Positions 1 through 64,000 of a stretch of 64,000 nt of DNA are shown here, piece after piece. The stretch spans positions 33 to 64,032 of the forward strand of contig JBEBSD010000030.1 in NCBI GenBank assembly GCA_040394475.1. The letters run 5' to 3'. The DNA is from Telluribacter humicola (GTDB taxonomy: Bacteria > Bacteroidota > Bacteroidia > Cytophagales > Spirosomataceae). Each line of letters starts with the position of its first letter. The first letter of the stretch is position 1. The position numbers and the translations under genes were made by a program. Under the pieces are notes generated by a model. The model worked only from the letters and a program-made list of their open reading frames with translations, searched no databases and was not told the DNA's origin.

Positions 1-20
1 TTCGAATCCAAACGGGATCA
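1..20 (+). tRNA. Probable 3' end of a tRNA gene cut by the window edge
   Basis: Window opens with TTCGAAT (canonical T-loop), then CCAAA (5-nt T-stem strand starting CC), CGGGATC (7-nt acceptor strand) and discriminator A. No encoded CCA. Too little is visible to assign an isotype. Confidence 0.4.
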
Positions 21-30
21 CTTGAAAATC

Positions 31-61
31 AGGCACTTAGCAGCAATGTTGAGTGCTTTTT
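31..61 (+). terminator. Possible intrinsic terminator after the tRNA fragment
   Basis: AGGCACT (31-37) pairs with AGTGCTT (52-58, one G-U), 14-nt loop, T-run follows. The loop is long, so this is only moderate. Confidence 0.3.
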
Positions 62-94
62 GCTTCTTTCACAGTACTGAATTACGGGGTCAGC

Positions 95-250
95 CCACCG
101 TGGTCTGTGTCTTCACAGACCATGGTGGATTCCAGCATAAAACGGCTCAAGCGTAAAACTTGTGGAGTACGTTGTATTTTTCCGGCTTCCACCGTGGTCG
201 GTGTCTTCACAGACCATTCGCGACTAAAGCGTAACGCCTGTGGCCCGCGC
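95..250. repeat. Family A hairpin repeat, two tandem copies
   Basis: CCACCGTGGTCTGTG-TCTT-CACAGACCATGGTGG at 95-128 (15-bp arms, one mismatch). A diverged second copy lies at 189-220. The flanks AAGCGTAA..TGTGG are also duplicated. Confidence 0.85.
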
Positions 251-257
251 TGACCCG

Positions 258-305
258 GCAAAAAAGTAACACGGAGGGCACAGAGGTAAAACACAGAGGA
301 AGTCA
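258..305 (-). repeat. Family E element (reverse orientation)
   Basis: Reverse complement reads CCTCTGTGTTTTACCTCTGTGCCCTCCGTGTTACTTTTTTGCC. This matches the core of the 113-bp tandem units at 53387-53722. Confidence 0.75.
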
Positions 306-345
306 CTGAGAAAAATGACTTGAGATTTGGGATCCAGTACAGAGG

Positions 346-564
346 GTGATAAAATTCACGGGTCATGCTCTTGATCAAATGCAATCAAGGGGTAGTATTT
401 CTCCGAGCCTAGTCCTTGATATAATTAAGAATCCTGCAAGAGCGTTGCCTGGGAACACTCCGGGTACATCAGTTTTCATTAGAGACAATATAAAAGTTGT
501 TACAAACAAGGCAGGTGATAACATGACTGTTTTTTCCTATTGGCAAAACGAATTTATACAATGA
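346..564 (+). CDS. Orphan toxin C-terminal fragment, DUF4258-like (putative RNase-type toxin)
   Basis: 72 aa with only a GTG start; the frame opens at 319 with no ATG. The motif F-T-G-H-A-L-D-Q-M-Q-S-R-G-I-S resembles the DUF4258 signature H-A-x-x-R-M-x-x-R-G-I. The stop overlaps the next gene's start as ATGA (561-564). Confidence 0.45.
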   Translation: MIKFTGHALDQMQSRGSISPSLVLDIIKNPARALPGNTPGTSVFIRDNIKVVTNKAGDNMTVFSYWQNEFIQ

Positions 565-983
565 GACTTAAAGGTGATATAGGTAAACTGGAAATAGAAA
601 TCTTGAAGAGAAGCAACTCTGAAACGGAAGATTATTGGGACGCTAATTGGCTTGAATCAGAGATTAGAATAGATGTTCCGGGTTTTAGTGCCTTTTATGG
701 AACGAATCTGAGAGTTGATGACCTAAAAAGCTTTTATGAGAGGCTTACTGCTTTGCAGAACAGTAGTAGAAAAGAAGCAGAATTTGCTACATTGGAAGAA
801 GGCTTATATTTGTACTGTGAATTGGCCCCCAATGGCAGTGTAAATTGTAAAGGAAGCACAAATAATGGTACCGGAAACAGTTTGAACTTTAACCTTCAGA
901 CAGATTTAGCATCCTTAGGTGTTTTTGTAGACGAACTTAGAAAGATTTTAACATCTTATCTATTAATAGGGAATTTAGAATAA
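561..983 (+). CDS. Putative immunity protein, WapI-family-like
   Basis: ATG at 561 overlaps the upstream stop. There is no signal peptide. The segment LEIEILK...DYWDANWLESEIRIDV resembles my recollection of WapI-type immunity proteins (D-A-N-W-L block). Confidence 0.5.
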   Translation: MRLKGDIGKLEIEILKRSNSETEDYWDANWLESEIRIDVPGFSAFYGTNLRVDDLKSFYERLTALQNSSRKEAEFATLEEGLYLYCELAPNGSVNCKGSTNNGTGNSLNFNLQTDLASLGVFVDELRKILTSYLLIGNLE

Positions 984-1141
984 ATAAAAATTGAAGTTAA
1001 TGCTTATCAGGTACAATATTCTTATGATGACTTCTATCCAGCCGGCGCAAATTCCTTAAAGGATATAAATGAACAAACATTAATGAATATTAAAACTTCA
1101 AATGGTAGATCTGTTTATGGAAATTTAAAAGATATAAAGAA

Positions 1142-1852
1142 ATGATAAGCATGTTATTGACGTTAATAGCAGCAATTAATTTAATTTGCTGCATGCCTAC
1201 GAAAGGTCAAAAAGCTAAAGAAATATCAGGTATATATGAACAACAGGAAAGTTCGGAGAAATTGGAGTTAAAACCTGATGGGGCCTATACATTAATTAAT
1301 GCTGAAGTTTTATTTACTCCGGTCATAGAACAATGCGAATACGCATCCAAAGGGAAGTGGTCTCTAATGGCCGATAATGTGCTTTGTATTACAAGTGAAA
1401 ATTACTATTTAGAGGAAAAAGGATATGAGTATGAAATGGAAAAACAGCATAAATTTTCTTCAGATAGTTTGTATATACGAGTAGTATTTCCTACCGATTT
1501 TCATCCTGTTAAATTGAATTTTTCATTTAATCATAACAATAGCAAATCAATAACAACAGATAGTACTTATATCGTACTCGCTAAATCAAATTATTTATGG
1601 AATAGAAGAGCCGGGACTAACCATATTAGTTTTGACATGAATGCTTATGTGTCGGGAACTACACTTTATAAAAGTAGAATAATGTTTGAGATTTTTAATG
1701 AGTATGTAGACACTGAAAAGTACAATTTTCTTACCATTTATTTACCGAATTTTGATAGATGTTTTTTTGAATTCGAACCATATAATCAAGAGTTCATATA
1801 TATTAAAGGTAATAATCAGTTACTATGGAAAGGGGAAGTATGGCATAAATAG
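1142..1852 (+). CDS. Lipoprotein of unknown function, candidate periplasmic immunity protein
   Basis: 236 aa. The N-terminus MISMLLTLIAAINLICC has a lipobox-like L-I-C-C. A+T-rich. The start overlaps (ATGA, 1142-1145) the stop of a start-less 53-codon frame at 984-1145. Confidence 0.45.
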   Translation: MISMLLTLIAAINLICCMPTKGQKAKEISGIYEQQESSEKLELKPDGAYTLINAEVLFTPVIEQCEYASKGKWSLMADNVLCITSENYYLEEKGYEYEMEKQHKFSSDSLYIRVVFPTDFHPVKLNFSFNHNNSKSITTDSTYIVLAKSNYLWNRRAGTNHISFDMNAYVSGTTLYKSRIMFEIFNEYVDTEKYNFLTIYLPNFDRCFFEFEPYNQEFIYIKGNNQLLWKGEVWHK

Positions 1853-1924
1853 TTAATCGGATAGCCAAGCTAAGAGTGCAAATGTATTTTTATTGCTCGG
1901 GTCCTTTTTGGAAGGTGGGGAGTC

Positions 1925-2683
1925 GTGGATCCGATGGCGGAGATTTATGAAGACATAACCCCCTATAATTATGTCTTTTCTAATCCAATCCTTTGGACAG
2001 ATCCAGATGGGAGATGTCCAACTTGCCCGCAGGGAGATGAAGCTGCATCTACTTATAAGCCCGGAGCGATTGTAACCAATCAATACGGCTCTTGGACTTG
2101 GACGGGTTCAGAATGGCAGGATAATTTACCATCATCAGTGCCTGCCGGTTCTCAGGTTATGACGCCTGTTTCAGGCGCTTTGGGCTGGTTGGATCAGTTT
2201 TGGAGTGGAAACCGTAGTTATGTAGATGGTAGGCAGGTTAGTAGTTCAGGTGAGCTATTGAACACTTACACATCTAGAACGGGAACCCCGCCAGATTTGG
2301 GTATTGGAAAAGTTGGGTCTACTATTAAAATAGGGATTAGTCTAAAAAAACTTTTAGGGACTTATAGTTGGTCAAGCAGTCGAATAGCTCAAGCAGCCAA
2401 ACAACTCAATAGTGGTAGTAAAACAGTAAAAGTGGCAACTCGGGCGGAAGCGGAAGAGCTTTTCTTGGGTTTATTTCAAGGAAAAGGTTTTCGTAATACA
2501 ACTGGAATGTCAGCAAAAGAAGCCAAAGATTTTTTTGGAAAGGCCGGTACTTACCATTGGGATGATGTAACTGACGCTGCTGGTAGATTAGTAAATCATT
2601 CTGCATCCAATTCGCATGGAGCAATGAAACATTTGCAAATTCACGATGAAAGTGGTAAAATAATTAGAATCTTTTTTGAGTAG
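1925..2683 (+). CDS. Orphan RHS-core tip fused to an unclassified C-terminal toxin domain
   Basis: The frame is open from 1874 (..ARVLFGRWGVVDPMAE..) with no ATG before the homology. It contains SPYNY-type TPYNYVFSNPILWTDPDG, the RHS/YD core terminal motif. The variable C-terminus carries GTYHWDD and HLQIH motifs. Confidence 0.7.
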   Translation: MDPMAEIYEDITPYNYVFSNPILWTDPDGRCPTCPQGDEAASTYKPGAIVTNQYGSWTWTGSEWQDNLPSSVPAGSQVMTPVSGALGWLDQFWSGNRSYVDGRQVSSSGELLNTYTSRTGTPPDLGIGKVGSTIKIGISLKKLLGTYSWSSSRIAQAAKQLNSGSKTVKVATRAEAEELFLGLFQGKGFRNTTGMSAKEAKDFFGKAGTYHWDDVTDAAGRLVNHSASNSHGAMKHLQIHDESGKIIRIFFE

Positions 2684-2691
2684 TGATAATA

Positions 2692-3036
2692 ATGGAAGAT
2701 TTTAACAAAAGCGTGTGGAATAGGCTGTATTACCAAGGGGAGTATATTGCTGCCGAGTTACCATCCTCACAAGAAAATTATAGACGTTGGGTTGCCATTT
2801 ATAAAAGCAAGCCTGAGCATCCACTGTCACCTTGGGAGGAATCAGTATACAAATATTCTGTGCTAGATTTTGAACTTGACAGTAACTTAGTAGATGAGTA
2901 CTTTTCTGAGGAAGATAAACTAAATCAAAGAATATTTTATGCCGACTCCGAGGTTACTTTGTTGGATATTCTACATAAACAAAACATAGCACCTTCTTTA
3001 TTTACCTATCCATGGAAGTGTGATTATCCTTTATAA
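2692..3036 (+). CDS. Putative cytoplasmic immunity protein for the preceding toxin
   Basis: 114 aa from the ATG at 2692 (track ORF 2683-3036). It lies immediately downstream of the toxin stop (2681-2683), has no signal peptide, and is followed by a strong terminator. Confidence 0.5.
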   Translation: MEDFNKSVWNRLYYQGEYIAAELPSSQENYRRWVAIYKSKPEHPLSPWEESVYKYSVLDFELDSNLVDEYFSEEDKLNQRIFYADSEVTLLDILHKQNIAPSLFTYPWKCDYPL

Positions 3037-3040
3037 AACA

Positions 3041-3065
3041 AATCCCCGGCACGCCGGGGATTTTG
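3041..3065 (+). terminator. Intrinsic terminator
   Basis: AATCCCCGG-CACG-CCGGGGATT followed by TTTTGC, starting 5 nt after the stop at 3034-3036. Confidence 0.75.
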
Positions 3066-3151
3066 CTTCGCACTTTATAGAGTTCTCTAACGACGTCAGC
3101 GGCTCTAGTGTAACCGGGAATGAGGGATCTGCCGACCCTAAAAGTTCTGTG

Positions 3152-3448
3152 ATGACTATTAAGTTCAGCGACGTTTCGAAAACACTCGGTAGTGGGGAAA
3201 AGGCCAACCTGGAAAGCACTATGGCTCATGAGTTATCTCATCAATATGATAGGGAAACTGGAAAAAGAAACAGGAACGTACCAATTAATGATAAACATAC
3301 GGAGAGAGACCCTAATGAAATTAGAGCCGTTAATGTTGAAAACAGATATCGTGTCAATAATAATATGGAAATGAGAACAAATTATAGCGGAAGAATATAC
3401 CCAAATAGTTTTAAAAAACCAAAGCGGAGAAAAGATGAAGACGGCTAA
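3152..3448 (+). CDS. Putative HExxH metallopeptidase-type toxin fragment
   Basis: The track ORF is 3020-3448, but its first codons lie across the terminator hairpin; the first in-frame ATG is at 3152. It has MAHELSHQYD (HExxH, 3227-3241) and a downstream DPNEIRAVNVENRYR block. No RHS tip is present. Confidence 0.4.
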   Translation: MTIKFSDVSKTLGSGEKANLESTMAHELSHQYDRETGKRNRNVPINDKHTERDPNEIRAVNVENRYRVNNNMEMRTNYSGRIYPNSFKKPKRRKDEDG

Positions 3449-3929
3449 ATACTTATATATTCTCTTCCTAATATTCATGAATAGTTGCGATAGAAAAAAA
3501 GAATGCGTAACGAGCGAGTCTTTTAACCCTAGGTCACCAGCGTATATAAGTTTAGAGACTTCTCAAGGGAAAAAATATTGTATTGGTTACAACGAACTTT
3601 TAAAAGTTACACCTTCTGATGTCATGAATGGTCAACTCGGAATGAAAAAAAGAATAGATATTTATTGTGGCAGTATCAAGCTAGACAGCTCAGATATAAC
3701 CAAGATACTGAATGATATAAATGGTGTCGTGTACGAGATATCAGCCATTCCAGATAGTATAAATTTGAAACTAATGACTGAAATAGCATTGGATTCAAGC
3801 GGTATATTTAAGATTAGGGATTTTGATTATAACTTACGAGGCAACATAATTGATGCAGCCATTGGGAAAGGTTATATTGTTTATTTTGATGACCACGAAG
3901 GGGAATATTTTTGGGAAAGAAAAAATTAA
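3435..3929 (+). CDS. Lipoprotein, candidate periplasmic immunity protein
   Basis: 164 aa. The signal peptide MKTAKYLYILFLIFMNSC has a lipobox Cys. It overlaps the upstream ORF's end by 14 nt. Confidence 0.45.
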   Translation: MKTAKYLYILFLIFMNSCDRKKECVTSESFNPRSPAYISLETSQGKKYCIGYNELLKVTPSDVMNGQLGMKKRIDIYCGSIKLDSSDITKILNDINGVVYEISAIPDSINLKLMTEIALDSSGIFKIRDFDYNLRGNIIDAAIGKGYIVYFDDHEGEYFWERKN

Positions 3930-3997
3930 AATAGTGGCATCATAAGCAAAATTACTATCCTTTCGGGCTCAGTATCCCCAGGAGTGGGACGGATGCG

Positions 3998-4735
3998 GTG
4001 AATAGGTACCAGTTCCTGAATAGGGAAAAGCAGCCCGAGACAGGGTACATGGATCTGATGCTGCGTTTTTACGATCCGAGTATCGGGAGGTTTATGCAGG
4101 TCGATCCGGTGACGGAGACGCAAGAGAATTATTCCACCTACCAATATGGATGGAATAACCCGATCTTACAGAGTGATCCGAATGGAGATTGTCCCTCATG
4201 TCCGCAAGGCGAGGAAGCTGAAAAAGTTTATGCAGTTGGGGCGCAGGTGACCAATAAAGATGGATCTTGGACTTGGACTGGTAAAGAATGGCAGACCAAT
4301 ACGGTTAACGGCGAAGCACAAAATGCCAGTACGGTGGCATTGCCCTTAACTCTGTCACTACCATTAGCTGGATTAGGGGAAAAGGTGACAGAGATTTCCT
4401 TGAACGGATTGAAAGCCATTGCCACTGTGCCATTAATGACGCTGGCATTTGTACTCACACCAACCACGGCAAATGCGCCCGCACCAGTATTTGGCGACAA
4501 CCGTACGTATTATACACCACCTCCTCAAACTCTCCCTGGATTTCCCGGCGCAAAGAAGGTACCAAGAAGAGGCAGGGCTCGTTGGGTAACCCCTGATGGC
4601 GATATCTTGGAATGGGACTCTCAACACGGCGAAGTTGAAGTTTATAACAAGCGTGGAAAACATAAAGGAGTAGCTGATCCCAATACCGGGGAGATGCTAA
4701 AAGATCCCGTTCCTGGTAGGACAACCGAAAATTAA
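3998..4735 (+). CDS. Orphan RHS-core tip fused to a colicin E3-like cytotoxic rRNase domain
   Basis: The frame is open from 3935 (..NYYPFGLSIPG..NRYQFLNREKQPETGYMDLMLRFYDPSIGRFMQVDP..YQYGWNNPILQSDPNG), a typical RHS repeat-associated core end. The C-terminus RARWVTPDGDILEWDSQHGEVEVYNKRGKHKGVADPNTGEMLKDPVPGR aligns with the colicin E3 segment KRKRWTGDKGRKIYEWDSQHGELEGY..GSFDPKTGNQLKGPDP. Confidence 0.8.
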   Translation: MNRYQFLNREKQPETGYMDLMLRFYDPSIGRFMQVDPVTETQENYSTYQYGWNNPILQSDPNGDCPSCPQGEEAEKVYAVGAQVTNKDGSWTWTGKEWQTNTVNGEAQNASTVALPLTLSLPLAGLGEKVTEISLNGLKAIATVPLMTLAFVLTPTTANAPAPVFGDNRTYYTPPPQTLPGFPGAKKVPRRGRARWVTPDGDILEWDSQHGEVEVYNKRGKHKGVADPNTGEMLKDPVPGRTTEN

Positions 4736-4756
4736 TGATTCTAAGAAAGAGAAGAC

Positions 4757-5005
4757 ATGGAGATAACAAGACTAATTAGTGTATACGATAAGCAGACGCA
4801 AGAATTATTGAAGGAATACAATATTGATTTCATCAAATTTGATACTTTGAAGAAAATGTTTAATCCTCCAGACGATGATCCGTTAATGTATAATTTTTAT
4901 TGGGTTGAAGAATCCCAGCTTGAAGAGATGAAGCAATTAGTTGATGTCAATTTTGACTTAACTAAGTACATATACCAATTGGAATGCTTCCAGGCAAACA
5001 CTTAA
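4757..5005 (+). CDS. Putative immunity protein for the E3-like RNase
   Basis: 82 aa, acidic, no signal peptide, 21 nt downstream of the toxin stop and followed by a terminator. It is not similar to the ImmE3 sequence as I recall it. Confidence 0.5.
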   Translation: MEITRLISVYDKQTQELLKEYNIDFIKFDTLKKMFNPPDDDPLMYNFYWVEESQLEEMKQLVDVNFDLTKYIYQLECFQANT

Positions 5006-5025
5006 AAATGATTGCTTTAAACATA

Positions 5026-5053
5026 AAAAGCCCCATTCCACCCGGGCTTTTTA
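5026..5053 (+). terminator. Intrinsic terminator closing the toxin island
   Basis: AAAAGCCC (5026-5033) pairs with GGGCTTTT (5044-5051), 10-nt loop, T-run. Confidence 0.6.
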
Positions 5054-5249
5054 TGTTTACGAGGTTAACGCCTGCTTCCCCTTATGATCTGTCAGCGGCG
5101 AGGAAGTGTCAAAAACAAGAGAACTTATCGCCTCCTCTTATACTGAGCGTTCGTGCGGGCACATGATAATGAATGAGATTGCGTCAAAATACATGAGAGT
5201 GCTGCTGCGACCGATAATGACAGTCCCGTAGTCTGGTTCACCACATTTA

Positions 5250-5918
5250 TCATTTCAACAGCTCCACTATTTCTTTAAAGCCGCGGGACTGTGCATGCTG
5301 CAGGGGAGTTACGCCGTTGTGGTCGGGAATCGCTAACCGGGCTCCGGCGTCTTTCAAAATCTGTACGATCTGCTGGTATTTTTTGCTGCCGTCACCCAAA
5401 ACAATGGCTTCCATTAAAGCCGTCCAACCCAAGCGGTTGACATGGTCTATCGGATAATTTGGGGTCGTTGCCAGTAACCTGACGGTTTCTACATGTCCGC
5501 GTTCGCAAGCCGGTATCAGCGCCGATCCGTTGTACCGGTTAAAAATATCAAAACGCGCCCCGTTGTTCAGAAACAGTTGTACCAGTTCCGTTTGTCCGCT
5601 CGCACCGGCATATAGAAAAGGGCTATCCTGGTTGTCGGCTTGCAGATTGACATCTGCTCCGTGCTTTACCAGTAATTTTGCCATATCGGTTTGCCGGTTG
5701 TTGACCGCAATCAATAATAAGGAGCGTTTACGGTTATCTGTAGTATTGACATCCGCTCCGTTTCCCAGCGCCTTTGCGACTTCTTGTAGATTGTTTTTCC
5801 TGACTAAACTTAAAATGTCATGATCTTTCATTACTTCAGTTTGCGTAGCTTCTCTTGTCCTTGCATGACAGGAGGTGGTTGATAAGATAAGTGTCAGTAA
5901 AAAAACGGCGGTTTTCAT
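5250..5918 (-). CDS. Ankyrin-repeat lipoprotein
   Basis: 222 aa. Signal/lipobox LILSTTSC. Repeated ankyrin signatures (G-A-D-V-N, LLxxGA, TPLxxA). Confidence 0.85.
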   Translation of the reverse strand: MKTAVFLLTLILSTTSCHARTREATQTEVMKDHDILSLVRKNNLQEVAKALGNGADVNTTDNRKRSLLLIAVNNRQTDMAKLLVKHGADVNLQADNQDSPFLYAGASGQTELVQLFLNNGARFDIFNRYNGSALIPACERGHVETVRLLATTPNYPIDHVNRLGWTALMEAIVLGDGSKKYQQIVQILKDAGARLAIPDHNGVTPLQHAQSRGFKEIVELLK

Positions 5919-6062
5919 GGTCAGTCGATTTTAACGTACAATATCCCTCAGGCACATCAGTGATGTAACGGGAGCGAAACCGCCTCGGCAGCATTCCGGA
6001 TTCTGTAGCGTAACCGGCACATCCAACCTCCGTCAGTTGCCCCTCATGGAAAATCACCAGGG

Positions 6063-8477
6063 TTAGCGCAGCGATACCAGCGTTACGCCTGCTCCGCCGC
6101 GATCGGGATGTTCGTCGGTCAGGCCGGTTACCTGTTTATAGGAGCGCAGATGGTTCCGCACCAGACTCCTTAAGATGCCGTCGCCTTTGCCATGTACTAC
6201 CCGCAGCTCTTCGTAGCCCAGGATGAGTGCGTTGTTCAGGAACTGGTCCAGCGCTACCATGGCTTCTTCCCCGCGCTTGCCCCGGATGTCGAGGTTGAAG
6301 CTGAACTGCTGCATCTTCTCGTTCAGGTCGATGTTACTGCTGCCGGACAGCGAACGGGTCTTTTTGGTGGTGGTGGCGGTTTTGTAGATTTTTCCCGAAA
6401 CCCTTTCCAGGCGGTTCAGTTTGATGAACGATTTTAACGCTCCCATCCGGATCTCGGCTTCTTTCTCTTTCAGTGAAATGACTTCCCCGACGGTTGTCTG
6501 CCCCTTGATCCGGACATAGCTGCCAACGGCGATAGCGCCTTCTTCGGGCTCAAAAATTTCATCCTGCTCCGGGAGCGTTTCGACTACCTCCGGAACGAGC
6601 TCTTTTTGAACGAACGTTTCGAGTTGTGTCCGGACGGTTTTGGTAGCCGTTTTTTCCGCCTTTTGCTCCTTTATCTCCCGGATCGTATTTTCTATCAGCT
6701 GGTTGGCAGTGGCGACCAGTTCCCGAGCCTGCTGTTTTGCCTGGTTGCGAAGCCGTTTTTCGTTGTTTTCCAGTGTTGTTTTCAAGGCGGTGAACTCGGC
6801 GAGCTGTTGTGCCAGCTTACGCTCCTTAATACCGATTTCCAGGTTTTTTTCGGCAAAGACCCTGCGTTCGATATCGAGTTCTTTCAGGAGCTTTTCAAAA
6901 TTAACCTGTTGTACGCCCAGTTTTTGCTGCGCCCGCCCGATAACGCCTTTTGGCAAGCCTATTTTAGACGCAATTTCAAAGGCAAATGAGCTGCCGGGTT
7001 TACCGGTTTCGAGCGTATACAGGGGCTCCAGGTGCTCGCCGTCGAAACGCATGGCGCCGTTGACCAGCCCTTCTGTTTTATCGGCAAACAGCTTCAGGTT
7101 GGTGTAGTGGGTGTTGATGACCCCGAAGGCTCCGGAAGTTGCAAGGTCTTCCAGGATGGCTTCCGCAATAGCGCCGCCCAGGGCCGGTTCTGTGCCGGTA
7201 CCGAATTCATCAATTAAAAAGAGCGTCTGTTTGTCGGAATGCGCCAGCAGCTGCCGCATGTTGGTCAGATGGGAGCTATAGGTGCTCAGATCGTTTTCCA
7301 GCGATTGCTCGTCCCCGATATCGATAAAAATATGACGGAAGAGCCCGATCGTTGACCCCTCTTCCAGCGGGACCAGCAAACCGCACTGGTACATAAACTG
7401 AATGAGGCCCACTGTTTTGAGGGCCACGGACTTTCCGCCGGCGTTGGGTCCGGAGATAAGCAGGATCCGCTGCCGGGAGTTCAGCGCGATCTCCAACGGC
7501 ACGACCTGCTTCCCCAGTTTTTGAAAAGCAAGCAAGAGGATCGGGTGCCGGGCGTTTCGCCAGTCGAGGAGCGGGCGGTTTTCAAAATGAGGGTTGACCG
7601 CATTCATTTGCATGGCGAGCCGCGCTTTGGCCCGGAGGAAGTCCATCAGGCCCAGGTACTGACAGGCTTTGTGCAGTTCCGGCAAGTGCGGGCGAAGGGT
7701 GTCGGTCAGGGCGATGAGAATGCGGTTAATCTCCCGGCGCTCTTCGTATTCCAGTTCCCTGATGGCATTATTGGCCTCAAACACTTCTGTAGGTTCGATG
7801 AAAACCGTTTGTCCGGTAGCAGACTCGTCGTGTATAAAGCCCTTCAGCCGGCGTTTGTATTCTGCGGCTACCGGGATGACCATGCGTCCGTTCCGTACGG
7901 TCAGCGAGACGTCGTCGCCTACCCAGCCGCTGGATTTGGCGGTACGAAGCATGGTGTCCAGTTTTTTACGGACATTCGACTGTTCGGCGATAAGCTTTCT
8001 CCGGATCGTGACCAGCTCCGGAGAGGCATTGTCGCGTACCTTTCCCCGGTCGTCGATCACCCGTTCAATGGCATCGGTTACAGAGCGGTCCACTACGATC
8101 AGCGCCGCATATTCCTGCAAAAGGGGAAAGGCCTCCGGTTCCTGCGCGCTGAAAAAACGGAGGCATAGCCGTACCGTATTCAGGGAAGCTTTGATGTCGA
8201 AAAAGGCTTCTTCTGTCAACAGTATCCCCTCGATCCTTGCGCTTTCAAGAGACGTGGTAATATCAATATAATTCTGGGAGGGAAAATCGGCTGACTGTTC
8301 CAGGATACGCTTCATTTCGGCGGTTTGCCTGACCAGTTTATCGACCAGTACATACCGGTCGGAGAAGCGTATTTTTTCCACAAACGCACGGCCCATCGGA
8401 CTGATACAGGCTTCTTTCAGCAATTCACGTATCCGGTCGAAACCTAATTTCTGTTCTAGATTCTGGGGGTAGAGCAT
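6063..8477 (-). CDS. mutS2: Endonuclease MutS2 (MutS domain V ATPase plus C-terminal Smr)
   Basis: 804 aa. Walker A GPNAGGKS, FLIDEFGTGTEP, C-terminal Smr block LDIRGKRGEEA...VVHGKGDGILR. Confidence 0.95.
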   Translation of the reverse strand: MLYPQNLEQKLGFDRIRELLKEACISPMGRAFVEKIRFSDRYVLVDKLVRQTAEMKRILEQSADFPSQNYIDITTSLESARIEGILLTEEAFFDIKASLNTVRLCLRFFSAQEPEAFPLLQEYAALIVVDRSVTDAIERVIDDRGKVRDNASPELVTIRRKLIAEQSNVRKKLDTMLRTAKSSGWVGDDVSLTVRNGRMVIPVAAEYKRRLKGFIHDESATGQTVFIEPTEVFEANNAIRELEYEERREINRILIALTDTLRPHLPELHKACQYLGLMDFLRAKARLAMQMNAVNPHFENRPLLDWRNARHPILLLAFQKLGKQVVPLEIALNSRQRILLISGPNAGGKSVALKTVGLIQFMYQCGLLVPLEEGSTIGLFRHIFIDIGDEQSLENDLSTYSSHLTNMRQLLAHSDKQTLFLIDEFGTGTEPALGGAIAEAILEDLATSGAFGVINTHYTNLKLFADKTEGLVNGAMRFDGEHLEPLYTLETGKPGSSFAFEIASKIGLPKGVIGRAQQKLGVQQVNFEKLLKELDIERRVFAEKNLEIGIKERKLAQQLAEFTALKTTLENNEKRLRNQAKQQARELVATANQLIENTIREIKEQKAEKTATKTVRTQLETFVQKELVPEVVETLPEQDEIFEPEEGAIAVGSYVRIKGQTTVGEVISLKEKEAEIRMGALKSFIKLNRLERVSGKIYKTATTTKKTRSLSGSSNIDLNEKMQQFSFNLDIRGKRGEEAMVALDQFLNNALILGYEELRVVHGKGDGILRSLVRNHLRSYKQVTGLTDEHPDRGGAGVTLVSLR

Positions 8478-8618
8478 TCCTGCGGACTAAAATGGATAAT
8501 TGACGATAACACCGGACCGGTACCGGGGTGCGTGTTATGCGTTGGTTGTACTAAAAAGCGGCTGCTCTCCGGTCGGGAAACATAACCGGGGACAAATTTA
8601 CGGAATAAGCGGCTCGGT

Positions 8619-9137
8619 TCAGAAAATTGTTTGAATTTCTGTTTTCAGCGTTTTCAGCGCGTGGGCGGTGGATTGCCGGTCCTGAGCCAGCACTTGCTGG
8701 AATATCTGGCGGGAAAGTTCGGTTGCAGTAGCTTCCCGGCCCACCTTTTCTGCCGATTGGTTGATGAGCGATACCACTTCCTGCATGGCATTGTTAACCG
8801 TTTCCCAGGCATCATGGCTGATGTAAAGCTGTTGCGCCAGGTTGTGGTTGTATTCGCTGCGGATTTCATGGAGCAGGAGCTGCTGGAATTCGGAAGCACC
8901 TTCTGCACTGCCGGAAAGCCTGATAATCAGGTTGTTGGGGGTGATGCGTTCCAGGAACAGGCACATCCGTTCATAGGCCTGCAGTCGTAAAGGGGTAATC
9001 AGTTCGGTGTTTTTTATCCGGATATCCCATTGTTGCTTTTCGAAATAACTCCGGGCAATTACCGTGATGGTGAGGTACATCCCGAAAGTTAAAACAGCGA
9101 CGGTAATTAGTACCGTCAGGAGTGAATTTAATTCCAT
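8619..9137 (-). CDS. Hypothetical membrane-anchored protein
   Basis: 172 aa, with a single N-terminal TM (LLTVLITVAVLTFGMYLTITVI). No recognisable catalytic motif. Confidence 0.55.
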   Translation of the reverse strand: MELNSLLTVLITVAVLTFGMYLTITVIARSYFEKQQWDIRIKNTELITPLRLQAYERMCLFLERITPNNLIIRLSGSAEGASEFQQLLLHEIRSEYNHNLAQQLYISHDAWETVNNAMQEVVSLINQSAEKVGREATATELSRQIFQQVLAQDRQSTAHALKTLKTEIQTIF

Positions 9138-9186
9138 TGTACGATGTTATACGCTACGAATATGCCTGTCTAAATAACCAATCGAT

Positions 9187-9483
9187 ATGCTGGAGGACCC
9201 GGTCACCATCACTCCCAGGGCACAACAGGAAATAACCGAAACCCTGTCTGCCAATAAAATACCCGATACCTATGGACTCCGTGTAGGGATAAAAGGCGGG
9301 GGATGCAGCGGAAGCTTCGTGCTGGGCTTTGATACGATCCAGGAACATGATAAAGTTTACCACATCGATAACATCAAAGTCGTTATCGACCAACGCCATT
9401 TCATGTACGTACTAGGTGTAGAAGTAGATTATTCCGAAGATGCGGGCGGGTACACGCTTCGTTCCGCTAGTCATCAATCGTAA
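9187..9483 (+). CDS. HesB/IscA-family A-type Fe-S carrier-like protein, apparently lacking the C-terminal CGCG motif
   Basis: GLRVGIKGGGCSGSFVLGFD matches the A-type carrier core. The ORF ends ..VDYSEDAGGYTLRSASHQS, without the usual GF.F.NPN...CGCGESF tail. Its last 17 nt overlap the convergent HNH gene. Confidence 0.65.
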   Translation: MLEDPVTITPRAQQEITETLSANKIPDTYGLRVGIKGGGCSGSFVLGFDTIQEHDKVYHIDNIKVVIDQRHFMYVLGVEVDYSEDAGGYTLRSASHQS

Positions 9484-10036
9484 CATGCTTCCAGTTTTCC
9501 CCTGACCGGATCCGGTTAAGCTGCGTATGGGTGATCCCGAATTGCTTGGCAATCATCCGTAGCCTGTTCTTGTCATTTTTAAGGAGCTTCTTGATCATCC
9601 GCACCTTCGATTCCGTCAGCTTGTAATTACTGGTACGTTTCGGAGTTGCCCGGTTGAGCACAGCCGGGTTGGTACGGTTATGGGCAGTCATTTCTTCCTT
9701 CGTCACCCACTTGAGGTTTTCGAAATGATTGTTTTGTTTTTCGTAATCCAGGTGGATGACAAACTTGTGGTCCAGGCTTTTACGGGGCACAAAGTTGTCG
9801 GCAACCAGCTTGTGAATGTAGTGGTTGATGGTTTTACCACCTCCGGCACGGATGTTCAGGGAACGATAGCCCTGTATGACCGAACCTTTGATGAGCGCTC
9901 CGTTTTTGGGATCATTCTGAAAACTTTTCAGTCTCCCAAAATTGGATACCTCGTAATGCGGGGGATTTTCTACATTGTCAAAATGTATTTTTACCCACTC
10001 TTCGTTCCAGTAATTTTTGTTTTTCGGGTCATTCAT
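9467..10036 (-). CDS. NUMOD4 / HNH_3 homing-endonuclease-like protein with C-terminal HTH
   Basis: 189 aa. WVKIHFDNVENPPHYEVSNFGRLKS is NUMOD4-like. VIHLDYEKQNNHFENLKWVT is HNH_3-like. The C-terminal LTESKVRMIKKLL..IAKQFGITHTQLNRIRSGENW is HTH-like. The 5' flank (10037-10149) is A+T-rich. Confidence 0.75.
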   Translation of the reverse strand: MNDPKNKNYWNEEWVKIHFDNVENPPHYEVSNFGRLKSFQNDPKNGALIKGSVIQGYRSLNIRAGGGKTINHYIHKLVADNFVPRKSLDHKFVIHLDYEKQNNHFENLKWVTKEEMTAHNRTNPAVLNRATPKRTSNYKLTESKVRMIKKLLKNDKNRLRMIAKQFGITHTQLNRIRSGENWKHVTIDD

Positions 10037-10149
10037 AGCTATTTACCTCTGAGTGTGATTCAATGTTTACACTTTAACTAATTAGCCAAGTCAACTAAAT
10101 GATACAGTAAAGACAATGTTATTTTGGATAATTCAATACTAATACGTTT

Positions 10150-10974
10150 TTACACCGGTTTTTGTTGTTGCCGGGATCGCCAAATAAACCAGATTCCCAG
10201 AAGTATCGCCGGTATACTCAGTGTCTGACCCATATTTAATGCCAGACCTTCTTCGAAATCCACTTGATTTTCTTTGAAAAATTCAATTATAAACCGGAAA
10301 GTAAATACCCATATCATGAAAATTCCTACCAACATTCCGGATGGGGTCTGTGCTTTGTACTTGTTCCACAGCCAAACCAGCAGGAAAAACAACACCAGGT
10401 AGGCAGCTGCTTCGTACAACTGCGTCGGATGCCGCGGATATTTCGAAAATTCATGATTTTGCATAAAGATAAATCCCCAGGGCTTTTCAGTGATTTTCCC
10501 GAAGATTTCCGAGTTCATCAGGTTTCCCAAACGTATAAATACTCCAGCCAACGCAACCGTTATGGCTATACGGTCAGCAACCCATAAAAAGGTTTGTCCT
10601 GTTTTGCTGCGGGTACGGGAATACAGCCATAACCCCGTCAGAATGCCAATTATTGCTCCGTGACTGGCCAACCCGGCATAAGGCGGCAGAATGACCTCCA
10701 ACGGATTTTTAATCAGTACTTCGGGTTCGTAAAACAGAAAATGCCCGAACCTTGCACCCAGTACCGTCGCAAACACCATGTACAGGGTAAGGCTGTCGAT
10801 GTCGGCCAGCGGTTTGTGCTCCTTTTTGAAAATATGGATCATGAGCTGCTGGCCGATGACAAATGCCAACGCAAATAACAGCCCGTACCAACGGATCGGA
10901 AACGGTCCGAGACCCGCAAATTCCGGGATCGTAAAAATCTCCTTTGAGACATTCCAGGTAATAAATGAAAGCAT
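10150..10974 (-). CDS. lgt: Prolipoprotein diacylglyceryl transferase
   Basis: 274 aa polytopic membrane protein with IRWYGLLFALAF, GARFGHFLFY and RHPTQLYEA motifs. Confidence 0.9.
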   Translation of the reverse strand: MLSFITWNVSKEIFTIPEFAGLGPFPIRWYGLLFALAFVIGQQLMIHIFKKEHKPLADIDSLTLYMVFATVLGARFGHFLFYEPEVLIKNPLEVILPPYAGLASHGAIIGILTGLWLYSRTRSKTGQTFLWVADRIAITVALAGVFIRLGNLMNSEIFGKITEKPWGFIFMQNHEFSKYPRHPTQLYEAAAYLVLFFLLVWLWNKYKAQTPSGMLVGIFMIWVFTFRFIIEFFKENQVDFEEGLALNMGQTLSIPAILLGIWFIWRSRQQQKPV

Positions 10975-11329
10975 AAGCAGTGGTACAATAATTAGAGAGT
11001 GATATCAACACCTGGCATCACCCGCACTTCTGAGTAAAGACGCGATAAATGTACAAAAAAAAACAGGGAATACAACGGCTGCATTAACCGATGCAGGGAA
11101 TTCGCGGGAAGAAGGATATTTTCATAGGAAGATTCCCTATGGTGAGGGGACTTTGAAAAGAAAGGGATCGAAAATCAGCGTCCGGGCCGCCGACAGGACT
11201 GTTTGCCGGGAAACAGCAGCTTGCGTCCGTATGGCTGGCGGGACTATCGATAATCCCGCATGGAAGTGGTCAGCCGGCTCTTCTGAAAACAAGGGATATC
11301 CCCTGAAAACAGAGGATATCCCTAAAAGC

Positions 11330-12943
11330 TCACCAACCGGTGTTCTGCGTTAATTTATCATTTTGATCGATGGCAGCCTGGGGTATCGGGAACAGGTACA
11401 TTTTAGGCTGCCAAAAACGTTCTTCTATAAATACATTGCTTCCATCCGGATTTATTGTACGAAGAGGGGCCCCATATACTTTGCTGTTTTTTACCTTATC
11501 AGCGATTTCCCAGCGGATAATATCATAATACCGGAGCCCTTCGAAGGCGGTCTCGATCCGGCGTTCGTGTCGAAGTTTCTCCCGTAAAACGCCTTGACCT
11601 GCCGCATCGATTGCGGGCATCTGCACGCGGCCTCTAACCTGATTGATCAGAAAAACCGCCTGATCCAGATCCTTGTTTTGCTCTATTAACGCCTCTGCCT
11701 TCATTAACAGGATATCTGCCAGCCGAAATAGCGTCAAGCTTTTGTTGCCTTTTGTTCTTTCCGCATTGGTACCTTCCATATCTAACCATTTTGCGCACAG
11801 GTAACCGGTTACATAACTGTTGTTGACCACAAAATCGGTACTGGAAGGATCGTCAACACCGTATAAGGAATGAAGTTTTCCTCCTTGCATCCATTTCCAG
11901 TTCGGATAGACGATTGATGCCTTGAGACGCGGATCACGGTATTTATATTCTCCCCACTCCCGTTTGGGATCCGTTACGTCTTTTTCAGCACGTAACAGCG
12001 GATATTCACAATGCAGCGCTTCACAATCGTTGATAGAATGCCCATTTATACATTCGTATTCATCGACCAGTTCCTGCAATGCGATTACATGTTTCCAGCC
12101 CCCGTAGGGCGATGAATTGGATCCTAAATTGCGATTGATTTCATTGACAAGCAAAGGGAAATCATACTGTCTTTCAAAAATGATTTCCGGATTTTTCCCA
12201 TCCGATTGCGGGCGGAACATCATTTCATAATCAGGATACAGCGTGTATTTTCCCGAATTGATAATCGCATCTGCATACTGGACAGCTTTTTCATAGTGCT
12301 TTTCAAACAGATAAATCCGGGTCAACAGTGCTTCCGCAGCATGTTTATTGATATAGCCTGAAGCAATTTTGGCATTCTGAAGTCCCGGAAGAATCTCTTG
12401 TTCCAATTCATTTAAAACAAATGACACTACCTCGGCCCGGGGAGTACGGGTCAGCTGCCGGGATTCTTCAACAGTGAGGATATCGGTGACCAGGGGGACA
12501 TCTCCAAAATAGAAAGCCATATCATAATACAGCAGGGCCCGGATAAAGCGTACCTGGGCTCCGTACAGGTTATATTCTTCGTCTGTCAGGTGTTCTTTTG
12601 CTTTCCCGATTCCCCTCAGCACATAGTTTAACTGGGCGATCTTATCATATTTCCAGAAACGTCTCACATGCCCGTTCTGAGAATCATGCGTACCGTTGGC
12701 AACAAGCCGGATATCACCTTCCCGATGTTTGGCATTGTCAGAAGCACAATCCGAATAGACAATTTCGTTGTCGTCAAACAGATACGTATACATGTTATTG
12801 ACCATCATACTGACTTGCGTTCTGTCTTTCCACCATTGATCTTCTGATATCATATCCAAAGGAGGGGTTGTCAGGAAACTATCGCAAGAGGCAAATAGCA
12901 TGGTAAGGACGATAAATGCCTTGTGAAATATAGAATGTTTCAT
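11330..12943 (-). CDS. SusD/RagB-family nutrient-binding outer-membrane lipoprotein
   Basis: 537 aa. Lipobox LFASC. Directly downstream of a SusC-like gene. TPR-like helical content typical of SusD. Confidence 0.9.
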   Translation of the reverse strand: MKHSIFHKAFIVLTMLFASCDSFLTTPPLDMISEDQWWKDRTQVSMMVNNMYTYLFDDNEIVYSDCASDNAKHREGDIRLVANGTHDSQNGHVRRFWKYDKIAQLNYVLRGIGKAKEHLTDEEYNLYGAQVRFIRALLYYDMAFYFGDVPLVTDILTVEESRQLTRTPRAEVVSFVLNELEQEILPGLQNAKIASGYINKHAAEALLTRIYLFEKHYEKAVQYADAIINSGKYTLYPDYEMMFRPQSDGKNPEIIFERQYDFPLLVNEINRNLGSNSSPYGGWKHVIALQELVDEYECINGHSINDCEALHCEYPLLRAEKDVTDPKREWGEYKYRDPRLKASIVYPNWKWMQGGKLHSLYGVDDPSSTDFVVNNSYVTGYLCAKWLDMEGTNAERTKGNKSLTLFRLADILLMKAEALIEQNKDLDQAVFLINQVRGRVQMPAIDAAGQGVLREKLRHERRIETAFEGLRYYDIIRWEIADKVKNSKVYGAPLRTINPDGSNVFIEERFWQPKMYLFPIPQAAIDQNDKLTQNTGW

Positions 12944-12955
12944 CGTATAATCATT

Positions 12956-15900
12956 TTAAAATTGTATATTCAGTCCGATGGCATAGGTCTTGGCCAAAGG
13001 ATAACTAAATGCTGCAGAAATCTCCGGATCATATCCCGGCACATAATTCGACAATGTAAACAGATTGTTAGCGGTCGCATATACCCTGAGCTGGGACAGT
13101 CCTGCTGAAGAAATCAACGATTTAGGGAACGAATACCCAACCTGAATATTCTTACAGCGGAAGTACCCGCCATTGATTTTCCAGAAATCCGACACGGAGT
13201 AATTGTGGGCAGCGCTGAGGAGCAGACGCGGGTATTTTGCATCTGTATTTTCGGGCGTCCAATAGTCCAGTTGGTGTTTGGATATCGGAGAATCGGAGAA
13301 TGGGCGTACTACCTGATCGGTAATAATTACATTTTTCTTTCCGATGCCCTGGAAGAACACGCGAAAGTCGAATCCGTTGTATTTAGCAGTTAAATTTAAT
13401 CCAAACAGATGATGCGCATAGCTGTCGCCCAGCACCACACGGTCGTTGGCATCAATTTTATGATCACCTGCATCCGGTATCCCGTCGCCATCTGTATCAA
13501 CCGTCAGTTGGTCTTTATAGCGGATATCTCCCGCACGCGTTAAGGAAGTTTGAAAAGGGGCGCTGTCCACTTCATTGGCACTTTGAAACAATCCCAGCGA
13601 TTCGTAGCCATAATAGGACATAAATGGCAAGCCCTCGTCTGTATACCCGTCCTTCCATGGTCCTGTTCCAGCCAGGTCCAGTACTTTATTCTTATTATCC
13701 GAAAACGTTCCGGTAATACTGTAATGAACATTCCCGATTGCGTCATTCCAGTTAAGCAACAACTCCCAGCCCCGGTTTCGCATCTTTCCAACGTTCATAT
13801 TGGGCTTTCCAAACCCATACTCCAGCGGTACCGGCAGGCCAATCAGAATGTCCTTGGTATCTTTAATATAATAGTCGGCTGTTATTCCCAACCTGTTATC
13901 AAGCAACGTGACATCCAAGCCAACATCCACCATTTCCGTGCGTTCCCATCTCAGGTCGGCATTCCCTATGGTTCTCAATGCTGCTGTCTGCATCCATGTA
14001 TAATCTACTACGGCCTGACTCATCTGGATCGTTGTATAACTCGGATACAGGCCAACGCCTGTAGAGGAGCCGTTCTGGCCCCAGGACGCGCGGATCTTCA
14101 TATCATCCAGCCAACTTTGTGTATTTTCCATAAATTGTTCCGAAGACAGCCGCCATGCCGCAGCCAGCGAAGGGAAGGTACTCCACCGGTTTTCCTTCGC
14201 AAAGCGGGAGGAGGCATCGGAGCGGAAACTGAGTGTAAGCATGTATTTTTTTTCAAAATCATAGTTGACGCGCCCTAAAAAAGAGGCTAGCGCCCACTGC
14301 TCTGCATTTCCCCCGTTCTGCCATCTTTCTTTTGGACCTGCATCCAATACCCAAAGAATATCGGTAGGATAACCGGCGCGGCTGGCCGAAATCCATCCCG
14401 ACTTCTGATTTTCCTGCTGGTAGCCAAACAGCGCATCGATACTATGCTTTTCAAAGGTATTTTGATAGGTTAGCAGGGCTTGTAAGTTATAATATGACTT
14501 GGATTGCCTGTTTTCCGATAAACTGTTTTCTCCGGATTCGAAATAGCCGTCTTGAAATAAGTGCTTATACCGCCTGATCGGGTTATGATTATGCGCCTCG
14601 GTCATGGTATAATTCACATTGGATAACCCTGTAAATTTCAATCCGTTTATAATCTCGTAGTCAAATTTGAAGATTCCGGACAAATCATGCATATCACTGT
14701 ATTCCTTGGTTCCTTCATGGATCCGAACCAAAGGATTAATGTGGAAAACAGGATTATACGCATATTCTCCGTTTTGTGCATACGCCACACTCGTGGGATG
14801 TGAACCGTAAACCGATTTGTAGACATCGAAAACATCCGCCAATTGGTCCAGTTTTCTCAGCTGATAACGCATGTCAAAGGAAAAATTAAACTTCCTGGAA
14901 ACGGCTATATCGGTACTGGAACGCGCATTAAAAACGTTTTGAGTATTTTCAGGGATGATTCCCGTCTGCTTGTTAAAGCCTCCGCTTACCAAATATTTTA
15001 CGGTTTCGGTGCCACCGGAAACCTCGATTGCGTGTCGGGTGATTCTTGTATTTTCAAGCGCAAGGTCAAACCAGTTCGTATTCGGATAATGATAAGGATC
15101 GGAGCCATTTTCGAACAACGCAATCATTTCGTCCGTGTAGATGGGAGCTGCTCCTTCATTTATCTGGGCGATATTGTAATGACGGGCAAAGTCTGCCGAA
15201 CCCAGCGGTTCCGGTAACGCAGTAGGGGTATTTACTCCTGCAGAACCATTGTATCGGAACGTGGGTTTACCCAGTTTCCCGCGTTTCGTTACCACTAAAA
15301 TGATGCCATTGGCAGCGCGTGATCCATATATAGCAGCGGATGCAGCATCTTTCAGAATATTGATGGACGCTATGTCTTCAGAGTTCAAATAATTAAAATC
15401 ACCGGGTACCCCATCTATAAGGATCAAAGGTGATCCTGCACCATTCAAAGAGGTCGCACCGCGTAAATTAATAGAAGGCGCCTGCCCTGGTTGTCCTTTA
15501 GACGTAACGGTTAATCCCGGCACCTGGCCTTGCAGCGCTTCACCTATAGAAGATACGGCACGATCCTGCAAGGCATCATTCTTTACGGTCGAAATTGAAG
15601 TAGCGATGTCCGCCCTGTACTGTGAACCATACCCTACTACGACTACCTCATCCAGGTCATTGAAAGCGGTCTGAAGCGAAATATCGATCACAGACCGGTT
15701 GCCAATTAGTGATTCTGCCGGTTTAAACCCCACAATCGTGTATACCAGCGTATTCCCGTCGCCTGAAAACCGCATTTCGTAATAACCGCTGGCATTGGTT
15801 GTCGTGGCAGCGTCGCTTTCTTTCAGCCGTACCGTCACGCCCTGGAGTGGAATACTATTCTCGTCCGTAACGATCCCGGTCACCACCCGTTGCTGCGACG

Positions 15901-16234
15901 GGCTGGGTGGAATCTGTTGTTTGCCCACCGGCTTTACGGGCGCCATCTGGCGGATCGCGATGGTCTTTCCTTCTATATGATAGGTGAGCCGGTTGGGGGT
16001 AAGCAACTGGTCCAATACACGCTCGAAGGGCTGAACGGACACGTCGATTGACACCAGCATGGTTGGCTTGACGAAGCGGTCGTTGTACATGATCCGGTAG
16101 CCGGTTTGCTTTTTGACGCTTGCCAATACCTCGGTTAAGGGTTGTTTATCAACCTTTAAGGTAACGGTTTGTGAAATTGAAGCAGCACTCACATGCAGAC
16201 AGGCCCACAGGAAAAGGAAAGACGTTATTTTCAT
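12956..16234 (-). CDS. SusC/RagA TonB-dependent receptor with N-terminal STN signalling extension
   Basis: The track ORF extends to 16306; the likely start is MKITSFLFLWACLHVSA at 16234. It has an STN-like block (TLKVDKQPLTEVLASVKKQTGYRIMY), a carboxypeptidase-regulatory-like domain (VTGIVTDENSIPLQGVTV), a plug (VVVGYGSQ) and a terminal aromatic ..IGLNIQF. Confidence 0.9.
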   Translation of the reverse strand: MKITSFLFLWACLHVSAASISQTVTLKVDKQPLTEVLASVKKQTGYRIMYNDRFVKPTMLVSIDVSVQPFERVLDQLLTPNRLTYHIEGKTIAIRQMAPVKPVGKQQIPPSPSQQRVVTGIVTDENSIPLQGVTVRLKESDAATTTNASGYYEMRFSGDGNTLVYTIVGFKPAESLIGNRSVIDISLQTAFNDLDEVVVVGYGSQYRADIATSISTVKNDALQDRAVSSIGEALQGQVPGLTVTSKGQPGQAPSINLRGATSLNGAGSPLILIDGVPGDFNYLNSEDIASINILKDAASAAIYGSRAANGIILVVTKRGKLGKPTFRYNGSAGVNTPTALPEPLGSADFARHYNIAQINEGAAPIYTDEMIALFENGSDPYHYPNTNWFDLALENTRITRHAIEVSGGTETVKYLVSGGFNKQTGIIPENTQNVFNARSSTDIAVSRKFNFSFDMRYQLRKLDQLADVFDVYKSVYGSHPTSVAYAQNGEYAYNPVFHINPLVRIHEGTKEYSDMHDLSGIFKFDYEIINGLKFTGLSNVNYTMTEAHNHNPIRRYKHLFQDGYFESGENSLSENRQSKSYYNLQALLTYQNTFEKHSIDALFGYQQENQKSGWISASRAGYPTDILWVLDAGPKERWQNGGNAEQWALASFLGRVNYDFEKKYMLTLSFRSDASSRFAKENRWSTFPSLAAAWRLSSEQFMENTQSWLDDMKIRASWGQNGSSTGVGLYPSYTTIQMSQAVVDYTWMQTAALRTIGNADLRWERTEMVDVGLDVTLLDNRLGITADYYIKDTKDILIGLPVPLEYGFGKPNMNVGKMRNRGWELLLNWNDAIGNVHYSITGTFSDNKNKVLDLAGTGPWKDGYTDEGLPFMSYYGYESLGLFQSANEVDSAPFQTSLTRAGDIRYKDQLTVDTDGDGIPDAGDHKIDANDRVVLGDSYAHHLFGLNLTAKYNGFDFRVFFQGIGKKNVIITDQVVRPFSDSPISKHQLDYWTPENTDAKYPRLLLSAAHNYSVSDFWKINGGYFRCKNIQVGYSFPKSLISSAGLSQLRVYATANNLFTLSNYVPGYDPEISAAFSYPLAKTYAIGLNIQF

Positions 16235-16495
16235 AATACGCCATAATTGGTTGTGCTTTCCGGAGGGCGTCCTGACACCCCTTTCGGAAAATCCATAATT
16301 TATCATTACGTTTGTACGTTTGGATAATTTTAACTAACTGATTGCTAAAAACTCGGTTTGTGAACTGGTTTTGTCCAAACAATGAGGGGAGTGTTGGTCG
16401 CACTTCCCTTTGTTTTTTCGGACTGGCTTCTATGTTTTCATACTTGTCATTGTTAAGTTTCCGAATAGATTACTAAAATGCTTCGCACAGAGCGG

Positions 16496-17668
16496 TCAAT
16501 AAACGATCAGCTTATTGCCCGCTGTAATTTTTATTCGAACGGCAGAAACGTTCAGCAGCTCCAGTGCGGCGTTCAAGGTCAGATCCCGGTCCATTTCCCC
16601 GGAAAATGTTTCCTGGGGAATGTCGCCTTTATACACAAGCTCAACATCATACCAACGCACCAGCTGCCGCATCACTTCTTCAAACGGAGTGTGTTTGAAA
16701 TAGAAGTAGCCGCTCTTCCAGGCAATATACGGTTCGGTGTCTACCTGTTGTACATTGGTAGAGGCGTCGCGCACTATCCCTTGTTGTCCGGGTTTTAAGC
16801 TATTTACGACGTTAGATATACGATTTACGATTTGCACGGTCCCGCTCACCAGCGTCGTTTTAATTTCGGGTTCGTCTTGATAGGCCGATAGATTGAATTC
16901 AGTACCCGTCACCTGGACCTCTTGCCCATCACTGATTACCTTAAATGGCTTTTGTACATCCTTGGCAACTGCAAAATAAGCTTCGCCCGAGACTTCCACT
17001 ACACGTTCCGTTCCCACGAATCGCGCCGGGTACTTCAATGTCGAAGCTGAATTGAGCCAAACCTGGGTGCCGTCCGAAAGTGTAACCTGATAGGTGCCGC
17101 CTCCGGGCGTCGATAGGGACATGAGAGGCGGTACCTCCGAAAGGAGCTTTTCGTCCTGTCCGAGGTCTGAGACCGAAGAACCGTCCATATAACTGACCCC
17201 ATCCCCGACAACAATTCCGGTCTGCGCTTCGCTCAGATCAATCGCACGGCCATCGGCCAACTTGAGCGTAGCCCGGTGACCACCCGGAGGAATGTCCGCC
17301 GGAAGTCTCTCATCCATTGCCTGAGGTGCAGGGTCCGGCGGCTGTTGCCTGGTAGCTGAAAACCAGATTCCCGCCGCAAAAATTACAGTTGCTGCTGCAT
17401 AGGGCAACCATCGGCGCAGCTGTCTTACTTTTATTAGCTGTTCGTGCCGGGTAATCTCGGTTTCTAACCGCGGATCGTCCGCCACCGCCTTTTCCGGAAT
17501 CGCAAACCAGTCATCCAGGCTGGCGTCCAGCTTATTCCCCGCATGCAACTCTTCCAAAAACCGGAGGTTATCCGGATGTTCCGTCGCCCAGGTCATGAGC
17601 TCTTTGTGTTCGGCCTCGCTAAGCGTGCCGCTCAGTTGCCTGTAAAGGAGTTGACTGATTCGTTCCAT
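16496..17668 (-). CDS. FecR-family anti-sigma factor
   Basis: 390 aa. N-terminal anti-sigma segment, a central TM (LPYAAATVIFAAGIWF), and FecR plus C-terminal DUF4974-like domains. It lies between the ECF sigma and SusC genes. Confidence 0.9.
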   Translation of the reverse strand: MERISQLLYRQLSGTLSEAEHKELMTWATEHPDNLRFLEELHAGNKLDASLDDWFAIPEKAVADDPRLETEITRHEQLIKVRQLRRWLPYAAATVIFAAGIWFSATRQQPPDPAPQAMDERLPADIPPGGHRATLKLADGRAIDLSEAQTGIVVGDGVSYMDGSSVSDLGQDEKLLSEVPPLMSLSTPGGGTYQVTLSDGTQVWLNSASTLKYPARFVGTERVVEVSGEAYFAVAKDVQKPFKVISDGQEVQVTGTEFNLSAYQDEPEIKTTLVSGTVQIVNRISNVVNSLKPGQQGIVRDASTNVQQVDTEPYIAWKSGYFYFKHTPFEEVMRQLVRWYDVELVYKGDIPQETFSGEMDRDLTLNAALELLNVSAVRIKITAGNKLIVY

Positions 17669-17847
17669 AAGCTGAATACGGAGACAGGGAGGTAAACCTT
17701 ACCAGAAAGGTTGTAAAAAATCGTACTCAAAGAAGATTTTGTTGATTTATTTCGGGTAGATAGCCGTCTTGTGCGCTGCTTTTTCCGCAGCCTGCTGCGG
17801 GAGCCACTAGTAAGGAGACATGATGAAGGGAGTCGCTAAGTACCGCC

Positions 17848-18423
17848 TCACATCTCTTGCCTCAGCAGCCACACCAGAAAAATCAGGTTGCCGTCAAGCA
17901 GCTTGCGCAGGACCGAGATCGCCTTCGATTTTTGGCTGAAGATCGATGATACCGTCATTCCGGTGTCCTTTGCGATCTCCTCTGTCGTTTTTCCTTCTAA
18001 AAAACTCATGCGAAATACACGCTGCTGGCTCAGCGGCAGCTGATTCACCGCCTCTTCAATCTGCTTCAGCAGTTCGGTGTACAAAATACGGTTGTATACC
18101 TCCGGCGGCTCTCCCATCAGGTTACTGGCTGCAGCAGATAAGTCCTCCATCGACAACCCACGGCGGGAGCGGACACGGTCGATACAGGCGTTCTTCGTGG
18201 TGATATAGAGGAAAGCTTTGATCTGGGACTGGGTCCTGATCTGCATGCGGTTGTCCCATAGCTTCAGCATGATGTCGCTCACCACCTCCTCGGCCAGGCC
18301 GTGGTCTTTTACATACGAAAATGCAAAATGCTGTAACGAGCGGGAATAATAACGGTATACGCCATCAAACGTCTTCCGGTCGCCGGCTTTTAGCTGATCG
18401 ATATCTACTTCAAAGGGACGCAT
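17848..18423 (-). CDS. ECF (sigma-70 family) RNA polymerase sigma factor
   Basis: 191 aa. Region 2 (AEEVVSDIMLKLW) and region 4 HTH (EGKTTEEIAKDTGMTVSSIFSQKSKA). Confidence 0.9.
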   Translation of the reverse strand: MRPFEVDIDQLKAGDRKTFDGVYRYYSRSLQHFAFSYVKDHGLAEEVVSDIMLKLWDNRMQIRTQSQIKAFLYITTKNACIDRVRSRRGLSMEDLSAAASNLMGEPPEVYNRILYTELLKQIEEAVNQLPLSQQRVFRMSFLEGKTTEEIAKDTGMTVSSIFSQKSKAISVLRKLLDGNLIFLVWLLRQEM

Positions 18424-18577
18424 AACCTACTGATGCTGGTGTATGCCGCAAACCTATGAAAAATAGTTGAAAGCTGAAAAATAAAGGGCTTGCTTACAGG
18501 GAATTCGCGCTTAAGAAGTACGATTTCAGCGCTGCGTTTTGCGACGGGAACCGGCTGTGTCTTTAGCAGCAAACCGC

Positions 18578-19531
18578 TCATCCGATGGCAATTTTACTTA
18601 GAATCGACTCAATAATCGTATGGGTCCGGATATCATCCGCCTCGGCTTCGTAATTGAGCAAAATCCGGTGGTTCATAATATCGGGCGCCAGTTCCTTAAT
18701 ATCTTCCGGCAATACGTAGTCCCGTCCCTCGAGGTAGGCCAGCGCTTTGGCCGCCAGGTTGAGGTAAATCGTGGCACGCGGTGAAACGCCAAACTGGATA
18801 TAACGGGCCTCTTCCTTCAGGTTGTATTCGAGCGGGCGGCGGGTCGCAAAGACGAGCTCAATAATGTAACGTTCCAGTGTTTCGGAAATATTGACCTTAT
18901 TGATTTCATTGCGGATGGCATAGACATCGTCTTTAGACAAAATGGGCTGGGGAACATAATGGAAGTTCAGGTCGGACATGCGCCGCATCACTTCCAGTTC
19001 TTCCGTACGGCTCAGGTAGTCCAGATGAACCTTCATCATAAACCGGTCGAGCTGGGCTTCCGGCAACGGATAGGTGCCTTCCTGTTCTACGGGATTCTGA
19101 GTAGCCAGCACCAGAAAAGGCCTGTCGAGCACATACGTGCTGTCGCCGATGGTCACTTGTTTTTCCTGCATGGCTTCCAGCAGGGCCGATTGTACTTTGG
19201 CCGGGGAGCGGTTGACTTCATCGGCCAGTATGATATTGGCAAATATAGGCCCCTTTTTTACTTCGTAATCCCCGACTTTGGGTTTATAGATCATGGTCCC
19301 GATGAGATCGGCGGGCAACAGGTCGGATGTAAACTGGATGCGGCTGAAATCCAGCTGCAGTACTTTGGCAATGGTATTAATGGTCAGGGTTTTGGCGAGT
19401 CCGGGAACTCCTTCAAGCAATACATGCCCTCCGGTAAACAGGCTGATGAGCATCCGGTTCATCAGCTTTTCCTGCCCCACGACTACTTTTCCGATTTCAT
19501 TGAGAACAAGTTGTATTTTCTGTTGGTACAT
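18578..19531 (-). CDS. MoxR-family AAA+ ATPase
   Basis: 317 aa. GVPGLAKT Walker A, ILADEVNRSPAKVQSALLEAMQE, ATQNPVEQEGTYPLPEAQLDRF. Confidence 0.9.
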   Translation of the reverse strand: MYQQKIQLVLNEIGKVVVGQEKLMNRMLISLFTGGHVLLEGVPGLAKTLTINTIAKVLQLDFSRIQFTSDLLPADLIGTMIYKPKVGDYEVKKGPIFANIILADEVNRSPAKVQSALLEAMQEKQVTIGDSTYVLDRPFLVLATQNPVEQEGTYPLPEAQLDRFMMKVHLDYLSRTEELEVMRRMSDLNFHYVPQPILSKDDVYAIRNEINKVNISETLERYIIELVFATRRPLEYNLKEEARYIQFGVSPRATIYLNLAAKALAYLEGRDYVLPEDIKELAPDIMNHRILLNYEAEADDIRTHTIIESILSKIAIG

Positions 19532-19609
19532 CTGGAATGGGCTAATATAAGAATAAACGGCAATCCCGGTTTGAAATTACCGGTTGCCACCTGAAATACG
19601 GAGAGATGC

Positions 19610-20470
19610 TCAGGCATTGAGTGCCCGGACAAAGCGATTTTTGCCGTGAATATCCTGTAACAGCGTGACCTGGCTATAGCCGTTGGTTTCGAAGACCGCA
19701 CGTGTTTCGGGGCCGAAATGTTCATTAATTTCTACATAACAGCTGCCGCCCGCCTTCAGGTGACGCTTCCCGAACGCCGCGATGGCTTCATAAAACAACA
19801 TCGGGTTATTGTCTTCGACAAAAAGCGCCTCGTGGGGCTCGAAGCGCAATACATTCGGCCGCATTTGTTCTGCCTCTGAATAGGTCACATAAGGCGGGTT
19901 ACTGACAATACAATCAAACAACGGGATCTGCCCGGCCGGAAGTTCGTCGGGTTGAAGGATATCCCGCAGTTCAAAGGTGACGTCGGCCATTAACTGATAG
20001 GCGTTCTCCCGGGCGACATTGAGCGCATCCTCCGAAACATCCCAGCCGTAAATGGCGGCATGCGGCAGAAAACGGGCCAGTACAATGGCGATACAGCCGC
20101 TTCCGGTCCCGATGTCCAGAATAGTTACCTTCTCATCCGGCTCGGAATAATCCCGGGTGATCAGGCGGATCAGCTCTTCCGTTTCCGGACGGGGAATAAG
20201 AACAGAGGAAGAAACGTTGAATTTCAATCCGCAAAACTCCTCGGAACCGATAATATGCTGCACCGGTTCGTTCTCGTTCAAACGCTTGATGACATGGTCC
20301 CAATCGGGTTGTAACCCGTTATCGACCAAGGGGCGGTCGACCAGTACATCTACATTGCTCAGTCGTAAATAATGCTTTAACAGCATGTAGGCAATGGCCT
20401 GAGTCTCTTTAGGTGGATAATTGGTAATCCGGTTCGTTAGATACTGATATAGTTGACGGGCTGAAGTCAT
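19610..20470 (-). CDS. prmC: Release-factor glutamine N5-methyltransferase
   Basis: 286 aa. SAM motif DIGTGSGCIAI and catalytic NPPY. Confidence 0.85.
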   Translation of the reverse strand: MTSARQLYQYLTNRITNYPPKETQAIAYMLLKHYLRLSNVDVLVDRPLVDNGLQPDWDHVIKRLNENEPVQHIIGSEEFCGLKFNVSSSVLIPRPETEELIRLITRDYSEPDEKVTILDIGTGSGCIAIVLARFLPHAAIYGWDVSEDALNVARENAYQLMADVTFELRDILQPDELPAGQIPLFDCIVSNPPYVTYSEAEQMRPNVLRFEPHEALFVEDNNPMLFYEAIAAFGKRHLKAGGSCYVEINEHFGPETRAVFETNGYSQVTLLQDIHGKNRFVRALNA

Positions 20471-20581
20471 TGAAATTTACTTTTAAAGGGGAAAGTTAGA
20501 AAAAAATAATCAGGTTGACATCAGATTGGGTGGCAAGTTGGCGAAATTGCAGCAGAATCCGAAAGGAAATAAGCGTACGAG

Positions 20582-21664
20582 ATGACTAACGATTCAGTAT
20601 TGATGCAGCGTGCATTGCAACTGGCTGCTTTAGGGGCGGGGAATGTGAGCCCGAACCCGATGGTGGGGTGCGTGCTGGTAAGCGGAATGGCCATAATAGG
20701 GGAGGGGTGGCACCGGCAATACGGTGGCCCGCACGCGGAGGTGGAAGCGGTAAGAGATGCTGTCCGGAGAGGCCATTCGGCAAAGCTGGCAGGGGCAACG
20801 GCGTATGTGTCGCTGGAGCCCTGTTCGCATTTTGGAAAGACCCCCCCCTGCGCCGACCTGCTGATAGCACAGGCCGTGGGGCGGGTCGTGATTTGTACGG
20901 AAGATCCTAATCCGCTGGTAAAAGGACGGGGGATCGTCCGTCTTCGGGAAGCGGGAATAACAGTTGACGTAGGAATGCTGGCACAGGAGGGAAGGGAACT
21001 GAACCGCCGTTTTTGGAGTGGTATTACCCGGAAAAGACCTTATGTGATCATAAAATGGGCCGAAAGCCGGGATGGTATGCTGGCAGGCGCCAACGGACAA
21101 CCGGTGAAAATAAGCTGCCCCGAAACGGATGTACTGGTGCACCGGTGGCGGGCGGAGGAGGATGCCATACTGGTGGGGAAACAAACGGTGCTGAACGACG
21201 ATCCGGCTTTAAACCTCCGGCATTGGAAAGGGAATCATCCGGTGCGCATTGTATTGGATACGCACCTGGAAATCGGGGAAAACTACCAGGTCCGGGCGGC
21301 GTCACAGCCGACCATCCTGGTCAACACGATCCGGGAGGAGATTGCCATAGAACAGTTAGACCGCTACCGCCGCGATACCCCGGCGACCGGTTACCTGAAG
21401 GCCGACACGCGAAAGGAGGGGCTCCGGCCCCTGTTGGAAAGATTGTATGAACTGGGAATCCGGTCGGTACTGGTGGAAGGCGGCCGCCAGGTGCATGAAT
21501 CATTTTTGAAGGCGGGAATCTGGGATGAAATCCGGCAGATTAAAGGGGCGGCAGTGATCGGAACAGGCATCGGAGCACCGGCCGCCCAAGGGGTATTTTA
21601 CCGGGAAGAAAGGATAAAAGAAGATGTGATCAGCTACTTCAGGAACGAACTCCCTGTCACCTGA
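20582..21664 (+). CDS. ribD: Bifunctional riboflavin biosynthesis deaminase/reductase
   Basis: 360 aa. Deaminase Zn motifs HAEVEA and PCSHFGKTPPC, with a C-terminal reductase domain. Confidence 0.9.
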   Translation: MTNDSVLMQRALQLAALGAGNVSPNPMVGCVLVSGMAIIGEGWHRQYGGPHAEVEAVRDAVRRGHSAKLAGATAYVSLEPCSHFGKTPPCADLLIAQAVGRVVICTEDPNPLVKGRGIVRLREAGITVDVGMLAQEGRELNRRFWSGITRKRPYVIIKWAESRDGMLAGANGQPVKISCPETDVLVHRWRAEEDAILVGKQTVLNDDPALNLRHWKGNHPVRIVLDTHLEIGENYQVRAASQPTILVNTIREEIAIEQLDRYRRDTPATGYLKADTRKEGLRPLLERLYELGIRSVLVEGGRQVHESFLKAGIWDEIRQIKGAAVIGTGIGAPAAQGVFYREERIKEDVISYFRNELPVT

Positions 21665-21686
21665 GGACACAGACGCTCCTAGCAGT

Positions 21687-22469
21687 TCATTCCTCCCGGT
21701 CGGCTTCGTTCCAGATGCTCCAGGATTTTTCTGCCTGCAGATAAAGCATATTCAGCCCGTTCATAGTAGCCGCCCCCTGCTGTGCCCCCTTTTTCAAAAA
21801 GGTGGTTTCCGCAGGGTTGTAGACCAGGTCGTATAGTAAATGCTTATTGCTGATGAAAGTATAGGGGATCGGCGGACAGCTGTCCAGGTTTGGCGACATT
21901 CCCAGAGGGGTGGTGTTGATGAGCAGCCGAAAGTCGCTGAGAATGTCCAGTGTAAGGTCTCCGTACGCCAGCTCGTGCTCTCTAGGAGTCCTGGAGACAA
22001 CCCGGTAGTCGGTTTGCAGATCGTCCAGAGCGGTCGTAACGGCCTTTGCCGCTCCGCCGTTTCCCAGTACCAGCGCTTTTAAATCCTTACAGCTTTCTCC
22101 GCGACGTTCGAGCCATTCTTCCAGTGATGTTTTGAAGCCATAATAGTCTGTATTATACCCTTTAGTGGAACCGTCTTCGTACCGCTTGATGGTATTGACG
22201 GCACCAATACGGGCGGCAGTCTGACGGTCAAGGTCGTCCAGATACGGAATGACCGCCTGCTTGTAGGGGATGGTTACATTCAGTCCCCGGAGGTTGGGCT
22301 TGCTTTGAAGCAGCGGCAGCAGCGCTTCCACAGATTCCAGCGGGAACAATTCGTACCGGCAATTCAAAATCCCCTCCCTCAGGAATTTCTCGGAGAAATA
22401 TTGTTTCGAGAAAGAATGTGATAAAGGATATCCGATCAATCCAAATAAATTCATTGCAGTTAGTTTCAA
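21687..22469 (-). CDS. aroE: Shikimate dehydrogenase
   Basis: GLIGYPLSHSFS substrate motif and VLGNGGAAKAV NADP motif. The start may be the internal Met at 22454. Confidence 0.85.
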   Translation of the reverse strand: MKLTAMNLFGLIGYPLSHSFSKQYFSEKFLREGILNCRYELFPLESVEALLPLLQSKPNLRGLNVTIPYKQAVIPYLDDLDRQTAARIGAVNTIKRYEDGSTKGYNTDYYGFKTSLEEWLERRGESCKDLKALVLGNGGAAKAVTTALDDLQTDYRVVSRTPREHELAYGDLTLDILSDFRLLINTTPLGMSPNLDSCPPIPYTFISNKHLLYDLVYNPAETTFLKKGAQQGAATMNGLNMLYLQAEKSWSIWNEADREE

Positions 22470-22585
22470 ATAGGTGTTTGATCCTGGTGTTATGTCACGA
22501 TGCCTGGTCGTATTTCAGCTGTCAGGCTGGGCCCGTCCGTAACGTCATGGTAGGCTGTCATGGTGAGCCTGTCACCAGGGTACGA

Positions 22586-23683
22586 TTACATCACAACCCG
22601 GGTTTTCCCCGGAAGGACTTGTATGCCGTCGTCTACCTGTATAACATGGCTTCTCCCCCCTTGCCGTTCAATGGCTTCGGCAACGGCTTCCGTGTGCTGA
22701 GGGGCATATACAAACATACAGCCGCCGCCGCCGGAGCCATTGATCTTTCCGCCGAGGGCGCCTGCCGACAGGGCTGCGTGCAGCATGCGTTCAATCTTGG
22801 GGGTGGATGTTCGTTTAAAGTCCCTCAGGTTGGCATGGTGCCGGCTGAGCAATTGGCCGAAGTCCCGGTCAAATTGTTCCCGGTCGGTCACAGGGTTGGA
22901 AAACAGCGTCTTCCCTTCCTTCAGAAGATCCCGGTCGTCGAGGTTGGCTTTCAGTAATTCGTATTCCTCGTCCGACAAAAAAGACCTGTACCCGCCGATC
23001 CTGCCGGCCGGGGTGGTAAAAATGGAAAAGGAAGGATCCTTCCGCGCAACTTTCTCCATCACCGCTTCCATTCCATAGCGGCAGTGCGCCAGTATGCCCA
23101 GGGTATCTTTGGGTTCCAGTGAGTCGCCCAGCACAAAAGCGCCCAGTTCAGGCGTTAAGCGTTCTACATGGATCTCCGGGGTGGATTCCAGGTAGATGAC
23201 ATTTCCTATTGCCGTTGAGTAATGGTCCATCATGCCGCCCGGCTCCCCGAATTCAGGGACTTCCGCAAGATAGGCCAGCTCTCCGAGGGTCTTGGCGTCG
23301 TAATGGGCAGGGCTGTCGCTCATGCGGTCCAGGAATGCCGCCCAGGAAACAATCAGCGCCGACGAGCTCGAGGTTCCCGAATTAATCGGGATGTTTCCCG
23401 TGATGGTACCGTCAAAACCCTTTGAAAAGCGGGCTCCCTTCCGTTTGAGGACATTGATGGTACTTTTAAAATAGTCCCTGTCCTGCGTGTAGGGAAAGGT
23501 GTCTTCCAAGGAAAAGGAGATCCGCTGGTCCAGGTCCGGAAGATCAATCCGGACCTGGGTATCGTCGCGATGGGTACCTGTTACCTGGATTCTGCGGGAG
23601 ATCGCCGCAGCAATCACCGGCAGCCCCAGATAATCCTGGTGTTCTCCGAAAAGACAGATTCTGCCGGGAGTTGAAAAAATCAT
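22586..23683 (-). CDS. GHMP-family sugar kinase (galactokinase-like)
   Basis: 365 aa. GRICLFGEHQDYLG resembles the galactokinase signature. GHMP motif PINSGTSSSSA. It sits 3 nt downstream of a sugar MFS transporter gene. Confidence 0.7.
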   Translation of the reverse strand: MIFSTPGRICLFGEHQDYLGLPVIAAAISRRIQVTGTHRDDTQVRIDLPDLDQRISFSLEDTFPYTQDRDYFKSTINVLKRKGARFSKGFDGTITGNIPINSGTSSSSALIVSWAAFLDRMSDSPAHYDAKTLGELAYLAEVPEFGEPGGMMDHYSTAIGNVIYLESTPEIHVERLTPELGAFVLGDSLEPKDTLGILAHCRYGMEAVMEKVARKDPSFSIFTTPAGRIGGYRSFLSDEEYELLKANLDDRDLLKEGKTLFSNPVTDREQFDRDFGQLLSRHHANLRDFKRTSTPKIERMLHAALSAGALGGKINGSGGGGCMFVYAPQHTEAVAEAIERQGGRSHVIQVDDGIQVLPGKTRVVM

Positions 23684-23686
23684 AGG

Positions 23687-24913
23687 TTACCAGTTCTTCT
23701 TTTTGTGTCCGGCCAGGGCATAATACAGGATGTAGACATAAAGTGGGATGAGCAGCCAATAGGCCTGCTGAGTGCTTCCCAGGTTATCCGCCAGGGAACC
23801 GTACACCATGGGGAGAATCGCCCCGCCCGAGATCCCCATGATCAGCAGCGCGGAAGCGGTTTTAGTAAATTTCCCCAGGCCATCCAGGGCGAGGGGCCAG
23901 ATGGCCGGCCATACAAGCGCATGGGCAAATCCGAGGAACGCAATCGCATAAACCGAAACAATACCCCCTGTATAAATAGCGAGGAAGGAAAATACAATTC
24001 CCATCACTCCCGAGAGGATCAAATAGTTGACCTGGGAAATGAATTTCGGGATCAGCAAAATTCCCAGCAAATAGCCCACCATCATCCCCACCAGGGTATA
24101 GATGCCGAATTTACTGGCCTGCTCTACCGGGAAGCCCAGCGAAATCCCGTAATTGATCACAGTATCCGCGGCGATGACTTCTACCCCGACATAACAGAAG
24201 ATGGCGGCAATCCCAAATACCAGGTTGGGGAACTGCAGGATGCTGGTTTTTGCGGAGGCGCCGCCTTTTGCGTCTGTCACTTCCTCTTCTTCGGCCTCCA
24301 CTTCCGGAAGCCCTTTGGTAATCCGTACCAAAACGGCCAATCCGATCAGGATAGCGGTTATGATCAGATAAGGCACCTCCACTTTCTTCAGTTCTTCCTG
24401 TGCAGTAGTTGCGACCGCACCACCGGCCAGGAGGATACCTGAAAAAATATACTGGCTGATGATTCCCGCCAGTTTATTGGCAATCCCCATAAAACTGATG
24501 CGCTGCGCAGCGCTTTCTTTGGGACCTAAGATGGTAACATACGGATTGGAGGCTGTCTGCAACAGTGTGAGGCCGATTCCGATCGTAAACAAACCCACCA
24601 GGAAAAGCGGATAGGAAGCCACCTGGGCGGCCGGAATAAAAATGAGGGTTCCTACCGCCATGATGAGGAGTCCCAGGGCCATTCCGTTTTTAAACCCGGT
24701 TTTTTTCAAGACGATAGACGAAGGAATCGCCATCACGGTGTAGGAAATAAAGAATGCGAAGGTGACCAGGTAGGAGCTTGTATTGTCCAGGTTAAATGCT
24801 TTCTGAAAAAAAGAAATCAGGGTAGCATTGACCCAGGTGACAAACCCGAACACAAAAAATAATATCCCGATGATGATCAGGGGGCCTAGGTAATTGGAAT
24901 TGTTGTTACGCAT
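23687..24913 (-). CDS. Sugar MFS transporter (FucP/GluP family)
   Basis: 408 aa with about 12 TM segments. The N-terminus is typical of glucose/galactose-fucose permeases. Confidence 0.8.
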   Translation of the reverse strand: MRNNNSNYLGPLIIIGILFFVFGFVTWVNATLISFFQKAFNLDNTSSYLVTFAFFISYTVMAIPSSIVLKKTGFKNGMALGLLIMAVGTLIFIPAAQVASYPLFLVGLFTIGIGLTLLQTASNPYVTILGPKESAAQRISFMGIANKLAGIISQYIFSGILLAGGAVATTAQEELKKVEVPYLIITAILIGLAVLVRITKGLPEVEAEEEEVTDAKGGASAKTSILQFPNLVFGIAAIFCYVGVEVIAADTVINYGISLGFPVEQASKFGIYTLVGMMVGYLLGILLIPKFISQVNYLILSGVMGIVFSFLAIYTGGIVSVYAIAFLGFAHALVWPAIWPLALDGLGKFTKTASALLIMGISGGAILPMVYGSLADNLGSTQQAYWLLIPLYVYILYYALAGHKKKNW

Positions 24914-25430
24914 TCTCTTAAGGGTTGGTTAATGATGGCAGAAAAAATCACAGGAATAGCAAAAGAAACATGGTTTGAATGCTTCCTGATGGAATAATTA
25001 CGATAAGTTTCCGGAATGGGACCGCTAACGGACATGTTTATTTTTCAGGAAAGGAACTAAGGGTCCGAAACGACATCGGGTACTACCCCCGTGGACGCTT
25101 CCGAACTTTTATGATAAAAATACAGTTTAAAATATGCATCCCGGAGAATTCTACTTAACGGTTAGCTTTTTAAAGTACCCGCTACCCGACAAAGGCAGTA
25201 AGCAAATCCCGTGACGGCCGCAAATTAAAGAAAAAACAGTAATTTAATTTTTTTATAAACTAAATTTAAAAAGGCCTTCCGGTTAAATGCAGTAGATTGC
25301 AAGAAGGAGCAGCTTAATAAAGCGTTGATAACCCAGGGGACGAAGACCGCGTTCCAAACCTTAAATTGTGTTGTACACAGACTTTGTAACGGCATTTAAG
25401 GTGTTATTTTAATAAGGAAAAATAAAATTG

Positions 25431-25847
25431 ATGGCAGCAAACAAAGTGTCGGTTTTCCGAAAGGAAAATTTTAACGCGGCGCATCGTCTCCATAATCCAA
25501 ACTGGACAGATGAAAAAAACGAGCGTGTGTATGGAAAGTGCAACAATCCTTCTTTCCATGGGCATAACTACGAACTTATCGTACAGCTGACCGGAGCGGT
25601 TGATCCGGAAACGGGTTATGTCATGGACATGAAGGTGCTGGGCCAACTGGTCCGCGAGTGGGTGATTGACCGGTTTGACCATAAAAATCTTAACCTGGAC
25701 CTGGAGGAGTTCCGTGACCTGAACCCGTCGGCCGAAAACATCGCCATGGTAATTTATGACCTGCTGCGTCCGCAGATTTCCAGTGATTTAGTATTGAAAA
25801 TTCGCCTATATGAAACAGAACGAAACTTCGTTGAATATCCTGCTTGA
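25431..25847 (+). CDS. 6-pyruvoyl-tetrahydropterin / 6-carboxy-tetrahydropterin synthase family protein
   Basis: FNAAHRLHNP..YGKCNNPSFHGHNY..DHKNLNLD closely parallels the PTPS signature (GKCNNPNGHGHNY, DHKNLD). The ATG is at 25431, after a TTG at 25428. Confidence 0.85.
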   Translation: MAANKVSVFRKENFNAAHRLHNPNWTDEKNERVYGKCNNPSFHGHNYELIVQLTGAVDPETGYVMDMKVLGQLVREWVIDRFDHKNLNLDLEEFRDLNPSAENIAMVIYDLLRPQISSDLVLKIRLYETERNFVEYPA

Positions 25848-26496
25848 CCAACAGGCCGATGAGGCCGGTGAGCAACATTTGATGACCTCGATGGATACCC
25901 CGATACGGGAGGACGCCTTTGCCCTGGACGATGATCTGAAGGTAGAGCTGATCGAATCCCATTTCAGGAGTATTATGGGAATCCTGGGGCTGGATTTAAC
26001 CGATGACAGTCTGAAAGGGACCCCGCATCGTGTTGCCAAAATGTATGTAAAGGAAATATTCAGCGGTCTTAATCCGGACAACAAACCGGAGGCTACTCTT
26101 TTTGAGAATAAATACCAGTACAACCAGATATTAGTCGAAAAGGATATTACGGTATTCTCGAATTGCGAACACCATTTCGTGCCTATCTATGGAAAAGCAC
26201 ACATTGGGTATATTTCGGCGGGAAAAGTCATTGGCCTTTCAAAACTCAACCGCATTGTCCAGTATTTCAGCAAACGCCCCCAGGTACAGGAGCGGCTGAC
26301 GATGCAAATCGCAACAGAACTTAAGGACGTCCTGGGTACGGAAGACGTAGCGGTGGTGATCGATGCCCGGCACATGTGCGTATGCATGCGGGGCGTACAG
26401 GATGTTGCCAGTTCCACCATCACGTCCTACTACGGCGGTAAATTTGAACAAGAAGCTACCCGCACAGAATTCCTATCCTACCTGGGAATGAAATGA
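25810..26496 (+). CDS. folE: GTP cyclohydrolase I
   Basis: 228 aa. CEHHFVPI and RPQVQERLT motifs. As drawn it overlaps the upstream gene by 38 nt; an internal Met at 25882 is an alternative start. Confidence 0.9.
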   Translation: MKQNETSLNILLDQQADEAGEQHLMTSMDTPIREDAFALDDDLKVELIESHFRSIMGILGLDLTDDSLKGTPHRVAKMYVKEIFSGLNPDNKPEATLFENKYQYNQILVEKDITVFSNCEHHFVPIYGKAHIGYISAGKVIGLSKLNRIVQYFSKRPQVQERLTMQIATELKDVLGTEDVAVVIDARHMCVCMRGVQDVASSTITSYYGGKFEQEATRTEFLSYLGMK

Positions 26497-26512
26497 CAAT
26501 TTATAATTCAAT

Positions 26513-26650
26513 GAGCTATCAGAAGTCAGCTATCGGAAGTCAGCTATCGGAAATCGGCTATCAGAAGTCAGCTATTGGGTATCAGCTATCAGAAGTCAGC
26601 TATCGGCTATCAGTTGTACAACTCATAACTCATAACTCATAACTCATAAC
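26513..26650. repeat. Family B degenerate tandem repeat plus heptamer run
   Basis: Repeated CAGCTATCRGAAGT / TCAGCTATCGG units (26513-26615), then AACTCAT x4 (26621-26650) running into the stop codon of the downstream convergent gene. Confidence 0.9.
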
Positions 26651-29600
26651 TTTTTCAACCCACTCAAATATTCAACCAGATCGACCAATTCAGCGGTTGT
26701 CATGGCTTCATGCAGCCCGGGTGTCATCAGTGATTCATCCAGCTGCTTCATGGAGGCGATAGCCGACATTTTATATTCCTGCACGCCTCCGCCCGGAAAT
26801 TTAAGGATCAGGTCTGTTTCGGTTTTGCTGGAGATGATTCCGACCACTGTAGCACCGTCTTTGAATTTTACTTCATACCCTTCATAGCCAAAGCTGATTC
26901 CGGCACTGGGGTAATACAACGCCAGGTATTGAGCTTCCTTCGGAAGTTTATCCCCGATTTCAGAGAGTTTCGGACCGAAATCAGCTCCCTCCCCGTTGAC
27001 CTGGTGGCAGGCGGAGCAATAGTTGACGAAAACGGTTTTCCCTTTCGAGGAATCTCCCGTACGGGCCGTTAACTCCGACACCGGCGGATGTTTCTGGACA
27101 GCAGTGGCAGCAGCAGCGTCAATATAGCTGTTGGCTTCCGCTCTGACGGCCTTTCTCCAGGCGTTACCCATGCTTTGAATAGCAGTAGCTTTGAGTTCTC
27201 CTTCCAGTTTGCTGTTCCGCAGGTATTCCAGTAACCTATCTTCCCCGGGCATACTTCCTGCCATGGAGCGAATAGCATCCCGACGCAAAGGTAACGGATA
27301 CCCGGTATCCAGCGCCACGGATTGCAACAGGTCCAGGACGACCGTGCTGCCTGACCGGCTCAGGGAGGCAAGTACAGCGCTGCTTTTGTCAATATCCTTC
27401 CCATTGATCACCGACTGGATCAGCGGCAGTCCTTCCTGTCTGAGCAACTGCTGGGCGGCCGTACGTCCCAGGCCATCATAAGGTTTTTGGAGCGCCATCT
27501 CGAGCAGGCGCTGGTTTTCTCCTGCCGGTTCAAACCGCTGAACCAATTCCATGTAAGCCGTGGTGCCATACGCAGCATCCAACACCTTTTGAACCTCCGC
27601 CATGGCAACCGGGGTGGTTTTTACAAAGCCGGGATCCAGGTGGCGGAGTGCGATTTCGGCGAGTTGGCCGGAAGGATCGCCTTTCATCAGCTTCAGCAAT
27701 GCCTCTGATTTTTCCTTACCGCCGGGATTGAAATCAAATGCCCTGAAATAGCGGAGCCGTTCCGGCAGCGGGACCGTCGGGTCGCCGGCCAGACGCGCCA
27801 GACCGGGGACCGATAACGGGGTTCTTGCCCTCCATATAATATCCCGGGCCGCTGTTTCCTCCAGGCCGTCCGTGGCCGCCCACGCTTCGAAGAGGGCATC
27901 CCAATTGCCTTCCGCACCGATTCCCAGGGCTTCCAGGTACCAGCGGTCATCGCCCTCGTATGCTTGTGCAAGCTTTACCCAGGCAGCGGTAGCGGCAGGG
28001 GTCTTCCGCCCGTAAAGCGACAGCGCAATTTCCCGGCGTACCTGCGGACTGGAATCTGCCGCCATCCGCGCCAGTAACGGACTGATATCTCCCGGAAGCT
28101 GCCGGAATGCCCGGATAAGGGTAATCCGAAGGTTTGGGTTAGGATCGGTCAGGAAGGGGATCCAGTAGGGATCGGACAGCGGGAGCATTTTACTCAGCGC
28201 CCAGATGGACCGGGCCCTTGCCACCGGCAATATGGCCGGATTGGCTGCCTGTTTTTTTAGCAGGGCCGCTGCTTCTACCGGATGCCGTTGCAGGGTTTTC
28301 CAGGCGAGGTAACGGATTGACAGATTAGGGTTGCTCAGGGCAGCCACAGCGCCGGCGCTGCTTTCAAGGTCGACGGCGGGGAGGGTATACCGGGAACCAT
28401 CGGGCGCCAAGCGGTAAATCCGCCCTTTTTCCATATCGCCCATCTGATGACCTCCGACACCCGGATCGTACCAGTCGGAAACGAATACCGAACCATCCGG
28501 AGCCGTGCAGATATCAGAAGGACGGAACCACTGGTCCCTTTCACCCTTTAACAGGTTGAGGGTGGTAGCCGTAAAACCGGCCCCTTGGCGGCGGATGGGG
28601 TAAGCCCGTACGACGTTCGGTCCGGCATCGCAATGGATGATCTGGTTTTGAAAAGCTTTCGGAAGTAAGTCTCCTTCATAGAAAATCATCCCGGTAGGAG
28701 ACCCGGCCCCGGTTTGCAGTAAATTGGGTACCACGCCCGGATCGTTCAAATGCCAGTGGCGAAAAGGAATGGAATCCTCCAGGTTGGTACGGTTAGCCCG
28801 CCATCCTGCGCCGGTTAATTCGTCGGTGTACCCGTAGTTGCCATGTTCCATGACAAAGTTGATCCGCACCCCGCGGTTCCCGTCGTCGTCGTTGTCGGAT
28901 TGCCAGATGTTTCCGTAGCTGTCTACTGCCGCTTCGTAATTATTACGGAAATTATGTCCTAATACCTCCACGTTCGAAAAGTCTTCATCGCAGCGGATGA
29001 GCAACCCCTGCCGGTAGTTGCTGAAATCAATAGCCTTACCGTTTTTGTCTTTCAGCGGCTGCCCGTTTTTGTCCTTCAGCTGCTTCCCTTCGTTGCCGAT
29101 GGCACAGTAAAACTTCCCATCCGGCCCGAACACGAACGAGTGTATGCCGTGATCATGCTGTTCTCCTTCTATTCCCGAAAATATAACTTCTTTTTTATCG
29201 GCGATATCGTCCCCGTCTTCATCCGTCAGCAGCCATACATACGGGCTTTGAGAAACGACCGCCTTGTTCCCCATGACCCAGATCCCGATGGGTGCATTTA
29301 ATTCCGGATCCTGATAAAAGATTTTTTGTTTGTCGGCCTTGCCGTCGCCATCGGTATCTTCAAGAATAACGATCCGGTCACCTTTGGGATTAGCCGGTTT
29401 TCCCGTAATAGCCGGCCGGTAGTTGTACGCCTCACACACCCATACCCGACCCTTATGATCGATATCGATCGCCGTCGGATTGATCAGCATCGGTTCCGCT
29501 GCAAAGAGCACGGCCTGTACGCCATCCGCCACATCAATTCCCGCCAAAGCATGGGCCGGCGAACGTTTCTGAGCTTCTGTAAGTTTATGATAGAGAGTAT

Positions 29601-29709
29601 CAGCAGCGATCTGCCTCCCTGCCGGAGCGTAGGGAGGTTGATAGGAAGCTCCTGTGGCGAAAAACAGCGCAATCGCCAGGCTGATGACAGGGTAGGTTGG
29701 CAGGGTCAT
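26644..29709 (-). CDS. Large secreted heme-binding protein (membrane-bound-dehydrogenase-like beta-propeller, HEAT repeats, C-terminal cytochrome c)
   Basis: 1021 aa with a signal peptide. Motifs: GRVWVCE..YNYRP, DRIVILEDTDGDGKADK, a central helical-repeat region, and C-terminal CSACHQVNG (CxxCH). Confidence 0.75.
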   Translation of the reverse strand: MTLPTYPVISLAIALFFATGASYQPPYAPAGRQIAADTLYHKLTEAQKRSPAHALAGIDVADGVQAVLFAAEPMLINPTAIDIDHKGRVWVCEAYNYRPAITGKPANPKGDRIVILEDTDGDGKADKQKIFYQDPELNAPIGIWVMGNKAVVSQSPYVWLLTDEDGDDIADKKEVIFSGIEGEQHDHGIHSFVFGPDGKFYCAIGNEGKQLKDKNGQPLKDKNGKAIDFSNYRQGLLIRCDEDFSNVEVLGHNFRNNYEAAVDSYGNIWQSDNDDDGNRGVRINFVMEHGNYGYTDELTGAGWRANRTNLEDSIPFRHWHLNDPGVVPNLLQTGAGSPTGMIFYEGDLLPKAFQNQIIHCDAGPNVVRAYPIRRQGAGFTATTLNLLKGERDQWFRPSDICTAPDGSVFVSDWYDPGVGGHQMGDMEKGRIYRLAPDGSRYTLPAVDLESSAGAVAALSNPNLSIRYLAWKTLQRHPVEAAALLKKQAANPAILPVARARSIWALSKMLPLSDPYWIPFLTDPNPNLRITLIRAFRQLPGDISPLLARMAADSSPQVRREIALSLYGRKTPAATAAWVKLAQAYEGDDRWYLEALGIGAEGNWDALFEAWAATDGLEETAARDIIWRARTPLSVPGLARLAGDPTVPLPERLRYFRAFDFNPGGKEKSEALLKLMKGDPSGQLAEIALRHLDPGFVKTTPVAMAEVQKVLDAAYGTTAYMELVQRFEPAGENQRLLEMALQKPYDGLGRTAAQQLLRQEGLPLIQSVINGKDIDKSSAVLASLSRSGSTVVLDLLQSVALDTGYPLPLRRDAIRSMAGSMPGEDRLLEYLRNSKLEGELKATAIQSMGNAWRKAVRAEANSYIDAAAATAVQKHPPVSELTARTGDSSKGKTVFVNYCSACHQVNGEGADFGPKLSEIGDKLPKEAQYLALYYPSAGISFGYEGYEVKFKDGATVVGIISSKTETDLILKFPGGGVQEYKMSAIASMKQLDESLMTPGLHEAMTTAELVDLVEYLSGLKKL

Positions 29710-29921
29710 AGGGGTCGGATTGTTTTTTTATGTTAAAAGTACACTTAATTTAAAAATCTACTAAGTTGAAATGCAGTTAAGCTACCCGATACACGACATT
29801 TTGTCGGCCGGTTAAACGTTTTGATATAATTATTGTCATACTAATAGACGTTACAGGTCCTATTTTCAAGCATAGGTATAGTATTTTGAGTGGTTATTCA
29901 GGAACTCTAAACAGAACTGTC

Positions 29922-30335
29922 ATGAAAAATGCACGTAATTTGAATCTTGACCCCGAAATTCTGATGCGAATTGATTTCGACAATTCAGTAAACGGGGGAG
30001 CCAGTGCTACCGATATTCAGGTCACTGATGTGGCAGACGGCTATAGAATGCTTTTGAAGGTGCCGGGGGTAGAGGCGGATGATATGCGGGTGGAAGTGGT
30101 GAACAGCCGATTGTTGATTTACCATCATTTCCCTGTTTACGGACAAAGTGATTTGTTGCCGAATCATTATAAATCCATACGTGTCATCGGGAACTTCGTA
30201 ATTCCTACCGATGCCGATGCCGAGAAGGTCTCGGCTGCATATGATACCAGCGCCCGTCATTTGGAAGTATTTCTTCCCTATACGGATGAAGAACAGAAGA
30301 ATTTCCGGACAAAGGTGGCGATTGACAAGCGATAA
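29922..30335 (+). CDS. Hsp20/alpha-crystallin-family protein
   Basis: The pattern DVADGYRMLLKVPGVEADDMRVEVVNSRLLIYHH...VSAAYDTSARHLEVFLP fits an alpha-crystallin domain. The track ORF starts at a TTG at 29886; the first ATG is 29922. Confidence 0.65.
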   Translation: MKNARNLNLDPEILMRIDFDNSVNGGASATDIQVTDVADGYRMLLKVPGVEADDMRVEVVNSRLLIYHHFPVYGQSDLLPNHYKSIRVIGNFVIPTDADAEKVSAAYDTSARHLEVFLPYTDEEQKNFRTKVAIDKR

Positions 30336-30354
30336 AAGCCACCGGGTGAAATAG

Positions 30355-30392
30355 AAACGGCCTGCAGCTATCCTAAGCTGCAGGCCGTTTTG
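30355..30392. terminator. Bidirectional intrinsic terminator
   Basis: AAACGGCCTGCAGC-TATCCTAA-GCTGCAGGCCGTTT gives a 14-bp stem flanked by an A-run and a T-run. Confidence 0.75.
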
Positions 30393-30404
30393 CATTGTGT
30401 TTTT

Positions 30405-30675
30405 ACGCGTGGACTGTGCCCGTGGACTGTGTCTTCACCCGTGGACTGTGTCTTCACCCGTGGACTGTGTCTTCACAGTCCACTCCATCACCGGGATAGA
30501 CCGCCCGTTTCCGGGTTGGACCGCAAAATGGTCTGTGGGACACAGACCATGGACGGACTCACCGTGGACTGTGTCTTCACCCGTGGACTGTGTCTTCACA
30601 GTCCACTCCATCACCGGGATAGACCACCCGTTTCCGGGTTGGATCGCAAAATGGTCTGTGGGACACAGACCATGG
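30405..30675. repeat. Family A composite repeat, two tandem copies
   Basis: Each copy has iterated CGTGGACTGTGTCTTCAC, the palindrome GTGGACTGTG-TCTT-CACAGTCCAC, a spacer CCATCACCGGGATAGACC..CCGGGTTGGA, and the palindrome AAAATGGTCTGTG-GGA-CACAGACCATGG. Copies lie at about 30408-30552 and 30563-30674. Confidence 0.95.
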
Positions 30676-30676
30676 A

Positions 30677-31756
30677 TTATGCCAGCCGGTTGATGCAGTT
30701 CAGGTCCTCAAAGGCGGCTTTCAGGCGTTCAACCTGGCTTTCCTGGCCTTTCCGCAGCCATACCCGGGGATCGTAATATTTTTTATTGGGAGAATCGGCT
30801 CCTTCCGGATTACCCAGCTGGCTTTGCAGATAGCCTTCTTTCGACTGGTAGTACTTCAGAATACCTTCCCAGGTAGCCCATTGCACATCCGTATCAATAT
30901 TCATTTTGATTGCACCGTATTCAATGGCCTCACGGATCTCTTCACGGGAGGAGCCCGAACCGCCATGGAAAACGAAGTTAACTGCCAGCGGGCCTGTGCC
31001 CAGGTGGCTTTCGATGTAATCCTGCGAGTTTTTCAGAATGACCGGTGAAAGCTTTACGTTCCCGGGTTTGTAGACGCCGTGCACGTTTCCGAATGCGGCC
31101 GCTATGGTGAAATTGGGTGATATTTTACTCAACTCTTTATAAGCATAGGCCACTTCTTCCGGTTGGGTATACAACTTGGAACTGTCTATATCGGTGTTGT
31201 CCACGCCATCTTCTTCTCCTCCGGTTACGCCCAGCTCAATTTCAATGGTCATGCCTATTTTCGCCATTCTTTCAAAATAACGGGCGGAAGTTTCGATGTT
31301 TTCCTCCAGTGACTCCTCGGAAAGGTCCAGCATATGTGAGCTGAACAGCGGGGTCCCGTACTGGTCAAAATGCCGCTCCCCGGCATCCAGCAATCCGTCA
31401 ATCCAGGGCAGGAGTTTCTTGGCGCAATGGTCCGTGTGCAGAATGACGGGAACACCATAGAGCCCGGCCATTTGATGCACATGTCCGGCACCGGCCACAG
31501 CACCGGCAATTGCAGCTGCCTGATTGGTGTTAGGGACACTCTTGCCGGCATAAAAAATGGCTCCTCCATTGGAGAACTGGACGATAACCGGACTGTTAAC
31601 GCTTTTGGCAGCCTCCAGAACCCCGTTTACCGAATCGCTTCCGACAACGTTTACCGCCGGTAAGGCATAGTTGTTTTCGTTCGCGTGACGGAAGATATCG
31701 CTGACCCCCTGTCCGGTTACAACACCCGGTTCAAAACGTGTGATGACTTCACTCAT
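30677..31756 (-). CDS. fba: Class II fructose-bisphosphate aldolase
   Basis: 359 aa with VILHTDHC, FHGGSGS and IKMNIDTD motifs. Confidence 0.95.
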   Translation of the reverse strand: MSEVITRFEPGVVTGQGVSDIFRHANENNYALPAVNVVGSDSVNGVLEAAKSVNSPVIVQFSNGGAIFYAGKSVPNTNQAAAIAGAVAGAGHVHQMAGLYGVPVILHTDHCAKKLLPWIDGLLDAGERHFDQYGTPLFSSHMLDLSEESLEENIETSARYFERMAKIGMTIEIELGVTGGEEDGVDNTDIDSSKLYTQPEEVAYAYKELSKISPNFTIAAAFGNVHGVYKPGNVKLSPVILKNSQDYIESHLGTGPLAVNFVFHGGSGSSREEIREAIEYGAIKMNIDTDVQWATWEGILKYYQSKEGYLQSQLGNPEGADSPNKKYYDPRVWLRKGQESQVERLKAAFEDLNCINRLA

Positions 31757-31906
31757 AAGTTTAATGATTTTTGAAAGATAGTTTTAGCTTATTCCGTGAT
31801 TACCTGAGAAGAAGCCATTTATACAATGCAAGTTAGCTAATTTAGAGGGGAATTTGATGAGGTGTTTTTAAATTTGAGGGGAATATGAAGGAACAGACCG
31901 GGTCGT

Positions 31907-32149
31907 ATGGTAGCAAAGAATAGTAAAACAATCTGGATCGCACTGGGGATTGGATTTATGGTAATAGGCGTGTTGGAATGGCGGCGAACGTCGCTGCCGG
32001 AAAGCTACTGGTTGTTCCTGGCGGGGCTGGTTTGCCTGCTGGTATTTCAATATCTGCGGTTGCGAGCGATGGCCAGGGAAGGAAAAAGCCCGGTGAGCCG
32101 CGACACGGCGACCAGATCCGGACAACCGCGTAAAAAGACTAAAAAATGA
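31907..32149 (+). CDS. Small two-TM membrane protein
   Basis: 80 aa with two hydrophobic helices and a basic tail. The stop overlaps the next start as ATGA. Confidence 0.4.
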   Translation: MVAKNSKTIWIALGIGFMVIGVLEWRRTSLPESYWLFLAGLVCLLVFQYLRLRAMAREGKSPVSRDTATRSGQPRKKTKK

Positions 32150-33336
32150 TGGCATACGGATTTTTGATAGCGCTTGTCTTTGCGGGTGCGGGCTACTACG
32201 GGGCCGTTAGGGCGCTCACCCTGCATTTCTCCTTCGATTGGGTCAATCTCCGTTCAGACGACGAAAAGCAGCGGCATTTTATTCTCGACTGGCGGAGGAA
32301 ACTGCGCCTCATGCGATTGTTGCTGATTGCTTCGGGCTGTTTTTTGTCCGTGGTGCTGGTGCTCGAAAAATGGGAGCGCTATCAGGGGGTACCCGATTGG
32401 ACCCTGCTGATCATACTGTTTGCCGCAGTATCGGTTTTGTGGATGGCAGGACAATCGCTGTGGGTGCGGATCGGGCAGGCTTACCCGCAAACGATGGCGC
32501 TGGAACGGTTTCCGGTCCGGTTTGCGGAATGGCTGATCACACCGGTCTACTGGCTGATTGAACCCTTTGTAGATAATGAGGAAGCCGAGCGGAAAGTGGC
32601 GATGGCAGTACGGGAAGAAAGCGGTCTGGCGACGGAAGAGGAGGTGGAAGATGACAGGGTCGATGAACAGATGTTACGGAACGCCCTGGAATTTAAGGAT
32701 GTTCGTTTGAAGGACTGCATGATTCCCCGGACCGAAATCAGCGGGGTAGATGTGGACGATACGATTGAAAACCTGAAGAAGGCATTTATCAGCAGCGGAC
32801 ATTCCAAAATTGTGGTGTATAACGGGTCTGTTGACAATGTCATCGGGTACTGCCATTCCCTGGCATTGTTCCGGAAGCCCAAGGATATCAGCAGCATCGT
32901 CACCCCCATGCTGACAGTGCCGGAAGCAATGCCTGCCAGTGATCTTATGCTGCGGTTCCTGGAAGAACGGAAGAACCTGGCCATTGTGGTCGACGAATTC
33001 GGAGGCACGGCCGGACTGGTCAGTATGGAGGATATCCTGGAACAGATCTTCGGAGAGATCCAGGATGAATACGATTCTACCGAGGATTGGGTGGAACGTC
33101 AGCTGGATGCGCACACCTACCTGCTAAGCGCACGCCACGAAATCGATTACCTGAACGAAAACTACGGGTGGAACCTGCCGGAAGGAGAATACGATACGCT
33201 TGGCGGACTGGTGATAGCCGTCTATGAGGATCTGCCGGCAGAAAATGATGTCATCAAACTGCCTCCCTATACCTTTAAGGTAGAGGTCATGCAAGGCAAC
33301 CGGATCGAGTTAATCCGTGTAATACTGGAGCCGTAA
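32146..33336 (+). CDS. Hemolysin-family protein (TM region, CBS pair, CorC_HlyC domain)
   Basis: 396 aa with N-terminal TM helices, a CBS pair (DCMIPRTEISGVDV.., VVDEFGGTAGLVSMEDILEQIFGEIQDEYD) and a C-terminal transporter-associated domain. Confidence 0.8.
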   Translation: MMAYGFLIALVFAGAGYYGAVRALTLHFSFDWVNLRSDDEKQRHFILDWRRKLRLMRLLLIASGCFLSVVLVLEKWERYQGVPDWTLLIILFAAVSVLWMAGQSLWVRIGQAYPQTMALERFPVRFAEWLITPVYWLIEPFVDNEEAERKVAMAVREESGLATEEEVEDDRVDEQMLRNALEFKDVRLKDCMIPRTEISGVDVDDTIENLKKAFISSGHSKIVVYNGSVDNVIGYCHSLALFRKPKDISSIVTPMLTVPEAMPASDLMLRFLEERKNLAIVVDEFGGTAGLVSMEDILEQIFGEIQDEYDSTEDWVERQLDAHTYLLSARHEIDYLNENYGWNLPEGEYDTLGGLVIAVYEDLPAENDVIKLPPYTFKVEVMQGNRIELIRVILEP

Positions 33337-33650
33337 GCGGTCAGGCAACCCAGGCGGACAACGCGTTGTTCTGTCATTGTCGAGGCCCGCGGCCGCCCGG
33401 ATCCGGGCACAGAAAGCCTGCTTACGGGTAACAGGAGATGCTATTCAGGCAGCGTCTCCGGAATAATTTAATTGCTTTCATAGTTAATTTCACATGCATA
33501 TTCACTTAACTTTGCAAGGCGTCAACTGACAAACTGGCAGTAAAGTTTGTAGCGGATTGATTTTAGTAAACAACAGCTATCGCCTGATCAAAAGATAATT
33601 GGTTGCAGGACAAGGACCCGAAAGATGAAGAATTCTCAAACAAGTAAAAA

Positions 33651-36600
33651 ATGTTAAAGTTATTCGCCAAATTATTTGGTACCAAAGCAGAAAGGGATTT
33701 AAAGGCATTAACCCCTTTTGTCGGATTGGTAAATGCTGAATACGCAAAATTAGACGGGATTTCGCACGATGAATTGCGGGCTAAATCCGATGGATTAAAG
33801 GAATTGATCCGGCAGCACCTGCAGGAGATCGATGATAAGCTCGAGGAATTTCGTCAACAGGCGTCCGCTGAAGTGGATGTGGATGTAAAGGAAGGGATCT
33901 TCAAACAGATTGATGACCTGGAAGCTGAGCGGAATAAAAAACTGGAGGAAGTATTGCTGGAAATCCTGCCGGCAGCGTTTGCAGTAGTAAAGGAAACAGC
34001 CCGGCGCTTCAAGGAAAATGACTACCTGGAGGTAACCGCGAATTTCGATGACCGTGAGTTTGCAACCCGTAAAACGCATATTACGATTGAGGGCGACAAG
34101 GCGCGCTGGAGCGCTACCTGGAACGTGATGGGGCATCCGATCAAATGGGAAATGGTGCATTACGATGTCCAGCTGATAGGCGGGGTGGTATTGCACCAGG
34201 GGAAAATTGCGGAAATGGCGACAGGGGAAGGAAAAACACTGGTGGCAACTTTGCCGGCTTTTCTGAATGCTCTCGCCGGAAGAGGCGTTCATATCGTAAC
34301 AGTAAATGATTACCTGGCAAAACGGGACTCCGAATGGAATGCACCTTTATTTGAATTTCATGGACTGAAGGTCGATTGTATTGACCGCCACGAGCCCAAT
34401 ACCATTGCCCGCCGGAATGCGTACAAGGCAGCGATTATATACGGGACCAATAACGAATTCGGATTTGACTACCTCCGGGACAACATGTCGCGAAGCGTGG
34501 AAGAACTCGTTCAGGGCAAACATCACTATGCGATGGTCGATGAGGTTGACTCCGTGCTGATCGATGATGCCCGGACTCCTCTGATCATCAGCGGACCTAT
34601 TCCCCGGGGAGACCAGCAGGAGTTTATGGAGCTGAAACCCCGGATCGGCCGGATTGTGGAGGCCCAGAAACGCCTTGCAATGGACCTGTTGAACGAAGCC
34701 AAGAAAAAGATTGCGGCAGGGGATAAAAAAGAAGGAGGGCTGGCGCTGTTCCGGGTTTTCAGGGGAGTGCCGAAATACAAGCCGCTTATCAAATTTCTGA
34801 GTGAGCCGGGTATTAAAGCGATTATGCAGGAAACGGAGGGCATTTACCTGGCGGAAAATCAAAAGCTGATGCCGCAGGCCAATGCGCCGCTTTATTTTAC
34901 CATCGACGAGCGGCACAACAGCATTGAGCTTACTGAAAAAGGAATTGACTTCCTCACCGGTGAATCAGAGGCTGCCGATTTCTTTATCCTCCCCGATATT
35001 GCTATTGACCTGGATGCGATTGAAACCGATACTTCGATCACCGATCAGGAGCGGGTCCTGCAAAAAGAATCGCTGATCCGCGACTATTCAGTGAAAACAC
35101 AGCGCATCCATACCGTCAACCAATTGCTGAAAGCCTATACCTTGTTCGAAAAGGATGTGGAATATGTCATCATGGACGGAAAAGTGAAAATCGTCGACGA
35201 GCAAACGGGACGGATCATGGAGGGACGGCGTTATTCGGATGGGCTGCACCAGGCAATCGAGGCGAAGGAAAATGTGAAAGTGGAAGATGCTACCCAGACT
35301 TATGCGACCGTTACGTTGCAGAATTATTTCCGGATGTACCACAAACTTGCCGGGATGACCGGTACGGCGGAAACCGAAGCGGGCGAGTTCTGGCAGATCT
35401 ATAAGCTGGATGTGGTTTCGATCCCAACGAATCTGATCATCGTACGGAAAGACCAGGAAGATAAAGTTTACCGGTCAGTCCGGGAGAAGTACAATGCCGT
35501 AACCGATGAGATTGTGGAACTGGTACAGGCCGGTCGGCCTGTGCTGGTGGGGACTACATCTGTAGAAAATTCGGAGATTATCAGCCGGATGCTGACCATG
35601 CGTAAAATCCCCCACCAGGTACTGAATGCCAAGCAGCACCAGCGCGAAGCCGAGGTGGTGGCCGAGGCAGGAAAACCCGGTACCGTAACCATTGCTACCA
35701 ACATGGCCGGACGGGGTACGGATATCAAATTGCTCCGGGAGGCAAAAGATGCCGGAGGACTGGCCATAATTGGTACGGAACGCCACGAAAGCCGCCGGGT
35801 AGACCGGCAGCTGAGAGGACGGTCCGGCCGCCAGGGCGACCCGGGCTCTTCCCAGTTCTTTGTATCACTGGAAGATAACCTGATGCGTTTGTTCGGATCT
35901 GACCGGATGGCCAAGGTGATGGACCGGATGGGACTGGAAGAAGGGGAGGTGATCCAGCACAGTATGATTACTAAATCGATCGAACGGGCGCAGACCAAAG
36001 TGGAGGAAAACAATTTCGGCATTCGGAAACGGTTGCTGGAGTACGATGATGTGATGAACTATCAGCGGGATGCGATCTACCGCCGGCGTAGAAATGCGTT
36101 GTTCGGCGACCGGCTTGCAGTGGATATTGCCAATACGTTATTCGACGTCTGCGACGATATTGTGAATAATACAGACGGCGGCAGCTTTGCTGAGTTTGAA
36201 CTGGCGGTGCTGACCACCTTGGGCATGGAGGCTCCGTTTGACGCCGGTGAATATGCCGAATTGAAAGCGGTAGACCGGTGCCGGAAGTTGTACGCCGCTG
36301 CCGAAGCGACTTACCAGTCGAAGAATGCGGGCATTGCACAGAAGGCATTGCCGGTTTTGAAGAATATTTTTGCAGAAAGGGGAGCACAGATCACGGAAAT
36401 TATGATTCCGTTTTCCGACGGACGGCGGCAAACAGGGGTGGTGGTCAATCTCCAAAAATCCATTGAAGGGGAAGGAAAGCTGATTGTCAGTGAAATGGAA
36501 AAGGCCATCGTGCTGGCGCTGATTGATCAGGAGTGGAAAGAACATCTCCGGGAAATGGACGATTTGAAGCAATCCGTTCAGAATGCCGTATTTGAGCAGA

Positions 36601-37019
36601 AAGACCCGCTGCTGATTTATAAGTTTGAATCCGTGGAATTATTCAAGCGGTTTCTGAGCAAGGTTAACTTTGATATTGTTTCCTTCCTGATGAAGGCGGA
36701 TATTCCGCAGGAAGAAGCTGTACCCCAGCAGATCCGGCAACCACCGGTTAACCGGCGGGAACCGGCCCCTAAATTGCAAACCAATAAGGACGAGGAAGAA
36801 AGGGAGCCGGTGGGAGCAGGCAGCAATGCCGACGGTCCGAACGAATACGCCCGTCAGATGCAGAATACCACCCGCCAGGAACCGGCTCGGAGCATTAAGA
36901 TTGCCGATCGTAACCAGCGGGTAAACGTGCAGTACCGTGACGGCAGGGTCCTGAAAGATGTTAAGTATAAAAAAGTAGAGCAGGATGTAGAGAGCGGAGC
37001 CTGTGTTGTGATCGAATAA
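33651..37019 (+). CDS. secA: Preprotein translocase ATPase SecA
   Basis: 1122 aa with MATGEGKTLVATLP, DEVDSVLIDDARTPLIISG and TNMAGRGTDI motifs. Confidence 0.97.
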   Translation: MLKLFAKLFGTKAERDLKALTPFVGLVNAEYAKLDGISHDELRAKSDGLKELIRQHLQEIDDKLEEFRQQASAEVDVDVKEGIFKQIDDLEAERNKKLEEVLLEILPAAFAVVKETARRFKENDYLEVTANFDDREFATRKTHITIEGDKARWSATWNVMGHPIKWEMVHYDVQLIGGVVLHQGKIAEMATGEGKTLVATLPAFLNALAGRGVHIVTVNDYLAKRDSEWNAPLFEFHGLKVDCIDRHEPNTIARRNAYKAAIIYGTNNEFGFDYLRDNMSRSVEELVQGKHHYAMVDEVDSVLIDDARTPLIISGPIPRGDQQEFMELKPRIGRIVEAQKRLAMDLLNEAKKKIAAGDKKEGGLALFRVFRGVPKYKPLIKFLSEPGIKAIMQETEGIYLAENQKLMPQANAPLYFTIDERHNSIELTEKGIDFLTGESEAADFFILPDIAIDLDAIETDTSITDQERVLQKESLIRDYSVKTQRIHTVNQLLKAYTLFEKDVEYVIMDGKVKIVDEQTGRIMEGRRYSDGLHQAIEAKENVKVEDATQTYATVTLQNYFRMYHKLAGMTGTAETEAGEFWQIYKLDVVSIPTNLIIVRKDQEDKVYRSVREKYNAVTDEIVELVQAGRPVLVGTTSVENSEIISRMLTMRKIPHQVLNAKQHQREAEVVAEAGKPGTVTIATNMAGRGTDIKLLREAKDAGGLAIIGTERHESRRVDRQLRGRSGRQGDPGSSQFFVSLEDNLMRLFGSDRMAKVMDRMGLEEGEVIQHSMITKSIERAQTKVEENNFGIRKRLLEYDDVMNYQRDAIYRRRRNALFGDRLAVDIANTLFDVCDDIVNNTDGGSFAEFELAVLTTLGMEAPFDAGEYAELKAVDRCRKLYAAAEATYQSKNAGIAQKALPVLKNIFAERGAQITEIMIPFSDGRRQTGVVVNLQKSIEGEGKLIVSEMEKAIVLALIDQEWKEHLREMDDLKQSVQNAVFEQKDPLLIYKFESVELFKRFLSKVNFDIVSFLMKADIPQEEAVPQQIRQPPVNRREPAPKLQTNKDEEEREPVGAGSNADGPNEYARQMQNTTRQEPARSIKIADRNQRVNVQYRDGRVLKDVKYKKVEQDVESGACVVIE

Positions 37020-37122
37020 CAGCCTGCAACGTGAAAAGAACCTGTAAGGAGCGGGTGGGATATGGCACATATCGTACTCGCTCTTTTGGTTGAAATGATC
37101 GATAAATAACTAACTTATTGCA

Positions 37123-37782
37123 ATGACGTTACACAGAGAAGGATATGTTACCATCGGGCTTACGATTGCGGGCCTGTTGCTGCTGAACCTGGGGGTCGGA
37201 TACCTGGCACCCCATCTGGGAGTACTGCATAATGTGCTGCTGGCCCTCAGCGCCGTTTTCCTGTTTATTATTGTTCAGTTCTTCCGCCACCCCAAACGCA
37301 TACCGGCAACCGGGGAAAACCAGGTAATCGCACCATGCGACGGAAAGGTAGTGGTGATCGAGGAAGTGGTCGAAGGTGAGTATTTCGAAGGCCCCCGGCG
37401 CCAGATCAGTATTTTTATGTCGCCTTTGAACGTTCATGTCAATTGGAACCCTGTCGGAGGAATCGTACGGTATTTCCGGTATCATCCGGGAAAATACCTG
37501 GTGGCCTGGCACCCCAAGTCCAGCACCGAAAACGAACGGACTACCACGGTTATCAGGACTGCGAGCGGAACGGATGTCCTTTTCCGGCAAATTGCAGGGG
37601 CGCTGGCCAGGCGCATCCGCTGGTATGTACGCGAAGGGCAGGAAGTCACGCAGGCTTCCGAAATGGGCTTTATCAAGTTCGGATCGCGTGTAGATGTCTT
37701 CGTGCCGCTGGATGCTGAAATTAAGGTAAAGCTGGGCGACGCAACGACGGGAAGCATTACCGTACTGGCCCGGTTGAAATAA
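37123..37782 (+). CDS. psd: Phosphatidylserine decarboxylase family proenzyme
   Basis: 219 aa with two N-terminal TM helices and a Gly-Ser self-cleavage context, GFIKFGSRVDVF. Confidence 0.85.
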   Translation: MTLHREGYVTIGLTIAGLLLLNLGVGYLAPHLGVLHNVLLALSAVFLFIIVQFFRHPKRIPATGENQVIAPCDGKVVVIEEVVEGEYFEGPRRQISIFMSPLNVHVNWNPVGGIVRYFRYHPGKYLVAWHPKSSTENERTTTVIRTASGTDVLFRQIAGALARRIRWYVREGQEVTQASEMGFIKFGSRVDVFVPLDAEIKVKLGDATTGSITVLARLK

Positions 37783-37865
37783 TAATCCGACGTCTTTATT
37801 TTCCTCCCGAGAGGTTTGTTTTTTTTGGGGGGGATGGTTCGATGGGCGATGCCCATCGCTGGTAG

Positions 37866-38115
37866 ATGGCGCCCCTTCGGGGCTTAATGCCCTGAACATC
37901 CGCTCACTCCGATTTGCAATCGGAGTGCTCATGGCATTGCGCTTTTAACGCAAAAACTGCTCAACCCGTTACGCTCATGAAACTAATCCGTCAATGTAAC
38001 CATCCTAAATCACACTTATATGGCTTCCCAACAGTAGTATATTCGAAGCCAAAATGACGTGCATTTCATGACCATGACGGTTGTGGTCCGAGCTCGCCCC
38101 GAATTTGCAATCGGG
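37866..38115. repeat. Scattered hairpin elements (family F sub-unit and family G palindromes)
   Basis: GATGGCGCCCC-TTC-GGGGCTTA at 37866-37888. CACTCCGATTTGCAATCGGAGTG at 37906-37928. GCCCCGAATTTGCAATCGGG at 38096-38115. Confidence 0.8.
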
Positions 38116-38206
38116 TTTTCTAATGTCAAATCATTTTACTGGCTTCTGGGCCATTCTTGTTGAAGAAGCTGAACATTATTTATTCATTTCTGTATGAAAC
38201 GATTGT

Positions 38207-38418
38207 GGGCTGACGGGTTTTGTGGAGAGTTGAATTTATATGAGTGTATTAAATCGCGTTGAAAACGCTAAGCCGGAAACACCCCGATTGCAAATCGGGG
38301 TGAGCGGGCACGATTCCGGGCTGACGGGTTTTGTGGGGAGTTGAATTTATATGAGTGTATTAAATCGCGTTGAAAACGCTAACCGGAAACACCCCGATTG
38401 CAAATCGGGGTGAGCGGG
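38207..38418. repeat. Family G tandem repeat, two near-identical 111-bp units
   Basis: The unit is GGGCTGACGGGTTTTGTGG.GAGTTGAATTTATATGAGTGTATTAAATCGCGTTGAAAACGCTAA.CCGGAAACACCCCGATTGCAAATCGGGGTGAGCGGG, at 38207-38308 and 38318-38418. Each ends in the palindrome CACCCCGATT-GCA-AATCGGGGTG. Confidence 0.95.
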
Positions 38419-38420
38419 TT

Positions 38421-38954
38421 TCAAAAATGACGTTCCCCTATTTCGCGCTTGCCAATCATTACAGCTCCGACCATAGCGACCAGCAGGAGAATGGAGGCCA
38501 GTTCAAAGGGCAGCAGGTAATCCCGGAACAATACATGCCCGAGGCTTTCTACCATACCCGTCTGTGAGTTAAACTGACTGGTATCCACCGGAAGTTTTGA
38601 TTTGACGAACGCCCCGGTCAGGATCACAAACAAGGTGCCGGCAACAATGGTTGCAGCCAGCTTGGTGAGCAAGGTATTTCGGGCTTCATGCGCTGCTTTC
38701 ATGTTCAGGAACATGATCACAAACAGGAAGAGCACCATGATGGCGCCGGCATAGACAATGATATTCACCGCGGCCAGAAACTGTGCATTCAACAATATAT
38801 AATGGCCGGACAGTGTGAAGAAAGTGAGAATCAGGTACAATACACTGTGCACAGGATTCCTGGCAAGGACGACCATCAGCGCACTCAGAACGGTCAGAAA
38901 GGCCATGAAGAAAAAGGCAGCAATAGTGGAATTACCTAACAGGGTACTACTCAT
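38421..38954 (-). CDS. nuoJ: NADH-quinone oxidoreductase subunit J
   Basis: 177 aa. RNPVHSVLYLILTFF..IIVYAGAIMVLFLFVIMFLN and C-terminal LPFELASILLLVAMVGA match NuoJ. Confidence 0.85.
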   Translation of the reverse strand: MSSTLLGNSTIAAFFFMAFLTVLSALMVVLARNPVHSVLYLILTFFTLSGHYILLNAQFLAAVNIIVYAGAIMVLFLFVIMFLNMKAAHEARNTLLTKLAATIVAGTLFVILTGAFVKSKLPVDTSQFNSQTGMVESLGHVLFRDYLLPFELASILLLVAMVGAVMIGKREIGERHF

Positions 38955-39086
38955 TTTACGTATATTATAAAGCTATCAGTTCTGGAATCTGGAAAACAAA
39001 GATACTCCGAATTCAATTAATTAATCAAGCGTTTGTATCCGGAGGCTTCCCGGCGACGGATTAATTATATTCATTATGAATTATGC

Positions 39087-40676
39087 TCACAAGGCACTAT
39101 CGGACCATTCGTTGTTGACCAGCCGGAGGATCCGCAGCGGGTTGCTATTTTGCAAGGCTTCCGGTAAGAGGGCATCCGGCCAGTCCTGATACGACTGCGG
39201 GCGTACAAACCGGTAAATGGCGTCCCTGCCGACCGACGTGAACCGGGCATCGGTAGTGGCCGGGAACGGGCCTCCATGATGCATGGAAGCACATACTTCC
39301 ACGCCCGTAGGAACACCATTCATAATAAACCGGCCCGCTTTTTGGGCCAGCAGCGTGAGCAATTCGGGATAGCCGGCGGCTTCCGCCTGATCGGCAAACA
39401 AGGAAACCGTAAGCTGTCCGCCCAGCTGCGAAAGCGCTGTGATGAGCGCTTCCCGGGATTCGCACACCACCAGGATGGAAAACGGCCCGAATACTTCCTC
39501 CCGGAGTTGCGGATGGCTGATAAAAGCCGCTCCGGTGGTTGTTAAAATGGTAGCCTGTGATTGATTTTCAGCCGTTGCCCGGAGGGTGGAAGTGGCCAGC
39601 AGCCCGGCGCCTTCCTGTGAAAGGCTTTCTTCCCGCAACCGGTAGAAGTTTTTGCAAATGCCTTCGGTGAGCATGGTCGCTGAACCGATGGCCTCAATTT
39701 CGGAGGCATACGCCTGGCTGAAAGCGGTTACTTCCGGACTATCGATGACAAAAACGAGCCCGGGATTCGTACAAAACTGTCCCGCGCCAAGGGTTACCGA
39801 ACCGGCAAGCGTTTGCGCGAGCTCCTGAGAGCGTTGTGCGAGGGTTTCCGGAAGGATCACCACCGGGTTGACGCTGCCCATTTCGGCAAACACCGGGATA
39901 GGCTCTTCGCGTTCCTGTCCGAGACGGTAGAGCGCCATGCCTCCTTTCAGTGAGCCGGTAAAACCAACGGCTTTGGTAGCCGGATGCTTTACCAAAGCGC
40001 TTCCGACTTCATAACCTGAGTCGAACAACATTGAGAAGGTGCCTTCGGGCATGTGCGTGCGCTGAGCGGCCTTCACAATAGCCCGGGCTGTCAGATCACT
40101 TACCCCCGGATGGGCGGGATGGGCCTTGACGACTACGGGATTACCGGCAGCCAGGGCGGGGCCGGTATCGACCCCTGCAACCGAATAGGCAAATGGGAAG
40201 TTACTGGAGCCAAACACCACCACCGGTCCCAGCGGAACCTGTATTTTGCGGAGGTCGGGTTTGGGAGGCACACGGGTGGGCTGTGCAGTATCGATGCTGG
40301 CCTGCAGCCACGAGCCTTCCCGGATCAGGTTGGCAAATTGGGTCAGCTGGTTCAGGGTGCGGGCCCGCTCGCCCTGAAGGCGCGGCATAGGGAGCCCGGT
40401 TTCCAGATGGGCCCGCTCCAGGAGCTCATCTCCGAGCAAGGTGATTTCTTCGCAAATGGCTTCCAGAAAGGCAGCCCGTTCAGCGGGAGCAACCGCCGCA
40501 TAGGCAGGGGCAGCGGCCTTGGCCAGTTCCATGGTGTGTGCTACTTCCTCCGGAGTGGCGCAGACGAATGTTTCGGGCAGGAATTCACCCGTTGCCGGTA
40601 CATACGACCGGAATGTGGCAGCGCCGGTTGCCGAAAGTTGGTGCCCTATATAATTCTTTCCTTGAATAGATGACAT
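39087..40676 (-). CDS. NADP-dependent aldehyde dehydrogenase (alpha-ketoglutaric semialdehyde dehydrogenase-like)
   Basis: 529 aa with FGSSNFPFAYSVAG, NPVVVKAHPAHPG and the catalytic-Cys context GAGQFCTNPG. Confidence 0.8.
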   Translation of the reverse strand: MSSIQGKNYIGHQLSATGAATFRSYVPATGEFLPETFVCATPEEVAHTMELAKAAAPAYAAVAPAERAAFLEAICEEITLLGDELLERAHLETGLPMPRLQGERARTLNQLTQFANLIREGSWLQASIDTAQPTRVPPKPDLRKIQVPLGPVVVFGSSNFPFAYSVAGVDTGPALAAGNPVVVKAHPAHPGVSDLTARAIVKAAQRTHMPEGTFSMLFDSGYEVGSALVKHPATKAVGFTGSLKGGMALYRLGQEREEPIPVFAEMGSVNPVVILPETLAQRSQELAQTLAGSVTLGAGQFCTNPGLVFVIDSPEVTAFSQAYASEIEAIGSATMLTEGICKNFYRLREESLSQEGAGLLATSTLRATAENQSQATILTTTGAAFISHPQLREEVFGPFSILVVCESREALITALSQLGGQLTVSLFADQAEAAGYPELLTLLAQKAGRFIMNGVPTGVEVCASMHHGGPFPATTDARFTSVGRDAIYRFVRPQSYQDWPDALLPEALQNSNPLRILRLVNNEWSDSAL

Positions 40677-40687
40677 TACTGATAGGT

Positions 40688-41728
40688 TTAAAGTAATTTA
40701 CGGATGATCTGGTCCACCGAAACGCCTTCCGCTTCCGCCTTGAAATTGCGTACAATCCGATGCCGCAGCACCGGGATGGCCACTTCCCGAATATCTTCTA
40801 TATCGGGGGAATATTTTCCGTTCAGCAATGCGTTGCATTTGGCTGTCAGCACCAGCGACTGGGATGCCCTGGGACCAGCGCCCCATTCCAGGTAATCGGT
40901 CGCAACGGAACTGGCCTGAGCCGTCCCCGGACGTGTTTGCTGGACCAGGTTTACAGCATATTCCACCACGTTTTCGGTGACCGGAACCCGGCGTGTCAGC
41001 TGCTGGAATTCCAGGATCTGCGCCCCGTTTAAGATATGCCGGATGGTATGTTGAGTGGCCGCCGTGGTACGCTGAACAATTTCGATTTCTTCCCGGTAAG
41101 ACGGGTAGTCGAGCTTGACCATAAACATAAAACGGTCGAGCTGCGCCTCCGGCAAGGGATAGGTGCCTTCCTGCTCGATCGGGTTTTGGGTCGCTAACAC
41201 AAAAAACGGACGATCCAGCAGGTGTTTTTGTCCGCCGATGGTCACGGCATACTCCTGCATGGCTTCGAGTAAGGCCGATTGTGTTTTGGGAGGGGTCCGG
41301 TTGATTTCATCTGCCAGGATGATATTGGAGAAAACAGGTCCCTTTATAAATTTAAAATTCCGGTTCTGGTCCAGTGTCTCTGATCCCAGGATATCGGAGG
41401 GCATCAGGTCGGGGGTAAATTGGATCCGGTTAAAACTAAGGTCCAGCGAAGCCGCTATGGATTGAATCAGCAAGGTTTTGGCCAGTCCGGGAACCCCTAC
41501 AAGCAGGCAGTGCCCCTGGCAAAAAATAGCAGTAAGCAATAATTTGACCACTTCATCCTGACCTACAATTACCTGGCCTATTTCGGTTCTCAGCTTTTCA
41601 TAGGCTTCTTTTAACGCCGCTGCGGCTTCAACATCTGACTGGTAGCTCACTCTTTGGGTAGGTTTAGCACTATTGTATGAATAAGTAAAAATCAGGCCCG
41701 CCGGACACGGATGAGCCTGAAGTGACAA
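40688..41728 (-). CDS. MoxR-family AAA+ ATPase (second copy)
   Basis: GVPGLAKT, ILADEINRTPPKTQSALLEAMQE and ATQNPIEQEGTYPLPEAQLDRF. The track start is a TTG at 41728; a GTG at 41650 would give a more typical length. Confidence 0.85.
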   Translation of the reverse strand: MSLQAHPCPAGLIFTYSYNSAKPTQRVSYQSDVEAAAALKEAYEKLRTEIGQVIVGQDEVVKLLLTAIFCQGHCLLVGVPGLAKTLLIQSIAASLDLSFNRIQFTPDLMPSDILGSETLDQNRNFKFIKGPVFSNIILADEINRTPPKTQSALLEAMQEYAVTIGGQKHLLDRPFFVLATQNPIEQEGTYPLPEAQLDRFMFMVKLDYPSYREEIEIVQRTTAATQHTIRHILNGAQILEFQQLTRRVPVTENVVEYAVNLVQQTRPGTAQASSVATDYLEWGAGPRASQSLVLTAKCNALLNGKYSPDIEDIREVAIPVLRHRIVRNFKAEAEGVSVDQIIRKLL

Positions 41729-41780
41729 GGTACAAAAAAACGGAACTTATTCTATTTGTCCAAATGAAATAGCCGGGAGC

Positions 41781-41808
41781 CATCAGAAGTCAGCTATCGG
41801 AAATCGGA
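41781..41808. repeat. Family B solo copy
   Basis: CATCAGAAGTCAGCTATCGGAAATCGGA matches the 26513-26615 array. Confidence 0.8.
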
Positions 41809-41855
41809 TTGCTCGCAAGCCGACGTAGCCGGGCGGTACGCCGCCGCGGAGGCTT

Positions 41856-42413
41856 TTATTTTTCGATGTCGGAATAGCGCCTGTAAATGGCCCGGTAACC
41901 CAACAGCCGCCCGATCGGGGCCACAACGTTCATGAGGATTTGCTGAACACCGACCGGCAGGTCGGCAAGGTAGGTTTTCCCATCGAGGTATTTCAGGAAC
42001 ATGAGCTGCTGTACGAGGCCATACTTCCCGTCTTTACTTTTTCCGTCCGCAGCCAGTCCTGCCAGGTTTTCCAGTAAATAATCGAAATCGAGCGCCGGTG
42101 ACACGGAATGTATATAAGTGACCGCCGAATCGCCGTCGTTGTAATGGTTGTGAGGCGTGTTTCTGGGCAATATGACTTTTTCGCCGGCTGAAAGTGTCCG
42201 GGTCCCTTCATCCAGTAAAATGGTTAATTGTCCTGAAATAACTTCAAACGATTCATCCTGCAATACGTGCAGGTGCCGGGGAACCAGCTGTCCTTTGGTG
42301 CGGATGGTCGATTTGACGGTTACCCGTTGTCCGTTTGTGTCTTTGGCTGTTTCCAGGTATTCGTGGGAGTCTCCCGTGACAGGGTTGTTCAGAATTTGTC
42401 CTTGGGTCGGCAT
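41856..42413 (-). CDS. Cupin-domain protein
   Basis: 185 aa. VPRHLHVLQDESFEVISG...PRNTPHNHYN fits the two cupin motifs. Confidence 0.6.
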   Translation of the reverse strand: MPTQGQILNNPVTGDSHEYLETAKDTNGQRVTVKSTIRTKGQLVPRHLHVLQDESFEVISGQLTILLDEGTRTLSAGEKVILPRNTPHNHYNDGDSAVTYIHSVSPALDFDYLLENLAGLAADGKSKDGKYGLVQQLMFLKYLDGKTYLADLPVGVQQILMNVVAPIGRLLGYRAIYRRYSDIEK

Positions 42414-42672
42414 ATAGTAATGAGCAGGGGTATGGGATGCTTTCGGAATTAAAGGTAAGAAATTGAATCAGCCTTTCAAAACAGGACATCCAGGTGATAA
42501 AATTTCACCGTTTCCGGATCCGGCGGAAGTATGACAAAAAACAGACGTGTACCTGCCGGGCGGTTACTGGCTGAACACCCGATTCAATTAATTTGGTAAC
42601 CCGCAGTTAACCGGATGGTAACAATGTGCAAATACATTTGTAAATTGTTACCTGAATGTATATTTATAGCCT

Positions 42673-44634
42673 ATGAAAAAAGGTAATAGATTGCAGCTTG
42701 CGGACTTGTCCGTTCTTTTACTGGTATGGGTATTCCTGACAGGATGCCGCCCGGGTGATCACACCGCGCCGGACCAGAACATTCTGATCAGGGAAGTGTC
42801 TGTCCCGTCCGAAATTAATGTTGCCGTGCAGGGCGATGTGACTATTTCGGGAAAAGGGTTTACTGCGAACGACAAAATCAGATTAGTCCTGATCACCGAC
42901 GACAGCCGGCTTTATACAGTCGATCTGCTGTCCGTTGACGAGCATTCGGCAACATTTACACTTCCGGAAGGATTTGCAGCCGGCAAATACCAGCTGGTGC
43001 TGGTAAGGGGCGATCAGGAACTTGCCTTAGGCGCCAGCACCTTCAACATCCTTATTGCAACCGACCTCCCCGACAGAGCAGGCATGACGGTCAAAGGCCT
43101 GGTGCACAGCAACGGCGCGGGCGTGGCCGGCGTAGTTGTTTCCGATGGCGACGAAGTAACGGTTACAGATGAAAATGGGGTGTATTACCTCCCCTCGGAA
43201 AAAAAGAACGGATATGTCTTCATAGCCGTTCCAGGGAATTACGAAGTAGCAGCACAAGACAACATTCCGCAGTTCTTCAAAAAGCTCACCGGCGGCAGCG
43301 CCGTCGAGCAAAAGGATTTTTCACTGACTCCCGCCGCCGCCGGCAAGCATGTTGTCCTTGCCTTGTCAGACTGGCACCTGGCTAACCGTAATAACGATCT
43401 GCAGCAGTTCGGCGCCGGGTTTCTTCCCGATGTAAATGCGACCATTAATGACTATTCCGCAGCCGGTGCAAAAGTATACGGGGTGGCGCTGGGCGATATG
43501 TCGTGGGACGCCTACTGGTATACCAATAATTTTGGCCTTGCAGAATATGTGGCCGAGATGAAAAAAGTGAATTGCCCGATGTTTAACGTGATCGGCAATC
43601 ATGACCACGATCCGTACGTGCAGGGTGACCGGGAAGCGGAAAACAAGTACAGGGAAGTCATCGGCCCCACTTATTACTCCTTTAACCTGGGAGAAGTTCA
43701 TTACGTCGTGCTTGACAATATAGAATATGTAAACCGCGGCGGCGCTGAGGGCGTGATCGGAGAACGCAATTACAACGATGTGATTTTGCCTGCTCAGATG
43801 GAATGGCTGAAAAAGGATCTGGCCACCCTCGCCGATAAAAGCGCCCCGGTTGTTATCGCCATGCATGCGCCGCTATACGGTACCCCGGACGTTGATGGCA
43901 GCGGCGGGCAGGTAAACCGGCTTTCGCTCAATAACAGCGCAGCGTTTCTTGCCGCGCTGCAGGGATTCCGGGAAGTACACCTGATCACCGGCCACATTCA
44001 TACCAATTATACGGTAGAACATTCGGCATCGCTGACAGAGCGTAATATAGGCGCCGTATGTGCCACATGGTGGTGGACAGGCAGAAACGGATACGCCGAT
44101 AACCACATCTGCAAAGACGGCAGTCCCGGCGGCTATGGCGTGATGACGATAGACGGCCGTGAGGTGAAGTGGTATTACAAGAGTATCGGTAAGCCCCGAA
44201 GCTATCAATTCAGGTCGTATGACCTCAACAAGGTACATATTACGGCTGCAGCGCACGCGCCGAATGCGACGGAAGAAGCCCTGGCCGCATATGCCGGCGA
44301 ATATGCCACTCCTAATCTGAAGAATGAAGTGCTGCTGAATGTGTGGGGGTATGACACCGGGTGGAGTATCGAGGTACGCGAAGGCAATACCGTACTGCCG
44401 GTAACGCGGGTGTCGGCGCGCGACCCGCTTCATATTATCTCCTACGAAGCCAAAAGGCTGAATGCCGGCGCTGTGCCCACGGCGTCATTTGTTACCGGCA
44501 ATACCGCGCACCTCTTTAAAGTTACAGCCTCAAGCGCTGTTTCCACGCTTGAAATCAACGTAACGGATCGTTTCGGTACGGTTTATTCGGAAACGATGCA
44601 ACGTCCCAAGGAATTTACCTATTCGTCAGACTAA
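42673..44634 (+). CDS. Calcineurin-like metallophosphoesterase lipoprotein with N-terminal Ig-like and carboxypeptidase-regulatory-like domains
   Basis: 653 aa. Lipobox FLTGC. Metallophosphatase motifs LSDWH, GDMSWD, VIGNHD, AMHAPLY and GHIHTN. Confidence 0.75.
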   Translation: MKKGNRLQLADLSVLLLVWVFLTGCRPGDHTAPDQNILIREVSVPSEINVAVQGDVTISGKGFTANDKIRLVLITDDSRLYTVDLLSVDEHSATFTLPEGFAAGKYQLVLVRGDQELALGASTFNILIATDLPDRAGMTVKGLVHSNGAGVAGVVVSDGDEVTVTDENGVYYLPSEKKNGYVFIAVPGNYEVAAQDNIPQFFKKLTGGSAVEQKDFSLTPAAAGKHVVLALSDWHLANRNNDLQQFGAGFLPDVNATINDYSAAGAKVYGVALGDMSWDAYWYTNNFGLAEYVAEMKKVNCPMFNVIGNHDHDPYVQGDREAENKYREVIGPTYYSFNLGEVHYVVLDNIEYVNRGGAEGVIGERNYNDVILPAQMEWLKKDLATLADKSAPVVIAMHAPLYGTPDVDGSGGQVNRLSLNNSAAFLAALQGFREVHLITGHIHTNYTVEHSASLTERNIGAVCATWWWTGRNGYADNHICKDGSPGGYGVMTIDGREVKWYYKSIGKPRSYQFRSYDLNKVHITAAAHAPNATEEALAAYAGEYATPNLKNEVLLNVWGYDTGWSIEVREGNTVLPVTRVSARDPLHIISYEAKRLNAGAVPTASFVTGNTAHLFKVTASSAVSTLEINVTDRFGTVYSETMQRPKEFTYSSD

Positions 44635-44665
44635 CCGTGTTGTTAATGCTCAAAACAATTACTCA

Positions 44666-47600
44666 ATGAAAACAAGAACAATCGTTGTACTGCTGACAGC
44701 ATTGCTGCTGTCAGGGGTATCCATGCAGACGATGGCGCAGGACCGGGTGGTGACAGGAACTGTATTTGAAAGTGACGGACAAACACCGGTTATCGGAGCC
44801 TCTGTTATGCTCAAGGGGACCTCCTCGGGGACCATCACCGATTTAAACGGAACCTTCCGTCTGCAAGTAAAAGAAGAAAACGCTGTACTGGTGTTTTCGT
44901 TTGTAGGGTACGTGAGCCAGGAGGTAGCGCTGGGAAGCCGGACGTCGGTAGAGGTTTCGATGGCGCCGGACGAGAAGAACCTGGACGAGGTCGTGGTGAC
45001 GGCCCTGGGCCTTACGCGCGAAGAGCGGTCGCTTGGCTATTCGATCACCAAAATCGGCGCGGATGCCGTCACGCAGGTGGCGACCAACAACTGGCTGAGC
45101 ACGTTAAACGGCCGGGTGGCGGGGCTTTCGCTCAACGGCGCCGGTTCGGGTCCCATCAACTCCATGCGGGTAACACTCCGGGGCGACCAATCGCTCAACT
45201 ACGGAAGCAATGAAGCGCTCTTCGTTGTCGATGGAATTCCTGTCAGATCAGGCACCACGGCTACGTCATCAAGCAGCAGCTACACCAATGCCGGGTCGGA
45301 TTTCCCGGTGGATTACGGTAACGGGGCCAGTGACATCAACCCGGAAGACATCGAATCGGTCTCGGTATTGAAAGGTCCCGCGGCGACGGCCTTGTACGGT
45401 TCCCGCGCTGCCAACGGGGCGATCGTTATCACCACAAAATCGGGACGCAAAAGCAAGGGTATCGGGATAACACTCCGGTCGTCTGTTGTGGCGGAGAAGG
45501 CCGGTTACTGGCCGGATTTCCAAACGGAATACGGATCGGGAACCGATATGGGGCTCAATGAATACAACTTCTGGACATTGAGTCCGGACCAGGTCGGTTC
45601 GGATAATTTTCCGCCAAGGAATATTTCCCGCTACGCATGGGGCGAAAAGCTGGATCCCGGTAAACTGCGCTACCAGTATGAAGGGAAGAACTGGGAAACC
45701 GGCGAGATCGTAAGGACGCCTTTTGTCTATCAGGATGATTGGTTTACCGGCATATTCAAAACGGGGATGACCTATACGAATTCTATTGACGTCAGCGGAA
45801 GCAATGGAAAGGGCACCAGTGTACGCGTGTCGGTTAACCAGAACAAAAGCAACTGGATATTGCCAAATACCGGTTTTGACAGAAAGAATGTTTCCTTTTC
45901 ACTGGATACACCGGTAAACGATTGGGTTAAATTCAAAACAAAAATCAATTATTACCGGACCACCAGCGATAACATGCCCATGGCCGGTTACCACCAGACT
46001 ACCGTGATGTACGACCTGATGTGGGGGTACAACACCAATTCCATGAGCAACTGGAGAGACGAGTACTTCCAGGGGAGGTTCAACGCCGTCAACAGGAATG
46101 CCACCATTTCGGAGAACGGCAACAGTCTGGTCTTTGCGGGAACGGGCTCTTATAACCCGTACAGGGTCCTTTACGAAGAATTGAACGCAATGACTAAAAA
46201 CAGGGTATTCGGCCTGGCCGGTTTCTCGGTCGATCTGGCCAGTCTGACGGAAGGCCTTACCCTGGATGTCAAGACGGGGGTGGATATGAGCACTGATTTC
46301 CGCACGCAACGGAAGCCGAAAATGACTTTCGGGTGGGAGAACGGTTTCTACAGGGAGCAGTCGCTCATGAACTATGAATTCAATTCGGATTTCCTGCTCA
46401 AGTATGAGAAGGGATTTTCAGACAACCGGCTTTCCGCCACGATTGCGTTTGGCGGGAACAACATGACCAACGAATACCAGAGCAACATAGTCCAGCTGAA
46501 TGAACTGGATATCGACGGGGTGTATAATATTTCCAATGTACCCACCGGTGTGAACCCGAACCCGACGAATTTCAGGAGCAAAAAGGTGATCAACAGCTTA
46601 TACGGATTTGCTACGCTCGGCTGGGACGACGCGTATTACCTGGACATAACCGGGCGCAACGATTGGTCAAGCACCCTGGCGCGGGGCAACTGGTCTTATT
46701 TTTATCCGTCGGTTGCCGCCAGTGTATTGCTCGACCGCGTATTTGATTTTCAATCCGCTATCCCGGCTATATCGCTGGCGAAACTCCGGTTGTCATGGGC
46801 AAACGTAGGGAACGATACCAGCCCCTATGCCCTCGATCAGTATTACAACGCTTCTTCCATCAGCGGCGGGTATACGCTGCCGGGTACGATTCCAGATCCG
46901 ATGATCAAGCCTGAAAATGTGGAAAGCTGGGAACTCGGTCTGGACGCGAGGTTCTTTAAAAGCCGCCTGGGCCTTGATGTCGCTTTGTATAATTCCTCCA
47001 CCACCAACCAGATTGTCGCGGTGGATATAGACCCGATCGTGGGTGCCTCTTCCATGCGGATCAATGTCGGTGAAATCAACAACAAGGGGATTGAAGTGGC
47101 TTTGTCCGGCACGCCTGTCAAGACGAAAGATTTTTCATGGGATGTCAGCCTGAATTGGACGAGAAACGTCACCAGGCTCGTGAGTTTACAAGGCGGCTGG
47201 GATCCTGAAACGCCGTTGGAAACAGACATGGGAACCACTATCGGCGGAAGGCTTCATGTGTATTCCTATGTCGGGGAGGAAATGTATAAACTGTATGGTT
47301 TTGCGTTGAAAAAGGCCCCTGAAGGTGCTTACTACCTGGATGAAAACGGGAACCAGGCGAATGCTTCCGGGATGGTCGTGCTGGATGCGGCGAGTGGGCT
47401 GCCGTCTCTGGTGTCCACTGCTGATAATTACCTGGGAAAGGTAAGTCCCGACTGGAGAGGAGGTTTCAACAGTTCCTTCAGGTACAAAGGCTTCACATTG
47501 AATATGTTATTCAACTACCAGTGGGGAGGGAACCGGTTTTCGGTAACGAACGGCATTTTGTCGTACCAGGGCAAGCTGAAGAATTCATTGGAAGGCCGGT

Positions 47601-48004
47601 ACGATGGTATCGTGGCGGAGGGTGTCAACCTGGTCAGCACCGATGGAAACGGAGTCGAGGTCTACCAGCGCAACAACACGGTAACCAGCAACATTTACAC
47701 CTACTACCAGGCGCTTACATTGGACCGTTACAACGGCGAAGCGCATACCTTCAGTACCTCTTTTCTGAAATTCAGGGAGGCAAGGCTTGAATATAATCTG
47801 CCGGCTGAACTCTGCAGAAAGACTGGTTTTCTGCAGGAGGCAAGCATTGCCGTATTTGCCACCAATATCTTTTCATGGGATAAATGGCCGCAATTTGACC
47901 CGGAAGCGGGTATGATGACCGGCACGAATGTTTTCACCGGCATTGAAGCCGGCACCTACCCGATGACGCGTACGCACGGCATCAACCTGAGATTGTCGTT
48001 TTAA
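44666..48004 (+). CDS. SusC/RagA TonB-dependent receptor
   Basis: 1112 aa with a signal peptide, a carboxypeptidase-regulatory-like domain (VTGTVFESDGQTPVIGASV), a TonB box/plug (EVVVTALG, YGSRAANGAIVITTK) and a terminal ..NLRLSF. Confidence 0.92.
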   Translation: MKTRTIVVLLTALLLSGVSMQTMAQDRVVTGTVFESDGQTPVIGASVMLKGTSSGTITDLNGTFRLQVKEENAVLVFSFVGYVSQEVALGSRTSVEVSMAPDEKNLDEVVVTALGLTREERSLGYSITKIGADAVTQVATNNWLSTLNGRVAGLSLNGAGSGPINSMRVTLRGDQSLNYGSNEALFVVDGIPVRSGTTATSSSSSYTNAGSDFPVDYGNGASDINPEDIESVSVLKGPAATALYGSRAANGAIVITTKSGRKSKGIGITLRSSVVAEKAGYWPDFQTEYGSGTDMGLNEYNFWTLSPDQVGSDNFPPRNISRYAWGEKLDPGKLRYQYEGKNWETGEIVRTPFVYQDDWFTGIFKTGMTYTNSIDVSGSNGKGTSVRVSVNQNKSNWILPNTGFDRKNVSFSLDTPVNDWVKFKTKINYYRTTSDNMPMAGYHQTTVMYDLMWGYNTNSMSNWRDEYFQGRFNAVNRNATISENGNSLVFAGTGSYNPYRVLYEELNAMTKNRVFGLAGFSVDLASLTEGLTLDVKTGVDMSTDFRTQRKPKMTFGWENGFYREQSLMNYEFNSDFLLKYEKGFSDNRLSATIAFGGNNMTNEYQSNIVQLNELDIDGVYNISNVPTGVNPNPTNFRSKKVINSLYGFATLGWDDAYYLDITGRNDWSSTLARGNWSYFYPSVAASVLLDRVFDFQSAIPAISLAKLRLSWANVGNDTSPYALDQYYNASSISGGYTLPGTIPDPMIKPENVESWELGLDARFFKSRLGLDVALYNSSTTNQIVAVDIDPIVGASSMRINVGEINNKGIEVALSGTPVKTKDFSWDVSLNWTRNVTRLVSLQGGWDPETPLETDMGTTIGGRLHVYSYVGEEMYKLYGFALKKAPEGAYYLDENGNQANASGMVVLDAASGLPSLVSTADNYLGKVSPDWRGGFNSSFRYKGFTLNMLFNYQWGGNRFSVTNGILSYQGKLKNSLEGRYDGIVAEGVNLVSTDGNGVEVYQRNNTVTSNIYTYYQALTLDRYNGEAHTFSTSFLKFREARLEYNLPAELCRKTGFLQEASIAVFATNIFSWDKWPQFDPEAGMMTGTNVFTGIEAGTYPMTRTHGINLRLSF

Positions 48005-48022
48005 TGATTAAACCAACAGGCA

Positions 48023-49597
48023 ATGAAAAGTTTAAGATATACGATTACATGCGGACTTGTGCTGGGATTGCTTGGCGCATGCACCAATAATTTTGAGGAG
48101 ATCAATACCAATCCGAACCGTACGACAGTGGGCATGATCCGTGCTTCGGGTTTATTCGAACCCCTGCTGTACAATTCTGCCAATCAATGGCTGAACCGCA
48201 CCTGGTATTATAACAATGAGCTGATCCAGTTCACAGCGTTTACAGGGGGTGTCACCCGCAGGGAGCATTTATACTTCCTGGAGGATTCGAGGGACTGGTA
48301 CGGTTTCTGGAACCATTATGCTTCGTATGGCAACAATGTCAATCACATGTATCAATTGGCGCAGCAGCAGGACAACAAATCGCTGGAAGCCATTGCCCTG
48401 ACGTTTAAGGTGCTGTTTTTCTCCAATATGACCGATATGTTCGGAAATGTCCCGTATGAAGAGGCATTTACGGGAAGGGCGCCCGGCGGGACCATTACAC
48501 CGAAATTCAATACGCAAAAAGAAATTTACGAGTGGCTGTTTGCTGACCTGGAGGCGGCAAACGACCTGTATGCGACCAATCCTGTTTTTGAAAACCCGGC
48601 GATGGATGGTATGTACGGAGGCAATATGGCTTCCTGGAGGAAGTTTAATAACGCATTGTATCTCAGGCTTTTGTGCCGGGTGAGCGGTCGCCAGGAAATG
48701 AATGTGGGCGCGAAAATCACCGAGATGTTAAACAACCCCGGCAAGTACCCGATTTTTGCATCAAATGCGGACAATGCCACCGTTACTTTTTCGGGTAACG
48801 ATCCTTACATCAGCAATTTCGGATTGACGACAGAAAGCGAGTTTACTTCCAGCGGAAGAAAGCTTACCAGGCAGCTTCTCGGCCTCACCGTGCAGACCGA
48901 CGTCAATGGCAACCAGGTATATGTTGATCCTCGGCTGCCGATAATCGGCAAAAAAAATACCGTTGTTCAGGTGAATCCCGACGCTATCTGGATCGGCACA
49001 AAATCCGGTTGTACCGACGAGGAGCGAAGTGTAGTGGACCGGGGTTCCTCCTGGCTCAACTACAGGGTTTTCTGCCGGAGAGATGCCCCCGCTACCTATA
49101 TGGATTATGCCGAAGTGCAGTTTATTTATGCCGAAGCTGCTCTTAAAGGATGGATTGCGGGCGGAGAACAAGCGGCAAAAAGCTACTATGAAGCCGGCGT
49201 AACCGCTTCTATGGAAAAATGGTCGGCACAGGGCGCCTATTCAGAAACTCCGGTCACCATCACCCCGGCGGCCATTGCAGAGTACCTGTCGTCCCCGCTC
49301 GGCTCCTGGGAGCTGGCCGCCGACAAACACGAGTTCCTGGGCAACCAGAAATACCTGGCGCTCTTCTGGGTGGGCATGGAAGCCTATCACGAATACCGCC
49401 GGACAGGCTATCCGGTGCTGACAATCGGAGAGGGCACCATTTACAACGATCACGTGCTCCCCACGCGTTTCGGATACCCGGGCAGAACAATTTCTACCAA
49501 CAGCGCCAACGCAGCGGAAGCGCTGAGCAATATGGGCGGCGCCAATGATATGAAAACGCCTGTATGGTGGAGTAAACAGGCGATTACGGGGAACTGA
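48023..49597 (+). CDS. SusD/RagB-family lipoprotein (SusD-like type 2)
   Basis: 524 aa. Lipobox LLGAC followed by TNNFEEINTNPN. It is immediately downstream of the SusC gene. Confidence 0.85.
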   Translation: MKSLRYTITCGLVLGLLGACTNNFEEINTNPNRTTVGMIRASGLFEPLLYNSANQWLNRTWYYNNELIQFTAFTGGVTRREHLYFLEDSRDWYGFWNHYASYGNNVNHMYQLAQQQDNKSLEAIALTFKVLFFSNMTDMFGNVPYEEAFTGRAPGGTITPKFNTQKEIYEWLFADLEAANDLYATNPVFENPAMDGMYGGNMASWRKFNNALYLRLLCRVSGRQEMNVGAKITEMLNNPGKYPIFASNADNATVTFSGNDPYISNFGLTTESEFTSSGRKLTRQLLGLTVQTDVNGNQVYVDPRLPIIGKKNTVVQVNPDAIWIGTKSGCTDEERSVVDRGSSWLNYRVFCRRDAPATYMDYAEVQFIYAEAALKGWIAGGEQAAKSYYEAGVTASMEKWSAQGAYSETPVTITPAAIAEYLSSPLGSWELAADKHEFLGNQKYLALFWVGMEAYHEYRRTGYPVLTIGEGTIYNDHVLPTRFGYPGRTISTNSANAAEALSNMGGANDMKTPVWWSKQAITGN

Positions 49598-49806
49598 GGG
49601 TTCGACTTCGCTCACCCACCGGGGTTCGACTTTGCTCACCCACCAGGGTTCGACTTTGCTCACCCACCAGGGTTCGACTTCGCTCACCCACCGGGGTTCG
49701 GCTCATCCACCGGGGTTCGACTTCGCTCATCCACCGGGGTTCGGCTCGGCTCACCCACCAGGGTTCGACTTTGCTCACCCACCAGGGTTCGGCTTCGTTC
49801 ACTCCG
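49598..49806. repeat. Family D tandem repeat, 24-bp unit, about 9 copies
   Basis: GGGTTCGACTTCGCTCACCCACCG iterated head to tail with point variants (one copy shortened to 19 bp). It starts 1 nt after the SusD stop. Confidence 0.95.
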
Positions 49807-49807
49807 T

Positions 49808-49900
49808 TGCCTGTTCCCACCGCCCATTCCCCATTGCCTAATTACCTAACACCTAAAACCTAACACCTAAAACCTATTTACCTATCACCTAGTCACCTAA
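49808..49900. repeat. Family C motif plus low-complexity CACCTAA-type run
   Basis: CCCACCGCCCATTCCCCATTGCC, then TTACCTAACACCTAAAACCTAACACCTAAAACCTATTTACCTATCACCTAGTCACCTAAC. Confidence 0.9.
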
Positions 49901-49911
49901 CTTTATCCATT

Positions 49912-51138
49912 ATGAAAACAAGTAGCTTCTTTTCAATAATGCGTGTGGGAATGGTCGTTATTTCAATGATCGTTACCTGTGCATTTTTGCTGCAGTCATG
50001 CAAGGAAGATAACGGGGAAGCCGGCGCTCCCGGTTTCAGCATCGAAGGTAGTCCGACGGGCCTGATAGCGGGGGTCGCGGGTAAAACAGAGAACTATGTG
50101 GTGCGCTCCAATCGTCCGTGGAAAATCGTGGCGAAAGAGGAGGGCAACTGGGTAAAGGCATTTCCGGACGAAGGGGATGATGACGGTATTTTCAGGATTA
50201 TAGTGAGTGCCAACAGCGGCTTCGGACAACGCATCATGAACTTTGCCTTTGTGGTGGATGGAACAGAACAGCCGGTGCTTTTTCGAGTGGAGCAGGAAGG
50301 CAATGTGCCGTATATCAATTTACCGGAAATAGTAACCGTCCCTTCTGCAGGAGGAGCCGTTGCAATAGACGTCGCTTCCAATGTCAGCTGGAGTTATTCG
50401 CTAACCGATAACGACTGGCTTTCCGAAAGCGCCGTGACCCCGACCCGGCTTACCCTTACTGCTGCCGCCAACAATGGCCCGGAACGCTCCTTAACGCTAA
50501 CGGTTACGGCAACGGATCATCCGGCTGTTTCAAAAGTGGTGAACCTGGTACAGTCGTCCAATTCGATTATTCTCGAAGAAGATTTCAACTGGCTGACCTA
50601 TGGCAGCGCTGTCCCTTATGTCACCACCGGTGAGACCATCATTACGAACTGGACGCCGCAGCAGCAGGACAGAGGCTGGACAAGCTCACTCAACCCGGTT
50701 AGCAACGACAGGCCCTGTTACGCTCGTCAGGGTTTTGTAAAACTGGGCAAGACCAACTATGGAGGCGATATTATTTCGCCTAAACTGTCGGCTATTGACG
50801 GATCGAAAAATGTAAAGGTGACGTTCAAAGCAGTGGCCTATGTTTCGGCAGGAGGAACCGTGATAGATTCCCGTGATCTGGTAGTAGAGGTACTTGGGGG
50901 AGGAACGCCGAGCACCAGCCTGATCAAAGTGGAAAATGTTCCCAATGCACAAGCGGAGGATGATGCCGGTGTGGAGAACGACGTATGGGACCCGGCACGG
51001 GCATTTACCTTTACCATCACCGGGGCAACGGCCGAAACACAGATCAGGTTTTTGGGCAAGGCCTTTGACCTGCGCAATGCCACGCCGACTACCAACCGAA
51101 TCTTCCTGGATGATATTAAAGTGGAGATAGTTGATTAA
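49912..51138 (+). CDS. BACON-domain lipoprotein (PUL-associated surface protein)
   Basis: 408 aa. Lipobox LLQSC. Two BACON-like blocks (SNRPWKIV..GNWVKAFP..FRIIVSAN and SNVSWSYSLTDNDWLSES..LTLTAAANNGPERSLTLTVTA). Confidence 0.6.
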   Translation: MKTSSFFSIMRVGMVVISMIVTCAFLLQSCKEDNGEAGAPGFSIEGSPTGLIAGVAGKTENYVVRSNRPWKIVAKEEGNWVKAFPDEGDDDGIFRIIVSANSGFGQRIMNFAFVVDGTEQPVLFRVEQEGNVPYINLPEIVTVPSAGGAVAIDVASNVSWSYSLTDNDWLSESAVTPTRLTLTAAANNGPERSLTLTVTATDHPAVSKVVNLVQSSNSIILEEDFNWLTYGSAVPYVTTGETIITNWTPQQQDRGWTSSLNPVSNDRPCYARQGFVKLGKTNYGGDIISPKLSAIDGSKNVKVTFKAVAYVSAGGTVIDSRDLVVEVLGGGTPSTSLIKVENVPNAQAEDDAGVENDVWDPARAFTFTITGATAETQIRFLGKAFDLRNATPTTNRIFLDDIKVEIVD

Positions 51139-51200
51139 TCGGGAAATTAAAAATAAAAGGCAAGTCTGTGTGGTTAAGTGGTTAAGAGGATAAACGATGA

Positions 51201-51235
51201 TGTCTTCACCGTGGTTTGTGTCTTCACAGTCGACT
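51201..51235. repeat. Family A fragment
   Basis: TGTCTTCACCGTGGTTTGTGTCTTCACAGTCGAC. Confidence 0.8.
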
Positions 51236-51405
51236 TTAGAGCTGCACCCAACCCGGCTTCCCTACCCAATCCCGAAGGGATGAAAGGATTATAGACTACC
51301 AGGACCGCAACAGCATGGCTAACCCCTACGGGTAGGGTGTCTAAACGGTGTTCGGAAATTTGTTGTAAACAGCCTGCTGAAATGCACTTGGTGGCTGTCG
51401 AAATA

Positions 51406-51478
51406 TCGGCCCTACAGGCCTTTCTACCGGGTGTTAGCTGCCATTTCCTACCAAAATAACGCCCCGAATGGGGCTTTT
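51406..51478 (+). repeat. Family F two-hairpin element (copy 1)
   Basis: TCGGCCCTACAGGCCTTTCTACCGGGTGTTAGCTGCCATTTCCTACCAAAATAACGCCCCGAATGGGGCTTTT is highly similar to 53201-53275. It ends in GCCCC-N4-GGGGC plus a T-run. Confidence 0.85.
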
Positions 51479-51916
51479 ACCACTTGTTGAAGGCTCGTAG
51501 AGCCGCGGGCGCTCAGCCGGTATTTAGGTAGTAGTGAGCATCCTCCATCGCGACAAAAGCCCCAGAGGGGCGGCATTTTCGATTCGTCGTATTATTGAAA
51601 TCTCGCGTGGAAGGGACATTGTTGACCAGATACGGTATTGCTGGTTTTCTTACTAGAAAGGAGATGAGTTTGCCGTCTGAAAACCAATCATTTAAGTTGG
51701 TGTTAAGCCCCGGTTTTCCTGAAAAAACACACTTAGATTGGACACCCTACCTTTCGGGGTTGGTGTTCTCTTTGCAATTCTTTCGCTAGAATCCTGCCAC
51801 CATTTCGGGGTTGGTACGGATCCCAGCGCAATCCGGGATTGGGTAACCAGGAATTCTCCCGACATTCTTACGTTGAGTTGACGGAGATGGTGGAGACGCA
51901 GTCCATGATTACGAAA

Positions 51917-51980
51917 GTGTCTTCAAAGTCCACTTGCTGCATGGTATCCAAAATGGTCTGTGGGGACAGAGACCATGGTC
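51917..51980 (+). repeat. Family A composite (diverged solo copy)
   Basis: GTGTCTTCAAAGTCCAC...ATCCAAAATGGTCTGTGGGGACAGAGACCATGG, ending 17 nt from the stop of the ADH gene. Confidence 0.85.
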
Positions 51981-51996
51981 ATAAACCCATTCCCCC

Positions 51997-53004
51997 TTAA
52001 ACGCTAATTACCGCCTTTATCACTTCTCCGGATCCGAATAGCCGGGAGAACTGCTCTTTAACAGTATTGAAACGTAGTCGGTGCGTGATGTAGGTTTCCG
52101 GCCTGATCCGTTTTTTTTCGATACAGTCGATGACATAATCAAAATCGGTTCGGGTAGCATTCCGGCTACTCATTAAGGTTCCCTCCCGTTTATGGAATTC
52201 GGGATGACTCAGCCTTATTTCGTCCTTTTGTAAGCCAATCAGGATGTAGCGGGCCGTATGCGCCATCAGGCGGAAGGCGTTATTGATGGCGTTTTGATTG
52301 CCCGTGGCATCGATGATCACCGTCGGCATATCGCCATCGGTAATCCGGCTGATCTGCTCCGTCAGGTCAGGCGCAAGTGCCTGGAGGGCATGGTCAACCT
52401 GTAAGGTCTTCTGGCAAAATGCCAATCTGGCCGGATTTACGTCGAGCGCTATGACCCTTCCTCCTGCAATTTTGGCAAACTCCATTGCCCCGATCCCGAT
52501 AGGACCGGCTCCAATGACCAGCACGAACTCTCCGGGTCGGATGTTCGCCCGTCCGACCCCGTGTGCCGAAACGGAAAGCGGCTCCACCAGTGCCAGTTCA
52601 TCCAGGCCGAGGCCCCGGCCGTGGACGAGGGTATACGAGGGAACCGACAGGTATTCCGCCATTCCGCCATCCACATGTACGCCGGCGACCTTCAGCGTCT
52701 GGCAGCAGTTGGTTTTGCCGCTGCGGCAGGCAATGCAGGTACCGCAATGATAGTAGGGAATGATGGTTACATTTTCCCCGACCGTAAAACCTTCTGCATC
52801 GCCTGCTACAAATTCACATCCAAGCTCATGTCCCAGAATTCTCGGATACGTGAAGTAAGGTTGTGTGCCTCCGAAGGCATGAATGTCGGTGCCGCAAACG
52901 CCTATCCGTTTGATTTTTACGATGGAATTACCCGGTGCAGCCACCGGCATTTCAGCTATCCCGTAATCGAACCGGCCGGGGACGGTACAGGTTAAAATTT
53001 TCAT
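51997..53004 (-). CDS. Zinc-dependent medium-chain alcohol/polyol dehydrogenase
   Basis: The likely start is MKILTCTVPG at 53004 (the track ORF extends to 53055). It has the GVCGTDIH Zn site, a structural Cys cluster CGTCIACRSGKTNCC, and Rossmann GAGPIGIG. Confidence 0.85.
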   Translation of the reverse strand: MKILTCTVPGRFDYGIAEMPVAAPGNSIVKIKRIGVCGTDIHAFGGTQPYFTYPRILGHELGCEFVAGDAEGFTVGENVTIIPYYHCGTCIACRSGKTNCCQTLKVAGVHVDGGMAEYLSVPSYTLVHGRGLGLDELALVEPLSVSAHGVGRANIRPGEFVLVIGAGPIGIGAMEFAKIAGGRVIALDVNPARLAFCQKTLQVDHALQALAPDLTEQISRITDGDMPTVIIDATGNQNAINNAFRLMAHTARYILIGLQKDEIRLSHPEFHKREGTLMSSRNATRTDFDYVIDCIEKKRIRPETYITHRLRFNTVKEQFSRLFGSGEVIKAVISV

Positions 53005-53200
53005 AAAGCGGTTGTTATCCGGGGAAATCCTAAAAAACGAAATGACGACGGACAAGCCGGACTATTCCGACTTGTCAGGTGCAAAACTACAACAGATTCG
53101 GATCAATCCGAATTGTCGGGGGAGAGTACTATCGGGACAGACTGCAACGGATAAAACACGTTTCTTATGGAGGATCTTCCATACTTCATAGTCAAAAATG

Positions 53201-53275
53201 TCGGCCCTACAGGCCTGTCTACCAGGTATTGGATGTCATTTCCTACCAAAATGTCGCCCCGAACGGGGCTTTTTA
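53201..53275 (+). repeat. Family F two-hairpin element (copy 2)
   Basis: TCGGCCCTACAGGCCTGTCTACCAGGTATTGGATGTCATTTCCTACCAAAATGTCGCCCCGAACGGGGCTTTTT. Confidence 0.85.
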
Positions 53276-53292
53276 GGCTTCCGGAAAGGCTC

Positions 53293-53358
53293 GCCCAGTC
53301 GGGGACGCCCAGTCGGGGACGCCCAGTCGGGGACGCCCAGTCGGGGACGCCCAGTCGG
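53293..53358. repeat. 14-bp tandem repeat, about 4.5 copies
   Basis: GCCCAGTCGGGGAC iterated head to tail. Confidence 0.95.
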
Positions 53359-53386
53359 CATTTTTCAATTGCAGCATTAGCAGCAC

Positions 53387-53722
53387 GGGATTGCCTGACC
53401 ACGACGGCCCGAGCGTCTCCATTCAATTTTTTCCGTGCCGCCTCCGTGTTTTTCCTCTGCGCCCTCCGTGTTCCTTTTTCGCTGTATCAGCGCAAGAAAG
53501 GGATTGCCTGACCACGACGGCCCGAGCATCTCCATTCAATTTTTTCCGTGCCGCCTCCGTGTTTTTCCTCTGTGCCCTCCGTGTTCCTTTTTCGCTGTAT
53601 CAGCGCAAGAAAGGGATTGCCTGACCACGACGGCCCGAGCATCTCCATTCAATTTTCTCCGTGCCGCCTCCGTGTTTTTCCTCTGGGCCCTCCGTGTTCC
53701 GTTTTTCACTGTATCAGCAGAA
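53387..53722. repeat. Family E tandem repeat, 113-bp unit, 3 copies
   Basis: Units start at 53387, 53500 and 53613: GGGATTGCCTGACCACGACGGCCCGAGC.TCTCCATTCAATTTT.TCCGTGCCGCCTCCGTGTTTTTCCTCTG.GCCCTCCGTGTTCC.TTTTC.CTGTATCAGC... Confidence 0.95.
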
Positions 53723-53850
53723 ACAGGTATGCGCGTAATCCACGATAGCTATATTCCGCAGACGAGCCAGAGTGGCTAAATGGGTGCGACCCCCAGGCGG
53801 CGCGGCGCCGAGATAGTCTGAGAAGGAAGAATAGCATGAGCTATTAAGGA

Positions 53851-53880
53851 GAAATGGCCTGTGTGAAGCACACAGACCAT
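53851..53880. repeat. Family A-like hairpin
   Basis: AAATGGCCTGTGTG-AAGC-ACACAGACCATT. Confidence 0.6.
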
Positions 53881-54082
53881 TGGGAAGCATGATGCCCCTC
53901 CGCATTGCCCCGCTTTTTCTCCGTTAACCGCGACATGCCGCGTGGTATCGCATGTTCGTCAGCAACTCTTGGACGTGTGTGCGTTCGAAGCAGTCGAAAT
54001 CCCTGGTAATGCCGGGCTTTCACACAAAAACCGCCAGAGATTTCGACCCGCAACCAGGGTGGATAATGTCTGCGTGAGTGAA

Positions 54083-55117
54083 TTACCGGGCAATGATAAC
54101 CTTATGCGCGTTGGATAGCCCGTCGGTACCGGTTATCCGGACTACATACGTGCCGGGCGCCAATGTCGTGATATCAACCGGTTTCGTATCCTGTATCCGG
54201 CGGACTGTTCTTCCGTTGATGTCCAGGAGCGCTACGTTGTTTACCCTGCTCCAGTCGCGGATTTCTACATGCAGCTCTTCGCTGACCGGATTCGGATAAA
54301 GTCTGACGAACTCCTTCACATAGCCGAATTCGAGACTCTCGATCGGACTGTAGGCAAAAGTGTTGTCGTTGTCGATGATTTTGAGCCGGTAATAATTGGT
54401 CCCGCTTACCGGACTGGTATCAGCGTAGGTGTACGAACGAAATGTTTTGCTTTCTCCGCCGGATTTCACGGTTCCGATCGTAGCCCAGTTTTTCGCATTA
54501 AGGCTGTGTTCTATTTCAAACCGGTCACTGTTGGCTTCTTCGGTGGTGGACCAGCGAAGATTTGCAGTATTTCCTTCTCTGATCGCCTCAAACGACACCA
54601 GCGATACGGGTAGCGCGGCGTCTTCGACGGTTACCCCGGAGATGGTCCAGTTGAATTGACCGTCGTCAACCCAGTCTCCGCCTATGTTGAACACTTGCGT
54701 GCCGACAGACCAGGCGGGGTTATCCCTTGGTGCAATCGCCCTGACCGGAATTTCAAAATAAGGATCTTCAGTGGTCCAATCCGATGAATTATAGAAAGTG
54801 AGATTGGTGGAGGTGGATGTCGGATCCATTTCCCATCCCTCCGGAATGGTAAACGATGCACCGGTCCAGGGTACCTGAGGAGCCAGAACGATGGTGAGCT
54901 GGGCGGTATAGGGCGGGATTACCCCGGAAGTCTTTCCTGCGGAAGAGTAGAAAATACCTTCGGCAGCCGGGTTGTTCCCATAGCCGGGAAAGTGCCCGGG
55001 TTCGTAGTTTCCGTAACCGGCATTGATGTCTATATTTTGCGCGTAGCTTCCGGTGATGCCCGATAAAAGAAGGCCGGCCAGTATCAATGCAAAACAAAAT
55101 CTTGTTTTTTTCATCAT
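54083..55117 (-). CDS. Secreted protein with T9SS C-terminal sorting domain
   Basis: The likely start is MMKKTRFCFALILAG at 55117 (track ORF to 55156). It has the motif LPVSLVSFEAIREGNTANLRWSTTEEANSDRFEIE. The C-terminal tail YPNPVSEELHVEI..LLDINGRTV..LAPGTYVVRI fits a Por/T9SS CTD. Confidence 0.75.
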   Translation of the reverse strand: MMKKTRFCFALILAGLLLSGITGSYAQNIDINAGYGNYEPGHFPGYGNNPAAEGIFYSSAGKTSGVIPPYTAQLTIVLAPQVPWTGASFTIPEGWEMDPTSTSTNLTFYNSSDWTTEDPYFEIPVRAIAPRDNPAWSVGTQVFNIGGDWVDDGQFNWTISGVTVEDAALPVSLVSFEAIREGNTANLRWSTTEEANSDRFEIEHSLNAKNWATIGTVKSGGESKTFRSYTYADTSPVSGTNYYRLKIIDNDNTFAYSPIESLEFGYVKEFVRLYPNPVSEELHVEIRDWSRVNNVALLDINGRTVRRIQDTKPVDITTLAPGTYVVRITGTDGLSNAHKVIIAR

Positions 55118-55152
55118 GATTACATTTACAGTTGATGAGATTTCCAAAACCC

Positions 55153-56526
55153 TCAATTCTTCAAGAGCTGGATAATCAGGTTGTTATTCACATTGTCTTC
55201 CAATGCTTCTCCGCCTGACAAGTCGGGAATGAAGACGCGTAAAGGATAGGCCCCCGTCGACGTTGCCGCTGCGACGGACACCGTAGCCGTGATGTTGTTG
55301 CCCAGCGGGGATGCTTCTATGTCACTGTCGGTCGTAAGGCTATAGTAAGTTCCCGAATTGGTGAGGGTCCACTCGGTGGCGGAGGCGCCGGTCAATGTGA
55401 CAACCGACGAAGGGGTCGGTTTGTAGATCCGCACAGTGATGGGGTCGGTAGCGGTCGTACCGGTCCGGACGTTCCGGATGCGGGCGGTAAATGGCCTTAC
55501 GGTTTCAGACGCGGTGAAATCGACGTTCGTCATGATGGTATATGGCCGAAGATCCGGCCCTGCTGCCGCGGGGGCAATGGAACCGATACCGATCTGGGTG
55601 ATCGAGGTGCCGCCTGGTACCGAGCCCGTCAGGGTGCTGTTTTCTGCCACACCCGAGGCGGTGGCAGCATTGCTCAGATCTACCCATTGCGAGCCGTTCC
55701 AGCCTACAAGCCGGAGATTGGAGGCCGTCGCTTCAAACCCGGCTACATTCGGAATGGAGACGGTTACGGAAAGCGCATTGGCGTTGGCAACGACCGGAAC
55801 CCAGTCCCAGCTTCCGCCTGTGAACACACGGTTGATCGGTGCAGTGACACTGCTCGTTGCTTCCGCAAGGTCTGTATCATAGGCCACGCTGATGTGGGCA
55901 TCGGCATTCGCGGGCGCAGCGATCTCCAAAGTCCTGGAATCATCGGCAGAGCCCACAGGGAACGTAAACGCACTGTTGCCGATTTTGGAGACATACCCGT
56001 CTACGTGCTGCTCATCCGTCAGTCCGCCGGTATAATCCGCGCCGGCCTGGAAACGCAAAGCGCCTGCCTGGCCGTTCGGACGGACCGTGGTCGTGATACC
56101 GTTTTCAAAAGTGGCTGTAGTAAACACATTGGCGCCCGCCGTATTGGTGATGTTGAACAGGCTGGCCGCCCCGTTTTTCAGCACCAGTGTCGAGAAATTG
56201 GGGGCAACACTCCCGCCTACACCCTGCGCACCGGCTACACCCAGCGGGCCGTTGAAGTTATCCGTACTGCCGCCGGTTCCGTTAGCGTTCCAGGCATTGT
56301 CGACACGGAGTGCGTCCGCATCCGATTCGTTGTGATCGAAGGTAGCTCCCAGGCCCGCTTCGTACGCAGAACCTGCTGCGGCAGTAGCCGTTGTGTAGGT
56401 ATCGTAGCTGCTGGTGTACCCGTAGTTGCTGTAACTGGTCCCGTCGATCACCAGCTGGGCACGGGCCTGCCGGTAACCCAGCAGTAGCAGGCCAACCAGC
56501 ATCAGGTTGATATATTGTTTTTTCAT
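55153..56526 (-). CDS. Secreted Thr/Ala/Gly-rich protein of unknown function (adhesin-like)
   Basis: 457 aa. Signal peptide ending ARAQ. Low-complexity beta-rich sequence. Co-oriented with, and closely spaced to, both flanking secreted-protein genes. Confidence 0.5.
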   Translation of the reverse strand: MKKQYINLMLVGLLLLGYRQARAQLVIDGTSYSNYGYTSSYDTYTTATAAAGSAYEAGLGATFDHNESDADALRVDNAWNANGTGGSTDNFNGPLGVAGAQGVGGSVAPNFSTLVLKNGAASLFNITNTAGANVFTTATFENGITTTVRPNGQAGALRFQAGADYTGGLTDEQHVDGYVSKIGNSAFTFPVGSADDSRTLEIAAPANADAHISVAYDTDLAEATSSVTAPINRVFTGGSWDWVPVVANANALSVTVSIPNVAGFEATASNLRLVGWNGSQWVDLSNAATASGVAENSTLTGSVPGGTSITQIGIGSIAPAAAGPDLRPYTIMTNVDFTASETVRPFTARIRNVRTGTTATDPITVRIYKPTPSSVVTLTGASATEWTLTNSGTYYSLTTDSDIEASPLGNNITATVSVAAATSTGAYPLRVFIPDLSGGEALEDNVNNNLIIQLLKN

Positions 56527-56569
56527 TGGTTCTTTGATTTTTGAGTTAATCCTCCTTCATCATCTGTTT

Positions 56570-57307
56570 TTAAAACTTATACAGTGTAAAGGATGAGGCA
56601 AAAGGATAAATTATAATATTGGCAGTATTGGAATTCATTGAATTTGTTCCATAGGTGTGAAATGTAATTTTAATTTGATCCCCTGCCTTCAGGAATGCAC
56701 TGCCGCTCACAATGTTATGATAATTGACTTGCCCGGCGGGAATTGTTAAACCCCTGGTTACTGTTTTTGAGTCGCCGGATATTGCAACAAATGTTTCGCT
56801 GCCGTTTGGTTTCACGTTAAGCCAAGTATTGTATTGCCCGGCATTTCCATCAAAGGTCGAAGTACCCTGATTGATCAATCGTATACGTCCGTAAGCAACA
56901 TAGAACCCATCCTCGGCAATTGTTATGATGCCCGTTGCAGGGTCATGCAGGTTATTCGCATCAGAAACTTCATTAGTAAGGATCAGATCAGTAATGACGT
57001 TATTTGCCCAATCCCCATTCCCATAAACAAGATTGGCTCCCCCCATACCTAGTGAAACAAGCGGCGCCGTAAAACCAGGCGCGTCCGGGTCCAGGTATCC
57101 CCCCGGCTGCCAGCTGGCAATGCCATTTGCATCGGAGGTCAACACTTTACCGCTGCCTTGGCTTCCGTCCTCAATCGCCACATTTCCCAGTACATGAAGC
57201 TTGGCGGCAGGGGTACTGGTGCCAATTCCTACATTACCGGTTTGCGCGAGAGCTGCCGATCCGGCAAAAAATAAAAACGCAGATGCAGCGTAAATTAACT
57301 TTTTCAT
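56570..57307 (-). CDS. Secreted protein with tail-fibre-like N-terminal motif
   Basis: 245 aa with a signal peptide, then QTGNVGIGTSTPAAKLHVLGNVAI..GKVLTSDANGIASWQ, a motif I associate with Bacteroidota tail-fibre/C1q-like surface proteins. Confidence 0.45.
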   Translation of the reverse strand: MKKLIYAASAFLFFAGSAALAQTGNVGIGTSTPAAKLHVLGNVAIEDGSQGSGKVLTSDANGIASWQPGGYLDPDAPGFTAPLVSLGMGGANLVYGNGDWANNVITDLILTNEVSDANNLHDPATGIITIAEDGFYVAYGRIRLINQGTSTFDGNAGQYNTWLNVKPNGSETFVAISGDSKTVTRGLTIPAGQVNYHNIVSGSAFLKAGDQIKITFHTYGTNSMNSNTANIIIYPFASSFTLYKF

Positions 57308-57880
57308 AATACGTAAGATTTAAGTGATTAATTGTTTTGAAAATTTAATTGAAAGGGCATACGTCTGATATATAACTTACCAGATGAGGTGTTAATAGTT
57401 GTCGTTCCGTAGGGTATTTTGGCTGAATTACAGGATGATTACGTTATGAATTTATAGAAAATAACGGAGGGTATTTCTTTTAAATAGTAAGCGTAACTAC
57501 TTAAAAAAATCCAACGGAACAGATGGTAATAAGATGAATTGTCTACTGCATGGTCTGCCCGAGTACTTTGTGTAATTTCCGGTAGAAAAAAATGATTGAT
57601 CCTTTCTGACATGATCTTATTCTGAGATAACAATAGTAAATACCGGGCACAATACCTTCACGTAAACCGATAGTGGCTCACTGCACAACAGCATTAATTG
57701 TATAATTGCTGTCGTGAGAATGTCTAGATGCTTCCTGACAAAGTAATGGAAATAATTCGATGAATCGGATGGCGATAAATGGCAGCTTTATCGTCTATCG
57801 ATGGTACTTATTGTACCAAAATTTAGCTCCTTCTATAGAAAAATGGATTGCCTGTGCAAATTGTGCGCCGTCCTCGTCGT

Positions 57881-58002
57881 GGTTCGTGGTTCGACAGGCT
57901 CACCATGCCAGGCTCACCATGCCAGGCTCACCATGAGGGGCTCACCATGACGTGAAGAAGCCGGCAATCAGCAACCGCCCATTCCCCGTTCCCCATTGCC
58001 TG
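57881..58002. repeat. Family D-like 15-bp tandem repeat plus family C motif
   Basis: GGTTCGTGGTTCGACAGGCTCACCATGC, then CAGGCTCACCATGC iterated, then ACCGCCCATTCCCCGTTCCCCATTGCC (compare 49808-49840). Confidence 0.9.
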
Positions 58003-58083
58003 ACGTCACCGCGTGGCGAACCGTCCTCGCTCGTCGAAAGACCGGGTTTCGACAGGCTCAACCAACTGATTTCGACTCCGCCA

Positions 58084-58707
58084 TTAAACCAAGTGATCAA
58101 AGTGTTTAACCAGGTCTACAACACTGTTAACCTTAAGTTTTTCGAAAATGCGGCGTTTGACGGTACTGACGGTGGAGGGCTTGAGATTCAAAATGCTGCC
58201 GACACTGGATGAAGCATGACCTTGTACCAGCAGTTGTGTAATCTCTGTTTCTCTTTTGGAGAGTTTGTTTACTTTTAATTTCAGACTTTTTGTTGAGAAC
58301 AATTCCTGAATAATCATTTCCTGGACATCGCTGCTGACAAATCTCCTGGAACTCTGGACAACTTCCAATGCTTCAAAAAACTGCTCTGTTGTACAAACTT
58401 TAGACAAGAATCCATTAACGCCCTTTTCCAGGAATGACAGTGCATGCATTCGCTCATCGTATCCTGAAAACATCAGTATCTTAACATCTTTTTGCCGGTC
58501 ACGGATTTGTCCGATCATTTTTGAGGATTGACCACCCGGAATATTAATGCCCAACAAGATCAAATCAAACCGTTCCCTACCGAGCAATTCCAACGCCTGC
58601 GGCAGGGTGCTGGCTTCGCGGACAGTGGCGGAAAGCCTTTCGTTTATCAACGTGACCATGCCCACCCGGGCCAGCATGTGGTCGTCAACAATGAGGTAGT
58701 TTTTCAT
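58084..58707 (-). CDS. LuxR/NarL-type response regulator with Gly in place of the phospho-acceptor Asp
   Basis: The real start is MKNYLIVDDH at 58707; the 328-aa track ORF is an upstream read-through across repeats. The receiver domain keeps DD (IVDDH), S (MFSGY) and K (FLSK), but beta-3 reads DLILLGINIPG (Gly codon at 58549-58551). The C-terminus has a LuxR HTH (LSKRETEITQLLVQG). Confidence 0.85.
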   Translation of the reverse strand: MKNYLIVDDHMLARVGMVTLINERLSATVREASTLPQALELLGRERFDLILLGINIPGGQSSKMIGQIRDRQKDVKILMFSGYDERMHALSFLEKGVNGFLSKVCTTEQFFEALEVVQSSRRFVSSDVQEMIIQELFSTKSLKLKVNKLSKRETEITQLLVQGHASSSVGSILNLKPSTVSTVKRRIFEKLKVNSVVDLVKHFDHLV

Positions 58708-58737
58708 TTCGATAAAAATTGGTTTTTTATGTTTTCG

Positions 58738-58935
58738 TCCATGGTCTGTGTCCCACAGACCATTTTGGATACCGGCCAGTAAACAGTGGCCTGTGAAGAC
58801 ACAGTCCACGGTACGGCCCGTAAACAGTGGCCTGTAAAGACAAAGTCCACGGTACGGCCCGTGTCTCCAACCACCGACCTCCGTTTGGCTGACAGCCGAC
58901 TTCTGATAGCTGACTTCCGATAGCCGATAGCCGAT
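58738..58935 (-). repeat. Family A composite (reverse orientation) followed by family B (reverse)
   Basis: CCATGGTCTGTGTCCCACAGACCATTTTGG, then two copies of AACAGTGGCCTGTRAAGACAMAGTCCACGGTACGGCCCG, then GCCGACTTCTGATAGCTGACTTCCGATAGCCGATAGCCGAT. Confidence 0.9.
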
Positions 58936-58954
58936 CTCCACCCTCCGCCCGCCC

Positions 58955-59377
58955 CTACCTGCCATTCGAGTTAATTTGATCCGGACCGCCATAACCTCCG
59001 CCTGATTGGTCAAGCCGGAATTGTTGTAAAATCTGATTCTTTTTCTCGATGATAATTTTTTGATTCTCAACCACCTCCATCAGCTGGGCAATCACGGTTT
59101 CGTAGTGCTTTTCTACGGAGGAGCCTACCGGGTCGGGTTGAGAGCGACCCGGTTTGTCGGGCGGGAAGAGCGGTTCCAGAAGCGTTGATAAATCGACGTC
59201 CAGCGCATCCGCGATAGCGCCTATTAATTGCAGGTCAAGCTGCTTTCTTTCCCCTCTTTCAAGTCGCGCATAATTCCGCGGACCAATGTTCAGTTTAAGG
59301 GCCATGTCTCTTTGCGACATACCGGCTGTTTCCCGGAGAAACTTGATATGTTGTCGTATAAGACCATCGGTTTGCAT
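58955..59377 (-). CDS. XRE-family HTH protein (paralog 1)
   Basis: The start is MQTDGLIRQHIKFLRETAGMSQRDMALKLNIGPRNYARLERGERK at 59377 (the track ORF extends further upstream). It has a C-terminal helical tail. Confidence 0.75.
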   Translation of the reverse strand: MQTDGLIRQHIKFLRETAGMSQRDMALKLNIGPRNYARLERGERKQLDLQLIGAIADALDVDLSTLLEPLFPPDKPGRSQPDPVGSSVEKHYETVIAQLMEVVENQKIIIEKKNQILQQFRLDQSGGGYGGPDQINSNGR

Positions 59378-59442
59378 AAATGGGCAGGTTAAAGGTGAGA
59401 ATAAGTAAATCGTTGTCCAACGGGATACCACCGTTGACCGGT

Positions 59443-59862
59443 TCAGATTTTGTAAACATCGTTGTATAGGCCGGTCGCGCGGGGACATTCCCCGAGGGAC
59501 CAGGTTAACGCACGGATGATCAATTGCTGACTCTTGATGATGGACAGCAGCTGCCGTGTGGTAAGTACATACTGGCATTCCAGCTGCGAAGCGTCTTCAC
59601 AGACTTTGTCATGCGGCTTGTTTGCAACAGGCTTACTCTTCAGGGTTTGCGCCAGCGGCTGAAGCAAAATGGCCAGGTCAATTCCCAATGTGACTGAGAT
59701 CGCCTGTACGAGCGCCAGGTCAATTCGCTTTTTCCCTCCCCTTTCCAGGTTTCCATAATTTTTTTCATCGATGTTCAGCCGGGTTGCTACCTCTTTTTGA
59801 GACAAACCGGAGGTCTCCCTTAAGGATTTGATATGACGTGCGATTGGTATAACGATTTCCAT
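59443..59862 (-). CDS. XRE-family HTH protein (paralog 2)
   Basis: 139 aa. IARHIKSLRETSGLSQKEVATRLNIDEKNYGNLERGGKK is collinear with, and clearly paralogous to, the gene 65 nt downstream. Confidence 0.8.
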   Translation of the reverse strand: MEIVIPIARHIKSLRETSGLSQKEVATRLNIDEKNYGNLERGGKKRIDLALVQAISVTLGIDLAILLQPLAQTLKSKPVANKPHDKVCEDASQLECQYVLTTRQLLSIIKSQQLIIRALTWSLGECPRATGLYNDVYKI

Positions 59863-60030
59863 CTGAGTTTACGTTGTGTCTTTCGAATATTTTCGAGAAC
59901 AGTCGGGCGGGTTTTGAGTGATTAAATCGAACAAATTCGTACTCTGGCGATACTGTTTACTCCCCGCTGAAAGGCAGCCCGCTACGGATGTTTTGATCGG
60001 CTCTCAAAATTGAGATGTTTTTTTAGTTTA

Positions 60031-60325
60031 GAGGGGGTCTGTTTTTAGCTAAAAAGGGGTCATATCCTGTTTTTTGACACACCGTCTTGCGAAGCGGGTT
60101 TCTTCCGGTCTGGCAAGGGGGGCTGTCAATTCAAAAAGGGGTATGCTTTTTGTCATCTTAATTGTTGTGATTTTATGTTGGTGTCGACAGTATTTATTGG
60201 GGTTGAACGAAGTTCTCTTGATCTATTATGTAGTATATCATCACTCATAGAAGGCGACAGCGGATCATTTGAAAGTCGACAAGGGGGTGGTGGTTTGTCG
60301 AAGTAGGGGTATTAGTTTGTCAGGC
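60031..60325. promoter_or_regulatory. Iterated GGGGT-N(3-9)-TTTGTCA-like motif array in a divergent intergenic region
   Basis: AGAGGGGGTCTGTTTTT, AAAAAGGGGTCATATCCTGTTTTTTGACA, GGGGGGCTGTCAA, AAAAAGGGGTATGCTTTTTGTCA, AAGGGGGTGGTGGTTTGTCG, TAGGGGTATTAGTTTGTCA. Confidence 0.35.
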
Positions 60326-60439
60326 AGTGAATTTTCTCCATCCGGCGCAACACACCCAGTTGGAATCACGAGTGGATGCACTTAATTTTAGAACAGAAAT
60401 TTTGGTAAATTCGGACGATGTACTTTATATAGTGTAATT

Positions 60440-63400
60440 TTGAAATATCCTGCTGTTTTTTTCTGCCTGACATCCTTTTGGGTTGTACAATTCCATGTGG
60501 GAGCACAAGCGATCTTCCATCATTTAACGACTCAGGAGGGAGCGCCGGCAAATAGCACTGTCATTAAGATTATAGAGGACCGGGAGGGATTGATGTGGTT
60601 TGGCACCACGGACGGACTCTTTCGATTTGACTCCCGCGTTTTTAAAAAATATGTGTATGATTCCGAAAACAGCCGGTCCATTACGACAAGCTATATACAG
60701 GACATCATTTGTGATTCGCACGATGACCTTTGGATTGCCGCACCGAATGGCCTGACCCGGTATAACAAGACCAGCGATACCTTTACCAGCTTTAGGCATG
60801 ATCCGGAAAATGCAAATTCATTGAGCAGTGACCGGATCTATACGATTCTTGAGGATAGTCAGGGCGGTTTCTGGGTCGGAACCGGCAAGGGACTGAATTA
60901 TCTGACCATCGAAGGGGCGGACGTTCAGGTTACCCGATATCGGCTCACTGATAATCAAAGCGATTCTGTAAGAGTGCGAAGCCTGGCGGAGGGACCAGAC
61001 GGGACACTTTGGATAGGAACCTGGTCAGGCCTCGTCCGTATGCGGAAAGACGGTACCTTTCGTACAACGTTCGACTATGCAGAGAAAGGTAAATACCCAT
61101 CAAAAAATATATTTAATACTATTTATGCAGGTGAAAACAACACTATTTGGTTGGCGCCGAGAAGCGGGGGACTGTTCCGGTTCGATGTTTTAACACAGAC
61201 ATTGCGGATGGTTCCTGATTTTAAAACAGCCGATAATGCCTTTCCTGAAGTGACACGGATCGTTCCGGATAAGCAAAATGGTTTTTGGATTGCAACCACA
61301 TCCGGTCTTGCGCACCTGGATACACTTCATCGGCATTGCCATTGGTATACCAATAAACATATGAACCCGAACAGCCTGTCGGACAATGCCCTTTTGGGCC
61401 TTTGCATGGACCGCCAGGGAGGTGTCTGGCTGGGTACTTATAATGCGGGAGTCGATTATTTCTATCCGGGGTCTGTCGACGCTTTTGTATCTCCGGTGTT
61501 TTGGGATAGTGCTGCTACCCAACCATTTGACGCTGCCTGGGTGGGCAGACATAAGAGGAGGGGGTTGTGGGCGGTGTCGGAAGACCGCCGGAAAATTGTG
61601 TTCATGGATCCGGGGACAAAAAAACAAGCTGTATTTTCCATTTCCTTAACTTCACCCAATACCTATAATTCCTTTTATGTCGATAGCAGCGGCGTCGTCT
61701 GGGCCGGAGGCGAGGCCATTCTTAGCGGCTATGATCTGAACAAAGGAGAAATGAAGGAATACCCGCTGCGCGTTACTGGTAATTCGCTGAAGGGGAGAAT
61801 TTATAGTATCTATGAAGACCGCACAGGCAGGCTGTGGGTGGGGGGAGCGTTCGGCCTTTTGCTTTTCGACAGAAGGAGAGGCCTGTTTCAGGAGGTTTAT
61901 AAAAGTGACGGAACCAGCCTGTCTGCTGTTTCGTTAAGAGTCACCGCTATTTTCGAGGACTCCGGGAAAAATCTTTGGGTAGGGGGAGCGGCCGAGGTCT
62001 ACGTTTCAAGACCGGGGGCAAAGGGTTTTGAGCGGATTCAAGTGGATCAAAGTGCCGATCCGAGTAGGCTTGCGACCATCAGTGCGATTAGGGAAGATAT
62101 CTCGGACCGCTTGTGGTTTGGAACGGGAAGCGCCGGGCTGCAAGTATACGATCCTGTTTTAAATCGTGTAAGCGGTTATCATCACGGCGAGAAAATTCCT
62201 GTTGACGAAGCTTTCGATATCCTAACCGATCGATCGGGATTCATATGGATCAATGATCAGCGAGGAGGATTAACCAGGTATCATCCCGATACCCGGAACA
62301 CGCAGCAATACGATTATATGGATGGATTGCCTTCCAATCAGGTAAAGGCTTCCGCCGGTTTTCAGGATGTCGACGGAACCCTGTATTTCGGAACGACAAA
62401 AGGAGTAGTTGGTTTCAATCCAATTGCAATTAGGATCAACAGCCACCCGGCGCCCCTGCTATTTTCGTCTCTGAAACTCTTTAATGAACCGGTCAATGTG
62501 GGAGACGAAACAGGAATTCTAAACCAGTCACTGCCTGCCAGTACAGGGATTGAGCTCCGCCATGACCAGAATATTTTCACGCTGGAGTTCGCAGCATTGA
62601 ACTACATACGGCCTGATAAAAACAGGTATGCCTTCCGGTTAGAGGGATTTGAAAAACAGTGGAACTATAGCAGCAATCCTTCGGCTACCTATATGAACCT
62701 CTCGCCGGGCAGCTATACGTTCCTGATAAAGGCGGCCAATAACGACGGATACTGGAGCGAAAATCCTGCCCGGCTCGCGGTTGCCATTCTGCCGCCCTGG
62801 TGGCAAACATGGTATGCTTACCTGGCCTATCTGCTGATGACAATAGCACTGGTTTATGCGATTACTCGGTTTTTCTGGATACGGAGTTCGTTCAGGAAAG
62901 AAAGTGAACTTTACCAGGCGAAACTCGATTTTTTTACCAATGTTTCCCATGAGATACGCACCCACCTGGCCCTGATCGGCGGACCGCTTCAAAAAGTTTT
63001 TCAATCGCCCTCCATAGATGCCGACAACCGGAATTTGTTGGGGTATGCGAAGCGGAATTCTGATAATTTAATGGCATTGGTGAACGAATTATTGACATTC
63101 CGGAAAATGGAAAGCGGGGATGTCACTCTGCGGGTAAGTGAAGAAAATTTGGTGGATAACATTAAAATGGTTCACGCTGCGTTTGAGCATGCTTTCAGGG
63201 AAAAACACATAGAGACGCAATTGGAATTCCCCGGAAACAAGATCAGCCTTTGGTACGATGCATCCCAGATGCAGAAAGTGTTCTATAACCTGCTGGGCAA
63301 TGCCTGCAAGTTTACGCCGGAGGGGGGCAGGGTGCGGGTCCTGGTAGCAGAAGACGACAGGCGGGTGCGAGTTACGATAGCAGACAACGGAAGGGGGATA

Positions 63401-64000
63401 AGTCCCGGGCATCTTGAAAAAATATTTGATAATTTCTTTCAGGAGTATAATAGTGATATGCCCAACAGAGGCTACGGGATAGGATTGGCGCTCGCCAGGA
63501 GTATCGTCGAACGCCATGGCGGGCTTTTAACCGTGACCAGCCAGGCGGACGGAGAGACCTGCTTCAGCGTTCAGATTTTGAAAGGAAACGATCATTTTAA
63601 CGCTTCACAGCTGTCCGAATCTCCATTACTCATCGGGATGACTGATTACCCGGAGACCAGGGAGAACAGGTTGTTAGCTGGTGCCCGGCGAAGGGCACAG
63701 AAATACACCCTGTTACTTATTGAAGACAATGAAGAATTAAGAGCTTTTGGAAGAGAGGCGCTTCAGAGTACTTATAACATCCTGGAAGCAGGCAATGGAC
63801 GAACCGGGATAGAAATGGCAAGAGAACACTTGCCGCAGCTCATTGTAAGTGATATCATGATGCCGGAAATGAATGGGCTGGATCTGTGTATCGCCCTGAA
63901 GTCCGATGTCCGCACAAGCCATATACCCCTTATACTCCTGACCGCCAAGGGAGCTACTGATCATATGATTCAAGGTCTGAAGGCGGGCGCCGATGCTTAC
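60440..64000 (+). CDS. Hybrid two-component sensor (beta-propeller repeats, Y_Y_Y, TM, HisKA/HATPase, receiver), 3'-truncated by the window end
   Basis: This gene is not in the supplied ORF track because it has no stop within the window. I translated frame 2 manually at the 5' end (about 60392-60900), the H-box and the 3' end, all in the same frame; the rest is taken as open because the track lists no stop-bounded + ORF there. Motifs seen: AQAIFHHLTTQEG..VIKIIEDREGLMWFGTTDGL (propeller repeats), NRYAFRLEGFEKQWNY..GSYTFLIKAANNDGYWS (Y_Y_Y), the TM WYAYLAYLLMTIALVYAI, H-box FFTNVSHEIRTHL, the G-box region NRGYGIGLALARSIVERHGG, and the receiver LLLIEDNEELR..LIVSDIMMPEMNG. The start is either a TTG at 60440 (which gives a signal-like N-terminus) or the ATG at 60494. 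Confidence 0.85.
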   Translation, partial: MKYPAVFFCLTSFWVVQFHVGAQAIFHHLTTQEGAPANSTVIKIIEDREGLMWFGTTDGLFRFDSRVFKKYVYDSENSRSITTSYIQDIICDSHDDLWIAAPNGLTRYNKTSDTFTSFRHDPENANSLSSDRIYTILEDSQGGFWVGTGKGLNYLTIEGADVQVTRYRLTDNQSDSVRVRSLAEGPDGTLWIGTWSGLVRMRKDGTFRTTFDYAEKGKYPSKNIFNTIYAGENNTIWLAPRSGGLFRFDVLTQTLRMVPDFKTADNAFPEVTRIVPDKQNGFWIATTSGLAHLDTLHRHCHWYTNKHMNPNSLSDNALLGLCMDRQGGVWLGTYNAGVDYFYPGSVDAFVSPVFWDSAATQPFDAAWVGRHKRRGLWAVSEDRRKIVFMDPGTKKQAVFSISLTSPNTYNSFYVDSSGVVWAGGEAILSGYDLNKGEMKEYPLRVTGNSLKGRIYSIYEDRTGRLWVGGAFGLLLFDRRRGLFQEVYKSDGTSLSAVSLRVTAIFEDSGKNLWVGGAAEVYVSRPGAKGFERIQVDQSADPSRLATISAIREDISDRLWFGTGSAGLQVYDPVLNRVSGYHHGEKIPVDEAFDILTDRSGFIWINDQRGGLTRYHPDTRNTQQYDYMDGLPSNQVKASAGFQDVDGTLYFGTTKGVVGFNPIAIRINSHPAPLLFSSLKLFNEPVNVGDETGILNQSLPASTGIELRHDQNIFTLEFAALNYIRPDKNRYAFRLEGFEKQWNYSSNPSATYMNLSPGSYTFLIKAANNDGYWSENPARLAVAILPPWWQTWYAYLAYLLMTIALVYAITRFFWIRSSFRKESELYQAKLDFFTNVSHEIRTHLALIGGPLQKVFQSPSIDADNRNLLGYAKRNSDNLMALVNELLTFRKMESGDVTLRVSEENLVDNIKMVHAAFEHAFREKHIETQLEFPGNKISLWYDASQMQKVFYNLLGNACKFTPEGGRVRVLVAEDDRRVRVTIADNGRGISPGHLEKIFDNFFQEYNSDMPNRGYGIGLALARSIVERHGGLLTVTSQADGETCFSVQILKGNDHFNASQLSESPLLIGMTDYPETRENRLLAGARRRAQKYTLLLIEDNEELRAFGREALQSTYNILEAGNGRTGIEMAREHLPQLIVSDIMMPEMNGLDLCIALKSDVRTSHIPLILLTAKGATDHMIQGLKAGADAY

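Follow-up and report, generated by a model that had tools for sequence, protein, structure and literature searches.

At STM0292 of Salmonella Typhimurium LT2 (Koskiniemi et al. 2014, PMC3967940), orphan rhs genes have lost their 5' part but retain some of the conserved core; past the DPxG motif each carries a variable toxin, its cognate immunity gene follows directly, an obvious start and export part are missing, and base composition breaks at the core/tip junction. Heterogeneous polyimmunity loci, tandem runs of at least four immunity genes from unrelated families on a single strand, occur in Bacteroidetes and have been proposed to pre-empt the toxins of non-kin (Zhang et al. 2012, PMC3482391). 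Steele et al. (2017, PMC5727410) described long orphan toxin/immunity strings in the Rhs arrays of the bee-gut bacteria Snodgrassella and Gilliamella and, in the accessible part of their report, interpret them as arising from recombination and toxin turnover.

We analyzed a 64,000-nucleotide stretch of Telluribacter humicola DNA, hereafter the window, from a Cytophagales-like (Bacteroidota) genome. Five toxin/immunity cassettes (c1 to c5), all on the same strand, occupy approximately 5 kb (319-5059). A preliminary description had proposed five orphan cassettes, and every ORF or open frame that it listed was present. Judged from sequence, all five toxin pieces are polymorphic-toxin C-termini. 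The features are as follows.

1-21, + strand: 3' end of tRNA-Arg(TCT) (T-loop, T-stem, acceptor strand and discriminator), cut by the window start
31-58, + strand: terminator-like hairpin and T-run directly 3' of the tRNA
319-564, + strand: c1 toxin, bare DUF4258/Ntox49-type C-terminal domain (homology 349-564; GTG at 346)
561-983, + strand: c1 immunity gene, WapI-like, intact, overlapping the c1 toxin stop by 4 nt
984-1145, + strand: c2 toxin remnant, start-less 3' end (53 codons) of an RHS-tip HExxH toxin
1142-1852, + strand: c2 immunity gene, 236-aa probable lipoprotein of an unnamed family, overlapping the remnant by 4 nt
1874-2683, + strand: c3 tip (core end ~1904-2014, Cys-rich linker ~2003-2119, toxin domain ~2354-2680)
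2692-3036, + strand: c3 immunity gene, 114-aa cytoplasmic protein of no family
3020-3448, + strand: c4 toxin, 5'-truncated, HExxH metallopeptidase-type (homology 3065-3433)
3040-3063, no strand assigned: GC-rich palindromic hairpin, terminator-like, between c3 and c4
3435-3929, + strand: c4 immunity gene, 164-aa probable lipoprotein of no family
3935-4735, + strand: c5 tip (core end 3953-4189, Cys-rich linker to ~4294, toxin domain ~4517-4726)
4757-5005, + strand: c5 immunity gene, DUF7683 protein
5018-5059, + strand: perfect 16-bp hairpin followed by a T-run, a terminator closing the array

The array shares the truncation, the tip and partner order, the missing start and export part, and the composition break of the Salmonella orphans (PMC3967940). 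Unlike them, it adjoins a tRNA-Arg gene with no main rhs adjacent, it has lost the core wholly in three of the five cassettes, and its parent family is the Bacteroidota DUF6443-RHS family, whereas enterobacterial Rhs proteins are linked to PAAR/VgrG. The bee-gut arrays likewise differ, being T6SS/VgrG-linked and found in Proteobacteria as far as the accessible part of the source goes (PMC5727410). As in polyimmunity loci (PMC3482391), there are five intact tandem immunity genes on one strand from five unrelated families (WapI, a lipoprotein, the 114-aa protein, a second lipoprotein and DUF7683), exceeding the four such genes that define these loci. Polyimmunity loci hold immunity genes without toxin genes; here, in contrast, toxin fragments are interleaved and the toxin domains of c3 and c5 are complete, and the array region examined has no adjacent XerC/D-type recombinase.

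Like AID clusters, the array keeps immunity genes without a matching deployable toxin. These orphan-immunity clusters of gut Bacteroidales, attributed to Ross et al. in 2019, reportedly keep immunity genes in the absence of a deployable toxin and guard against the effectors of neighbours. They are said to lie on mobile elements and to target T6SS effectors, and rAID clusters reportedly come with a tyrosine recombinase and repeats. In the array, by contrast, no mobile element, T6SS link or recombinase-repeat feature was found, and its cassettes come from RHS tips.

The ends of the locus bear on whether the array is detached. ARAGORN called no tRNA gene over the window; nevertheless, positions 1-21 are the exact 3' end of an ARAGORN-called tRNA-Arg(tct) in 71 of the 80 metagenome loci carrying that 21-mer, and the fragment is thus the tail of a tRNA gene whose remainder lies outside the window. 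This agrees with the upstream neighbour proposed earlier. A tRNA-linked integrative genomic island was considered and rejected, as positions 1-5250 contain no integrase-like ORF and the 21-mer occurs once, with no second copy (direct repeat) in the window at up to three mismatches. The other detached arrays among the fetched loci are not tRNA-linked. The hairpin and T-run at 31-58 would make read-through from upstream into the array unlikely, the approximately 260 nt between this hairpin and c1 consist of dispersed intergenic repeats that are ordinary for this genome, and promoter-pattern scans of the array gave matches at chance level.

No RHS body was found in the 64-kb window: a tblastn search with five full-length Cytophagales RHS proteins matched only the tips of c3 and c5, and the ORF survey found no RHS-like ORF of at least 150 aa, which bears out the earlier statement that the stretch shows no full-length rhs gene. 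An ordinary linked array, in the canonical position downstream of a full-length rhs gene lying just past the window or contig end, appears very unlikely. The source contig measures 66,043 nt, leaving at most approximately 2 kb outside the window; full-length relatives (DUF6443, RHS repeats, core and toxin) need at least 3.2 kb, so such a gene cannot fit the remaining contig. Assemblies are prone to break in rhs genes, and the closest relative (L003, 68% identity) does have a linked arrangement, its E3 cassette following an RHS body at a distance of approximately 3 kb; against this, the tRNA-Arg on the same strand, the hairpin and the repeats all intervene before c1. Several arrays in the fetched Bacteroidota loci consist of two to eight orphan tips, with no full-length RHS gene in the 10 kb upstream of them, and similar orphan arrays are common in these loci with or without such a gene within that distance. 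The detachment proposed earlier is not unusual among these loci.

Core sequence is kept in c3 and c5 only. The core and linker segments have a GC content of 47-49%, near the window average of 49.7%, whereas the cargo has 27-41%, making the array a mosaic in base composition. The c5 tip matches the Rhs_assc_core profile TIGR03696 at 59.8 bits (profile 1-75 of 76). Upstream of this match the frame stays open for just 85 codons, and the c5 core end, ending in DPxG without an RHS body, is that of an orphan rhs-CT/rhsI gene. The c3 tip matches only profile positions 43-75 of 76, and its 26 bits fall short of the 32.5 cutoff, so the expectation that the tips would match RHS-core profiles held in full for c5 and in part for c3. 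No core end is present in c1, c2 or c4; their homologues elsewhere do carry one. The toxin domains of c1, c3 and c5 are found on full-length polymorphic toxins in other genomes, and the adjacency of toxin and partner recurs in other genomes for c2, c3, c4 and c5.

The E3-like RNase tip described earlier in c5 matches PF09000 Cytotoxic (72.1 bits, cutoff 22, profile 2-79 of 80), which predicts a complete rRNase domain of the colicin E3/pyocin S6 type; this kind of domain also occurs on a 1080-aa RHS protein of D. bucti. The partner of c5 matches DUF7683 (PF24731) at 79.6 bits (profile 2-73 of 73), and in 11 other loci a DUF7683 gene directly follows an E3-type tip. The c3 toxin domain (approximately 105 aa) is complete and gave a confident structure model; it had no match in Pfam, PDB or BFVD. 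In its 35 homologues, from Bacteroidota and Firmicutes, the domain is joined to an RHS core end or to PT-HINT, and a full-length homologue with 68% identity occurs in Dyadobacter bucti (L019), where a homologue of the c3 immunity protein (57% over 53 aa) is encoded downstream of the toxin. The c3 immunity protein had no match in Pfam or NCBIfam, and, like the c3 toxin domain and the c2 and c4 immunity proteins, it has no named family, in line with the earlier remark on several unnamed toxin and immunity domains.

The remaining toxin pieces are shorter. The start-less c2 remnant, in frame directly 3' of the c1 immunity stop, proved to be the C-terminus of an RHS-tip HExxH toxin: it is 76% identical (E 1.6e-19) to the C-terminal 42 aa of L083:5126-6004, a 292-aa ORF with an RHS core end and a HIHEIRH motif, and it also matches L084 and L085. 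The c2 pairing recurs in these three loci, and in L083 and L084 the lipoprotein gene directly follows its cognate toxin gene, overlapping it by 4 nt as here. This lipoprotein, which had no Pfam match, has 183 homologues across Bacteroidota (54-71% identity among the 120 listed, at 100% coverage) and a family consensus with an L-x-G-C lipobox. The c4 toxin has neither an RHS core nor approximately 70 N-terminal residues of its toxin domain. The HExxH assignment is upheld by 63% identity over 123 residues to residues 159-281 of a 286-aa RHS tip of Dyadobacter jejuensis (L015:13371-14228), whereas the profile matches to HExxH peptidases are weak (Tox-MPTase2, E 0.02; Peptidase_M76). The c4 lipoprotein had no Pfam match and is 35% identical over 162 aa (162 of 164 covered) to the product of the gene directly 3' of the c4-type toxin in L015.

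Nothing is kept 5' of the toxin domain in c1. Its match to Pfam DUF4258 scores 20.9 bits over profile 1-64 of 71, short of the cutoff of 25, but its context is strong, as homologues place the domain at polymorphic-toxin C-termini. In 188 representative proteins of up to 3373 aa it lies at the very C-terminus, the long ones, CdiA-type and RHS proteins included, carrying DUF637 with PT-VENN or Laminin_G_3 with DUF6443 and RHS_repeat. DUF4258 corresponds to Ntox49, a colicin-like BECR RNase (bioRxiv 10.64898/2026.08.28.747851). The c1 partner matches WapI PF24716 as described earlier (80.7 bits, E 1.5e-22, cutoff 27, profile 5-137 of 138) and has no sequence relative in PDB. The DUF4258-WapI pairing was seen in none of the fetched loci; adjacency, the 4-nt overlap and the family annotations suggest that the two form a pair.

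Self-translation of c1, c3 and c5 as addiction or abortive-infection modules acting in the producer, with the partners as antitoxins, is an extremely doubtful reading. It assumes a 72-aa c1 product from GTG 346, a c3 start at GTG 1925 or ATG 1934 and a c5 start at ATG 4049 (GTG 3998 being another possible c5 start). The source annotation does list c5 (228 aa, P0001) and c3 (249 aa) as proteins, stand-alone c1 homologues of 54-76 aa also exist, and DUF4258 proteins are frequently annotated as type II toxin-antitoxin toxins in the accessible part of the literature. However, the order of toxin first and immunity second, the RHS core remnants and the post-core linker are the layout of polymorphic toxins, the toxins of c2 and c4 are truncated, and the two lipoproteins would be unable to serve as cytoplasmic antitoxins.

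The core ends and the linker bear on recombination. Past the core, c3, c5 and tips in other genera have a Cys-rich linker in common (CPxCPQG...GSWTWTGxEW), and c3 and c5 are 56% identical over 73 aa of core and linker (71% over 121 nt). A 95% identical core end in P0086 leads into Ntox10 and Imm27, and the same core end carries other cargo elsewhere, including an HNH toxin in P0034, with P0008, P0015 and P0040 also diverging past the core. The preliminary description had suggested a detached reservoir of toxin tips. In an active reservoir, gene conversion or homologous recombination would swap tips stored apart onto a main rhs gene and so change the deployed toxin. The complete core end of c5, the block common to c3 and c5, and the finding that near-identical core ends precede no fewer than five different toxins in other samples favor such an active reservoir, and recombination between a main rhs gene and an orphan has been demonstrated in Salmonella (PMC3967940). 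Two independent Logan contigs of this organism end within the c5 core, sharing the 19 nt at 3997-4015, a weak hint of a second core copy in the sample. Nevertheless, the reservoir finds poor support, with core in two of five toxin pieces only, c2 a stub, c4 short of its 70 residues and c1 a bare domain. Recombination in Salmonella used 522 bp of 95% identity and a linked orphan in the same orientation (PMC3967940), whereas c5 keeps approximately 255 nt of core and c3 approximately 110 nt, and at most approximately 255-360 nt would be available here. An unlinked partner would produce deletions or inversions unless gene conversion found downstream homology, of which none is evident. We therefore consider an active reservoir possible though unlikely. 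It is quite unlikely that free-standing Cytophagales arrays of this sort serve as 'trans' reservoirs, with core end and linker as a portable recombination handle by which an unlinked DUF6443-RHS gene could copy in new toxins, the c3 domain among them with an undescribed fold and activity.

The locus is probably a decaying orphan rhs-CT/rhsI array, composed of former tips of DUF6443-RHS toxins with their cognate immunity genes and kept chiefly for immunity. Truncation from the 5' side is graded, from c5 (core 1-75) and c3 (core 43-75) through the coreless c4 to the 53 aa of c2 and the lone domain of c1, and all five immunity genes are full length. Intact immunity genes beside mostly truncated toxin pieces point to retention of immunity while the toxins decay; the complete toxin domains of c3 and c5 speak against a pure immunity locus. 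Lipoprotein signals accompany the HExxH toxins of c2 and c4, and no signal peptide accompanies the RNase-type toxins, so the location of the immunity proteins fits the toxin type. The two lipoproteins may counter envelope-acting HExxH peptidase toxins, and the three cytoplasmic proteins may counter RNase-type or unknown cytoplasmic toxins. The array would stay in place by shielding its cell from the corresponding toxins that Bacteroidota nearby produce. Of the five toxin pieces, only that of c5, and marginally that of c3, might regain a full-length rhs gene if homologous recombination took place in the shared core end and linker, and c1, c2 and c4 would be toxin fossils.

The array belongs to a known kind of locus and adds little to the concepts of orphan Rhs genes and polyimmunity. 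What is new is modest, namely the c3 toxin domain, three unnamed immunity families and the Cys-rich post-core linker. The practical value lies in the unnamed parts: the c3 toxin domain, the widespread c2 lipoprotein family paired with an HExxH toxin, and two more immunity proteins. The Cys-rich segment, right past the RHS cleavage motif, might be an entry or processing module. The locus offers a clean example from an environmental Bacteroidota, with toxins at every stage of decay next to immunity genes kept whole, and this combination supports defence as the reason for which such arrays persist.

The preliminary description had reported five toxin-piece/partner pairs, and all five were confirmed at the coordinates it gave: they account for every sizeable plus-strand frame from the start of the window to a convergent ankyrin-repeat gene. 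These cassettes (c1-c5) and their borders comprise the following features.

Features of the cassette array and its borders (window coordinates)
1-21, plus strand: 3' end of tRNA-Arg(TCT), TTCGAATCCAAACGGGATCAC, with T-loop, T-stem and acceptor 3' end
31-58: terminator-like hairpin directly after the tRNA
319-564, plus strand: c1 toxin, DUF4258 at 20.9 bits, under the cutoff
561-983, plus strand: c1 immunity gene, WapI family, 80.7 bits
984-1145, plus strand: c2 toxin remnant, a 53-codon stub
1142-1852, plus strand: c2 immunity gene, a probable lipoprotein matching no Pfam model
1874-2683, plus strand: c3 tip with positions 43-75 of the 76-position RHS core, the last third of the profile (26 bits), a linker and a C-terminal domain
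2692-3036, plus strand: c3 immunity gene, a 114-aa partner
3020-3448, plus strand: c4 toxin, an HExxH piece
3040-3063: GC-rich hairpin splitting cassettes 1-3 from 4-5
3435-3929, plus strand: c4 immunity gene, a probable lipoprotein
3935-4735, plus strand: c5 tip with a full core end (59.8 bits), the linker in common with c3 and a colicin-E3-type domain (72.1 bits)
4757-5005, plus strand: c5 immunity gene, DUF7683, 79.6 bits
5018-5059, plus strand: array-closing hairpin, a perfect 16-bp stem followed by a T-run
5250-5918, minus strand: ankyrin-repeat gene, convergent to the array, with a lipoprotein-type signal

The array was tightly packed, with about 10-50 nt between the stop codon of one immunity gene and the start of the next toxin homology, and toxin and immunity genes overlapped at three junctions (561-564 and 1142-1145, 4 nt each; 3435-3448, 14 nt). 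Matches to sigma-70 promoter patterns were no more frequent than expected by chance, and TAnnTTTG was matched four times against about three by a rough composition-based estimate. The flank comprised housekeeping genes, namely MutS2, Lgt and SusC/D genes. The ankyrin-repeat gene had a host-like GC content of 47%; ankyrin repeats are among the listed immunity classes, as Imm-ank (Zhang 2012, PMC3482391).

We then analyzed the upstream edge, where the neighbor had been called tRNA-like. ARAGORN identified no tRNA gene in the window, and an Rfam search of positions 1-6500 returned nothing. The 21-mer at positions 1-21 was the exact 3' end of tRNA-Arg(TCT) in 71 of the 80 metagenome loci containing it, which places position 1 within a tRNA gene on the same strand. 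None of these loci carried the flanking ank or mutS2 genes or any cassette. The gap between tRNA and array is ordinary host intergenic DNA (95-326; GC 49%) filled with dispersed or tandem repeat copies (95-128, 189-217 and 247-326), further copies of which lie at 30419-30676, 53387-53718 and 58787-58812, the last within a repeat stretch at 58773-58862. One repeat family consists of the hairpin unit CCACCGTGGTCTGTGTCTTCACAGACCATGGTGG and a related 19-nt tandem unit, and another of a 113-nt tandem unit. We rejected a tRNA-linked integrative island, because the window held no att-like repeat of the tRNA end, positions 1-5250 held no integrase-like frame, and other arrays were not tRNA-linked.

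The toxin pieces were graded from complete (c5 and c3) through shortened (c4 and c1) to dead (c2), and all five immunity genes were full length. In c1, the bare toxin domain alone survives, with homology from nucleotide 349. An exhaustive search placed this 62-aa domain at the extreme C-terminus of 188 representative proteins of up to 3373 aa, the long ones being either CdiA-type (DUF637 and PT-VENN) or RHS-type (Laminin_G_3, DUF6443 and RHS_repeat). According to a 2026 preprint, DUF4258 corresponds to Ntox49 and belongs among the colicin-like BECR RNases (bioRxiv 10.64898/2026.08.28.747851). Neither the c1 toxin nor its WapI-like partner had sequence relatives in the PDB.

The c2 stub aligned with the C-terminal 42 residues of a reading frame of 292 aa in a Chitinophagales MAG, one of the related loci that we fetched (L083:5126-6004; 76% identity, E 1.6e-19). 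An RHS core end opens this frame, which also contains an HIHEIRH motif, and a c2-type lipoprotein gene follows it directly, also with a 4-nt overlap. The c2 lipoprotein family included 183 Bacteroidota homologues, with 54-71% identity among the 120 matches listed. Its AlphaFold model was poor (pLDDT 66.7, pTM 0.49), and the Foldseek matches were meaningless. A close homologue was also observed at 6001-6717 of a Sphingobacterium sp. CZ-2 locus (L085; CP038159.1, 1892406-1905122), in a string of small genes adjoining an rve-type transposase. The string includes a second gene, of 238 aa, that does not match the c2 lipoprotein, and the frames between the two genes contain stop codons and RHS core ends in a degraded state. 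The string is another decayed cassette array.

The c4 piece matched only residues 159-281 of a 286-aa Dyadobacter jejuensis RHS tip (63% identity), indicating that the core and about 70 toxin residues have been lost. A homologue of the c4 lipoprotein (35% identity) is kept downstream of that tip. The DUF7683 partner of c5 directly followed E3 tips in 11 other loci. Lipoproteins accompanied both HExxH toxins, whereas the partners of the RNase-type and unassigned toxins carried no signal peptide; these partner types would fit envelope-acting and cytoplasm-acting toxins, respectively.

The c3 toxin domain (2354-2680; about 105 aa) carried the motifs AEELFL, GTYHWD, HLQIH and IRIFF and was shared by RHS tips and PT-HINT toxins across Bacteroidota and Firmicutes. 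A Dyadobacter bucti tip 68% identical to c3 lies downstream of the gene for a 1036-aa RHS protein, and a homologue of the 114-aa partner comes after the tip. The AlphaFold model of the domain was confident (pLDDT 83.8, core above 90). Foldseek identified no similar structure in the PDB (best E 0.37, TM ≤ 0.33) or BFVD, PDB sequences were matched neither by single sequence nor by profile, and none of 35 members had a Pfam match.

The c3 and c5 tips were 56% identical over a 73-aa stretch that runs from the core end into a Cys-rich linker with the pattern DPxG-x-CPxCPQGxEA...GSWTWTGxEW (2003-2119 in c3 and 4178-4294 in c5). The linker matches no Pfam family; it occurs in tips of L003, Lacihabitans and D. 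bucti, with copies at L003:7023, L012:10229 and L019:10178, sitting right after the RHS core end and ahead of unrelated toxin domains in several Cytophagales. Such a segment may act in processing or cell entry, or may just provide a handle for recombination. The GC content of core and linker was host-like (47-49%), and that of most cargo was 27-41%. In other samples, Ntox10 with Imm27, an HNH toxin or other toxins followed core ends that matched the c5 core end with up to 95% identity. The presence of different toxins behind near-identical core ends indicates that the core/toxin junction is a real point of polymorphism.

No RHS body fragment was found anywhere in the 64-kb window, in agreement with the earlier observation that no full-length rhs gene was in view. 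The organism is Cytophagales-like: an uncultured Cytophagales MAG gave the best match (68% identity), and Dyadobacter, Lacihabitans, Emticicia and Runella came next. Relatives of full length have about 1080 aa and comprise DUF6443, RHS repeats, core and toxin; our literature search identified no paper naming DUF6443 together with RHS. In D. bucti (L007), the gene directly before the RHS gene (7604-10843), and overlapping it, encodes a protein of 1254 aa that carries a C-terminal T9SS sorting domain (3847-7608), which hints at a possible export route for Cytophagales RHS toxins. When we tallied the core ends across the fetched loci, covering 10 kb upstream of each, arrays lay behind full-length rhs genes in L007, L010, L011, L012, L013, L019, L022, L024 and L035, and an RHS body lay upstream of the E3 cassette in L003. 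Arrays of 2-8 orphan tips had no full-length rhs gene within 10 kb upstream (L004, L015, L017, L023, L044, L052, L062, L083 and L085), indicating that detached arrays are common; those in the fetched loci were not tRNA-linked in general.

The preliminary description thus stood as to the array itself and only partly as to its interpretation as a detached reservoir of toxin tips. It is possible that c5, and marginally c3, could re-join a full-length rhs gene and so act as an active reservoir. Two independent Logan contigs of the same organism from run SRR23622342, L001 (716-4015) and L002 (3997-16323), end and overlap by 19 nt (3997-4015) exactly within the c5 core; this is a weak hint at a second copy of the core in the sample, which would explain the break. 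However, the core and linker available here amount to at most about 255-360 nt, whereas the proven mechanism of rhs recombination in Salmonella relied on a main gene in linkage and on longer homology, 522 bp at 95% identity (PMC3967940). The array as a whole reads better as a decaying immunity locus. It is probably an orphan rhs-CT/rhsI array in decay that would be of lasting use through its immunity genes, a proposed function close to that of the Bacteroidetes polyimmunity loci (PMC3482391). This type of locus is already known, and the novelty is modest; the main interest lies in the parts without a family name, both the c3 toxin domain and immunity families, and in the linker conserved after the core.

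Follow-up and report, generated by a model that had tools for sequence, protein, structure and literature searches.

Orphan rhs-CT/rhsI and cdiA-CT/cdiI modules of the Enterobacteria have been described as 'silent cassettes' (Poole et al., 2011; PMC3150448). Such a fragment begins in the conserved core, reads through a PxxxxDPxG-type junction, lacks translation initiation signals and encodes a variable toxin, which is followed by a small immunity gene, with several toxin/immunity pairs in tandem. Orphan modules usually lie downstream of a full-length rhs gene, although this position is not strictly part of their definition. In Salmonella Typhimurium LT2, the main rhs gene and an adjacent, directly oriented orphan, which have been seen to recombine experimentally, share 522 bp at 95% identity, and a crossover in the core common to the headless tip and the full-length gene could place the orphan toxin on the resident shell (Koskiniemi et al., 2014; PMC3967940). 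Salmonella rhs loci have also been shown to use internal promoters and a CTG start, which allows orphan Rhs toxins to behave as toxin-antitoxin (TA)-like units (Starsta et al., 2020; PMC7043789).

The locus analyzed here, in Telluribacter humicola, has all of the above features of enterobacterial orphan modules with respect to fragment start, junction, missing initiation signals, variable toxin and tandem pairs of toxin and candidate immunity gene. It differs from them in that the array lies beside tRNA genes, on another contig and not downstream of the full-length gene; in that its host is a Cytophagales (Bacteroidota) bacterium; and in that the partner Rhs protein in this genome is a Sec-signal DUF6443-type protein of ~1090 aa, not a T6SS PAAR/VgrG-linked one. 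Orphan immunity-gene arrays in Vibrio cholerae, reportedly left behind by the sequential displacement of T6SS effectors, offer a further parallel, since there too intact immunity genes stand beside truncated effector remnants, whereas two of the toxin tails in the present array are still complete. The modules themselves are orphan Rhs-CT/immunity modules of a known kind (Poole et al., 2011; Koskiniemi et al., 2014); what is new is the host and the detached location.

We interpret the locus, with a probability of roughly 0.7, as a detached orphan polymorphic-toxin array that is kept mainly for immunity, in which one module, referred to here as tip2, is complete and bears a trace of sequence exchange, the rest being relics. 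Each module of the array would comprise the 3' tail of a toxin gene and its cognate immunity gene, and the tails of tip1 and tip2 would have been severed at the beginning of the conserved Rhs core-end domain or inside it, which would explain why their homology to Rhs proteins sets in right after a stop codon and with no start codon. Modules of this type would enter or leave rhs genes via crossovers in the conserved core end, and displaced or captured tips would persist as headless copies; a C-terminal displacement model is said to have been put forward by Jackson et al. in 2009. The array as a whole would probably be retained mainly for its immunity genes, which may protect the cell against the toxins of its neighbours.

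The array and its genomic setting

The window, that is, the whole 64,000-nt stretch of DNA under analysis, corresponds to C30:33-64032 in a draft assembly of 148 contigs. Positions 319-5005 of the window hold an array of four or five toxin-fragment/immunity pairs, all on the forward strand, and the GC content of the island is 32-40%, versus about 50-56% outside. The features identified in the array and at its borders are the following (window positions, strand where assigned):

1-21 (+), 3' end of a tRNA-Arg(TCT) gene, left edge of the island (ARAGORN on the joined contigs C30/C109)
95-326, dispersed short repeats between the tRNA gene and the array (dozens of blastn matches on many contigs; direct-repeat family D2)
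319-564 (+), start-less toxin fragment of the DUF4258-like type, Rhs core absent (PF14076 match below cut-off, E = 4.4e-4; stop-to-stop frame)
561-983 (+), WapI-like putative immunity gene (PF24716 WapI, E = 1.6e-22, profile positions 6-137 of 138)
984-1852 (+), 53-codon start-less remnant (984-1145) and 236-aa lipoprotein-like partner (1142-1852), no family match
1874-2683 (+), tip1, a start-less frame that joins half an Rhs core end (GRWGVVDP..NPILWTDPDGR) to a linker with a Cys pair and a toxin domain outside known families
2692-3036 (+), candidate immunity gene of tip1 (ORF, no family match)
2990-3448 (+), HExxH metallopeptidase-toxin fragment with no Rhs core (weak Tox-MPTase2/peptidase matches, all below cut-off)
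3040-3063, hairpin after the candidate immunity gene of tip1
3435-3929 (+), lipoprotein-like candidate immunity gene of the HExxH fragment (ORF, no family match)
3885-3913 (+), Bacteroidota-type promoter-like motif, TTTG-N17-TATTTTTG, ending 22 nt before the tip2 frame
3935-4735 (+), tip2, an orphan rhs-CT frame with no start codon, 266 codons long (GTG first at 3998, ATG first at 4049)
3953-4186 (+), complete Rhs-associated core domain (TIGR03696), including RFYDPSIGRFMQVDP and NNPILQSDPNGD
3986-4026 (+), 41-nt block shared without mismatch with the main rhs gene on C5 (GGGACGGATGCGGTGAATAGGTACCAGTTCCTGAATAGGGA), containing GTG 3998
4517-4726 (+), colicin E3-type 16S rRNase domain (PF09000), in which EWDSQHGEVE keeps D/H/E
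4757-5005 (+), DUF7683 candidate immunity gene of tip2 (PF24731, E = 2.1e-22, profile positions 2-73 of 73)
5018-5059, perfect 16-nt inverted repeat, terminator-like, at the right edge of the array (inverted repeat I3)

From left to right, the array thus reads DUF4258-like fragment/WapI, remnant/lipoprotein, tip1/small ORF/hairpin, HExxH fragment/lipoprotein, tip2/DUF7683 and inverted repeat. A small ORF lies directly downstream of each tip, and the partner genes were assigned as candidate immunity genes by position and family names.

The first 37 nt of contig C30 overlap the start of contig C109, and the join yields a tRNA-Pro(TGG) gene followed by the tRNA-Arg(TCT) gene (ARAGORN). Farther upstream, C109 carries housekeeping-type ORFs and no RHS motifs, as judged from translations read by eye. 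The repeats between the tRNA genes and the array comprise palindromic elements of 29-46 nt at 95-140 and 189-234, and an element of ~80 nt at 244-326, while beyond the right edge an ankyrin-repeat gene and mutS2 lie on the opposite strand, with core-genome composition. No recombinase-like ORF was noticed by eye in positions 1-9000 of the window or on C109, blastn and repeat searches found neither attachment repeats (duplicates of the tRNA 3' end) nor repeats bounding the cassettes, and a profile search of contig C30 returned no RHS_repeat match.

The array follows the tRNA-Pro/tRNA-Arg genes and not an rhs gene, the main rhs gene being located on contig C5. The initial annotation, made from the window sequence, had read two of these frames as silent cassettes. 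The start-less 3' pieces of rhs with their partner genes bear this out in part; the usual position downstream of an rhs gene does not hold, tRNA genes being the neighbours instead. Because the array follows tRNA genes rather than rhs, the adjacent-repeat event described in Salmonella is inapplicable here.

Tip2 and the remaining modules

Upstream of tip2, the TAA of the lipoprotein-like gene (3927-3929) is followed by a TAG (3932-3934) in the reading frame of tip2. Reading of the sequence confirmed that the frame is open from 3935, directly after this TAG, and that it has no start ahead of the core, with no ATG, GTG or TTG preceding GTG 3998, itself within the conserved part. The translation runs WHHKQNYYPFGLSIPRSGTDAVNRYQFLNREKQ..RFYDPSIGRFMQVDP.. 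from 3935 (in a longer reading, WHHKQNYYPFGLSIPRSGTDAVNRYQFLNREKQPETGYMDLMLRFYDPSIGRFMQVDP), and has SIPR where the initial annotation had given SIPG. Tip2 residues 7-84 correspond to positions 1-75 of 76 of the NCBIfam model TIGR03696 (Rhs_assc_core; E = 2.9e-16, profile search), the tip2 core stretch also has matches among PDB chains (Rhs, teneurin and TcC proteins), and 15 core codons (3953-3997) precede the earliest possible start. The core-to-toxin junction motifs of the tip2 and tip1 frames, NNPILQSDPNGD and SNPILWTDPDGR, are of the DPxG type.

The homology of tip2 to Rhs breaks off at ~3951, in a non-coding spacer just after the TAA of the preceding gene. In an island of 32-40% GC, stops in a random frame are spaced by ~15 codons, as estimated from base composition, and the nearness of a stop codon to the tip2 homology is unremarkable because such low-GC DNA is rich in random stops. 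What matters for tip2 is the position of the homology break in the spacer, not its proximity to a stop.

Tip2 also contains the Cys-pair linker. Its toxin carries the motif EWDSQHGEVE, the catalytic residues of which are presumably Asp, His and Glu. The domain matches PF09000 (Cytotoxic) with E = 4.8e-20 over profile positions 2-79 of 80, and the motif aligns with EWDSQHGELE in the catalytic domain of colicin E3 (1E44_B). The resemblance to colicin E3 and pyocin S6 (PF09000; PDB 1E44, 1JCH) covers the C-terminal 70 residues of tip2, with DSQHGE(L/V)E conserved; unlike these bacteriocins, tip2 would depend for any delivery on an Rhs shell and not on colicin translocation domains, and its partner belongs to DUF7683 and not to the E3 immunity protein family. 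The pairing of an E3-type toxin with DUF7683 recurs in locus L016. With a full core, both protease motifs, a DPxG junction, an E3-type rRNase and a candidate immunity gene, tip2 is, to judge by its predicted domains, an intact module, and is potentially re-usable.

The second frame singled out in the initial annotation, tip1, shows the TAA at 1871-1873, the frame open from 1874 and the GTG at 1925 just as described there. The frame is start-less, as in tip2, and stays uninterrupted for 269 codons; the complete core that would make the two cassettes alike is lacking, as only its second half is present, with tip1 residues 13-46 corresponding to TIGR03696 positions 43-75 of 76 at an E value (1e-5) below the curated cut-off. 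The tip1 toxin domain recurs with a fuller core in the homologue P0013. In the first module of the array, the ATG of the WapI-like gene overlaps the TGA of the DUF4258-like fragment (ATGA). Taken together with their predicted contents, tip1 and the core-less fragments read as relics, next to partner genes that are complete with respect to their profiles in the case of both WapI and DUF7683.

To scan the array for promoters we used TTG-N17-21-TAnnTTTG, which we take to be the Bacteroidota consensus. Well-formed motifs occur only at 784-812 and 3885-3913, i.e. two versus 0.3 expected, and for a fixed point, the chance that such a motif lies in the 60 nt upstream is P = 0.004. A scan of the array for sigma-70 promoters was uninformative (14 sites versus 13 expected). 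The description of the cassettes as promoter-less is therefore doubtful given the motif ahead of tip2, and the immunity genes require transcription to be useful in any case. The predicted promoter motif is what transcription of the immunity gene would call for and says nothing on whether the toxin frame is translated; that the toxin frames are silent is an assumption on our part. Compared with the TA-like orphan Rhs toxins of Salmonella, tip2 likewise has possible core-internal starts and an upstream promoter-like motif, and differs in the type and position of the putative promoter (Starsta et al., 2020; PMC7043789).

Relation to the resident rhs gene and to relatives

The full-length rhs gene expected by the initial annotation exists as a single intact copy, located at C5:43774-40502 and encoding 1091 aa with a signal peptide, DUF6443, RHS repeats, the core and Tox-URI2; two small ORFs come after it. 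A candidate for a second full-length gene, on contig C55, was rejected, as this RHS gene is frameshifted and broken into three frames, and tblastn across the genome revealed no further copies of the main Rhs.

Measured across the core tip, the anticipated nucleotide similarity to the main gene was found for tip2, at 72% over 215 nt, and was not found for tip1, which gave no blastn match. Orphans linked to their own main gene show 98% identity over 201 nt (G018) and 85% over 544 nt (L016). The long near-identity, direct orientation and proximity seen in LT2 have no counterpart here: the longest exact run between tip2 and the main gene is a single perfect block of 41 nt, and the two loci are unlinked. 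As a silent cassette of the Salmonella type, tip2 would accordingly make a poor substrate and tip1 none. Re-installation of tip1 and of the DUF4258 and HExxH fragments by homologous recombination would not be possible, because they have either half a core with no nucleotide match to the main gene or no core at all. A crossover between unlinked loci, for its part, would invert or delete chromosome segments.

In the flanks of the 41-nt block, tip2 and the main gene use different codons for almost all of the amino acids that they share, the third position accounting for most of the changes. The significance of the block depends on the null model chosen: the probability of its run of 13 identical codons is P = 4.6e-5 under genome codon usage with saturated choice, and by our own arithmetic ~1e-3 under the fairer null of a baseline conservation of ~83-85%. 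Synonymous sites of the same stretch are also fairly well kept in four related sequences, which match at 33-36 of 41 positions. Beyond the block, no sequence is more distant from tip2 than the main gene, which matches it at 58 of 100 positions in 4090-4189, versus 81-91 of 100 for relatives, and informative sites change from main-like to G016/L016-like between 4021 and 4054. A longest-run permutation test on the informative sites is marginal when taken alone (p = 0.06), and the mosaic argument rests on the contrast in site types to the left and to the right. When 185,579 species genomes were searched with a codon-degenerate pattern, only four loci encoding the peptide of the block came up, which are too few to test synonymous constraint. 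An assembly chimera at the block was considered and rejected, since contig overlaps give k ~55, longer than 41; the block was likewise rejected as a family-wide recombination site, its 33-nt core (at most 3 mismatches) being present in one other of 401 family genomes.

With moderate confidence, we regard the 41-nt block as a recent short tract of gene conversion or crossover between the unlinked tip2 and main rhs loci. This tract would be the only realistic substrate for joining tip2 to the resident Rhs shell.

Substitution patterns point to a history of translation. Over 32 amino-acid-identical codons (YYPFG...ETGY), 17 nucleotide differences separate tip2 from the main gene; every one is synonymous, and the synonymous-only change extends to codons upstream of GTG 3998. 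Between tip2 and the L016 orphan, dN/dS is ~0.06 in the core and 0.16 in the CT, with dS ~1.5. Purely synonymous change together with low dN/dS indicates that these sequences have mostly been translated within longer proteins in the past, and are therefore not old pseudogenes.

The tip2-type toxin occurs on a full-length protein elsewhere. An exhaustive search of 1.84 billion representatives identified P0103, a 1073-aa Rhs with a tip2-type toxin at its end, which shares 54% identity with the resident Rhs across 979 aa and whose end is 42% identical over 308 aa to the tip2-type linker and E3 domain. In a related MAG (L020), a tip2-type core lies within a frame of at least 1038 aa. At the family level, the tip2-type module is thus exchangeable with full-length Rhs. 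The closest homologue of tip2, P0004 (68% identity), is again an orphan and has a DUF7683 partner. A DUF6443-Rhs gene precedes it by ~2.5 kb, the locus being syntenic with C5 (flank 82% identical), and the rhs part ahead of the orphan's core is frameshifted while the toxin is intact. The G018 orphan frame opens as '*ANSQSRSAKNKYLYLTRELQ..', likewise with no start codon. Core-bearing frames of 300-600 aa are numerous in relatives, the core contains the first residue of at least 20 of the 150 top-ranking representative proteins, and the headless-tip pattern is common.

Alternative readings and their bearing

Among the readings that compete with a detached array kept mainly for immunity, that of a pure relic or immunity island is possible, though we consider it unlikely. 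It holds that all toxin pieces are decaying and that the 41-nt identity reflects chance or local constraint, in line with the truncation of three of the five toxin pieces, including the loss of half the core of tip1, the completeness of the partner genes, the lack of linkage and low nucleotide identity to the main rhs gene, and the fair conservation of the block region in relatives. Decay of all pieces is, however, hard to reconcile with 266 and 269 uninterrupted codons in tip2 and tip1 in AT-rich DNA, with the catalytic motif and complete core retained by tip2, and with the occurrence of its CT type on full-length Rhs elsewhere, and chance would hardly produce a 41/41 identity with the sequence that is elsewhere the most remote. 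We give still less weight to the modules being independent TA-like units, in which a shell-less toxin would be made from its own promoter, starting at GTG 3998 or ATG 4049, and would act inside the producer. The promoter-like motif 22 nt ahead of the tip2 frame, the fact that both of these codons are in frame, the public orphan proteins P0020 and P0149, which start exactly at the equivalent of 3998, the strong purifying selection on the toxin and the Salmonella precedent of internal promoters and a CTG start (PMC7043789) all speak for it. Nevertheless, the synonymous-only conservation upstream of all possible starts (3953-3997) points to a past in a longer protein, the immunity gene would need a promoter anyway, and starts assigned by a gene caller are no evidence of translation.

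A speculative reading, which we hold to be improbable, would have the array as a store of silent tips engaged in short-tract, non-reciprocal conversion with the expressed rhs gene, by analogy with pilS/pilE of Neisseria. If so, the 41-nt block would be a fresh conversion tract that needs no chromosome rearrangement, and the partly nucleotide-conserved core stretch 'GATGCG...AAT...TACCAGTTCCTG' would be a preferred crossover zone. A site-specific cassette system, with a dedicated integron- or shufflon-like recombinase and the 41-nt block as its site, is very improbable. The identity of the block in tip2 and the main gene would suit it, as would the small serine recombinase gene that adjoins the orphan in the relative G018, but the cassettes are not flanked by repeats of the block, the inspection by eye of window positions 1-9000 and C109 brought no recombinase-like ORF to notice, and the 33-nt core is confined to the one other family genome mentioned above. 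Hardly credible, finally, is an assembly artefact by which an upstream full-length rhs gene was lost at a contig break, leaving ordinary linked orphans. The window does begin 32 nt from a contig end, and draft assemblies break at repeats; yet the contig end falls within a tRNA-Arg gene that C109 completes, C109 continues into tRNA-Pro and housekeeping-type ORFs (translations read by eye) with no rhs, and tblastn with the main Rhs finds no extra copies.

Some observations count against the detached, immunity-retaining array that we prefer. The loci are unlinked, their similarity amounts to 72% over 215 nt, and re-installation of a tip may never happen; the promoter-like motif and the in-frame GTG and ATG leave room for independent expression.

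The locus indicates that orphan arrays can be located at a great distance from every rhs gene, outside the classical adjacent-repeat recombination model, and for arrays so distant from rhs, immunity retention is favoured as the reason for their persistence. The single perfect 41-nt tract hints that unlinked tips and expressed rhs genes still exchange sequence; if the pilS/pilE-like reading were true, cassettes located anywhere in the genome could serve a Bacteroidota cell to switch its Rhs toxin or make it mosaic. To our knowledge, the DUF6443-type Sec-signal Rhs family of the Cytophagales has no characterised delivery route, and the pair formed by the E3-type rRNase and DUF7683 would be a convenient handle for studying this family.

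For annotation, gene calls at internal GTG or ATG codons hide the fact that the frames are headless Rhs tips. Public gene calls begin array frames at such internal codons, giving products of 245 or 228 aa, and the public call P0003 starts tip2 at ATG 4049.

Linker, mini-ORF and partner genes of the two tips

Both start-less orphan Rhs C-terminal frames in the window, tip1 and tip2, carry a Cys-pair linker of the form CPxCPQGxEA...GSWTWTGxEWQ, positioned directly after the DPxG junction.

1874-2683, plus strand: tip1
2000-2119: Cys-pair linker of tip1
3935-4735, plus strand: tip2
4175-4294: Cys-pair linker of tip2
4757-5005: DUF7683 candidate immunity gene of tip2

The two linkers are 71% identical over 121 nt and 79% over 57 nt, and the same element is present in P0004, the orphan that is the closest homologue of tip2, and in P0013, a homologue with the tip1 toxin. 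The full-length Rhs protein P0103, bearing a tip2-type toxin, contains a variant of this linker, GDCPSCPKDKAYDIYRDS.

A mini-ORF of two codons (ATG CGG TGA) occupies positions 3993-4001, its stop overlapping GTG 3998, the first possible start of tip2 (GGTGA). The mini-ORF lies within the 41-nt block that is identical in tip2 and the main rhs gene, so the main gene has it too; a role in termination-reinitiation would be pure speculation.

The DUF7683 partners of tip2 and P0004 (window 4757-5005 and L016:7633-7881, respectively) have diverged far more than their toxins, with ~35% amino-acid identity by tblastx and a pN of 0.44 over the full alignment, versus 68% identity for the toxins.

A repeated segment near the main rhs gene and other rhs-related sequences

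Outside the window, on the contig carrying the main rhs gene, a 472-nt segment (C5:37165-37636) located 2.9 kb downstream of the gene's stop is 100% identical to its nt 1652-2123, in the same orientation and with unique flanks. This copy is either a very recent internal duplication or a rearrangement scar at the main rhs locus.

Elsewhere in the genome, an RHS-repeat gene (C55:36981-40545) is frameshifted into three frames and ends in NNPLVYTDPDGN; beside it are a small HTH-like gene and one that appears HipA-like on visual inspection. In the relative G018, a small serine recombinase with a Hin-like N-terminus, MNQIFGYARVSTADQ, sits at L014:4277-4843, just past the orphan rhs module belonging to a 1092-aa Rhs orthologue. 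The JGI metagenome protein P0007 (245 aa) has a DUF6443 N-terminus fused straight to an E3-type linker and toxin, without the entire Rhs shell, and appears to have arisen by deletion from a P0103-like gene.

Dispersed repeats left of the array

Short dispersed repeats of two families are found at window positions 95-123, 189-217 and 244-326.

Palindromic repeat, ~29 nt, CCACCGTGGTCTGTGTCTTCACAGACCATGG: found across dozens of contigs, with several copies at contig ends
Repeat element of ~80 nt: tandem runs on C3, C10, C17 and C20
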